Source of the DNA: Oscillospiraceae bacterium
Lineage (GTDB): Bacteria > Bacillota > Clostridia > Oscillospirales > CAG-272
Direction: 5' to 3'
DNA length: 31,292 nucleotides
Assembly (NCBI GenBank): GCA_015065395.1
Contig: SVQJ01000001.1
Span: 1-31,292, forward strand
This document shows, piece after piece, positions 1-31,292 of the stretch. Positions within the stretch are counted from its first letter, which is position 1, and every line of letters starts with the position of its first letter. Made by a program: the position numbers and the translations under genes. The notes beneath the pieces are model-generated. The model saw only the letters and a list, made by a program, of their open reading frames with translations, did not search any database and had not been told where the DNA came from.

Positions 1-730
1 TGTCGCCTGTGTCTTCGTAGGGATCCTTAACGAGAGCGTCCAGGGTCTTCTTTTCATCGTCGGACATACGGTCGGAATCGATATTGAACCAACGGAGAAC
101 GGTCTGCTGTACCTCAAGCCTTGTGGTAACGAAAATTCCCAGGTTGCGAACGGATGCATCGGTATATACAGAGGATGAATGGTAAGCATCATATACCGTA
201 TAGGGGATGGTTCCGCCGATATAAAGAGAAAGCACGCATATTATATGCGTCAGCAGAATGCCCAGCGCAGTCAGACAAGGCAGGCGCCAATCCATTTTCC
301 CGAAATGTATGTAATTGAATCTTGAAAAAGTGAAAACAATGCATACGGCAACGGGAATAATGAGGACGATCAGCCCGAGAAGTGACTGAAGGATGGCAAA
401 CCATACCTGAGAAGAGAAGTTGGCGAGAGCATCGCCGCCCAGACCCACAGAGGAGATGGAAAGAAATCCTTTGAATACGGTGTAGTACACAAGATGCACG
501 CAGCACCATATACTCATTGCGGCAATAAGCACGTTGAAAACGATCTTCATGGGGAGCTTGTCTGTAAAGACTGTGGTGAAGAAAAGAACTCCTGCCAGAG
601 GAATACAGAAAGCAACGGTATATAGAAAACGAATGTCAAGTTCTCCGATAGTGAGTAATCTCAGCATCGTTTCCAGATAAAGGGGCACAGCATAGCAGAT
701 GCCGAGAGTGATAAGTCTTTTTTTCAGCAT
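1..730 (-). CDS. Polytopic membrane protein, probably the N-terminal membrane region of an LTA synthase/sulfatase family protein (partial, runs off window start)
   Basis: Not in the ORF track because no stop lies in the window. Manual translation from ATG at 730 (GGAGG RBS at 736-740) gives MLKKRLITLGICYAVPLYLETMLR... with several hydrophobic helices plus segments VHLVYYTVFKGFLSISSVG and SVRNLGIFVTTRLE, which resemble clostridial LTA synthase family N-termini. The catalytic domain is outside the window. Confidence 0.6.
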   Translation of the reverse strand, partial: MLKKRLITLGICYAVPLYLETMLRLLTIGELDIRFLYTVAFCIPLAGVLFFTTVFTDKLPMKIVFNVLIAAMSIWCCVHLVYYTVFKGFLSISSVGLGGDALANFSSQVWFAILQSLLGLIVLIIPVAVCIVFTFSRFNYIHFGKMDWRLPCLTALGILLTHIICVLSLYIGGTIPYTVYDAYHSSSVYTDASVRNLGIFVTTRLEVQQTVLRWFNIDSDRMSDDEKKTLDALVKDPYEDTGD

Positions 731-850
731 AGATACCTCCAAAATACAATCATAATTAGTGTACAACTTTTGTGTGTAAAAATCAAGAGTAAAGAGTTAA
801 CATATTTTGTTATTTGTCGAAAAAAGATTCATTTATTATGCCCAAATATG

Positions 851-879
851 TTGACAAATACCCCCAGGGGGTATATAAT
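851..879 (+). promoter_or_regulatory. Sigma-A promoter of csoR-copA
   Basis: TTGACA (851-856), 17-bp spacer, TATAAT (874-879): perfect consensus. Confidence 0.9.
858..874. promoter_or_regulatory. CsoR operator
   Basis: Perfect inverted repeat ATACCCCC-A-GGGGGTAT in the -35/-10 spacer directly upstream of csoR. Matches the C-tract/G-tract form of CsoR boxes. Confidence 0.88.
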
Positions 880-923
880 CAGAATAAAGAGCATATATGG
901 TAAATGATAGGAGTGATGCGTGC

Positions 924-1223
924 ATGGAGGAAAAATGCTGTTGCGAAAGAAAAAAGATGCGCAGTGAGGAAGAATATAAATATCTTGTAAACCGTCTGAA
1001 CCGAATAGAGGGGCAGATAAGAGGAATACGCAATATGGTGGAAAAGGACGCATATTGCACCGATATAATAATGCAGGTGAGCGCGGCGGGAGCGGCTCTG
1101 AATTCTCTGAATAAGGAGCTTCTCGCCCGTCATATAAAGACCTGCGTTGAAAATGATGTGAGGGAAGGAAAGGAGGAAAGCATAGATGAGCTTGTCAGGG
1201 TCATCGAAAAGCTCATGCGATAA
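924..1223 (+). CDS. csoR: Copper-sensing transcriptional repressor CsoR
   Basis: RLNRIEGQIRGI, YCTDII and HIKTCV give the Cys-His-Cys Cu(I) ligands. Start 924 chosen from AGGAG at 909-913; the track start is 897. Confidence 0.93.
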   Translation: MEEKCCCERKKMRSEEEYKYLVNRLNRIEGQIRGIRNMVEKDAYCTDIIMQVSAAGAALNSLNKELLARHIKTCVENDVREGKEESIDELVRVIEKLMR

Positions 1224-3729
1224 GCGTGAAAGCTATGATATAACGGGAATGAGCTGCAGTGCCTGCTCTGCCAGAGTGGAAAAGGCAGTAAGCGCAGTTT
1301 CGGGTGTCAGCTCCTGCTCGGTCAGCCTTCTCACAAATTCCATGCTCGTCAGCGGAGATGCGTCTCCCGATGCCGTGATGAAGGCAGTTGAAGCGGCGGG
1401 CTATAAGGCAAGCAGAAAGGGGGAGGCAGAGAGGAAAAGTAAAGAATCGGATGCTCTCATGGATCGGGAAACGCCCGTGCTTCGCCGCCGCCTTATATGG
1501 TCATTGGGATTTCTTTTGGTGCTCATGTATTTTTCCATGGGATATACCATGTGGAATTTTCCCTTGCCGGATTATTTTGATAAATGTCTTCCGGCGGTCG
1601 CCCTGGTGCAGATGCTTCTTGCAGCTGCGGTGATGGTTATAAATCAAAGATTCTTCATAAGCGGCTTTAAGGCGCTTTTCCACCGCTCTCCAAATATGGA
1701 CACTCTGGTGGCCATCGGATCTGCCGCCTCCTTTTTGTACAGCGTTTATCTGACCTTCAGAATGCTGTGGGGACAGAGCACGGGAGATATCCATCTCGTT
1801 CACGAGAGCCTGCACGGCCTTTATTTTGAGAGCGCGGCAATGATCTTAAGCCTTATCACCGTTGGAAAGATGCTTGAAGCACGCTCCAAGGGAAAGACCA
1901 CGGATGCAATCCGAAGCCTTATGGAGCTTTCCCCCGAGACCGCAAGGGTGATAGTTGACGGTGAGGAGAGAGAGGTGCCCGTGGAAAATGTTTCGGTGGG
2001 CGATATCTTTGTTCTCCGCGCAGGAGACCGCGTCCCCGTGGACGGAGTTATAATCGAAGGAAATTGCTCGGTGGATGAATCCTCTCTCACCGGAGAGAGC
2101 ATACCTTTGGATAAAGGCGTTAACGGTAAGGTCAGCAGCGCAACCGTGAATATTTCGGGCTACGCGCTTTGCCGCGCAGAAAGAGTGGGAGAGGATACTG
2201 CACTCTCCCAGATCATAAAGACCGTAAGGGAAAGCGCCGCAACAAAGGCACCCATAGCAAAGGCGGCGGATAAGGTTTCCGGAGTGTTCGTTCCGGCTGT
2301 TATGGCAGTGTCGCTTATAACGTTTGCTGCTTGGATGCTTCTTCGTCGGGGATTCGGCTATGCGGTGATAAAGGCCATATCCGTTCTTGTTATAAGCTGT
2401 CCCTGTGCTCTCGGCCTTGCAACTCCCGTGGCAATTATGGTCGCAAGCGGAAAGGGGGCAAAGGGAGGAATACTTTTCAAAACCGCCCAGGCTCTTGAGG
2501 AAACGGGAAGAGCTCATATCGTGGTTCTTGATAAAACAGGAACCGTCACAAAGGGGGAGCCAAGCGTAACCGATATCGTTAGTGCACCCGGATACGGTGA
2601 AAGGGAGCTTCTTTCCTACGCTTATTCTGTGGAAAGCAAAAGCGAGCATCCTCTGGCTTTCGCAGTGGTGAAGGCCGGTGCCAAAAGGAATGCGGAGCTT
2701 TTGGCAAGCGATGGTTTCGAAACGCTTGTGGGTAACGGAGTTCGTGCTTTTGTAAACGGAGAAACAGTGCGCGGGGGAAGCCTTGCCCATATTGAAGGCG
2801 TCGTCAAAGTGGACGAAGATATGAGAAGGAAAGCGCAAGAGCTTGCATCGCAGGGGAAAACTCCGCTGCTTTTTGCAAAGGGCGACAGCCTTTTGGGAAT
2901 TGTTGCCGTTGCTGATGAGGTGAAGTCAGACAGCCGCTCTGCGGTATCAGCCCTTCGCAAAATGGGCCTTAGAGTGGTGATGCTCACGGGCGATAATGAA
3001 CGAACAGCCAAAGCAGTTGCAGCCGCAGTGGAGATCGATGAGGTAATCGCGGGAGTCCTTCCCGATGAAAAGGCACGCAAGGTAAAGCTCTTAAGGGAAG
3101 AGGGCAAGGTGATAATGGTGGGAGACGGTATAAACGATGCTCCTGCCCTCGCCGGTGCGGATATTGGAATGGCAATAGGTGCCGGAACCGATATCGCAAT
3201 AGATGCGGCGGATGTTGTTCTGATGAACAGCTCTCTTTCGGATGTGGCGGCGGCAATAAGGCTCAGCCGCAGAGCTCTCAGAAATATCCACGAGAATCTT
3301 TTTTGGGCATTCGTGTACAATGCAGTGGGGATCCCTCTTGCGGCAGGTGCCCTTGCATGGCTCGGCCTTTCCTTGAGCCCTATGTTTGCGGCTCTGGCGA
3401 TGAGCCTTTCAAGCTTCTGCGTGGTCACCAATGCATTGCGCCTGAATCTTGTTGATATACATTCTCCCAAAGGGGATAGAAAAGGAAAAACAAATAAAGG
3501 ATCAAAGGAGAAAAAGCAAATGAAAAGAACCGTTAAGATCGAAGGAATGATGTGCCCCCATTGCGAGGCAAGAGTGAAGAAGTGCCTGGAGGAGCTTAGC
3601 CAGGTCGCAGAGGCCATAGTGAGTCACGAGAAGGGCACTGCAGACCTTACTCTCGTATCGGAAATTTCCGATGCAAAGCTTAAGGAAACGGTAGAAGCTC
3701 AAGGATATAGCGTTCTTTCCATAGAATAA
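1186..3729 (+). CDS. copA: Cu(I)-translocating P1B-type ATPase with N- and C-terminal HMA domains
   Basis: GMSCSAC, TGES, CPC, DKTGT, HP, GDGIND, YN and MSLSS motifs; C-terminal GMMCPHC HMA domain; AGGAGG at 1171-1176. Confidence 0.96.
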   Translation: MSLSGSSKSSCDKRESYDITGMSCSACSARVEKAVSAVSGVSSCSVSLLTNSMLVSGDASPDAVMKAVEAAGYKASRKGEAERKSKESDALMDRETPVLRRRLIWSLGFLLVLMYFSMGYTMWNFPLPDYFDKCLPAVALVQMLLAAAVMVINQRFFISGFKALFHRSPNMDTLVAIGSAASFLYSVYLTFRMLWGQSTGDIHLVHESLHGLYFESAAMILSLITVGKMLEARSKGKTTDAIRSLMELSPETARVIVDGEEREVPVENVSVGDIFVLRAGDRVPVDGVIIEGNCSVDESSLTGESIPLDKGVNGKVSSATVNISGYALCRAERVGEDTALSQIIKTVRESAATKAPIAKAADKVSGVFVPAVMAVSLITFAAWMLLRRGFGYAVIKAISVLVISCPCALGLATPVAIMVASGKGAKGGILFKTAQALEETGRAHIVVLDKTGTVTKGEPSVTDIVSAPGYGERELLSYAYSVESKSEHPLAFAVVKAGAKRNAELLASDGFETLVGNGVRAFVNGETVRGGSLAHIEGVVKVDEDMRRKAQELASQGKTPLLFAKGDSLLGIVAVADEVKSDSRSAVSALRKMGLRVVMLTGDNERTAKAVAAAVEIDEVIAGVLPDEKARKVKLLREEGKVIMVGDGINDAPALAGADIGMAIGAGTDIAIDAADVVLMNSSLSDVAAAIRLSRRALRNIHENLFWAFVYNAVGIPLAAGALAWLGLSLSPMFAALAMSLSSFCVVTNALRLNLVDIHSPKGDRKGKTNKGSKEKKQMKRTVKIEGMMCPHCEARVKKCLEELSQVAEAIVSHEKGTADLTLVSEISDAKLKETVEAQGYSVLSIE

Positions 3730-3833
3730 GGGAATTTTTGAGCAATTTTCATAACAAAATGCCCTAAAATACCTAATATTGTACCAAAAAATTTATTTAT
3801 CGGGGCAAATTTTGAGAAAATAAGAAAAACTAC

Positions 3834-3862
3834 TTGATTTTGCTTTTTTTCTCTGTTATAAT
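3834..3862 (+). promoter_or_regulatory. Sigma-A promoter of ptsH
   Basis: TTGATT, 17-bp spacer, extended TG-n-TATAAT. Confidence 0.7.
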
Positions 3863-3917
3863 TAAGCAAATATTAGCCGAGGTACTCGGTATATAATTCG
3901 ACTCAGGAGTAGTTAAG

Positions 3918-4181
3918 ATGGTTTCACGCGAAGTAACTATAAAAAACAATGTAGGTCTCCATGCCAGACCCGCAACTTTCTTTATTCAGAAGGCAAACTC
4001 TTTTAAGAGCTCTATTTGGGTTGAGAGAGAGGATCGCAGAATCAATGCGAAGAGTCTCCTCGGTGTTCTTTCCCTCGGTATCGTTAAGGGTATGAACATT
4101 ACCATTATTGCTGACGGTCAGGACGAGAATGAGGCTGTAGAGGGTCTCGCTGCATTGATCGACACAGGCTTCAGCGAATAA
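3918..4181 (+). CDS. ptsH: Phosphocarrier protein HPr
   Basis: GLHARPA (His15 site) and NAKSLLGVLSL (Ser46 site); 87 aa. Confidence 0.96.
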   Translation: MVSREVTIKNNVGLHARPATFFIQKANSFKSSIWVEREDRRINAKSLLGVLSLGIVKGMNITIIADGQDENEAVEGLAALIDTGFSE

Positions 4182-4204
4182 TCAAAAGAACTTTGATCGA
4201 AGCG

Positions 4205-4228
4205 GCCGCCCTTTTGGGGCGGCTTTTT
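4205..4228 (+). terminator. Intrinsic terminator after ptsH
   Basis: GCCGCCC-TTTTG-GGGCGGC followed by TTTTT. Confidence 0.75.
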
Positions 4229-4266
4229 GCTTAACGGATATTTGCAAAAAAGGATCGGAAGAAAAG

Positions 4267-6132
4267 ATGGCAAAAGAGAGCACAATAGAATATCTGAGAA
4301 AAAAAGCGGCTCTCCTGCCCAAAACGCCCGGCGTTTATATTATGGAGAATAGGGAGGGCAAGGTCATTTACGTGGGCAAATCGAGAGCCCTTAAAAACCG
4401 TGTCAGCTCCTATTTTCACGGATCCCATAACGTAAAGACCGAAAAAATGGTCTCGAACGTTTCGGATTTCAGATATATCACCTGCGATACGGAGCTTGAA
4501 GCTTTGGTGCTTGAAAATAATCTCATAAAGCAGTATACTCCCAAATACAATATCCTTCTGAAGGATGCTAAATCATATCCCTATATATGGGTCACTACCC
4601 ATGAGGAGTATCCGAGAGTGGTGCTGTCAAGAAAAAGAACACAGAAGGGTACGTTTTTCGGTCCATATTCCGGCGCAGGCACGGTAAACGGAGTTATCGG
4701 GACCATAGAGCGCACGTTGGGGCTTCCGTCCTGCAGGCGTCGATTCCCCGATGATATTGGGAAGGGCAGGCCCTGTGTGTACCGACAGATCGGAAGATGC
4801 TGCGGAGTTTGCGCGGGGGACGTGAGCCGTGAGGAGTACGGTGAGCTTATTAAATGCGCCATCCAGCTTCTCCGCGGAAACACACAGGATGTAGAAAAGG
4901 CGCTTTATGAGCGTATGGCAGATGCGGCGGAGAATGAACGATTTGAGGAGGCGGCAAGGTGCCGCGACGGAATAAAGGCTTTGGAAAAGCTTTCCGAAAA
5001 GCAAAAGACCCAGCTGTCCCCCGATATAAATTGCGATGTGGTAGCTCTTGCCACCCACGAGGGGTGTGACTGCGCCGCGGTGCTGTATATCAGAGGCGGT
5101 ATTATATGTGACAGCGAGTATTTCATGTTCGGTGCAGATGAGATAACCGGCGAGGGCGAGGATAGCTCGGAAAGTCCCTTTGCCGCTTTTATAGTCAATC
5201 TGTATACGGCGAGAGAGGATATCCCGAAAGAGATCCTGCTTTCCTTTGAGATGTCTGATGAGGACAGAGCCGCCTGCGAGGAGTTTCTTTCCTCAAAGGC
5301 AGGAAGACGGATAAGCATTCGCACTCCTCAAAGGGGAGAAGGGCGAAAGCTCTGCCTTATGGCACATACCGATGCTGTGCGCCATAGTGAGACTCGAAGA
5401 AAAAGAGAGGATACGGATGAAAAGCTTCTCGCTCTTCTTGCGTCTGTTCTTTCTCTGGAGGTCCTGCCCGAAAGGATCGAGGCGTACGATATCTCAAATC
5501 TCGGCAGCGAGCATATCACCGCGGGCATGATCGTTTCCGAGAGGGCGAAGCTGAAAAAATCCGATTACAGATACTTCCGCATAAAGGAGCTTCAGGGACA
5601 GGATGATTACGGGGCTATGCGGGACATGATGGAGAGAAGACTGTCCCATCTCTCGGATGATGAGGATAGCTCTTTTTCCAGGACGCCGGACCTGATCCTT
5701 TTGGACGGCGGCAGTACCCATGTGGGAGTGGTAAAGGAGGTAATAAGAGCGCGCGGGCTTGATATCCCCGTTTTCGGAATGGTGAAGGATTCTCACCATA
5801 AAACAAGAACTCTGGTTACCGAAAGTGAAGAAATAAGCATCGCAAGGGAAGCGGAGATATTCAGATTTATATATAAATTGCAGGAGGAGGTCCATCGCTT
5901 TACGGTTTCCAGGATGACACAAGCAAAGCGAAAGACTATGAAGACCTCATCCCTTGAAAATATAAAGGGGATCGGGCCTGCAAAGGCAAAAAGACTCCTT
6001 TCCAATTTCAATACCTTGGCAGAGCTGAAAAAAGCCGATGTTGAGGAAATACGAACCGTCGGCCGCGTCAGCGAAGGGGATGCGAGGGCGGTATATGACT
6101 ACTTTCATAAGGAAAAGGCGGAAAATAAATGA
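4267..6132 (+). CDS. uvrC: Excinuclease ABC subunit C
   Basis: GIY-YIG domain (PGVY...IYVGKSRALKNRV), Cys cluster, UVR motif (ERFEEAARCRD), RNase H-like domain (IEAYDISN, LILLDGG) and C-terminal HhH (IKGIGP). Confidence 0.96.
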   Translation: MAKESTIEYLRKKAALLPKTPGVYIMENREGKVIYVGKSRALKNRVSSYFHGSHNVKTEKMVSNVSDFRYITCDTELEALVLENNLIKQYTPKYNILLKDAKSYPYIWVTTHEEYPRVVLSRKRTQKGTFFGPYSGAGTVNGVIGTIERTLGLPSCRRRFPDDIGKGRPCVYRQIGRCCGVCAGDVSREEYGELIKCAIQLLRGNTQDVEKALYERMADAAENERFEEAARCRDGIKALEKLSEKQKTQLSPDINCDVVALATHEGCDCAAVLYIRGGIICDSEYFMFGADEITGEGEDSSESPFAAFIVNLYTAREDIPKEILLSFEMSDEDRAACEEFLSSKAGRRISIRTPQRGEGRKLCLMAHTDAVRHSETRRKREDTDEKLLALLASVLSLEVLPERIEAYDISNLGSEHITAGMIVSERAKLKKSDYRYFRIKELQGQDDYGAMRDMMERRLSHLSDDEDSSFSRTPDLILLDGGSTHVGVVKEVIRARGLDIPVFGMVKDSHHKTRTLVTESEEISIAREAEIFRFIYKLQEEVHRFTVSRMTQAKRKTMKTSSLENIKGIGPAKAKRLLSNFNTLAELKKADVEEIRTVGRVSEGDARAVYDYFHKEKAENK

Positions 6133-6752
6133 GAATAATAACAGGAAGCGCAAGGGGATGCGTTCTGGATACCCTTGAAGGAGAAAACACAAGGCCCACA
6201 TCTGACAGAGCGAAGGAAGCTCTCTTTTCCATGATCCAGTTCGATATCGAGGGCAGAAGGGTGCTTGATCTTTTTGCGGGAAGCGGCCAGTTGGGCTTGG
6301 AGGCGCTCAGCCGAAATGCTGCCTCGTGCGTGTTTATAGACGAGGCAAGGGAGGCTGTGAATATAGTTTTGGCAAATGCCAAAAAAGCTAAGCTTTTTGA
6401 CAAATGCAGAATATCCACAGGAACCCACGCTTCATATCTCACCAACGCCCGTGGAAAGGAAGGCTTTGACCTTATTTTTCTCGATCCCCCATACGCATCG
6501 GACTATGTTTCCCAGTCTCTTGAGCTGATAGACAGCGGAGAGCTGCTGAACGCAGGGGGCAGGATCGTCTGCGAGACCGATAACGGCACACAGCCGGTGA
6601 AAAAGAAGGATCTGAAGGACCCCGCATACCATGAAAAAGAGGTCCTGAGACAGGTGTTTTCGGGGAAGATAGAGCTTTTTGAAAAATATACCGTGGTAAA
6701 AACAGCGCTGTACGGAAGAAGCCGGATAACTCTCCTGGAAAGCGCGAAATGA
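6129..6752 (+). CDS. rsmD: 16S rRNA m2G966 methyltransferase RsmD
   Basis: MRIITG, TRPTSDRAKEALF, VLDLFAGSGQLGLEALSR and FLDPPY motifs; ATGA overlap with uvrC. Confidence 0.93.
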   Translation: MRIITGSARGCVLDTLEGENTRPTSDRAKEALFSMIQFDIEGRRVLDLFAGSGQLGLEALSRNAASCVFIDEAREAVNIVLANAKKAKLFDKCRISTGTHASYLTNARGKEGFDLIFLDPPYASDYVSQSLELIDSGELLNAGGRIVCETDNGTQPVKKKDLKDPAYHEKEVLRQVFSGKIELFEKYTVVKTALYGRSRITLLESAK

Positions 6753-7252
6753 GGTTTGAAATGAAAAAGATCGCAATGCTTCCAGGGAGCTATGATCCCG
6801 TAACTCTCGGTCACGTTGACGTTATAAGACGTGCGGCGAGGATATTTGACAGCGTCCATGCGGTGGTTATGATAAATGCCGAAAAGGCGGGATCGGGAAT
6901 GTTTTTGCCCGATGAGCGCCTTGAAATACTCCGGTGCGCCTGCAGGGATATACCTAATGCAAAATGCGCTCTGTGCTACGGACTTGCCTCTGATTATGCC
7001 GAGGAGAACGGCGTATCGTTTATTGCGAAGGGTATCAGAAATCCCACGGATTTTGATTACGAGTACGGGCTTGCTCAGATAATGAAGAAATTTTCAGAAG
7101 GAATCGAAACGGTCTTCCTTCCTGCAGACCCTTCATATTTATATATAAGCTCCACTTATGCAAGGGAAAGGATCCGCCACGGATGCGATCTTTCAGACGT
7201 GGCAGACGCTGAAACGGCAAGTCTGATAGAGGAACTATTCAGAAAAAAATGA
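6749..7252 (+). CDS. coaD: Phosphopantetheine adenylyltransferase
   Basis: PGSYDPVTLGH, KGIRNPTDFDYE and ISST motifs; follows rsmD as usual. The start may instead be 6761. Confidence 0.95.
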   Translation: MRFEMKKIAMLPGSYDPVTLGHVDVIRRAARIFDSVHAVVMINAEKAGSGMFLPDERLEILRCACRDIPNAKCALCYGLASDYAEENGVSFIAKGIRNPTDFDYEYGLAQIMKKFSEGIETVFLPADPSYLYISSTYARERIRHGCDLSDVADAETASLIEELFRKK

Positions 7253-7343
7253 TGGAAAACGGAAAATTATTCCATTATGGTAAACGGTTTGTTAAAAGCG
7301 TGAAAAAAGGAAAAAATATCTTTGAATAATCCTGTAATAGCTA

Positions 7344-7372
7344 TTGACAAAGTAAGCATAAATGGGTAGAAT
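7344..7372 (+). promoter_or_regulatory. Sigma-A promoter of the surface-protein gene
   Basis: TTGACA, 17-bp spacer, TAGAAT. Confidence 0.75.
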
Positions 7373-7435
7373 ATAGTAAATAAGGCTGAAAAAGTGCGTG
7401 TCACACAGCTTTGAATTTTTTTGGAGGTTTACACA

Positions 7436-9712
7436 ATGAAAAAGACACTTTCGCTTGTTATGGTAGTGGCAATGCTCCTTTCTGCTTGTGCATTTGCTAT
7501 TCCCGCAAGCGCAGCTGCAACTGCTGTGAACATTGAGTATTACAACGCTCTCCAGTTCACAACTCCCCCCACCATTGACGGTTATATTTCCGTAGAGGAG
7601 TGGGGCGATGACGGCGATAATTCTATCGTTGTATGGGCGTCCGACTGTGCAACAGTTGATGACCGTACCCCCTATTCCCGTTTCTTCTATAACAGAGTAA
7701 ATGCTACAGACAGAAGCGAATACGGTAGCTTTGAGTATCAGGTATGGTTCCGTTATGACCTTAACAACTTCTATATCGGCGTTAAGGTAACAGATCCTGA
7801 TATCCACTCTCTCAAGTACGGTACAACCGATGCTTGGAACGGTGACGCAGTACAGATCCGCGTAGACAAGGGCGGTGCTAACGCAGCTTCTTACGGCGCT
7901 GACTTCGTATGGAGCAGCGATATTCAGAAGCCCTGGAGCTCTGAGCAGGTTCCCGATATGATCTTCGGTTACGTTGAGATCGCAGGTGGCTTCTCAGAGG
8001 CATGGGAAAATACCGCTAACAAGGGTATGACATCCTTCTCCAAGAACCCCCTCGGCGTTGCACAGTGCGTAGTAGCACCTGCAGGCTCCAGCTATTCCAC
8101 CGATACCCAGTCCGGCATCACCACATACGAGGTTGCTGTTCCTTGGGCTTACATCTTCAACGGCGAGCTTACAGCTCTTCTTCCCGTTAACTACAGACCC
8201 GGCCGTGGCGACGCTGCTAAGGGTGCATACGGCAGAGAGCTTGGTGTTTCCGTTGCAGTTCTTAACGACGGTAACGATAACATCGCGGGCTACGATGCAT
8301 TCATGGCATGGGGCTCCGGTATCTGCGGCGCACATCAGGAGCAGGGCTCCGCATCTGTTACAGGTTCTAACGCAGTAACTCTTGTTGAGCAGGCTGTAAA
8401 CCAGGTAGCAGGCTACAAGACCTATAATCCTTCTTCTCTCCTCGATGCTAAGTTCAGCCAGGAGAATATCGACGATCCCAACGTATTCTACGATTACCTT
8501 GGCGGCGATATCAACAAGGCAAACAAGGTTTCCTACGATAAGCTCACAACCATTACATACGACAACGGCGGTAACGACCTTACTCTCTGGGGTGCTCCCG
8601 AGTACGGCGGAACCATCGGTAACCTTGGCGGCGATCACGGTAACGTTCTTGACTACACCAAGGCTGATGAGGACAACGTTCAGACCTATATCGATACCCG
8701 TGACGGTGATTTCGAGTATCTCTATCCCACATCCTTCACATTCGAGTTTGATATCATGTACACAGGTACAAACTCCTTTGCTGACGGCTATGAGCCTTCT
8801 CTCTATAACTGGTTCGGCGGTGCCGGCGGTTATGCATATCAGTGCGGCTACTTCTTCAACGATAACATGTTCAAGATCGTAAACTCCAACGATCCCCTTG
8901 ATGTTCTTGCTAAGTTCAGCTATGACTTCAAGAAGGACAACTGGTACAACTGGAAGTTCCAGTTCGATAACGAATCCTGCACAGCTCGTCTCTGGATCGA
9001 TGACCTCTCCACTGAGGCTGATAACAAGGAGAGCGGCACAGCAGGTTCTCCCGGTTACACCGGCGAGTGGGGTACTCTCGTATTCAACACCTCTTGGAGA
9101 TATTTCTATTACTCCGCTGAGAAAGCTCGCGAAGAGGGTACACTCCTTCTGTTCAGACAGATGAACACTCAGGTAGCTTACGATAACGTTAAGATCTACA
9201 ACTTCGCAAGCGTTACCGATGTATATGTTCCCGATGAGAACAAGACTCCCGGCGGCAGCACTAACATTGAGCAGTCCGGTGGTAGCAACATTGGTACCGA
9301 TAATGCTCAGAAGCAGGACGGCGTATGGACAATTCCCGTAAACGTAGCTAAGGAGTATCTCTCCGCAACCAAGCTTTCCTTCACAGTTAAGTTTGATAGC
9401 ACAAAAGCTAAGTTTGCAGGCGTTGAAGGCCTCAATGAGGGCACCTACACAGCAGAAGAGGTAGCACCCGGTGAGTATCTCATCACTATTACCGACTTTG
9501 CTCAGGTTAAGGCTCTTAAGGCAGGCGATAAGTTCTTCAATATCAAGCTTGAGTCTGAGGTTGAGGCTATCGCAGATCTCGCTCTTGATCTTACCGATGC
9601 TTACACCTACAGAAATACCGGCGACGGAATGATGTTCATTCTCATTGCTGTTGCAGTATCTGTTCTCGGATGCGCAATCATCATCCGCAAGAGAAGATCT
9701 GTACAGGGCTAA
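7436..9712 (+). CDS. Secreted, cell-surface-anchored multidomain protein (CBM9/DOMON-like domain, beta-rich middle domain, cohesin-like domain, NTGD-TM-basic tail)
   Basis: GGAGG at 7423-7427. Sec signal peptide MKKTLSLV...ASA. PTIDG, WFRYDLNNFYIGVKVTD, WNGDAVQI and TYEVAVPW are typical of CBM9-like sugar-binding domains. C-terminus is NTGD, a hydrophobic helix, then RKRR. Strong codon bias. Confidence 0.8.
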   Translation: MKKTLSLVMVVAMLLSACAFAIPASAAATAVNIEYYNALQFTTPPTIDGYISVEEWGDDGDNSIVVWASDCATVDDRTPYSRFFYNRVNATDRSEYGSFEYQVWFRYDLNNFYIGVKVTDPDIHSLKYGTTDAWNGDAVQIRVDKGGANAASYGADFVWSSDIQKPWSSEQVPDMIFGYVEIAGGFSEAWENTANKGMTSFSKNPLGVAQCVVAPAGSSYSTDTQSGITTYEVAVPWAYIFNGELTALLPVNYRPGRGDAAKGAYGRELGVSVAVLNDGNDNIAGYDAFMAWGSGICGAHQEQGSASVTGSNAVTLVEQAVNQVAGYKTYNPSSLLDAKFSQENIDDPNVFYDYLGGDINKANKVSYDKLTTITYDNGGNDLTLWGAPEYGGTIGNLGGDHGNVLDYTKADEDNVQTYIDTRDGDFEYLYPTSFTFEFDIMYTGTNSFADGYEPSLYNWFGGAGGYAYQCGYFFNDNMFKIVNSNDPLDVLAKFSYDFKKDNWYNWKFQFDNESCTARLWIDDLSTEADNKESGTAGSPGYTGEWGTLVFNTSWRYFYYSAEKAREEGTLLLFRQMNTQVAYDNVKIYNFASVTDVYVPDENKTPGGSTNIEQSGGSNIGTDNAQKQDGVWTIPVNVAKEYLSATKLSFTVKFDSTKAKFAGVEGLNEGTYTAEEVAPGEYLITITDFAQVKALKAGDKFFNIKLESEVEAIADLALDLTDAYTYRNTGDGMMFILIAVAVSVLGCAIIIRKRRSVQG

Positions 9713-9725
9713 TTAAAGCTATCAG

Positions 9726-9757
9726 ATCCCCGACGATTTTTCGTCGGGGATTTTTTT
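9726..9757 (+). terminator. Intrinsic terminator
   Basis: 11-bp perfect stem ATCCCCGACGA-TTTT-TCGTCGGGGAT followed by a T tract. Confidence 0.9.
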
Positions 9758-9906
9758 ATGCCAAGGACTCGTTATCTGATAAGAGTTTCGGGATATGCAG
9801 CTTTTGTCTTGCAAAGCTTTGCAAAAAGCTACCGTATCCACTGTGATCAAAACGAGCTTTTCAACGCATATTTTTACATATATAAATGAAGGATTCAGCG
9901 TTTTTC

Positions 9907-9935
9907 TTGACATAAAATGAGGGTTGTGGTATTAT
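9907..9935 (+). promoter_or_regulatory. Sigma-A promoter of the hydrolase-murF-ddl cluster
   Basis: TTGACA, 17-bp spacer, extended TG-n-TATTAT. Confidence 0.72.
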
Positions 9936-9966
9936 TAATATGTATGAGTGTACGTTGGAGGTTCCT

Positions 9967-10740
9967 ATGGAGATTAAAGTAAACGGACTGAAAATTGAAT
10001 ACAGCGATAAAGGCGAGGGCTTTCCTGTTGTTATTCTCCACGGATGGTGCACAGAGCGCGAGCCCTATACTCCTCTTTCCGATCTGGTTTCCATTGGATA
10101 CCGAGCAATAGCTCCCAGTCTTCCGGGGTTTGGCGGAAGCGAAGAGCCTCCCGTTGCATGGGATGTGGATAAATTTGCCGATACGGTTCTGGAATTTATC
10201 GTGTCTCTCGAGCTTGAAAAAGTTATCCTCATGGGTCATTCCTACGGAGGCAGAGTTATTATAAAATTAGCCTCAAGAGAAAAGCTTCCCTTTGAGATAG
10301 ACAGAATAATTTTGGTTGATGCCGCCGGCGTCCTTCCCAAAAGGGGTCTTGATTATAAGCTTAGGGTGGCAAAATATAAGCTTGGCAAAAAAATATTGAA
10401 TCTTCCGCCATGCAAAAAGCTTTTCCCAAAGGCCGTGGAAAAGCTGCAGTCAAAGAGCGGTTCCTCAGATTATGCTAAGGCCTCTCCCATTATGCGAGGA
10501 TGTCTAGTCAAGGCGGTGAACGAGGATCTCACCCCTCTGTTTTCCAAGATAAAATATGAGGTGCTCCTTGTGTGGGGAACTCTGGATGATGCGACTCCTC
10601 TCTCAGATGCACTTCTCATGGAAAAGCTCATGCCTGATGCGGGCCTTGCAAAAATCGAAGGTGCCGGACATTTTTCATGGCTTGATAACCCTGCAGTCTT
10701 TAATTCAATTATCAGATCATATCTGAAGATAGGATACTAA
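9967..10740 (+). CDS. Alpha/beta-fold hydrolase (serine esterase-like)
   Basis: HGW oxyanion motif, GHSYGG nucleophile elbow, WGTLDDATP (Asp) and GAGHFSW (His). Start 9967 has GGAGG at 9957-9961; the track start 9940 lies at about the predicted transcription start. Confidence 0.88.
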   Translation: MEIKVNGLKIEYSDKGEGFPVVILHGWCTEREPYTPLSDLVSIGYRAIAPSLPGFGGSEEPPVAWDVDKFADTVLEFIVSLELEKVILMGHSYGGRVIIKLASREKLPFEIDRIILVDAAGVLPKRGLDYKLRVAKYKLGKKILNLPPCKKLFPKAVEKLQSKSGSSDYAKASPIMRGCLVKAVNEDLTPLFSKIKYEVLLVWGTLDDATPLSDALLMEKLMPDAGLAKIEGAGHFSWLDNPAVFNSIIRSYLKIGY

Positions 10741-10757
10741 GAAAAGGATATACATAT

Positions 10758-12341
10758 ATGGATATTGCAGTATTTGCTTTAAGCGTTGCCTTTTATCTTT
10801 TTGCCGTGGTCACAGCATTCTTGACCCAGGCGCATATATTTCAGCTCAATTCATACGGGGTCGGCACTCATCTGAAATGGATGGGTAAGAATTCACAGAG
10901 CCTGTCCCTTAATATTTTCGCTTTGCTTTTCTTTGGTATGACCCTGTATTGTGATTTTTATGTCAGACCGGAGGATTGGTATAATATAGTTATTCATCTT
11001 CTGTTTGCCGTCGCGCTTTTTGTAATGGCAGTTTCCAATATTCCTAAGAAAAAAGCAAAAACTCCTCTCGTTTTCACAGCGAGAGTGAAGAGAATGCTCG
11101 TCACCTATCTTCTCATCTGCGTTATTTGCGCGGTAGCATCGGTGCTGTTTTTCTGCGGACTTATCAAGGAGCTTTCCTACGGCATCCTTTTTGTCTCCTT
11201 CGCTCTCACACCCATCTGGCTCTTCCTTGCGAATTTTATAAATGCCCCCATAGAGGCTGCTGTCCGCCGTTATTATTTGAACGATGCTCTGCGTATCCTT
11301 AAGGGATGCCCCGATCTGAAGATCATCGGGATAACCGGAAGCTACGGCAAAACCTCCATGAAGACATTTCTCACTTCTATCCTCAAGCAGAAGTATAACG
11401 TGCTGATGACCCCCAAGAATTATAATACCCCCATGGGAGTGGTAATGACGGTGCGCGGCTACCTCAGAGGATATCATGAGTATTTTGTTTGCGAAATGGG
11501 CGCGAAGAAAAAGGGCGAGATCAAGGAGCTTTGCGATATAGTTCACCCCCGCGACGGTATCGTCACCTCCATCGGCCCTCAGCATCTTGAGTCCTTTAAG
11601 ACTATGGAAAATATCGTGGAAACAAAAATGGCACTTGCCAAAAATCTTTCCGGCGGTACCGCATTTTTGAATATCGATAATGAATATATAAGCGAGAACG
11701 TAACAGAGGGTGCGGTAACCTACGGCCTTTCTGAAAAGGCAGATTACCGTGCAAAGGTCATAGAGGTCTCCTCAAAGGGAACAAGCTTCTCCGTGACCTA
11801 TCCCGACGGCAGAGAATTTTGCTTTACCACAAGTCTTCTCGGTGCACATAACGTGCAGAATTTGTGCGGTGCCGTGGCTATTGCAGATCATCTCGGCGTA
11901 GGGGACGAAGAGATAGAGGAAGGAATTGCGAGGCTCAAGCCCGTTTCTCACAGATTGGAGCTTTGCGAAAAGGGAAATATCACCGTTATCGACGATGCCT
12001 ATAATTCAAATCCCGCAGGAGCCGCGGCGGCTCTTGAGGTCCTCTCATATTTTGACGATTATAAGATCCTCGTCACTCCCGGTATGGTAGAGCTTGGAGA
12101 GATGGAGGATGAGCTGAACTGCCGCTTTGGAAAGCAGGCAGCGGATGTTTGCGAGTATGCCATCCTTGTGGGAGAAAAGAGAGCGGCTCCCCTCCTTCGG
12201 GGTCTTCGTGAAAAGGGATATCCCGAAGATAAGATATATGTTGCAAAGGATATAAACGATGCAATGAATAAGGTGTATTCTCTTAAAACCGACCGTAAAA
12301 AGGTGGTGCTCTTGGAGAACGACCTTCCCGATAACTATTGA
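10758..12341 (+). CDS. murF: MurF-type Mur ligase with a polytopic N-terminal membrane domain
   Basis: GITGSYGKT P-loop, NYNTPMG, EMGA, GPQHLE, DDAYNSNP and TPGMVELG motifs. The first ~160 aa are 4-5 hydrophobic helices. Adjacent to ddl. Confidence 0.82.
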   Translation: MDIAVFALSVAFYLFAVVTAFLTQAHIFQLNSYGVGTHLKWMGKNSQSLSLNIFALLFFGMTLYCDFYVRPEDWYNIVIHLLFAVALFVMAVSNIPKKKAKTPLVFTARVKRMLVTYLLICVICAVASVLFFCGLIKELSYGILFVSFALTPIWLFLANFINAPIEAAVRRYYLNDALRILKGCPDLKIIGITGSYGKTSMKTFLTSILKQKYNVLMTPKNYNTPMGVVMTVRGYLRGYHEYFVCEMGAKKKGEIKELCDIVHPRDGIVTSIGPQHLESFKTMENIVETKMALAKNLSGGTAFLNIDNEYISENVTEGAVTYGLSEKADYRAKVIEVSSKGTSFSVTYPDGREFCFTTSLLGAHNVQNLCGAVAIADHLGVGDEEIEEGIARLKPVSHRLELCEKGNITVIDDAYNSNPAGAAAALEVLSYFDDYKILVTPGMVELGEMEDELNCRFGKQAADVCEYAILVGEKRAAPLLRGLREKGYPEDKIYVAKDINDAMNKVYSLKTDRKKVVLLENDLPDNY

Positions 12342-12359
12342 TAAGGAGACTTGTGAAAT

Positions 12360-13592
12360 ATGAAAACAAATCTGTGTGTTATATTCGGCGGCAGAAGCGT
12401 TGAGCATGAGATCTCCGTTATATCCGCCTTGCAGGCGATGGAGAATCTTGACAGCGCTAAATATGAGATAATACCTGTATATATAACAAAGAGCGGCGAA
12501 ATGTATACCGGTGATAAGCTTCGGGATGCTCTCTCCTATAAGAATATTCCCGCAATGCTCTCGGCATCCTATAAGGTCATCTTCGTAAGAGAAGGGGAGA
12601 AAACTCTTCTCCGTGCACTTGATCCCAAAATGATGAAAAAGCACCCTGATGTTATCGCTGACGTGGCATTCCCCATCGTTCACGGAACAAACGTGGAGGA
12701 CGGAGCCTTGCAGGGATATCTGAGGACTATGGGGCTTCCCTTCGTAGGCTGCGATGTGCTGGCAAGCGCTGTGGGAATGGATAAATTCGTAATGAAGACC
12801 GTGCTTAAGGAAGGCGGATTCCCCGTGCTCGATTGCCTTAGATTTAACAGGAGAAATGTAAAGATAGCTGCGTGCATAAGCGCGGTGGAGGAGAAGATAC
12901 CCTATCCTGTGATCGTAAAGCCTGTAAACCTGGGCTCAAGCGTTGGAATTTCAAAGGCGTCAAACAGAGAAGCATTGGAAAGCTCATTGAAGGATGCATT
13001 TTCCTATGCGGATACAGTCCTTGTGGAAAGAGCGGTAACAAAGCTTCGTGAGATAAATTGCTCCGTTGTCGGCGATACCACAAATGCTGATGCCTCAGAG
13101 TGCGAGGAGCCCTTCATGTGTGATGAGATACTCAGCTATAAGGATAAATATATGTCCGGCTCATCCTCTAAGGGCGGCGCAAAGGGCGGAGCCAAGAACC
13201 CGGGAGGCGCAAAGGGCGGCATGGCAAGCCTTCAGCGAAAGGTGCCTGCGGATATCACTCCCGAAATGCGCGAGCGTATCCGAACAATGGCGGTGGATGC
13301 CTTCAAATATCTGGGATGCAACGGTGTTTCCAGAATAGACTTTATGATAGATAACGCAACAGGGGAACTTTTTATCAACGAGTTTAATACCATCCCCGGA
13401 TCCTTGTCATTCTATCTTTGGAAGCCTCTCGGAGTGAGCTATACGACACTTTTGGACAGACTTGTTCAGCTTGCTCTGAAGAGAGCAAGAGAGGATGAGG
13501 ATATCACCTATTCCTTTGACACGAATATTCTTGCCATGGGTGCCCCCACGGGTGCTAAGGGCGCAAAGGGAGCCAAAGGGGCGAAGGCTTAA
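12360..13592 (+). CDS. ddl: D-alanine--D-alanine ligase family ATP-grasp enzyme
   Basis: FGGRSVEHEIS, PIVHGTNVEDG, MDK, VKPVNLGSSVGI, omega-loop SYKDKY, SRIDF and INEFNTIPGS motifs. Confidence 0.9.
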   Translation: MKTNLCVIFGGRSVEHEISVISALQAMENLDSAKYEIIPVYITKSGEMYTGDKLRDALSYKNIPAMLSASYKVIFVREGEKTLLRALDPKMMKKHPDVIADVAFPIVHGTNVEDGALQGYLRTMGLPFVGCDVLASAVGMDKFVMKTVLKEGGFPVLDCLRFNRRNVKIAACISAVEEKIPYPVIVKPVNLGSSVGISKASNREALESSLKDAFSYADTVLVERAVTKLREINCSVVGDTTNADASECEEPFMCDEILSYKDKYMSGSSSKGGAKGGAKNPGGAKGGMASLQRKVPADITPEMRERIRTMAVDAFKYLGCNGVSRIDFMIDNATGELFINEFNTIPGSLSFYLWKPLGVSYTTLLDRLVQLALKRAREDEDITYSFDTNILAMGAPTGAKGAKGAKGAKA

Positions 13593-13634
13593 TTTTTATA
13601 AAACAGCTCCCAAATTGTATGGAAAGGAAGAGCA

Positions 13635-14936
13635 ATGAAAGCATCAGTGTACACTCTCGGATGCAGAGTAAATCAATATGAGTCCGATGCGGTGGCAGAG
13701 ATGCTTGCGGGCGTAGGCTTTCAGATCGTGCCCTTCGGCGAGGAATGCGATATAACCGTTATCAACACCTGCACCGTTACTGCTGAAAGCGATCGAAAAA
13801 GCAGACAGCTTGTAAGAAGAGCAAAAAAATGCTCTCCTAACGGATATGTGATCGTCACCGGATGCTATGCACAAATAGCTAAAGATAGAGCGCTTGAAGA
13901 CGGTGCCTTTGCCGTTGTGGGAAACGGCGAAAAAAGCAGGATCGCAGATATTGCACTTTCCATGGTGAACGGCGGTATGGGGGGCTTGTGTGTGGGAGAT
14001 ATTATGTGCGCGCCCTACGATGAGCTTTCTGTAAGAGTTCCCAAAAGAGCAAGAGTTTATATAAAGATCGAGGACGGTTGCGAGAACAGATGCGCCTATT
14101 GCATTATCCCCAAGGCAAGGGGCGCGGTTCGCTCGAGAAAAATGGAGGATGTTCTGAAGGAGATTTCTGCATTTGCAGAAAAAGGCGTTCCCGAAATAAT
14201 ACTGACAGGTATCGAAACTGCATCCTACGGAAAGGATCTTTCCGATACTGATCTTGGAAAACTCCTTGATGAGGCTGGAAAAATAAAGGGTATCGAAAGG
14301 ATCGCCATGGGCTCCCTTGAGCCCACTGTTATAAAAAAGGCATTTGTCGAACACCTTTCAAAAAACAGAAAAATACTCCCTCATTTTCATCTGTCCATTC
14401 AGTCCGGCTGTACCCGAACTCTTAATAGAATGAGGAGAAGATATACGGCAGAGACGGCGCTTGCGGCAATCGAAGAAGTGCGAGAGTGCCTTCCCGATGC
14501 TACCTTTTCCGCAGATATTATCGTAGGCTTCCCGGGAGAGACCCGTGAGGATTTTGATGCCACGGTTGAGTTTTGCAAAAAAGCACAGCTTTTGCATCTT
14601 CATATATTTCCTTATTCCAAAAGGGAAGGAACAGAGGCGGCAGAAATGCCCGATCAGATTCCGGAAAACGAAAAAAAGGAAAGAGCGGCGTGTCTTGCGA
14701 GAATCGGGGAAGAGATACAGGACGGTATTTTAGATAAATATATACGGGATCACAGCGACGAGTATTCGCCGGTATACGTTCTTTGCGAAAAATGGGAAAA
14801 CGGTGTGTCAAACGGACATACAGAGCATTTTATCGAATGCGATATTGAAACAGAAGAAGGCCGTGTAGGAGAGATAATTCCCGTCGTTATCGTCGGAAGG
14901 CGTGGAAGCGTTCTTCTCGGCAAGGCTATTGACTGA
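13635..14936 (+). CDS. mtaB: tRNA t6A37 methylthiotransferase MtaB
   Basis: TLGCRVNQYES, INTCTVT, GCYAQ, radical-SAM CENRCAYC, HFHLSIQSG, DIIVGFPGET and HIFPYSKREGT motifs. Confidence 0.9.
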   Translation: MKASVYTLGCRVNQYESDAVAEMLAGVGFQIVPFGEECDITVINTCTVTAESDRKSRQLVRRAKKCSPNGYVIVTGCYAQIAKDRALEDGAFAVVGNGEKSRIADIALSMVNGGMGGLCVGDIMCAPYDELSVRVPKRARVYIKIEDGCENRCAYCIIPKARGAVRSRKMEDVLKEISAFAEKGVPEIILTGIETASYGKDLSDTDLGKLLDEAGKIKGIERIAMGSLEPTVIKKAFVEHLSKNRKILPHFHLSIQSGCTRTLNRMRRRYTAETALAAIEEVRECLPDATFSADIIVGFPGETREDFDATVEFCKKAQLLHLHIFPYSKREGTEAAEMPDQIPENEKKERAACLARIGEEIQDGILDKYIRDHSDEYSPVYVLCEKWENGVSNGHTEHFIECDIETEEGRVGEIIPVVIVGRRGSVLLGKAID

Positions 14937-14963
14937 AAAAAATAGTTGAAAGGAATTAAAAAT

Positions 14964-17081
14964 ATGAAAAAAACATTAGGCGCAATTTTAGGAGTATTTC
15001 TTGCACTTGTAACGGTGTTCACCTCAGTCCCCTTTACTGTAAGCGCGGCAGACAGTGTTGAGCTTATCGGTGAGGTGCAGGGAAGCATGCCTGATATCCG
15101 TATCAGCATTGATTCGGGCTATAGCCTTGACACCATCCACAAAGATAAGGATGAAAAGATCCGTACTAAGGTTTCCGTTTCGGGCGCATGGGACTCTTCC
15201 TTCAATTTCAGCTCCCTCGGCGCTGAGCTTAAGACCCGCGGAAACTCATCATGGCTCATGGATAAGAAGCCCTATCAGATCAAGTTTGATTCAAAAACCG
15301 ATATGTTCGGCATGGGCAAGGCTAAGAAGTGGATCCTTCTTGCAAACTACGTTGACGGCTCCTTTGTCCGCAATAAGATCATTTTCGACCTTGCGGAAAA
15401 TATCGGTATGCCCTACACGATCAAGTCTGTTTTCGTAAATCTTTACATAAACGGAGACTATAAAGGCGTCTATCAGCTTTGCGAAAAGGTTGAGATCGGT
15501 GATAACAGAGTCCCCCTTGAGGACGATTTCGGTGTTATAGCGGAAATGGATGCGGCAACCCGTCTTGAGGGCGAGCAGTTCTATTTCTATTCAAGCGTAA
15601 CCGGCAAGCCCTTCGTTTATAAGGAATATAACACAGATTTTGAGGATGCCCCCGCCGAGGACGTAGCGGCGGTGCGAAGCTTCTTTGAAAACAGAATAAA
15701 TACCCTTGAAAGCGAGCTATATAATAACGGAAAAAACTGGGAGCTTGTTGAGTCTCTCATCGATATCGATTCCGTTATCAAATTCTATTTTATAAATGAG
15801 CTTTGCATGAATGCTGATGCATGCTTTGCCAGCACCTTCTTCTATATCGACGGTAAGGACGATATTCTTCACATGGGCCCCTTATGGGACTATGACCGTA
15901 TTTTCGGCTATTACGATTATGTCGGAGGATATGTGCAGGGAACCGAGGAGGATTTCTTAAAGAATATCACCGATTGCACGGATAAGCAGAGAGTCGAGTG
16001 GTATAAGATGTTCTTCCAGTATCCCGAGTTCGTAGAGCGCGTAAATGAGCTTTACTCAGAGGTCATCAAGGATGAGTTTGATGCTGAGCGCATCAATGCA
16101 ACAATCGATGCATATCAGAAGCTCCTTTACAACAGCCTTATGAGAAATTACGTGGACGAGGGGTGGGCGCTCTTCCACAATAACTCCGAGGCTGAGTTCT
16201 TCTCAAACCGCACAGATGCAACAAACTATCTGAACTTCACAACAAATTATCTTAAGAATAATATTAAGGACAGAATTGAATATCTCAATTCCGCATACGG
16301 AAAATACGTTCCCGCACTCTTCTATCAGCAGAACGACGGCAGAGTATACAGCGGTGGCTCAATGACAGACAGCGCCAATCTTTCAAGCCTGGAAATGAGC
16401 CTTGACAGCTCTATCGACGGCGGTATAAGCTACATCGGATCAAGTCCTTCCGGAACGATCCCTGCCGTGGCTGACGGAGAGCGTCTCTCCGGTGTGGATA
16501 TTTCAGGATTAAAGATAAGTCTCACGGGTAATGTGAAAAATTATTTCTCCGTTCAGTACAGGGTCTGCGTAAACGGAAACTGGAGCTCTTGGGTGTCCAA
16601 CGGAACGTTGGCAGGCTCCAGAAGCGGAAGCCCGATAAAGAGGATACAAGTACGGCTTGTAGAGAAACAGGATGTTGTCCTCGGCACGGTCAGCTTTGAT
16701 TGCGCCGGTGTGGCTCAGATGGATAGTGTCACCGATGTTGTTGGAGATGTGGTCGTTCTTCCCGAAATGAGTGCTGAAGGCTATATCTTTAACGGCTGGT
16801 ATGCAGATCCCCTCTATAACGAGAAAATAGAAAGTATCACCGTAAGTGAAGGGGATACAACTGTTTTCGCTTCCTTCACAGAGGAAAGACCTGTGATCGT
16901 CGGTGATATCGACGGGGATGAGAATCATAGCTCAAGGGACGTAAATTTGCTTATGAAATGCGTTGCCGGCGCCACTGTTCTGACGGAAAAGCAGATGACG
17001 GCGGCTGATATGAACGGCGACGGCCTGGTTACCGCAACTGATGTGAATATGCTTATCCGCAAGGTGGCGGGAATACTTTGA
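14964..17081 (+). CDS. Secreted CotH-family kinase with ChW-like region, InlB-B/Listeria-Bacteroides-like repeat and C-terminal dockerin
   Basis: Signal peptide. CotH motifs KTRGNSSW, KKPYQIKF, WILLANY, YKGVYQLCEK and GPLWDYD. YRVCVNGNWSSWVSNG resembles ChW repeats. GYIFNGWY repeat. Duplicated Ca-binding loops GDIDGDENHSSRDVNLL and ADMNGDGLVTATDVNML. Confidence 0.85.
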   Translation: MKKTLGAILGVFLALVTVFTSVPFTVSAADSVELIGEVQGSMPDIRISIDSGYSLDTIHKDKDEKIRTKVSVSGAWDSSFNFSSLGAELKTRGNSSWLMDKKPYQIKFDSKTDMFGMGKAKKWILLANYVDGSFVRNKIIFDLAENIGMPYTIKSVFVNLYINGDYKGVYQLCEKVEIGDNRVPLEDDFGVIAEMDAATRLEGEQFYFYSSVTGKPFVYKEYNTDFEDAPAEDVAAVRSFFENRINTLESELYNNGKNWELVESLIDIDSVIKFYFINELCMNADACFASTFFYIDGKDDILHMGPLWDYDRIFGYYDYVGGYVQGTEEDFLKNITDCTDKQRVEWYKMFFQYPEFVERVNELYSEVIKDEFDAERINATIDAYQKLLYNSLMRNYVDEGWALFHNNSEAEFFSNRTDATNYLNFTTNYLKNNIKDRIEYLNSAYGKYVPALFYQQNDGRVYSGGSMTDSANLSSLEMSLDSSIDGGISYIGSSPSGTIPAVADGERLSGVDISGLKISLTGNVKNYFSVQYRVCVNGNWSSWVSNGTLAGSRSGSPIKRIQVRLVEKQDVVLGTVSFDCAGVAQMDSVTDVVGDVVVLPEMSAEGYIFNGWYADPLYNEKIESITVSEGDTTVFASFTEERPVIVGDIDGDENHSSRDVNLLMKCVAGATVLTEKQMTAADMNGDGLVTATDVNMLIRKVAGIL

Positions 17082-17088
17082 TATAAGT

Positions 17089-17122
17089 AAAAGGTCTGAC
17101 AAAAGTTTTGTCAGACCTTTTT
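17089..17122. terminator. Probable bidirectional intrinsic terminator
   Basis: 16-bp perfect inverted repeat AAAAGGTCTGACAAAA-G-TTTTGTCAGACCTTTT just after the CotH gene stop. Confidence 0.8.
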
Positions 17123-17137
17123 CAAATTTATGGGTCG

Positions 17138-17387
17138 ACGGATGGATATAAGGCTTTCTCGTTCTTTCCTTGAAAGGAAAGAACCAAAGGAACTTTAAGA
17201 AGACAAAGATTACGAAAAAGGCAAAAAGGCCCTAAAAAGAGGAATGCTCACAAAAATGAACGAGCTCATTTTTGTGAGCATTCCTCTTTTTAGGTTAGGG
17301 CACCTGGGCGCTGCCTTTTGCCTTGCAAGATTCAGCTAAACCCTTATGTAAAGTTTTTTGCAGAGCTTTTTTTCAAAAAAGCGACCG
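17138..17387. repeat. Structured intergenic repeat, copy 1 (MITE/REPIN-like)
   Basis: 52 bp (17155-17206) identical to 23332-23383 and collinear similarity over the whole length. Terminal hairpins plus a central perfect 29-bp stem (17231-17294). Confidence 0.9.
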
Positions 17388-17516
17388 CCTCTTTTGTATA
17401 AACCGAAGTTTTACAATTAATGTATAATTGTATCAGCTTTATAGAAATAATACAGTCCTTCGAAAAAAACAAGGAAGAAAAATGGAGATACGACGCGAAA
17501 AAATTTGTTTTATTTA

Positions 17517-17545
17517 TTGATTTTGTAAAGGCTTGGGAGTATAAT
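17517..17545 (+). promoter_or_regulatory. Sigma-A promoter of the nag operon
   Basis: TTGATT, 17-bp spacer, TATAAT. Confidence 0.65.
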
Positions 17546-17636
17546 AATTATAAGGGGAAATTTGGACTATTTTCCTGTGGATCCATAATATTTTGCAAAT
17601 TTTTGTGCCGCTCTTGCGGCAGGATGGAGAGAATAT

Positions 17637-18770
17637 ATGAAATGTATCATTAACGGACAGATCGTTCTGCCCCGCGAGGTCGTTTCGGGAATGGCGATCA
17701 TTTTCGATGAGAAGATCGAAAAGATCACACCCGTTGAAGGTCTTGATCTTTCAGCCTATGAAGTGATCGATGCCGAAGGTAAGTATGTTGCTCCCGGCCT
17801 TGTGGATATCCATATCCACGGATATCTCGGATGCGATACGTCCGACGGAGATCCCGACGGTATCCGTAAGATGTCTGCGGGTCTCGTAAGGAACGGCGTA
17901 ACAAGCTTCTGCCCCACCACCATGACAGTATCCGTTGAGGAGATCGAAAAGGCATTCAACGATGCAAGAGAGGTAAAGGCTGAGGGCGCAAAGAACGGCG
18001 CAAAGGTAGTTGGCATAAACTGCGAGGGTCCCTTTATCAATCCCTCAAAGAAGGGTGCGCAGGCAGCGGAGCATATCAAGCGTCCCGACTGCGAGTTTAT
18101 CAAGAAGCATGCAGATATTATCAAGGTATATACAATCGCTCCCGAGGTGGACGGCGGTCTTGAGTGCATCGAGGGCGTATTTGCCGACGGTCGCGTAGTT
18201 TCCTCCATGGGTCATACAAATGCAACTTTTGATGAGGCAAACGCAGGTATTGCAAAGGGTGTTCGTCATACAACACACCTTTTCAATGCTCAGACAGCTC
18301 TTATGCACCGTAACCCCGGTGTTGTAGGCGCGGCTCTTTCCGATGAGAATGTAAGCGTTGAGCTTATCTGCGATACATTCCACGTAAATCCCGGCCTTTA
18401 TAAGATGGTACATAAGCTCAAGGGTGACAAGCTCTGCATCATAACAGACTGTATGAGAGCAGGCGGTATGCCCGACGGCGACTATACTCTCGGCGGTCAG
18501 CCCGTTAAGAAGACAGGCATCCAGTGCCTCATGCCCGACGGCACTATCGCAGGAAGCGTTCTTGACCTTAATAAGGGCGTTAAGAACTTCTATGAGCATG
18601 CAGGCGTGACCCTTGCAGAGGCATTTGCAGCAGCAAGCCTTAATCCCGCAAAGGCTATAGGCGAGGCAGATTCCATTGGCTCCCTCGAGGTAGGCAAATG
18701 CGCTGATATTATTATTGTTGACACTGATTTCAATGTTATAAAAACTATTATCGGAGGTATCGAAAAATGA
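17637..18770 (+). CDS. nagA: N-acetylglucosamine-6-phosphate deacetylase
   Basis: PGLVDIHIHG, EGPFINP, GHTNA, THLFNA, ICDTFHV, ITDCM and IAGS motifs. Confidence 0.95.
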   Translation: MKCIINGQIVLPREVVSGMAIIFDEKIEKITPVEGLDLSAYEVIDAEGKYVAPGLVDIHIHGYLGCDTSDGDPDGIRKMSAGLVRNGVTSFCPTTMTVSVEEIEKAFNDAREVKAEGAKNGAKVVGINCEGPFINPSKKGAQAAEHIKRPDCEFIKKHADIIKVYTIAPEVDGGLECIEGVFADGRVVSSMGHTNATFDEANAGIAKGVRHTTHLFNAQTALMHRNPGVVGAALSDENVSVELICDTFHVNPGLYKMVHKLKGDKLCIITDCMRAGGMPDGDYTLGGQPVKKTGIQCLMPDGTIAGSVLDLNKGVKNFYEHAGVTLAEAFAAASLNPAKAIGEADSIGSLEVGKCADIIIVDTDFNVIKTIIGGIEK

Positions 18771-19558
18771 ACGCAAATGAAATCAAGGCTTATTCCAACG
18801 GCAAGAAGAACGGTGTAAAGGTTTTCGTGGCAGGTAGCTACGAGGCTCTTTCCAAGAAGGCAGCATCCATCGTTGCAGGTGCTATCAGCAATAAGCCCAC
18901 ATTTATGCTCGGTCTCGCAACAGGAACATCTCCCCTCGGTCTTTATTCTGAGCTTGCAGAGCTTAACCGCCAGGGCAGAGTTGATTTTGCAAACGTGACC
19001 ACATACAATCTTGATGAGTACTATCCCATCGATCCCGCAAACGATCAGTCCTACCGTTATTTCATGAACAAAAATCTTTTCAATAACGTAAATATCGATA
19101 TGGACAGAACTCACGTTCTTTTCGGACAGGCTCCCGATTGGAAGGCTGAATGCGCTCAGTACGACGCAGAGATCGAGGCTGCAGGCGGAATCGATCTTCA
19201 GGTCCTCGGTATCGGTAATAACGGTCATATCGGCTTCAACGAGCCCGGTAATGACTTTATTTGGGAAACTCACAGAGTTGAGCTCACAGAGAGCACTATC
19301 GAGGCAAACTCCCGTCTCTTCAACAGTGCGGATGAGGTTCCCCGTGCAGCACTTTCCATGGGTATCGGCAATATCATGTGCGCAAAGCAGGTCGTTCTCG
19401 TAGCTAACGGCCCCAAGAAGGCTGAGGCTATCAAGGCAGCTCTTGAGGGCCAGATCACTCCCTGGTGCCAGGCTTCCATCCTCCAGCTCCATCCCGACGT
19501 AACCTTCATCCTTGATGAGGATGCAGCAAGCGCTCTCGAAGAGTACAAGGCTATCTGA
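18767..19558 (+). CDS. nagB: Glucosamine-6-phosphate deaminase
   Basis: LGLATGTSP, LDEY and LGIGNNGHIGFNEP motifs; ATGA overlap with nagA. Confidence 0.96.
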   Translation: MNANEIKAYSNGKKNGVKVFVAGSYEALSKKAASIVAGAISNKPTFMLGLATGTSPLGLYSELAELNRQGRVDFANVTTYNLDEYYPIDPANDQSYRYFMNKNLFNNVNIDMDRTHVLFGQAPDWKAECAQYDAEIEAAGGIDLQVLGIGNNGHIGFNEPGNDFIWETHRVELTESTIEANSRLFNSADEVPRAALSMGIGNIMCAKQVVLVANGPKKAEAIKAALEGQITPWCQASILQLHPDVTFILDEDAASALEEYKAI

Positions 19559-19594
19559 ATTTAACATTTACTGTTACCGAAAGGAATCAAAATA

Positions 19595-20962
19595 ATGATC
19601 AAAGCTATTCTTGACCCCCAGTTCCGCCCCGCGGCAGTGGTTATCGCAGAGTTTAAGAAGGCAGTGGCAGAGGCAGGCGGAAATCCCCTGGTTATCGCTG
19701 TTGAGAGAAACAAGGGCTATGTTTCCACCTTCGCTATCGACGTATTTAAGGACGGCACAGGCCATGACGAAGAAAACTACGAGGTTATCGAGCGCTTGGT
19801 TAAGACTCTTCTCTGGATCTACGGCGGTTATAAGGTAACCATCGCAGGCTCAAAGAAGATCTACGAGGGAATCGCCAATGCTTATTGCAAGGGTGGCGCG
19901 AGAGAGTTTGATGCAGACTTTATGGCTCGCGTTTACGAGGCTCCCTTTGAAGTGCTCTACTGTGAGAATGTTGCAGATGCTCCCAAGGAAAATCAGGCAG
20001 CAGCTCCCGTAGGCCGTCATCTTGACGGTTGCCGTATCGGCTTTGATGCCGGCGGATCCGACAGAAAGGTTTCCGCTGTTATCAACGGTGAGAGCGTATA
20101 CTCCGAGGAGGTTGTATGGTTCCCCAAGCTTCAGTCCGATCCCGATTATCACTATCAGGGCATTCTCGAGGCTATGAAGACCGCGGCAAGCAAGATGCCC
20201 CGCGTTGATGCTATCGGAGTTTCTTCTGCCGGTGTTTATATCGACAATAAGATCATGGTTGCTTCTCTCTTCCTTAAGGTTTCCGATGAGGACTTTGAGA
20301 AGAAGGTAAAGACCATGTATATCGACGTTGCAAAGGAGATCGGTGAGGATATTCCCATCGAGGTTGCAAACGACGGTGACGTTACCGCTCTTGCAGGCGC
20401 TATGGATCTTAACGATAATAAGGTCCTCGGTATCGCTATGGGTACCAGCGAGGCAGCAGGCTACGTTGACGGTAACGGCAACATCACCGGCTGGCTCAAC
20501 GAGCTCGCATTTGTTCCCATCGACTTCTGCAAGGACGCTATCGTTGACCCCTGGGCAGGTGACTACGGCACAGGTGCTATGTACTTCTGCCAGGAGGGCG
20601 TTATCAAGCTTTCTCCCGCAGCAGGCATCGAGCTCGATCCCGCACTTTCTCCCGCTGAAAAGCTCAAGGTCGTTCAGGGCCTTATGGCACAGGGTGACGA
20701 GAGAGCTGCAAAGATCTATGAAACTCTCGGCGTTTACTTCGGCTATTCCATCGCTTATTATGCAATGTTCTATGATATCAAGCATCTTATCATCATGGGC
20801 CGTGCAACCAGCGGCGATGGCGGTACCATCCTTCTTGAGAATGCTAAAAAGGTTCTCGCTGAGGAGTATCCCGAGCTTTCCATCAACCTCTATATTCCCG
20901 ATGAGAAGAGCCGCCGCGTAGGTCAGTCCGTTGCAGCAGCTTCTCTTCCCAAGATCGGCTGA
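19595..20962 (+). CDS. Atypical ROK-family protein, candidate amino-sugar kinase
   Basis: IGFDAGGSDRK, GVSSAG, NDGDVTALAG and GIAMGTSEAAGY ROK/ASKHA motifs; ~140-aa N-terminal extension; directly downstream of nagAB. Confidence 0.75.
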   Translation: MIKAILDPQFRPAAVVIAEFKKAVAEAGGNPLVIAVERNKGYVSTFAIDVFKDGTGHDEENYEVIERLVKTLLWIYGGYKVTIAGSKKIYEGIANAYCKGGAREFDADFMARVYEAPFEVLYCENVADAPKENQAAAPVGRHLDGCRIGFDAGGSDRKVSAVINGESVYSEEVVWFPKLQSDPDYHYQGILEAMKTAASKMPRVDAIGVSSAGVYIDNKIMVASLFLKVSDEDFEKKVKTMYIDVAKEIGEDIPIEVANDGDVTALAGAMDLNDNKVLGIAMGTSEAAGYVDGNGNITGWLNELAFVPIDFCKDAIVDPWAGDYGTGAMYFCQEGVIKLSPAAGIELDPALSPAEKLKVVQGLMAQGDERAAKIYETLGVYFGYSIAYYAMFYDIKHLIIMGRATSGDGGTILLENAKKVLAEEYPELSINLYIPDEKSRRVGQSVAAASLPKIG

Positions 20963-20976
20963 ATTATTTGATAAAT

Positions 20977-21008
20977 AAAATGGCTGTCGCATTAGCGGCA
21001 GCCATTTT
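20977..21008. terminator. Bidirectional terminator between convergent genes
   Basis: AAAATGGCTGTCGC-ATTA-GCGGCAGCCATTTT (one G-U pair), with A and T tracts on both sides, between the ROK and kinase stop codons. Confidence 0.85.
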
Positions 21009-21011
21009 TGT

Positions 21012-23144
21012 TCAGTTGATCACAAGACTTTCTATAATAACGGAGTTTACGGGGAGACCGGTATCGATTCCTTCTTCATCGTATTGCGTTTGAACCGCAA
21101 CAAGTGCTTCAAGAACGTCAAATCCGTCAACTACCGCACCGAATGCGGCATACTTTCCGTCAAAGTCGTATGCACATTCGTCGGAAAGCCATATAAATAT
21201 TCCGGTCGGATCGGAATAAAGAGGGTTCTTGGCTTTGGACATGGCGATAACCCCCTTTGTGTTGGAGAGAGGATTGTAAAAGCCGTTGTCGCTAAACTCT
21301 CCTTCCACCACCGTTGCGGGACCGTTGCCCGTTTTCACTCCGTAGTAATCACCAAATCCCAAATAATAGTCGTCAAAAACGTGGAAAATGGGAAGACCGT
21401 CGTAATACCCACCCTCTGCCAGCTCAACGAAGTAGCTTACGGTTTCGGGAGCAATGTGTGGATAAAGTTCAAGGGTTATGGTTCCGTAATCCTTAACGTT
21501 GATTTGAGCCTCAATGGGATCGGAATAATCTGCCTCGGGCTTTGCAAAAACGGTGAGCTGAGTTACGGTTCTTTTGCCGTTTCTTTGAATCACAACGGAA
21601 ATTGTGTCCCCGATCCTGCACTGTGTAAAGACGTTCAGAAGATCGTCGGCGGTATTAATTGCCGTGGAATTTGCACTTTCAATCTTATCGCCTTTTTTTA
21701 TGTATTTGTCATTGTATCCCTTTATAACGCTCATAATATATACGCCGCGCTGATTGGAATTGTAAAGAGTATAAGCATCTTCGGCTTCAAATAATGCAAA
21801 GCTGATGCCAAGAAAGGGAACACCCGTCTCCTCGGGGGAAGGCCCTTCTGAATCTGCCGTGTCGTCTGTTTGATCTGTTTTATCTGTTTGCTCGTGGCTG
21901 TCGGCGCTTGAGGTATCCTCAGGTGAAGCCGTTTCCCGATCATTTTCTGTGGTTATAACGGTCTTATCATCCGGACCATCATCGTTGCCTTGCGAAAAAT
22001 AATATATAGCAAAGCCGATCCCACATATTAGTGCAATTAACACCAAAATGAGAATAAAGGCAGATCCCTTGTTTCTTTTTTGTCCGCCTGCATTTTCGGT
22101 GTGGATGCTTTGGTCGAATGCTTGGGCAGATACATCCGGGTTAACGGTCACCGTCTGCGTCGAACGGTCTGCAACGGTCATGGTGGCGGATTTGTCCGTT
22201 ATGTCGTCGATCAGTTGCCCGATGCTTTGGTATCTGTCGGCGGCTGCAACAGCTAATCCCTTCATAAGCGCGGTTTCGATCTCAGGCTTGATGGAGATCC
22301 CAAGCTCCGAGGGCCTTTTCAGCGTGTCGTTAAAAATTCGCTCGTTGGATTCAGGGGGAGTGATTCCCGTTATACATTTGTATAGGGTTGCGCAAAGAGC
22401 ATAAATATCAGTCCAGGGCCCCTGCTCACCGTGGGTGCGGTATTGCTCCTCGGGAGCATATCCGGGCTTCAGCATAACGGACAGACTTTTGTTGGCATCA
22501 GCGGAAACATCTCTCGCGGCACCGAAATCAAGCAGCTTAAGCCCCCCAAGAACCAGGCGGATGTTGTCGGGGCTAATGTCTCTGTGTATCAGATCCTGGC
22601 TGTGGATCTTGGAAAGAGTGTACATAAGGGGCAGGAGCAGATCGATGGCGTGATCCGCACTCATAACACCGTTTTGCTTTATGTATTCCTTCAGATCCAT
22701 GCCCTCAAGATATTCCATAACGATGTAAGCGGTGTTGTTAGCCTCGAAAAAGGACTTGACCGAAACAACGCCCCGTTCTCCGGAGAATTTTGCAAGGATC
22801 CTTGCTTCCTTCAAAAATCTTTCTCTGCCTTTTTCAAAGAAGTCCGACCGGTCCTGATTTTTGCTGCAGGTGATGCTTGCGGAGGCGCTGTTGTTGCGGT
22901 TGACATATCCGCCGGGGAAGAATTCCTTGACTGCAACCTTTGTGCCTGAATCAAGCTCCAGACCCATATAGGTAATACCGAACCCGCCTTCACCGAGTGA
23001 GGCGCCTATGAGAATGTTGCCGTTAAGCACGGTCCCGGGCAAAAGATGATATTCGGGAACAGTGATGCTTGTGCTCTTGTGGCAGAAGGGACAGCTCTTG
23101 TCTCCCGGTGCTATCTCGTTCAGACAGTTAAAGCAGTATCTCAT
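21012..23144 (-). CDS. Membrane Ser/Thr protein kinase: Zn-ribbon, Hanks kinase, TM, acidic linker, PDZ, degenerate cyclophilin domain
   Basis: CFNC...CPFC; GEGGFG, VAVKE, HRDISPDN, DFG, GYAPE and DIYA motifs; TM AFILILVLIALICGIGFAIYYF; PDZ PFLGI...GVYI...GDKI...GDTISVVIQRNG; cyclophilin-like GTITLELYPHIAPETV...DGKYAAFG; AGGAGG RBS. Confidence 0.9.
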   Translation of the reverse strand: MRYCFNCLNEIAPGDKSCPFCHKSTSITVPEYHLLPGTVLNGNILIGASLGEGGFGITYMGLELDSGTKVAVKEFFPGGYVNRNNSASASITCSKNQDRSDFFEKGRERFLKEARILAKFSGERGVVSVKSFFEANNTAYIVMEYLEGMDLKEYIKQNGVMSADHAIDLLLPLMYTLSKIHSQDLIHRDISPDNIRLVLGGLKLLDFGAARDVSADANKSLSVMLKPGYAPEEQYRTHGEQGPWTDIYALCATLYKCITGITPPESNERIFNDTLKRPSELGISIKPEIETALMKGLAVAAADRYQSIGQLIDDITDKSATMTVADRSTQTVTVNPDVSAQAFDQSIHTENAGGQKRNKGSAFILILVLIALICGIGFAIYYFSQGNDDGPDDKTVITTENDRETASPEDTSSADSHEQTDKTDQTDDTADSEGPSPEETGVPFLGISFALFEAEDAYTLYNSNQRGVYIMSVIKGYNDKYIKKGDKIESANSTAINTADDLLNVFTQCRIGDTISVVIQRNGKRTVTQLTVFAKPEADYSDPIEAQINVKDYGTITLELYPHIAPETVSYFVELAEGGYYDGLPIFHVFDDYYLGFGDYYGVKTGNGPATVVEGEFSDNGFYNPLSNTKGVIAMSKAKNPLYSDPTGIFIWLSDECAYDFDGKYAAFGAVVDGFDVLEALVAVQTQYDEEGIDTGLPVNSVIIESLVIN

Positions 23145-23197
23145 AAAAATGAAACCTCCTTTTTATATGATACTGATATTCGTATAATATATGATAT

Positions 23198-23225
23198 ATT
23201 ATAACATATAACCGCTGTATTTCAA
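23198..23225 (-). promoter_or_regulatory. Sigma-A-like promoter of the kinase gene
   Basis: On the minus strand: TTGAAA, 16-bp spacer, extended TG-n-TATAAT. Confidence 0.6.
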
Positions 23226-23315
23226 TGAAAAAAGAACATTTTTTTGTCAAAATGTAACATGAAGGGTGGTTATCAAATTTCGGTTTGACGTGGCGGTGAA
23301 GTAAACCTTTTCTTT

Positions 23316-23595
23316 ACGGATGGATATGGATTTTCTCGTTCTTTCCTTGAAAGGAAAGAACCAAAGGAACTTTAAGAAGACAACGATAGTGGAAAGGCAA
23401 AAAGGCCCTAAAAAGAGGGAATAAGGGGAAAATGAGCTCGTTCATTTTCCCCTTATTCCTTCTTTTTAGGTTATGGCACCTTCGGTGCCTCAGCCAAAGC
23501 AGATTTCTGCTTTGGCGACACCTTTTGCCTTGCATGATTCAGCTAAACCAATTTCTTAAAGTTTTTTGCCAAGCTTTTTTTCAAAAAAGCGGCCG
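23316..23595. repeat. Structured intergenic repeat, copy 2 (MITE/REPIN-like)
   Basis: Collinear with 17138-17387, same orientation. Central 29-bp stem at 23407-23470 (one G-U) and extra hairpins at 23475-23516. Confidence 0.9.
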
Positions 23596-23610
23596 TTTTT
23601 TTTATGAATC

Positions 23611-24102
23611 TTATTCAACGATGGTAACGCTTACCATTCTCTGATCTCTCATGGGCTTGTCCTGCATATTTGTGGGAACTGACGCGATCTCGTCAACGGT
23701 CTCGATTCCCTCGATGACCTTACCGAAAGCGGCGTACTGACCGTCAAGGAATGTTGCGTCTGCGTGGCAGATGAAGAACTGGCTGGATGCGCTGTTGTAG
23801 TTCTGGCTTCTTGCCATGGAGATAACGCCTCTCTTGTGGGAAAGAGTGTTGTTAACACCGTTGAGAGCGAACTCACCAACGATATTGTGGCCGCTGCCAC
23901 CGATGCCGATGCCCATGGGGTCGCCGCCCTGGATCATGAAGCCTGCAATAACGCGGTGGAAGATAAGTCCGTCGTAGAAGCCCTCGTTTGCAAGGTTCAC
24001 GAAGTTTTCAACGGTCTTGGGTGCAATTTCGGGATAGAGCTCGAGGGTGATATCGGAGCCGCTTTCCATTTCGATCTTTGCCTTGATAATATTGTTTTCC
24101 AT
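23611..24102 (-). CDS. Cytoplasmic cyclophilin-type peptidyl-prolyl isomerase
   Basis: LELYPEIAPKTVENF, FHRVIAGFMIQGGD, SMAR, SQFFI and LDGQYAAFG motifs; catalytic Arg and Gln intact; no signal peptide. Confidence 0.95.
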   Translation of the reverse strand: MENNIIKAKIEMESGSDITLELYPEIAPKTVENFVNLANEGFYDGLIFHRVIAGFMIQGGDPMGIGIGGSGHNIVGEFALNGVNNTLSHKRGVISMARSQNYNSASSQFFICHADATFLDGQYAAFGKVIEGIETVDEIASVPTNMQDKPMRDQRMVSVTIVE

Positions 24103-24125
24103 AATTTTTCCTCTTCAGATCTTTA

Positions 24126-25343
24126 TTATTTTTTATCGCTTTCGGCACTTTCGCCGATAACCTTAACGTATTCAATGGTAATAGTTTCTGTGGGAACGGA
24201 CTTTTCGGTGCCGTAAACGTTATACTCCACCTCAACGTCACCGATCTCCTCCACAACGTCCATGCCGTCGATAACCTTTCCGAAGGCGGCGTACTTTCCG
24301 TCAAGGCTTGCCTTGTGATCGCCGGAGAGACAGATGAAGAACTGGCTGGATGCGGAGTTTGGTGATGTAGCTCTTGCCATGGAGATAACTCCCTTGTCAT
24401 GGGAAAGGGTATTGTTAAATCCGTTGGTCAAAAACTCGCCCTTGATGTTCTCATCGCTGCCGCCGCTTCCGTTACCCTCGGGGTCGCCGCCCTGGATCAT
24501 GAAGCCCTCAACGACGCGGTGGAAGGTAAGCCCGTCATAAAAGCCCTCGTTTGCAAGGCTTACGAAGTTTTCAACGGTTTCGGGAGCGATTCCGGGGTAA
24601 AGCTCGAGAGTGACAGTGCCAAAGTCCTCGACACTCATCTCGACCAGTACAGGCTCTGCATCGGGATCGGGAGCACTTTCCAGCTCCTTTACGCCTGCCT
24701 TGTTTTCAGTGTCCTCGTATGTGTCGGAAACTCTTATATAGCCGACCTTAATTGTTTCCTTGGGAACGGATTTCTCGGTGCCGTAGGAGTTATAATCAAC
24801 CTCAACCTTTGCTATCTCGTCCACAACGTCCATGCCCTTGATCACCTTACCGAAGGCAGCGTAATTTCCGTCAAGACTTGCTTTGTAATTACCGGAGTCA
24901 CAGATAAAGAACTGGCAGGAGGCAGAATCCATGCTGTGGCTTCCTCTTGCCATGGAGATAACTCCTCTGTCGTGGGATAAGGGATTGTAAACTCCGTTTG
25001 CCGAAAACTCACCCTTGATGTTCTTTCCGCTGTTGCCGGTACCGTTGCCCTCAGGGTCGCCGCCCTGGATCATAAAGCCTTTAACGACTCTGTGGAAGGT
25101 AAGACCGTTGTAGAAATCATCAAGAACGAGACCGACGAAATTTTCAACGGTTATGGGAGCAATATTGTGGTAAAGCTCAAGGGTGATGAGGCCGAAGTCC
25201 TCAACGTACATCTCAACTTCAACGATGTCCTGTATCTCGTCCACGCTCTTGATGGCATCCGGCTTGTCCTTGGGCTTTGAATCACAGGAGAACAGGCAAA
25301 GGACGGTGCAGAGGCATAAAATAACAGAAATAAGTTTTTTCAT
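24126..25343 (-). CDS. Lipoprotein with two tandem cyclophilin PPIase domains
   Basis: MKKLISVILCLCTVLCLFSC lipobox-like signal; two complete domains, each with FHRVVxGFMIQGGD and QFFI. Start 25343 chosen from the signal peptide, RBS and promoter position. Confidence 0.9.
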   Translation of the reverse strand: MKKLISVILCLCTVLCLFSCDSKPKDKPDAIKSVDEIQDIVEVEMYVEDFGLITLELYHNIAPITVENFVGLVLDDFYNGLTFHRVVKGFMIQGGDPEGNGTGNSGKNIKGEFSANGVYNPLSHDRGVISMARGSHSMDSASCQFFICDSGNYKASLDGNYAAFGKVIKGMDVVDEIAKVEVDYNSYGTEKSVPKETIKVGYIRVSDTYEDTENKAGVKELESAPDPDAEPVLVEMSVEDFGTVTLELYPGIAPETVENFVSLANEGFYDGLTFHRVVEGFMIQGGDPEGNGSGGSDENIKGEFLTNGFNNTLSHDKGVISMARATSPNSASSQFFICLSGDHKASLDGKYAAFGKVIDGMDVVEEIGDVEVEYNVYGTEKSVPTETITIEYVKVIGESAESDKK

Positions 25344-25378
25344 ATCAAAGTATATCCTTTCGGTTACATAACAGCTTA

Positions 25379-25407
25379 ATTGTACCAAAATCCACCGATT
25401 AAGTAAA
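25379..25407 (-). promoter_or_regulatory. Sigma-A-like promoter of the cyclophilin genes
   Basis: On the minus strand: TTTACT, 17-bp spacer, extended TG-n-TACAAT. Confidence 0.55.
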
Positions 25408-25490
25408 CAGTTTTTTTGCTTTTCTTTGTTATATTTTTGTAAAAGTCCAATCTATGGGCAATAATCAAAACAGGAAAAGAGGTGAGAAGG

Positions 25491-26555
25491 ATGATAAAAG
25501 AAAAGATAAGAAGCTTTGTTCATTACGGTGTGGCGGCAGGTATCGTTGTAGCGGCGGCATATCTGATCGTGAATTTCGCTCTTCCCATACTGATGCCTTT
25601 CGGCATCGCGTATATTCTGTCGCTAATAATACGTCCCGTTTGTAATTTTCTCTGCAGACGCACGAGGATCCCATGTAAAATATGGGGGATAGTGCTTATA
25701 TGCGTGATAGTTGCCGCGATAGGCTGGACTGTGTGGTTTTTGTGCTCAACCCTTGCAGGCGAGCTTGCCAATGCCCTCAGAAAAGCAGGAGAGCTGATAG
25801 CAGATCCGAAAAGCCCTGTGAGCCGGGGTGCCAAAAAGGCAATGGATATGGTGAAGGATATAAGGGTAGGTGGAAAAGAGATAAGCTTTGATGCAAACGG
25901 AGTTATATCGGATGCGGTTTCTGCATTCAGCCGCTCGATTACTGCCTTTGTGGGAAGATTCGTTTCATCAACACCCTCCTTCTTTTTTTTCATAGCAGTG
26001 CTTATCATTGCGCTGTACTATTTTTCATGCGACAGCTCAAGGGTAAAAGGGGAGCTCAGGAGAATCCTTCCCAAAAAAGCCGCAGATTCCCTGTCCTCAT
26101 GGGTGAGCGTAACGGTAAGGGCTTTGAAAAGATTTGCCAAAGCATATCTTTCTCTCCTTTGCATAACCTTTGCTTGCCTTTCGGTGGGGTTTTGGATCAT
26201 CGGCATCGATTTTCCGATCCTTTGCGCATTTATAACCGCCCTTGTTGATATCCTTCCGATCCTCGGAGTGGGAACCGTGCTTGTGCCATGGGCGACGGTG
26301 CTTTTTTTCATGGGCAGAACGGTGCAGGCACTGTATATGACTGTCCTTTTTTTGCTTGTAACAGCCCTGCGCCAATTTCTTGAACCGAAATTCGTGGGAA
26401 ATGCGGCAGGGGTCCATCCCCTTGTGGCACTTTTTTCGGTGTATATCGGTTATAAGGTGAGCGGCGTGGCGGGGATGCTTCTGGCTCTGGTGGTGCTTAA
26501 TGCGGTGTGCGTGGTCTTGGAAGAAAAAAAGGAAAAAAAGCTTTCCCAAAGTTGA
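25491..26555 (+). CDS. ytvI: AI-2E family membrane protein, YtvI-like
   Basis: Polytopic; ALVDILPILGVGTVLVPW, RQFLEPKFVG and GVHPL motifs. The start could be GTG 25482. Confidence 0.78.
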   Translation: MIKEKIRSFVHYGVAAGIVVAAAYLIVNFALPILMPFGIAYILSLIIRPVCNFLCRRTRIPCKIWGIVLICVIVAAIGWTVWFLCSTLAGELANALRKAGELIADPKSPVSRGAKKAMDMVKDIRVGGKEISFDANGVISDAVSAFSRSITAFVGRFVSSTPSFFFFIAVLIIALYYFSCDSSRVKGELRRILPKKAADSLSSWVSVTVRALKRFAKAYLSLLCITFACLSVGFWIIGIDFPILCAFITALVDILPILGVGTVLVPWATVLFFMGRTVQALYMTVLFLLVTALRQFLEPKFVGNAAGVHPLVALFSVYIGYKVSGVAGMLLALVVLNAVCVVLEEKKEKKLSQS

Positions 26556-26580
26556 CAAAGAGAGAGGAAAGGTTTATAAT
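26552..26580 (+). promoter_or_regulatory. Sigma-A promoter of yicC-remA-gmk-rpoZ
   Basis: TTGACA, 17-bp spacer, TATAAT; the -35 box overlaps the ytvI stop codon. Confidence 0.85.
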
Positions 26581-26640
26581 TGTATATGTATAAATTAAAT
26601 TGGGGCGGTGTGCTCCTATATGTTAATAAGGAAACGATTT

Positions 26641-27534
26641 ATGGCAAACAGTATGACGGCCTTCGGCAGAGCAAAGGCTCTCACCGCCGATGGCTCTAAG
26701 AATATAACCTGCGAGATCAAATCCGTAAATTCCCGATATCTGGATTGCTCCGTTAAAATATCCCGCGTTTTTTCCTATCTTGAGGAAAAGGTGAAGGCAT
26801 ATCTCACTCAGAAGGGTATAGTCCGCGGCAAGGTGGAGATCTATATCGGAGTTGAGATAATTGAGCAGAAGGGTATCGAGACTGCTCTTGACAGTGCCGC
26901 GGCACTGTCTTACATACAGGCACTTTATAAGCTGAGAGATGAGTTCGGCCTTCCCGATGATATAAGCGTTATGAGTGTTGCCCAGAATAAAGAGCTTTTC
27001 TGTGTTGTCCGTCCCGAGGAGGATGCACAGAGAGATTGGCTGGATGTTCAGAGCGTTCTTGATGTTGCAATAGAATCCTTCCTTGAAAGAAGAAAGGCCG
27101 AGGGCGAGAGGCTTGTGGAGGATATCGCAGCAAAGATCGAGGGCATCAGAGCTATCGCCGAAAGGATCAAGGATCTTTCAGCAAATGATATTCAGGGCTA
27201 CAGCGCAAAGCTTGAGGAGAGGATCAAAAAGCTGCTTTCCGATTTCGATGTGGAGATAAGCGAGCAGAGGATCCTTACTGAGGCTGCCATATTTGCGGAT
27301 AAGGCGGCTATTGATGAGGAGCTTGTCCGCCTTGAAAGCCATTTCAAGACCTTTTATGAAATAATCGCATCTCCCGAGCCCTGCGGCAGAAAGCTTGATT
27401 TTCTCCTTCAGGAGATGAACCGTGAGATAAACACAACAGGCTCTAAGGCAAGCAACGCTGATATCGCTCATCTGGTAGTGGACGTTAAGGCAGAGCTTGA
27501 AAAAATAAGAGAACAGATACAGAATATAGAATAA
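26641..27534 (+). CDS. yicC: YicC/YloC family endoribonuclease
   Basis: SMTAFGR, EIKSVNSRYLD, RGKVEI, IDEELVRLESH and GRKLDFLLQEMNREINTTGSK motifs. Confidence 0.93.
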   Translation: MANSMTAFGRAKALTADGSKNITCEIKSVNSRYLDCSVKISRVFSYLEEKVKAYLTQKGIVRGKVEIYIGVEIIEQKGIETALDSAAALSYIQALYKLRDEFGLPDDISVMSVAQNKELFCVVRPEEDAQRDWLDVQSVLDVAIESFLERRKAEGERLVEDIAAKIEGIRAIAERIKDLSANDIQGYSAKLEERIKKLLSDFDVEISEQRILTEAAIFADKAAIDEELVRLESHFKTFYEIIASPEPCGRKLDFLLQEMNREINTTGSKASNADIAHLVVDVKAELEKIREQIQNIE

Positions 27535-27535
27535 A

Positions 27536-27796
27536 ATGAGATTTGTTAATATCGGATTCAATAATATGATCGCCGCAGAAAGAATAGTGGCAATAATCGG
27601 CCCGGAAAGCGCTCCTGCCAAAAGGCTCGTTCAGGATGCCAAGGATTCGGGAAGAACGGTGGATTGCTCAGGCGGCAAAAAAACAAGATCTATCATAATA
27701 ACGGACAGCGACCATGTTATCCTCTCCTCTATCCAGACAGAAACCGTCACCGCCCGTATAGCAGGAGAAGAAAGCGAGGATATGGATGATGAATAA
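27536..27796 (+). CDS. remA: RemA/DUF370 family regulator
   Basis: NIGFNN, PESAPAKRL and TRSIIITDSDHVILS motifs; canonical position between yloC and gmk. Confidence 0.9.
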   Translation: MRFVNIGFNNMIAAERIVAIIGPESAPAKRLVQDAKDSGRTVDCSGGKKTRSIIITDSDHVILSSIQTETVTARIAGEESEDMDDE

Positions 27797-28400
27797 CGGA
27801 AAAGTAGTGGTTCTTTCCGGCCCCTCCGGCGGCGGAAAGGGAACCGTTGTAAAAGCCTTGCTTGAGCTGATGCCGGAGATGGCTCTTTCCGTTTCCGCAA
27901 CCACAAGGCAGCCGAGAGCGGGCGAGGTGGACGGAAGAGAGTACCATTTCATAGCAAAAGAGGATTTTGAAAATATGATCGCAAACGGCGAGGTCCTTGA
28001 ATATACCAGCTATTGCGATAATTATTACGGAACGCCCAAAAAGCCTGCGGTCGAGGCAACGGAGCAGGGAAGAGATTTCTTCCTTGAGATCGAGGTGGAC
28101 GGAGCATTGCAGATCAAAAAAAGATATCCCGAGGCAGTGCTCATAATGCTCATCCCCCCAAGCCTCAGCGAGCTTGAATCGCGCCTTCGCCAAAGAGGCA
28201 CAGAAAGCGAGGAGGTCATCGCAAAAAGGCTCAAAAGAGCGGCGGAGGAGATAGAGTTTGCCGAAAAATACGATTATATAGTCGTTAATGAAACAGGCAA
28301 GATAGAGGAGTGCGCCGAAAGGATCCGCTCCATAATCAGCGCGGAAAAGAACAGATACTGCGCCATGAAAGAAACAGCAGATAATTTCACATCCAGATAA
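27786..28400 (+). CDS. gmk: Guanylate kinase
   Basis: SGPSGGGKGT, SVSATTRQPRAGEVDGREYHF, YYGTP and EIEVDGA motifs. Confidence 0.96.
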   Translation: MMNNGKVVVLSGPSGGGKGTVVKALLELMPEMALSVSATTRQPRAGEVDGREYHFIAKEDFENMIANGEVLEYTSYCDNYYGTPKKPAVEATEQGRDFFLEIEVDGALQIKKRYPEAVLIMLIPPSLSELESRLRQRGTESEEVIAKRLKRAAEEIEFAEKYDYIVVNETGKIEECAERIRSIISAEKNRYCAMKETADNFTSR

Positions 28401-28422
28401 AGAGGAACAAAGGAGAAAAATC

Positions 28423-28722
28423 ATGATCAAACCTTCCATCACAGACCTTACCAAGGGCGAATTCAACAGATATACTCTTGCTCTCGCAACTGCAAAGTGC
28501 GCGAGAATGATCACAGATGAGTACGTAAACCAGAGAGAGATCGCCGAGCACAGGATCGCAAATAAAGAAACTGATAAGAGCATCGCTTCCATGATAAACC
28601 GCGAGTACAGAGATGAAAAGGCGGTAAAGGTAGCTGTAAATAAGCTTTACAATAAGGATTTTGTTATCGTCGGCTATACGGACGGCGATATCGCAGAAGA
28701 AGAGAATACGGAAGAGAACTGA
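28423..28722 (+). CDS. rpoZ: RNA polymerase omega subunit (divergent)
   Basis: MIKPSI..., NRYTLALATAKCAR and EKAVKVAV segments; conserved position after gmk. Confidence 0.78.
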   Translation: MIKPSITDLTKGEFNRYTLALATAKCARMITDEYVNQREIAEHRIANKETDKSIASMINREYRDEKAVKVAVNKLYNKDFVIVGYTDGDIAEEENTEEN

Positions 28723-28730
28723 AAATCAAC

Positions 28731-28762
28731 AACTGCCGCCGCTTTGCTGACGGCAGTTTTTT
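28731..28762 (+). terminator. Intrinsic terminator after rpoZ
   Basis: AACTGCCG...CGGCAGTT stem followed by a T tract. Confidence 0.65.
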
Positions 28763-28793
28763 GAAATATGAAAATGCATGGGGAGGGAACGGA

Positions 28794-31292
28794 TTGGAAA
28801 AAGTAAATAAAGCCAAATATGCATCGGTGCGTATCCTTGACGTGCCCTATCATGCAGACAGACCTTACGATTATTATATCCCGTCGGATCTTTGGGACAG
28901 CGTTTGCGAGGGATGCTTTGTAAGCGTTCCGTTCGGACGGGGAAACCGTAACGTGGGGGCGGTGGTAACGTCTCTTTCGGAAAGTACCGAATATGACGAA
29001 GCAAAGCCTATTGCCGCAGTTTCGGCGGGGGGCGCTCTCCTTGACAGCGAGGCGATATCCCTTTGCCGCTTTCTGTGTGATTATACCCTGTGTACCTTCG
29101 GAGAGGCGGTAAGATGTGCCGTTCCCTCGGCGGCACTCTCAAAGCTTGATGAGTATCTGACGGTGACCGACAGTGAAAAGGGCTTGAGTAAGCTTTCCGA
29201 GAAGGCACTTATATTTTATACCTATATAAAGGCGAGAGGGACGGTCTCAAGAGGAAAGCTCAAGAGCCAGTTCGGCGATGAAGCCGCAACCCTCACTGCA
29301 AGTCTTGTAAAGCTGGGACTTGTAAAAAAAGAGGCAAAAGTAAAAGAGGCAACCAATTTTAAGTATATAACATATATTTCTCTGAAGGACAAAACGGAAG
29401 CGTTGAAGGCGGCAGAAAAAACCAGGAGCCCCATACAAAGGGAAATTATTTTGCTTTTGTCTAAAATAGGCCGTGCCGGAGCAGATGAGCTGGAGATGAG
29501 GATCGGCAAAAACGTGAAGGCACAGCTCTCAACCCTTGAGAAAAAAGGGATAATCTCCATCGAGAGGATAGAAAGCTACAGAAACCCGTATATAGGCAAC
29601 TGCCAAAATAAAAGCAGTGAGCCGCCGCTCTCAAAGGAGCAGACCGTAGCGTACGATACCCTTTCTCAGCTGTACCGAAGCGACAGCGCAAAGGCGGCGC
29701 TTCTTCACGGAGTGACGGGAAGCGGAAAAACAAGGGTAATAAAGGAAATGATAGATCTTGTCATCGCAGATGGCAAGGGCGTTATAATGCTGGTTCCTGA
29801 GATATCCCTCACCCCTCAGACCGTTGGATATTTTTGCTCAATGTACGGAGATCGGGTGGCGGTCATCCATTCAAATCTTTCTCAGGGGGAGAGATTTGAT
29901 GCGTGGAAGAGGATAAAGAAGGGTGAGGCAAGCGTTGTTATCGGAACGAGAAGCGCCATATTTGCTCCCCTTAAAAATATCGGCATGATAGTCATCGATG
30001 AGGAGCAGGAGCATACTTATAAATCAGATACGGATCCTAAATATCTTGCACACGATGTGGCAAGGTACAGAGCAGGAAAGCATAATTGCCTGATGCTCCT
30101 TTCCTCTGCAACCCCCTCCCTTGCCTCCTATCATAAGGCGGTAAGCGGCGTGTATACCCTTGTTGAAATGAAAAACCGCGTGGGAAGGGCAGCTCTTCCC
30201 CAGGTCATGATAAGCGATATGCGATTTGAAGGGGACGCGGGTAATGTTTCCCCCGTCGGTACGGTGCTTCGCGAGTCTCTTTGCCGTGTATATGCTGAGG
30301 GTAAGCAGTCCATAGTATTTCTCAACCGCAGAGGATATAACAGCGCAGTTTCATGTCGGGTATGCGGTGAGGCGATAAATTGCCCGAGCTGCTCCGTTTC
30401 TCTCACATATCACACAAAAATGCCCTTGGGAGAGACGGACGATGCGAAGGCGTATCTGCGTATGCGAAGCGAGAGAGGCGTGCTGTCCTGCCACTATTGC
30501 GGATATAAAACCAAATTGCCCGAGCTTTGCCCCTCATGTAAGGCAGAGCATTTCAGATTTGTGGGATGCGGAACTCAGAAGGCTCAGGAGGAGATCGAAA
30601 AGGCTGTTCCCGGCGCCAGAGTTATCCGCATGGATATGGACACGACAACAACCAAAAACTCTCATAGCGAGATATTGGAGAAATTCCGTAAGGGTGAGGC
30701 TGATATCCTCCTGGGAACGCAGATGGTCACAAAGGGGCACGATTTTCCCGCGGTGACCCTCGTGGGCGTCATGAATGCTGATTCCAGCCTGTATCTTGAC
30801 GATTTCAAGGCAAGCGAAAAAACCTTTTCCATGCTCACTCAGGTTGTGGGCAGAGCCGGAAGGGGAGAGGACCCGGGCATGGCCGTTATCCAAACCTCAA
30901 ATCCGGATTCCCAGATAATACGCTTGGCGGCAATGCAGGATTATAAAAGCTTTTATGAAAGCGAGATAAAATTGCGAAAGGCGCTGGTGTTTCCGCCTTT
31001 TTGCGATATAGGCGTGATAACCCTTTCCGGAAGCGATGAAGCTCTGCTGTCTGCAGGAGCACTGAAGCTTGCCGGCAGAACGAAGGAGCTTTTGTCGGGT
31101 GAGTATTCCGACGTGGAGGCCGTGGTGTTCGGTCCCTTTGAGGCACCTGTTTATAAGGTACAGAACACCTGCAGGATGCGTCTTGTGATAAAATGCCGCC
31201 TGAACCGCAGAGCGAGACATTTTATCGCTCAGCTTCTTTATGAATTCGGCCGCTCAGGCGCAAAGAATCTTAGTATAAGTGCGGATCTTAAT
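28794..31292 (+). CDS. priA: Primosomal protein N' helicase (runs off window end, nearly complete)
   Basis: Not in the track. TTG start with GGAGGG at 28782-28787. Manual translation gives YDYYIP, VPFGRG, LLHGVTGSGKT, IDEEQEH, SATPS, LNRRGY, four CxxC pairs and GTQMVTKGHDFP, ending ...NLSISADLN at the window edge. Confidence 0.95.
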   Translation, partial: MEKVNKAKYASVRILDVPYHADRPYDYYIPSDLWDSVCEGCFVSVPFGRGNRNVGAVVTSLSESTEYDEAKPIAAVSAGGALLDSEAISLCRFLCDYTLCTFGEAVRCAVPSAALSKLDEYLTVTDSEKGLSKLSEKALIFYTYIKARGTVSRGKLKSQFGDEAATLTASLVKLGLVKKEAKVKEATNFKYITYISLKDKTEALKAAEKTRSPIQREIILLLSKIGRAGADELEMRIGKNVKAQLSTLEKKGIISIERIESYRNPYIGNCQNKSSEPPLSKEQTVAYDTLSQLYRSDSAKAALLHGVTGSGKTRVIKEMIDLVIADGKGVIMLVPEISLTPQTVGYFCSMYGDRVAVIHSNLSQGERFDAWKRIKKGEASVVIGTRSAIFAPLKNIGMIVIDEEQEHTYKSDTDPKYLAHDVARYRAGKHNCLMLLSSATPSLASYHKAVSGVYTLVEMKNRVGRAALPQVMISDMRFEGDAGNVSPVGTVLRESLCRVYAEGKQSIVFLNRRGYNSAVSCRVCGEAINCPSCSVSLTYHTKMPLGETDDAKAYLRMRSERGVLSCHYCGYKTKLPELCPSCKAEHFRFVGCGTQKAQEEIEKAVPGARVIRMDMDTTTTKNSHSEILEKFRKGEADILLGTQMVTKGHDFPAVTLVGVMNADSSLYLDDFKASEKTFSMLTQVVGRAGRGEDPGMAVIQTSNPDSQIIRLAAMQDYKSFYESEIKLRKALVFPPFCDIGVITLSGSDEALLSAGALKLAGRTKELLSGEYSDVEAVVFGPFEAPVYKVQNTCRMRLVIKCRLNRRARHFIAQLLYEFGRSGAKNLSISADLN

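Follow-up and report, generated by a model that had tools for sequence, protein, structure and literature searches.

A probable non-autonomous mosaic interspersed repeat built around a two-way terminator-like hairpin in one subclade of Candidatus Avispirillum

The two look-alike intergenic segments in the window (the whole stretch analysed, positions 1 to 31,292 of contig SVQJ01000001.1, 31,292 nucleotides) probably belong to a family of mosaic, non-autonomous interspersed repeats of the REP/BIME/MITE/SPRITE kind that is specific to one lineage. The repeat is a fresh example of the REP/BIME/MITE class of bacterial repeats and no new type of system. Its host assembly is a 1.8-Mb draft metagenome-assembled genome (MAG) of an uncultured gut bacterium, 78% complete, and the high copy number anticipated in the original prediction is found there: nhmmer gave 122 matches with E < 1e-20, and the family occupies 151 merged places amounting to 31.6 kb (1.76% of the assembly), with about 69 full-length and about 80 partial copies. 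We propose that an enzyme supplied in trans would have copied the unit to these roughly 150 places by insertions that leave the target unduplicated. Since each unit brings with it a strong two-way hairpin, copies would then persist only where stopping transcription is presumably harmless, behind gene 3' ends and chiefly convergent ones. The hairpins of the repeat, which would often be the first structure after a stop codon, probably end or stabilise the neighbouring transcripts.

The repeat unit measures about 265-320 bp and consists of two inverted arms around a central hairpin, P3. In each arm, an outer arm is combined with a T/A-rich subterminal hairpin that hardly varies (H1 or H2) and with pairing boxes P1 and P2. 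The outer arms span about 24 nt, reading TCAAATT at the start and AATTTGA at the end, with longer inverted arms inside, and are absent from a subset of copies. In the window copies P3 consists of an A-tract, a 29-bp stem and a T-tract, an arrangement shaped like a two-way intrinsic terminator; most copies have a further pair of small GC hairpins, P4 and P5. Deletion variants without P3-P5, solo ends and subfamilies also occur. The end module formed by P1-right and H2 recurs in other Oscillospirales families and is the only part of the unit seen outside the genus.

Both window copies lie in the same orientation and are 84% identical over 318 aligned columns, and what had been described from them stands: the 52-bp identical block (17155-17206 in copy 1, 23332-23383 in copy 2), the left hairpin with its downstream motif, the right hairpin, which read on the opposite strand is again followed by the shared motif (with the final AGAA in copy 2 only, as remarked at the time), and the nested pairing of AAGGCAAAAAGG with CCTTTTGCCTT around the 29-bp stem. 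The boundaries given then, 17138-17387 and 23316-23595, located the copies correctly and fell short of their real extents (Table 1), since the inverted outer arms start further to the left. Besides these outer arms, the terminator-like central hairpin and the strong bias to convergent gene ends had been overlooked. Copy 1 is a short variant lacking half of P4 and all of P5 with both outer arms kept; copy 2 is complete inside, with a left arm extended by about 29 nt and no outer arm on the right. The terminator of the upstream dockerin/CotH gene lies immediately against copy 1 on its left side and belongs to the surroundings, not to the repeat.

Table 1. Positions of the two repeat copies and their parts in the window
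Feature	Position	Strand	Remarks
Native intrinsic terminator of upstream dockerin/CotH gene	17090..17123	+	Read from sequence
Copy 1 of repeat	17122..17413	+	nhmmer 17128-17410; outer arm (from 17122) from sequence and consensus
Left subterminal hairpin H1, copy 1	17161..17184	+	9-bp arms, 6-nt loop TTGAAA
Pairing box P1-left, copy 1	17185-17202		Directly after H1
Closing helix P2, copy 1	17218..17324	+	17218-17229 pairs with 17314-17324; encloses P3; 90% paired
Central hairpin P3, copy 1	17231..17294	both	A-tract, perfect 29-bp stem, loop ACGAGC, T-tract
Right subterminal hairpin H2, copy 1	17365..17382	+	8-bp T/A arms, P1-right just before
Copy 2 of repeat	23273..23603 (end approximate)	+	nhmmer 23307-23606; outer arm from 23273
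Left subterminal hairpin H1, copy 2	23338..23361	+	9-bp arms, 6-nt loop
Closing helix P2, copy 2	23396..23531	+	Arms ~23396-23406 and 23521-23531; encloses P3-P5
Central hairpin P3, copy 2	23407..23470	both	Inverted loop GCTCGT
GC hairpin P4, copy 2	23475-23489	+	UUCG-type loop
GC hairpin P5, copy 2	23493-23516	+	
Right subterminal hairpin H2, copy 2	23573..23590	+	

The whole unit folds back on itself through P0, P1 and P2 as an inverted doublet. A full copy folds at -164 kcal/mol (z = -17 relative to shuffled sequence, whichever strand is taken), which, like the number of nhmmer matches, is much more than chance would give. The stems have strong support from covariation. In 44 sequences drawn from six or more species, 92% of cells are paired versus 78.5% in shuffles (41-55% in slid controls), 303 cells are changed on both sides versus 87 in shuffles, and compensatory change is seen in 32 of the 56 pairs; P4 and P5 covary both between species and inside the genome. 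Conservation, computed as entropy across 56 copies, is concentrated in H1 (0.09 bits), H2 (0.14) and the top of P3 (0.08), versus 1.3 in the middle of P3 and 1.0 in the outer arms. Conservation is thus lower in the outermost arms than in the subterminal hairpins, an uncommon pattern for a transposon with terminal inverted repeats, and this counts against our preferred explanation. Mean pairwise identity of the copies is 81%, and the conservation of H1, H2, P1 and P2 among copies so diverged could reflect a host-level function going beyond that explanation.

The genomic context of the repeat is strongly skewed. Among 60 full copies with two neighbours, 38 lie between convergent, 20 between tandem and 2 between divergent genes, compared with a genome baseline of 156, 371 and 189 (chi-square p = 8.5e-16, on gene calls from a crude longest-ORF caller). 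Divergent spacers are almost devoid of copies and the location is almost exclusively behind gene ends, with about half of the facing gene ends less than 30 nt from the repeat. The orientation split in tandem contexts is 11 to 9, showing no bias relative to the neighbouring genes. P3 is predicted to be terminator-like on both the + and the - strand in both window copies, and the best matches of a covariance model of the core in other genera are ordinary two-way terminators.

It is possible, though on balance doubtful, that the unit has become a domesticated module which the host keeps as a two-way terminator, insulator or 3'-UTR stabiliser of convergent pairs, a reading compatible with the one preferred here. 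Domestication would explain the lasting conservation of motifs far above overall identity, and it accords with a structure conserved with covariation across species, with full copies in 38 of the 156 convergent spacers (24%) and with the many stop codons lying less than 30 nt from the repeat, too close for a separate terminator to fit in between. Both window copies are moreover unchanged and fixed in every same-species assembly read (copy 2 was found 100% identical in four further metagenome assemblies), and REPs in E. coli 3'-UTRs terminate and stabilise transcripts (bioRxiv 10.64898/2026.03.23.713779). However, the orthologous loci of close congeners manage without the repeat, copy 1 follows directly on an intact native terminator, the conserved H1, H2 and P1 are unnecessary for termination, and purifying selection against insertion elsewhere explains the 3'-end bias equally well.

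The distribution of the family agrees with a mobile history. It was detected solely in one subclade of Candidatus Avispirillum (Oscillospiraceae), where it is patchy: 9 of 24 congeners, the closest relatives, carry it, and an exact interior pattern matches just six MAGs (Avispirillum/Oscillospiraceae) among 185,579 species genomes. Species differ in which loci hold the repeat. Mobility had been said to be in doubt if relatives always contained it at orthologous loci; the nagA and cyclophilin loci of five to seven congeners are without it. The search for empty sites gave no exact one, the same-species assemblies being filled and the congener flanks too diverged, and this also counts against the preferred explanation. 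The nearest-neighbour identity of copies has a median of 90%, and none exceeds 97.6%. With no partner transposase and no copies more alike than this, present-day mobility in this genome is unsupported.

As had been observed from the window alone, the element has no ORF and leaves no target-site duplication: in 55 copies, the longest direct matches between left and right flank have the same distribution as those between mismatched flanks (control mean 6.7 nt), 37 end pairs inspected at their exact termini show no duplication either, and no conserved target of 4-5 nt lies beside the ends. The mechanism offered in the original prediction, in which folded single-stranded DNA is copied by an HUH tyrosine transposase (RAYT or IS200-type TnpA) recognising the subterminal hairpins, is one that we regard as unlikely; Pfam Y1_Tnp has no match in this genome. 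It would account for the absent target-site duplication, for subterminal hairpins that are more conserved than the outer ends and for a unit that is an inverted doublet folding on itself. A lone RAYT-like ORF (G000 C32:7968-8474) is present and relatives carry syntenic RAYT-like genes; a GTAG-REP tail adjoins 6 of the roughly 28 copies of one congener, on one or both sides. However, this ORF scores 66 bits against NF047646 (E = 2.7e-18), below the cut-off of 80, and has no Pfam match; it lacks the flanking TGAA-loop hairpins (H1/H2) that had been suggested as a signature of the responsible gene, and the REP tail motif adjoins none of 73 copies in this genome. A pair of GTAG-tagged REPs lies inside the ORF, and these REPs are GC-rich hairpins separate in the genome, unlike the T/A-rich, untagged H1 and H2. 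The RAYT-like gene and the GTAG REPs are a system apart from this repeat.

Two assignments within this group of mechanisms were tried and fit poorly. As an IS200/IS605-derived element, the repeat has inverted rather than same-strand ends, no conserved target and no Y1_Tnp match in the genome. As a REP/REPIN with its RAYT, it shares the folding of an inverted doublet, but H1 and H2 carry no GTAG or CGTC tag and the RAYT-like ORF has no H1/H2 of its own. A wider and distinctly speculative scheme would combine several of the above features: structure-specific copying on extruded hairpins or single-stranded DNA by an HUH/RAYT-like or other enzyme recognising H1 and H2; a P1-right/H2 module that would be an old recognition site common to several Oscillospirales families; host adoption of the repeat as the default two-way terminator or insulator at roughly one in four of its convergent gene pairs; and a flip-flop loop and always-perfect variable stem in P3 that would be footprints of copying.

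A classical MITE, in which a DDE insertion sequence has been reduced by deletion and its full-length parent lost or left unassembled in these MAGs, is rather improbable. The sharp limits of the inverted ends (about 24 nt), the longer inverted arms lying within them, the lack of an ORF, the high copy number, the subfamilies and the deletion variants are all in keeping with it, and a multi-copy insertion sequence could be missing from a 78%-complete assembly that breaks at repeats. The MITE class nevertheless fits only in part: terminal inverted repeats are present, but no target-site duplication of any length was found. In addition, conservation is lower in the terminal arms than in the internal hairpins, no longer element bearing these ends was seen in this 78%-complete genome or among some 60 loci fetched from relatives (repeats assemble poorly in MAGs), and the interior structure is conserved across species, which a passive MITE core does not need.

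The suggestion of a structured non-coding RNA is half borne out: the secondary structure is strongly backed by covariation, but no result establishes action as RNA over action as DNA. The Rfam check that had been recommended gave no match in the window at the gathering threshold and so no described family; in E-value mode only generic hairpin noise appeared, and the relatives' copies were likewise without a match. A multi-copy structured RNA gene, trans-acting or cis-regulatory and functioning as folded RNA, is very improbable, for although the strong covariation, the conserved unpaired junction sequences, the UUCG- and GNRA-like P4 loops and the excess of G-T (31) over A-C (12) in P4/P5 on the + strand speak for it, one strand folds as well as the other, the copies have no preferred orientation relative to their neighbours, no conserved promoter was found, P3 has no G-U excess, and many of the roughly 150 copies are truncated.

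The main stem P3 behaves like a DNA palindrome. Its pairs in this genome are 97.6% Watson-Crick, 0.3% G-T and 0.9% A-C, and across species 21 G-T stand beside 18 A-C. The stem middle of copy 2 differs from that of copy 1 with all changes compensated. The loop occurs in two orientations, ACGAGC (34 copies) and the reverse complement GCTCGT (17 copies), and at least four stem types carry both. The lack of a G-U excess, the variable middle and the two-way loop point to upkeep at the DNA level. The perfect pairing, variable middle and flip-flop loop would be accounted for best by DNA-level exchange or template switching between the palindrome arms, with selection for pairing acting alongside.

The mosaic interspersed repeat proposed here has several counterparts. 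Like REP, BIME and REPIN sequences of Enterobacteria and Pseudomonas, it is a mosaic of hairpin modules at gene ends or between convergent genes, is built as an inverted doublet, does not duplicate its target and reaches a high copy number; its unit is much larger than a REPIN. As far as the summary in PMC3184786 describes the SPRITE-type repeats (2011), their placement and terminator-like core are the same, an intrinsic-terminator-like hairpin going together with a bias to convergent 3' ends in both. The present unit is, by the same summary, about three times longer, with long inverted arms bearing conserved hairpins of their own as well as additional GC hairpins; the two are unrelated in sequence and their host lineages differ at phylum level. 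The likeness is one of function, not homology. The MITE-like Correia (Neisseria) and bcr1 (Bacillus cereus group) elements are also bounded by inverted repeats, number 100-300 copies per genome, are co-transcribed with their neighbours and have predicted stable folds with compensatory changes (partly after PMC3184786). In contrast, these elements duplicate their target site (TA; TTTAT) and have DDE partners that are known or suspected; for the present family neither a duplication nor a partner was found.

Many contigs of this assembly end within a repeat copy. Uncultured gut and rumen Oscillospiraceae are known almost entirely from MAGs, and cataloguing the family explains the fragmentation of such assemblies and prevents copies from being misread as sRNA genes. 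The approximately 70 sequence-diverse, structurally equal, two-way terminator-like hairpins are also a natural set for studies of termination and 3'-UTRs in Clostridia. As a separate observation, a second repeat duplicates whole hairpins upon insertion; together with the near-invariant end hairpins and the cross-family end module, this offers handles on how such repeats are copied.

The two window copies of the repeat were confirmed as copies of one sequence (84% identity), and both the 52-bp identical block and the nested pairings of the original prediction are present as described; the units, however, are longer than was stated, each having an extra inverted outer arm at its start. Copy 1 is a short variant in which one small hairpin is gone and a second is reduced to half; immediately upstream of it, a CotH gene with a dockerin ends in its own, intact terminator. 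Copy 2 lacks the right outer arm; it has a Ser/Thr kinase gene on one side and, on the other, a cyclophilin gene whose stop codon is 5 nt away. By its Pfam matches, the called gene next to copy 1 encodes a protein of the CotH family that bears a dockerin at its C-terminus, and this suggests a cellulosome-type surface system in the organism. Three to four coding repeats for cyclophilin domains, at ~570-nt spacing (families D1-D5), are present in co-oriented genes adjoining a PDZ/cyclophilin Ser/Thr kinase.

Coordinates of the repeat, its parts and related loci (plain numbers, window positions; C, contigs; L, fetched loci; G, congener genomes)
Feature	Coordinates	Remark
Outer inverted arm, start	17122; 23273	copy 1; copy 2
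52-bp identical block	17155-17206; 23332-23383	copy 1; copy 2
Left hairpin H1	17161-17184; 23338-23361	copy 1; copy 2
Right hairpin H2	17365-17382; 23573-23590	copy 1; copy 2
End of copy	17413; near 23603	copy 1; copy 2
CotH-dockerin coding region	14946-17081	
Cyclophilin-domain coding repeats	23611-25388; 21012-21515	
Conserved stretch upstream of nagA	L053:650-1500; L052:640-1400	G011; G007
H1-like hairpins in 5' leaders	L079:740-810, 2545-2615	G004, contig C41
RAYT-like ORF	C32:7968-8474 (-); L139:569-1075	
Degraded second RAYT-like copy	C195:3163-3463	
Tandem array of GTAG REPs	C184:1400-1900 (L141)	
Further GTAG REPs	C200:4790-4990; C97:520-640	
Two partial copies around a gene	C78:12737-13840	
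Right-end module in Anaerotruncus colihominis	NZ_CP094683.1 23880-24294; L152:5635-6047	
Other loci with right-end module	L153, L155-L158, L161, L163, L165	
Second repeat, example	C182:14090-14346 (L140)	
Copies invaded by second repeat	C43:6409-6720; C71:5514-5820; C134:5870-6175; C110:19319-19600	

The assembly holding the window (contig C73) is a 1.79-Mb metagenome-assembled genome (MAG) of 240 contigs, 78% complete. As had been expected, the repeat is present there in high copy: BLAST and two rounds of nhmmer gave 122 strong matches, 69 of them full length, and the merged matches occupy 151 places and 31.6 kb (1.76% of the assembly), a count below the true copy number because many contigs end inside a copy. 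Pairwise identity averages 81%, with a nearest-neighbour median of 90% and a maximum of 97.6%; the family is therefore old, and no very recent burst is visible in this genome. Within the genus, the repeat was found in 9 of 24 sampled genomes, which by flanking-gene identity are the closest relatives. Searched against 185,579 species, each represented by a single genome, an exact 25-base interior pattern matched only six MAGs, all labelled Candidatus Avispirillum, Oscillospiraceae or Clostridia; viral contigs gave no match to it. A covariance model of the core returned nothing convincing from 120 other genomes of the family (97 genera), only ordinary terminators, and no Rfam family was matched, the gathering and E-value thresholds yielding generic hairpin or miRNA noise only. 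Viral contigs and plasmids contained no full copy; only the end module was present, in one Anaerotruncus record. The repeat is a real, abundant and lineage-specific family of a known kind, with an uncommonly ornate and well-supported fold. No paper dealing with repeats was found in the literature on Avispirillum.

No exact empty site was found, and metagenome contigs of the same species keep both window copies unchanged; the orthologous loci of congeners are without the repeat, with flanks too diverged to define a junction. At the copy 1 locus, two congeners have a conserved non-coding stretch of ~700 nt upstream of nagA, and G011 additionally has a Gut-1 RNA (RF01706, 52 bits) there, as well as a series of short hairpins spaced by GTGATG.

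Consensus and flank alignments define an outer arm (P0) of ~24 nt; the left one starts with TCAAATT, and the right one ends with AATTTGA. The order from the left is P0, a variable spacer, H1, the left pairing box P1, a conserved unpaired stretch, the left pairing box P2 and the central stem P3, a 29-bp hairpin; these are followed by the small GC hairpins P4 and P5, P2-right, another conserved unpaired stretch, P1-right, H2 and the right outer arm. A full copy folds in exactly this order (-164 kcal/mol, z = -17), and the other strand folds nearly as well. Variants without P3-P5 or without P4-P5 occur, and solo left or right ends are numerous. In congeners, the left and right hairpins often share one T/A palindrome, so the arms are true inverted repeats of which the left hairpin has drifted in the source species. 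In one congener (G004), hairpins resembling H1, with the P1-left motif behind each, also precede the start codons of a GTPase-like and a radical-SAM gene by ~25 nt; these are in 5' leaders and not at gene ends.

From a plain MAFFT alignment, RNAalifold retrieved H1 and P3 only; the structure was therefore drawn up manually and checked by counting pairs in a 44-sequence alignment from the source MAG and at least five other species. Paired cells amounted to 92% (78.5% in shuffles), cells changed on both sides to 303 (87 ± 8 in shuffles), and 32 of the 56 pairs had compensatory changes; when partners were slid by 1-3 columns, pairing fell to 41-55%. Between species, the stems of P4 and P5 are wholly replaced while the two hairpins are kept. 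Entropy is low in H1 (0.09 bits), H2 (0.14), the top of P3 (0.08) and P1/P2 (about 0.2), but reaches 1.3 in the middle of P3 and about 1.0 in the outer arms. Such uneven conservation is unlike that of neutrally decayed copies; either the copied lineages are strongly constrained or the host keeps the motifs.

Judged from its sequence, P3 appears to behave like a DNA palindrome. Pairing across 56 copies is 97.6% Watson-Crick, with 0.3% G-T and 0.9% A-C (across species, 21 G-T versus 18 A-C cells), and in most copies the stem is free of mismatches, although its 12-nt middle varies from copy to copy. Its 6-nt loop is ACGAGC in 34 copies and the exact reverse complement, GCTCGT, in 17, with both orientations on at least four stem types. 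This pattern would fit a long, perfect inverted repeat whose two arms undergo exchange or template switching, as in quasi-palindrome correction. The G-T excess in P4 and P5 (31 versus 12 A-C on the + strand, small counts from interrelated sequences) leans the opposite way, toward RNA, and their loops are UUCG- and GNRA-like. That P3 is the pre-existing terminator of each locus, with the arms inserted around it, was ruled out: in base, top and loop, P3 stays conserved from one copy to the next.

P3 of both window copies was listed as intrinsic-terminator-like in a consensus scan, in copy 1 as the same stem read on either strand, then TTTTTAGG. At its base a 5' A-tract faces a 3' T-tract, the form of a putative bidirectional terminator; the best matches of the core covariance model in other genera, plain two-way terminators between convergent genes, fit this reading. 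A promoter scan found no conserved promoter inside the repeat. Gene context, taken from a simple longest-ORF caller (1558 genes, 87% coding), placed the 60 full copies with two neighbours in 38 convergent, 20 tandem and 2 divergent spacers, against 156, 371 and 189, respectively, among all spacers >50 nt (chi-square p = 8.5e-16). The tandem contexts split 11 to 9 and so give no orientation bias, and about half of the gene ends facing a copy are <30 nt away. Within an operon, or between a promoter and its gene, a unit with a two-way hairpin would do harm, and this alone could explain the placement at gene 3' ends.

The closest published analogues are the pneumococcal SPRITE, which is terminator-like and found at convergent 3' ends, the REP/BIME/REPIN elements, and structured MITEs such as Correia and bcr1. 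E. coli REPs have recently been shown to be 3'-UTR terminators and stabilisers (bioRxiv 10.64898/2026.03.23.713779). The repeat departs from a MITE in target duplication and from a REPIN in both the REP tag and the RAYT link: flank matches equal the control, with nothing at 37 exact end pairs, and neither target-site duplications nor the variable-length or hairpin-sized kind seen with a second, ~255-bp repeat were found. No ORF is present in the repeat.

The hairpin ends had suggested mobilisation as ssDNA by an HUH transposase. This is improbable, as Pfam Y1_Tnp has no match in the source MAG, and the only related gene, a RAYT-like ORF (NCBIfam NF047646, 66 bits; cut-off 80 bits), shares an operon with an RNase HI gene, which it directly precedes, with H1 and H2 absent nearby instead of flanking it. 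Genus-wide, weak RAYT-like matches in relatives track phylogeny and are therefore unusable as a profile. Copying by a DDE partner since lost is slightly less probable still; no longer element with the ends of the repeat was found in the source MAG or ~60 loci from relatives, and an outer-arm search for a transposase-bearing element returned truncated copies only. One candidate autonomous element, on C78, is really two partial copies around a phosphoribosyltransferase-like gene.

The RAYT-like reading frame includes an inverted pair of GTAG-tagged REPs, encoding ...VGATIGRP... and ...GRPMVAPT..., and a degraded second RAYT-like copy exists elsewhere. Roughly 25 GTAG REPs are present in the source MAG among 57 raw pattern matches, including a tandem array of five or six 87-bp GC-rich units. 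Their conserved tail, ATCTGCACACGAACC...ATTTGA..., ends in ATTTGA, as does the outer arm of the studied repeat. REP adjacency was rejected as a copying mechanism: 0 of 73 copies in the source MAG abut REP tails, and in one congener 6 of ~28 do, a minority.

P1-right and H2 together form a right-end module of ~33 nt (AAAGTTTTTTGC, 3-4 nt, T/A palindrome). Of 400 other Oscillospirales genomes, 5, belonging to four other families, contain its exact form at 1-4 copies each; a reversed control pattern gave zero matches. The Anaerotruncus colihominis record carries it four times at 89% identity, ending a GC-rich mosaic repeat. Outside the genus, the module belongs to other repeat units, often near GTAG REPs, and either ends unrelated GC-rich mosaic repeats or sits in 5' regions. 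Its recurrence across families marks it as an old, reused module and a candidate protein-binding site.

The second, younger repeat (~255 bp) has roughly 50 copies with 93-100% identity, and it forms the end of many contigs. Its inverted ends start with CAGACTGTCGA and CAGCTTGTCGA. The target is always a hairpin, the whole of which (20-33 bp) is then found on both sides of the repeat; besides native terminators, the targets include three parts of the studied repeat, H1, P5 and the top of P3. Such a hairpin-sized, variable-length target duplication is unusual.

Follow-up and report, generated by a model that had tools for sequence, protein, structure and literature searches.

The analyzed window, a 31,292-nucleotide stretch of contig SVQJ01000001.1 from an Oscillospiraceae bacterium, carries a complete gene for a receptor Ser/Thr kinase, here called P0001 (Table 1). 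From the N terminus to the C terminus, its product consists of a Cys4 zinc ribbon, a Hanks kinase, a transmembrane (TM) helix, an acidic stalk, a PDZ domain, and a cyclophilin fold, and all three of its Pfam matches (Pkinase, PDZ_2, and Pro_isomerase) score above their cut-offs. A first-pass annotation, made from the DNA letters, had placed the 710-aa open reading frame exactly, and its boundaries for the TM helix, stalk, PDZ domain, and cyclophilin domain agree with ours to within a few bases.

Table 1. Features of the P0001 locus (positions in the window)
Feature	Position	Strand	Remarks
Receptor Ser/Thr kinase gene P0001	21012..23144	(-)	710 aa, complete, stop codon included; from ORF list and translation
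Cys4 zinc ribbon, cytoplasmic	23082..23135	(-)	Residues 4-21, CxxC-x10-CxxC
Hanks-type kinase domain	22197..23003	(-)	Pfam residues 48-269, C-lobe to ~316; catalytic motifs intact
Single TM helix	21993..22061	(-)	Residues ~362-384, hydropathy peak 3.1
Acidic Ser/Thr/Asp/Glu-rich extracellular stalk	21825..21992	(-)	Residues 385-440, read from sequence
HtrA-type PDZ domain	21558..21818	(-)	Residues 443-529, PDZ_2 match
Cyclophilin-like domain, degenerate active site	21015..21506	(-)	Residues 547-710 (Pfam match 547-691)
Ribosome-binding site AGGAGG	23155..23160	(-)	10 nt before ATG, read from sequence
Promoter-like site TTGAAA-16-TG-TATAAT	23198..23225	(-)	11/12, consensus scan, pattern match only
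Hairpin and T-run	20975..21006	(.)	Directly past the P0001 stop; common to convergent ROK-like gene
163-aa canonical cyclophilin, upstream	23611..24102	(-)	Without signal peptide; 169.7 bits; FHR...FMIQGGD intact
Lipoprotein with two canonical cyclophilin domains, upstream	24126..25343	(-)	Pro_isomerase stretches 312 bits together
CotH-dockerin protein	14946-17081		Example of the organism's dockerin proteins

The host of P0001 is a gut bacterium, a single uncultured species seen in metagenomes only. The P0001 protein was identical, and its neighbors were the same, on 23 contigs from separate metagenome samples (JGI, ENA, and NCBI). At least 80% of the P0001 words were present in seven DNA runs (none of the runs listed was an RNA run), and in three runs a single 2439-nt unitig (20921-23359) covered all of P0001 with zero differences and even depth. 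Given that the gene is identical on 23 independent contigs and is spanned by a unitig in three runs, P0001 is not an assembly chimera, which lays to rest the concern of the first-pass annotation about a chimeric join.

Based on the promoter-like site, P0001 probably has its own promoter, and the hairpin and T-run past its stop codon likely form a two-way terminator. An Rfam search of the spacer upstream of P0001 returned sub-threshold hairpin look-alikes only. Both upstream cyclophilin genes are conserved in the genus; the larger one has a lipobox-like L-F-S-C, and its predicted product, a lipoprotein in which both cyclophilin domains are canonical, is thus a likely extracellular foldase. In four congeners, synteny stops right past the 163-aa cyclophilin gene, and the kinase is absent there. 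Synteny, which the first-pass annotation had named as a line of inquiry, is thus kept for the cyclophilin pair but not for its adjacency to the kinase. P0001 is set apart from the cyclophilin genes by a terminator, a high-copy repeat, and a promoter-like site of its own.

The cytoplasmic half of P0001 is a Hanks kinase by profile and motifs, and phosphotransfer is predicted. Pkinase (PF00069) matches with 107.7 bits against a cut-off of 31.7, and the G-loop, the VAVK lysine (K73), the alpha-C glutamate (E113), HRDxxxxN (N194), DFG, and APE are invariant in nine family members. C4, C7, C18, and C21 of the zinc ribbon are likewise invariant in nine aligned family members; the zinc-ribbon Pfam models match weakly (E 0.1-0.8). 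Residues ~358-386 form the sole strong hydrophobic segment, with a flank charge of +2 on its N side and -4 on its C side, which predicts that the kinase lies inside and that the PDZ and cyclophilin domains lie outside. The intact kinase, single TM helix, and acidic stalk reported earlier were therefore recovered from the motif alignment, the hydropathy profile, and the sequence, and the outer placing of the PDZ and cyclophilin domains is borne out by the flank-charge topology prediction.

Like the PASTA kinases PrkC, PknB, and StkP, P0001 joins a cytoplasmic Hanks kinase at its N terminus, through one TM helix, to an outer sensor at its C terminus. It differs from them in its extra zinc ribbon, its PDZ and cyclophilin-like ectodomain, and the lack of an adjacent PP2C gene. 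No PASTA match was found in P0001 with Pfam, and the NCBIfam model PknB_PASTA_kin (NF033483) aligns to residues 107-427 (kinase, TM helix, and stalk) with 135.6 bits, well below its cut-off of 450, so that the contrast drawn earlier between this protein and kinases with PASTA ectodomains stands.

The closest kin of the cytoplasmic half are found in a very large, uncharacterized family of Clostridia zinc-ribbon receptor kinases with interchangeable ectodomains, which have the same invariant Cys4 ribbon and catalytic motifs. Among the best 120 relatives, whose cytoplasmic halves are 56-66% identical to that of P0001, the ectodomains were LRR, RCC1, OmpA, PASTA, or had no Pfam match, and neither PDZ nor cyclophilin occurred among them. 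The host genome also encodes two paralogs (contig C110; 61% and 66% identical to P0001 in the cytoplasmic half), which flank a PP2C gene, one bearing an RCC1 ectodomain and the other an unknown one, whereas no PP2C phosphatase gene was found among the neighbors of P0001.

A kinase combining PDZ and cyclophilin domains was absent from 40 relatives, from 400 genomes representing 97 genera of the family, from a peptide-pattern scan of 185,579 species genomes, and from the best 150 of 9874 HMMER matches among 1.84 billion representative proteins; the literature searched gave no description of a kinase whose ectodomain is a PDZ or cyclophilin domain. P0204, the best-scoring relative and of similar length, which was considered as a hidden ortholog, proved to be a tandem double zinc-ribbon kinase instead. 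Kinases with an outer cyclophilin are precedented: the 855-aa protein P0199 is, like P0001, a Hanks kinase with a C-terminal cyclophilin beyond its TM helix, but it has no zinc ribbon or PDZ domain, carries a helical spacer of ~260 aa, and retains an intact cyclophilin site (FHR...F-I-I-Q-GGD). The Atlas also holds Pkinase plus Pro_isomerase clusters of 455 and 56 members, mostly from Actinomycetota according to automatic labels only. The earlier guess of novelty therefore holds for the PDZ plus cyclophilin ectodomain, which was found nowhere else searched, but not for a kinase with an outer cyclophilin; the PDZ and cyclophilin-like ectodomain is what is new in P0001, and the cytoplasmic family and kinase-cyclophilin fusions without PDZ were already known.

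As far as searched, P0001 is a one-species ectodomain swap in a family that routinely swaps. A single-species shuffle of this kind places less weight on any special design, and since the architecture occurs in one species only, cross-species conservation cannot support its function. Identity of the PDZ and cyclophilin parts to any possible donor is only 34-44%, which implies that the fusion is not recent. In many Clostridia membrane proteins, an outer cyclophilin domain is paired with a different cytoplasmic module, for example sigma-70 region 4.

The first-pass annotation had called the PDZ domain HtrA-like, and several results confirm this. PDZ_2 (PF13180) matches with 41.4 bits (cut-off 27), the domain shares 34-38% identity with the C-terminal PDZ of HtrA proteases from the same genus, and its PDB sequence matches are Deg1, DegQ, YlbL, DegS, and AlgW. 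Its carboxylate-loop motif, F-L-G-I-S, keeps the "LGIS" loop and aligns, at the sequence level only, with F/Y-V/I-G-V/I-S of HtrA PDZ domains. Although the PDZ type is common to P0001 and HtrA, DegP, and DegS, P0001 lacks a trypsin-like protease (no Trypsin_2 match by Pfam, in contrast with the host genome's own HtrA, which carries one), and its predicted output is a kinase rather than proteolysis. The ectodomain was modeled with AF2 from two separate alignments (PDZ rows and cyclophilin rows), and only the cyclophilin part was well modeled; the PDZ part was poor (pLDDT 32-66), with a mean pLDDT of 33 for the PDZ-row alignment alone. The structure prediction suggested in the first-pass annotation thus supports the cyclophilin fold and leaves the PDZ assignment to the sequence matches.

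The cyclophilin fold is well kept. Pro_isomerase (PF00160) matches with 78.9 bits against a cut-off of 21.7, compared with 169.7 bits for the adjacent 163-aa cyclophilin gene; phmmer against the PDB gave an E value of 8e-14; and the AF2 model reached block-mean pLDDT values of 85-98 across the bulk of the domain, with a TM score of up to 0.88 against solved cyclophilins. In contrast, the active site has been extensively replaced. In human CypA numbering, the substitutions are R55 to H588, F60 to Y593, Met61 to Y594, Q63 to G596, A101 to S636, Q111 to G648, F112 to I649, and L122 to F661, whereas F113 (F650) and Tyr at position 126 are unchanged; 18 of the 51 near-invariant cyclophilin columns deviate in P0001. 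Arg55 was present in all 38 domains compared, and Gln63 and Gln111 were each present in 37 of the 38; all three are replaced in P0001. Arg55 is the invariant catalytic residue, an isoform without it is inactive on standard substrates, and Phe60, Met61, Gln63, Ala101, Gln111, Phe113, and Leu122 are groove residues (PMC2911226). The replaced active-site stretch, residues 586-601, contains three Phe and four Tyr in 16 residues, and confidence in the model of the domain is lowest in this aromatic loop (block-mean pLDDT 66-77).

Judging from these residues, the cyclophilin-like domain is probably a binding module and not an isomerase. The cyclophilin domain recognized in the first-pass annotation is thus upheld as a fold, by PF00160 and by the model, but it is not a normal one. 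The annotation had also carried over Xaa-Pro binding, which is unsafe: given that the catalytic Arg and other active-site residues are gone, such binding is not simply transferable, and at best a remodeled groove is left. In principle, some catalysis could remain with His588 in place of Arg55.

The terminal branch of the cyclophilin-like domain has a length of 1.9, against a median of 0.33-0.41 (~5-6-fold), and because of this long branch the domain is unplaceable in the tree. By AU tests, grouping the domain with the cytoplasmic cyp163 genes is rejected (p 0.006), whereas grouping it with the lipoprotein domains (p 0.21) or with the clade of TM-anchored cyclophilins (p 0.42) is not. An origin of the domain by local duplication of the neighboring cyclophilin genes is neither shown nor excluded.

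Selection on the gene was estimated from one strain pair with few changes, the second member being a 95.5% identical variant. dN/dS was 0.12 over the whole of P0001, which indicates purifying selection; within the cyclophilin-like domain, where 10 synonymous and 2 non-synonymous changes were counted, it was 0.055. The highest value within P0001, 0.34, was that of the stalk, and the PDZ domain had 2 synonymous and 3 non-synonymous changes only. The reading frame was intact in all 23 contigs read and in the variant.

We favor, with a probability of roughly 0.6, the reading that P0001 is a functional receptor kinase that arose by an ectodomain swap within its family and whose outer PDZ and non-catalytic cyclophilin-fold pair senses a ligand. 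The two outer domains would together form a non-catalytic ligand-binding module, in which the PDZ domain would take a free C terminus and the aromatic-rich, remodeled cyclophilin groove a further determinant, such as another peptide. A bound ligand would then change how the ectodomain oligomerizes and thereby switch on autophosphorylation of the kinase, as proposed for PASTA kinases, and the PP2C phosphatase encoded on contig C110, beside the paralogous kinases, could reverse the signal. The PDZ domain derives from the HtrA protease lineage, and the gene itself was born of an ectodomain swap within the Clostridia zinc-ribbon kinases.

The ligand could be of a particular kind: P0001 may be an envelope protein-folding stress sensor, in which unfolded or proline-rich secreted proteins bind the PDZ and cyclophilin-like domains and activate the kinase. 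This idea is plausible by analogy, and we give it a low probability. The PDZ domain of DegS senses unfolded outer-membrane proteins, and that of P0001 is of the same HtrA quality-control type, with its carboxylate-loop motif kept; P0001 also lies directly past the genus-conserved cyclophilin gene pair, one member of which is an extracellular two-domain lipoprotein. The receptor kinases IRE1 and PERK have an outer domain that binds unfolded protein. Their resemblance to the P0001 sensor is conceptual only, with no sequence relationship, and their luminal domain family is absent from the Pfam and NCBIfam matches of P0001. Inactive human cyclophilin isoforms have been proposed to still bind proline peptides (PMC2911226), and the Mycobacterium tuberculosis receptor kinase PknE has a DsbG-like, foldase-type sensor domain (PMC1847690), although this outer domain, which resembles a protein-folding catalyst, has no sequence kinship to the P0001 sensor and serves as an analogy only. 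On the other hand, the proline-holding groove residues are largely replaced, so that binding of Xaa-Pro cannot be taken for granted; the kinase's place beside the cyclophilin operon is not a conserved one, four congeners having no kinase there; and the intervening terminator, repeat, and promoter-like site part P0001 from the cyclophilin genes. We are similarly doubtful of the version by analogy with IRE1 and PERK in which a foldase has turned sensor and the kinase would be switched on by joint occupancy of the PDZ domain with C termini and of the dead cyclophilin groove with proline stretches.

It is unlikely that a glycan, a cell-wall fragment, or another non-peptide ligand occupies the remodeled groove and that the kinase reports substrate or wall status, a role that the PASTA, RCC1, or LRR ectodomains of sister kinases may have. 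The make-up of residues 586-601 is suggestive, since aromatic-rich stretches are common in carbohydrate-binding sites, dockerin proteins such as the CotH-dockerin protein occur in the organism, and sister kinases bear many different sensor folds of non-peptide type. However, Pfam finds no carbohydrate-binding family in P0001, the adjoining PDZ domain is by family a binder of peptide C termini, and the aromatic loop is precisely where model confidence is lowest. Poor odds also attach to outward action, whereby the outer module would serve as a holdase or scaffold anchored in the membrane, recruiting secreted clients or the neighboring lipoprotein cyclophilin, with the kinase regulating it from inside or being localized by it. 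Inactive cyclophilin-fold proteins do bind without catalyzing (PMC2911226), and the Clostridia membrane proteins with an outer cyclophilin on other cytoplasmic modules would suit such a role, but the occurrence of one kinase module with many unrelated ectodomains is better explained by varied inputs feeding one output than by the opposite arrangement. That the domain is still an active prolyl isomerase, making P0001 a kinase-tethered extracellular foldase, we regard as very improbable: the fold is fully kept, Arg55 has given way to another basic residue, His, and F113 and the position-126 Tyr remain, but all three of the near-universal residues Arg55, Gln63, and Gln111 are lost, the isoform without the catalytic Arg55 is inactive on standard substrates (PMC2911226), and the very long branch fits release from catalytic constraint. 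Scarcely better is the chance that P0001 is a young, nearly neutral fusion produced by ectodomain shuffling and without a dedicated ligand. Its restriction to one species, its position at a synteny break beside a high-copy repeat, and the frequent shuffling of ectodomains in the family would all agree with this, yet the low dN/dS values, the frame kept intact in 23 contigs and the variant, and the distance from any possible donor argue against it.

To our knowledge, very few bacterial receptor Ser/Thr kinases have known ligands, PASTA with muropeptides being the main case. PDZ domains take free C termini and cyclophilins take Xaa-Pro peptides, and given that the binding chemistry of both outer-domain families is well understood, the ligand question for P0001 is unusually tractable in vitro. 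Since P0001 comes from a single uncultured gut species and other kinase-cyclophilin fusions are already in the sequence collections searched, we regard it as well suited to biochemical tests, not as a new sort of system. It adds to the evidence that the large Clostridia kinase family evolves by ectodomain swapping, and it offers a clean natural example of a cyclophilin enzyme fold that has probably lost catalysis after recruitment into a sensor. The inactive cyclophilins PPIL2, PPIL4, PPIL6, and SDCCAG-10/CWC27 likewise keep the fold with a diverged active site, and PPIL4 is also without Arg55 (PMC2911226). These human proteins are eukaryotic, nuclear, and spliceosomal, whereas P0001 is a bacterial kinase that bears its cyclophilin-like domain outside the cell, and its active site was lost independently; PPIL2 and SDCCAG-10 were nevertheless among the top fold matches of the P0001 cyclophilin-like model.

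The first-pass annotation had read P0001, the receptor Ser/Thr kinase gene, as encoding a kinase, a transmembrane helix, a stalk, a PDZ domain, and a cyclophilin fold, and Pfam recovered the kinase, PDZ, and cyclophilin domains above their cut-offs within one 710-aa frame. The sole strong hydrophobic segment (residues ~358-386) has a flank charge of +2 before and -4 after, so the zinc ribbon and kinase are predicted to be cytoplasmic and the acidic stalk, together with the PDZ and cyclophilin domains, extracellular, in agreement with the topology proposed at first pass. All four ribbon cysteines and all Hanks catalytic motifs were invariant in an alignment of P0001, two paralogs, and six other relatives. 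NCBIfam returned partial matches to P0001 and nothing more; its PASTA-kinase equivalog scored 135.6 (cut-off 450), with no PASTA match. The gene is preceded by an AGGAGG ribosome-binding site and a promoter-like site, and its stop codon is followed by a hairpin with a T-run; the upstream cyclophilin gene likewise ends in a terminator-like hairpin.

Coordinates of P0001, its domains, and surrounding features of the window
Feature	Position	Strand	Description
P0001 receptor kinase	21012-23144	(-)	single open frame, 710 aa
Pkinase	residues 48-269 of P0001		Pfam, 107.7 bits
PDZ_2	residues 443-529 of P0001		Pfam, 41.4 bits, cut-off 27
Pro_isomerase	residues 547-691 of P0001		Pfam, 78.9 bits, cut-off 21.7
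Promoter-like site of P0001 gene	23225-23198	(-)	near-consensus extended -10, pattern scan
Cyclophilin gene pair	23611-25343	(-)	genus-conserved; lipoprotein with two canonical cyclophilin domains, then 163-aa cytoplasmic cyclophilin
Intergenic repeat copies	17155-17380; 23332-23587		~250 nt
Hairpins within repeat copies	17231-17294; 23407-23470		29 bp, perfect or near-perfect
ROK-like gene	19595-20962	(+)	455 aa, downstream of nagA-nagB
Dockerin gene	14946-17081	(+)	CotH kinase-like, Flg_new, and dockerin type I domains

The cytoplasmic half of P0001 belongs to a very large family, as all except one of 8000 scored candidates passed an E value of 1e-20. The best 120 relatives of this half were 56-66% identical and carried LRR, RCC1, OmpA, or PASTA ectodomains or outer parts without a Pfam match, and a homolog with 42% identity, from a different family within the order, has LRRs. 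Two paralogs in the same genome, divergently placed on contig C110, are a 761-aa protein (66% identical to the cytoplasmic half of P0001) with an RCC1 propeller of six repeats outside and a 555-aa protein (61% identical over that half) with an uncharacterized outer part of 160 aa. Between these zinc-ribbon kinases (loci L015 and L016) lies a 235-aa PP2C phosphatase gene, whose product is likely the shared phosphatase partner of all three kinases. P0204, the top-scoring relative (719 aa), contains two zinc-ribbon-kinase modules in tandem; HRD reads H-N-D in the second, which may be a pseudokinase partner inside one chain.

The proposal that the PDZ is HtrA-like held up well. The C-terminal PDZ domains of HtrA proteases from the genus, including that of the genome's own HtrA (Trypsin_2 plus PDZ_2), match it at 34-38% identity, and it retains the carboxylate-loop motif (F-L-G-I-S versus F/Y-V/I-G-V/I-S in HtrA PDZ domains). 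Its top sequence matches among solved structures were Deg1, DegQ, YlbL, DegS, AlgW, and an RseP-like PDZ. Structure prediction of the ectodomain was convincing for the cyclophilin part, with an AlphaFold2 model from the cyclophilin alignment reaching block-mean pLDDT values of 85-98 across most of residues 545-710 (66-77 in a remodeled loop), but gave low-confidence models for the PDZ.

For the cyclophilin domain, the fold was upheld and the normal active site was not. The domain model matched solved cyclophilins in Foldseek with TM scores up to 0.88, the inactive human proteins PPIL2 and SDCCAG-10 being among the best matches. The Pro_isomerase score of the domain was 79 bits versus 170 for the adjoining cyclophilin gene. 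In an alignment with 38 other cyclophilin domains, 51 columns show conservation of 85% or more, and the domain deviates in 18 of them; these deviations hit the active site, and fold-core residues are retained. In human CypA numbering, the replacements are R55 to H588 (Arg in 38/38 other domains), F60 to Y593, M61 to Y594, Q63 to G596 and Q111 to G648 (Gln in 37/38 at each), A101 to S636, F112 to I649, and L122 to F661. The replaced stretch, residues 586-601, is strongly aromatic-rich, and the end branch of the domain is by far the longest in a maximum-likelihood tree (1.9 changes/column versus a median of 0.33-0.41). The cyclophilin active site includes R55, F60, M61, Q63, A101, Q111, and L122, with Arg55 the invariant catalytic arginine, and PPIL4, which has no Arg55, shows no activity with standard substrates (PMC2911226). 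Judging from these substitutions, the cyclophilin part of P0001 is most likely noncatalytic and a candidate pseudo-enzyme.

An unusual gene of this kind could be an assembly artifact, a concern raised in the first-pass annotation, or a decaying gene. The same 710-aa product, however, was encoded, always beside the same neighbors, by 23 contigs that came from separate samples (JGI, ENA, and NCBI); seven animal-feces DNA runs each contained 80% or more of the words sampled from the gene, and in three of these runs a 2439-nt unitig (20921-23359) covered the entire gene with zero differences and even depth. The gene is thus not a chimera. Comparison with P0203, a strain variant of P0001 (95.5% identical, same context), gave a dN/dS of 0.12 over the whole gene, which, for one pair with small counts, speaks against decay. 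In this same pair, dN/dS was 0.09 for the kinase half and 0.34 for the stalk (small counts) and 0.055 for the cyclophilin-like domain (10 synonymous and 2 nonsynonymous changes); the PDZ was left without a verdict owing to too few changes. Since synonymous divergence (21012-23144 versus L039:6001-8133, the strain-variant locus) is ~1.0 over the first 71 codons, drops along the gene to ~0.06 by its 3' end, and varies from 0.05 to 0.46 across neighboring genes, it points to a mosaic typical of interstrain recombination, with a boundary in the 5' portion of P0001.

We favor, with a probability of roughly 0.6, a functional receptor kinase with a noncatalytic, ligand-binding ectodomain of PDZ and pseudo-cyclophilin, the swap being confined to this species as searched. 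An ectodomain swap would have created this outer part on a zinc-ribbon kinase, and the outer part would bind ligand without catalysis. That P0001 senses envelope folding stress, as initially suggested, seems unlikely. The binding chemistry of the two outer folds is well understood, which makes the search for a ligand testable and is the main ground of interest.

No other protein covering both PDZ and cyclophilin was found among the best 150 of 9874 HMMER matches (1.84 billion representatives), and a word-index search of 5.8 billion proteins yielded no second such ectodomain. A kinase with both domains was likewise absent from 40 relatives, from 400 genomes spanning 97 genera of the family, and from the 185,579 species genomes covered by a pattern scan. 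Synteny supported only the upstream block: in four congeners the AI-2E transporter gene is followed, as here, by the genes for the two-domain cyclophilin lipoprotein and then the 163-aa cyclophilin, and in none of them does a kinase come next, synteny breaking directly there. In its species, P0001 occupies the exact point where congener synteny ends.

We found no literature description of a bacterial Hanks kinase whose ectodomain is a PDZ or a cyclophilin. For a receptor kinase with a foldase-like sensor, the DsbG-like domain named for Mycobacterium tuberculosis receptor kinases is a precedent (PMC1847690). Kinase-cyclophilin fusion as such already exists elsewhere: P0199 (855 aa) combines a kinase, a transmembrane helix, and a helical spacer with a cyclophilin domain that is intact, in contrast to the degenerate domain of P0001, and the ESM Atlas, by its automatic labels, lists Pkinase plus Pro_isomerase clusters of 455 and 56 members, mostly from Actinomycetota. 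Cyclophilin domains that are outer and intact also occur on cytoplasmic modules of other kinds in numerous membrane proteins of Clostridia. P0024, P0409, P0337, P0361, and many others (~470-490 or ~700 aa) carry a catalytically intact cyclophilin beyond one transmembrane helix, some with cytoplasmic sigma-70 region 4, and may form an undescribed class of transmembrane regulators.

The two copies of the intergenic repeat, 73-84% identical and in the same orientation, flank the nagA-nagB-ROK-kinase block, and each contains a hairpin. Rfam assigned the repeat no family at threshold; its summed word depth in metagenome runs was 235-4200 versus ~10 for flanking genes, which marks it as present in very high copy number. 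The 455-aa protein scored 20.9 bits for ROK against a cut-off of 22.9 and is therefore atypical ROK-like; its gene converges on that of P0001, and one likely terminator hairpin is common to both. The dockerin encoded at 14946-17081 suggests that a cellulosome-like complex is built by the organism.
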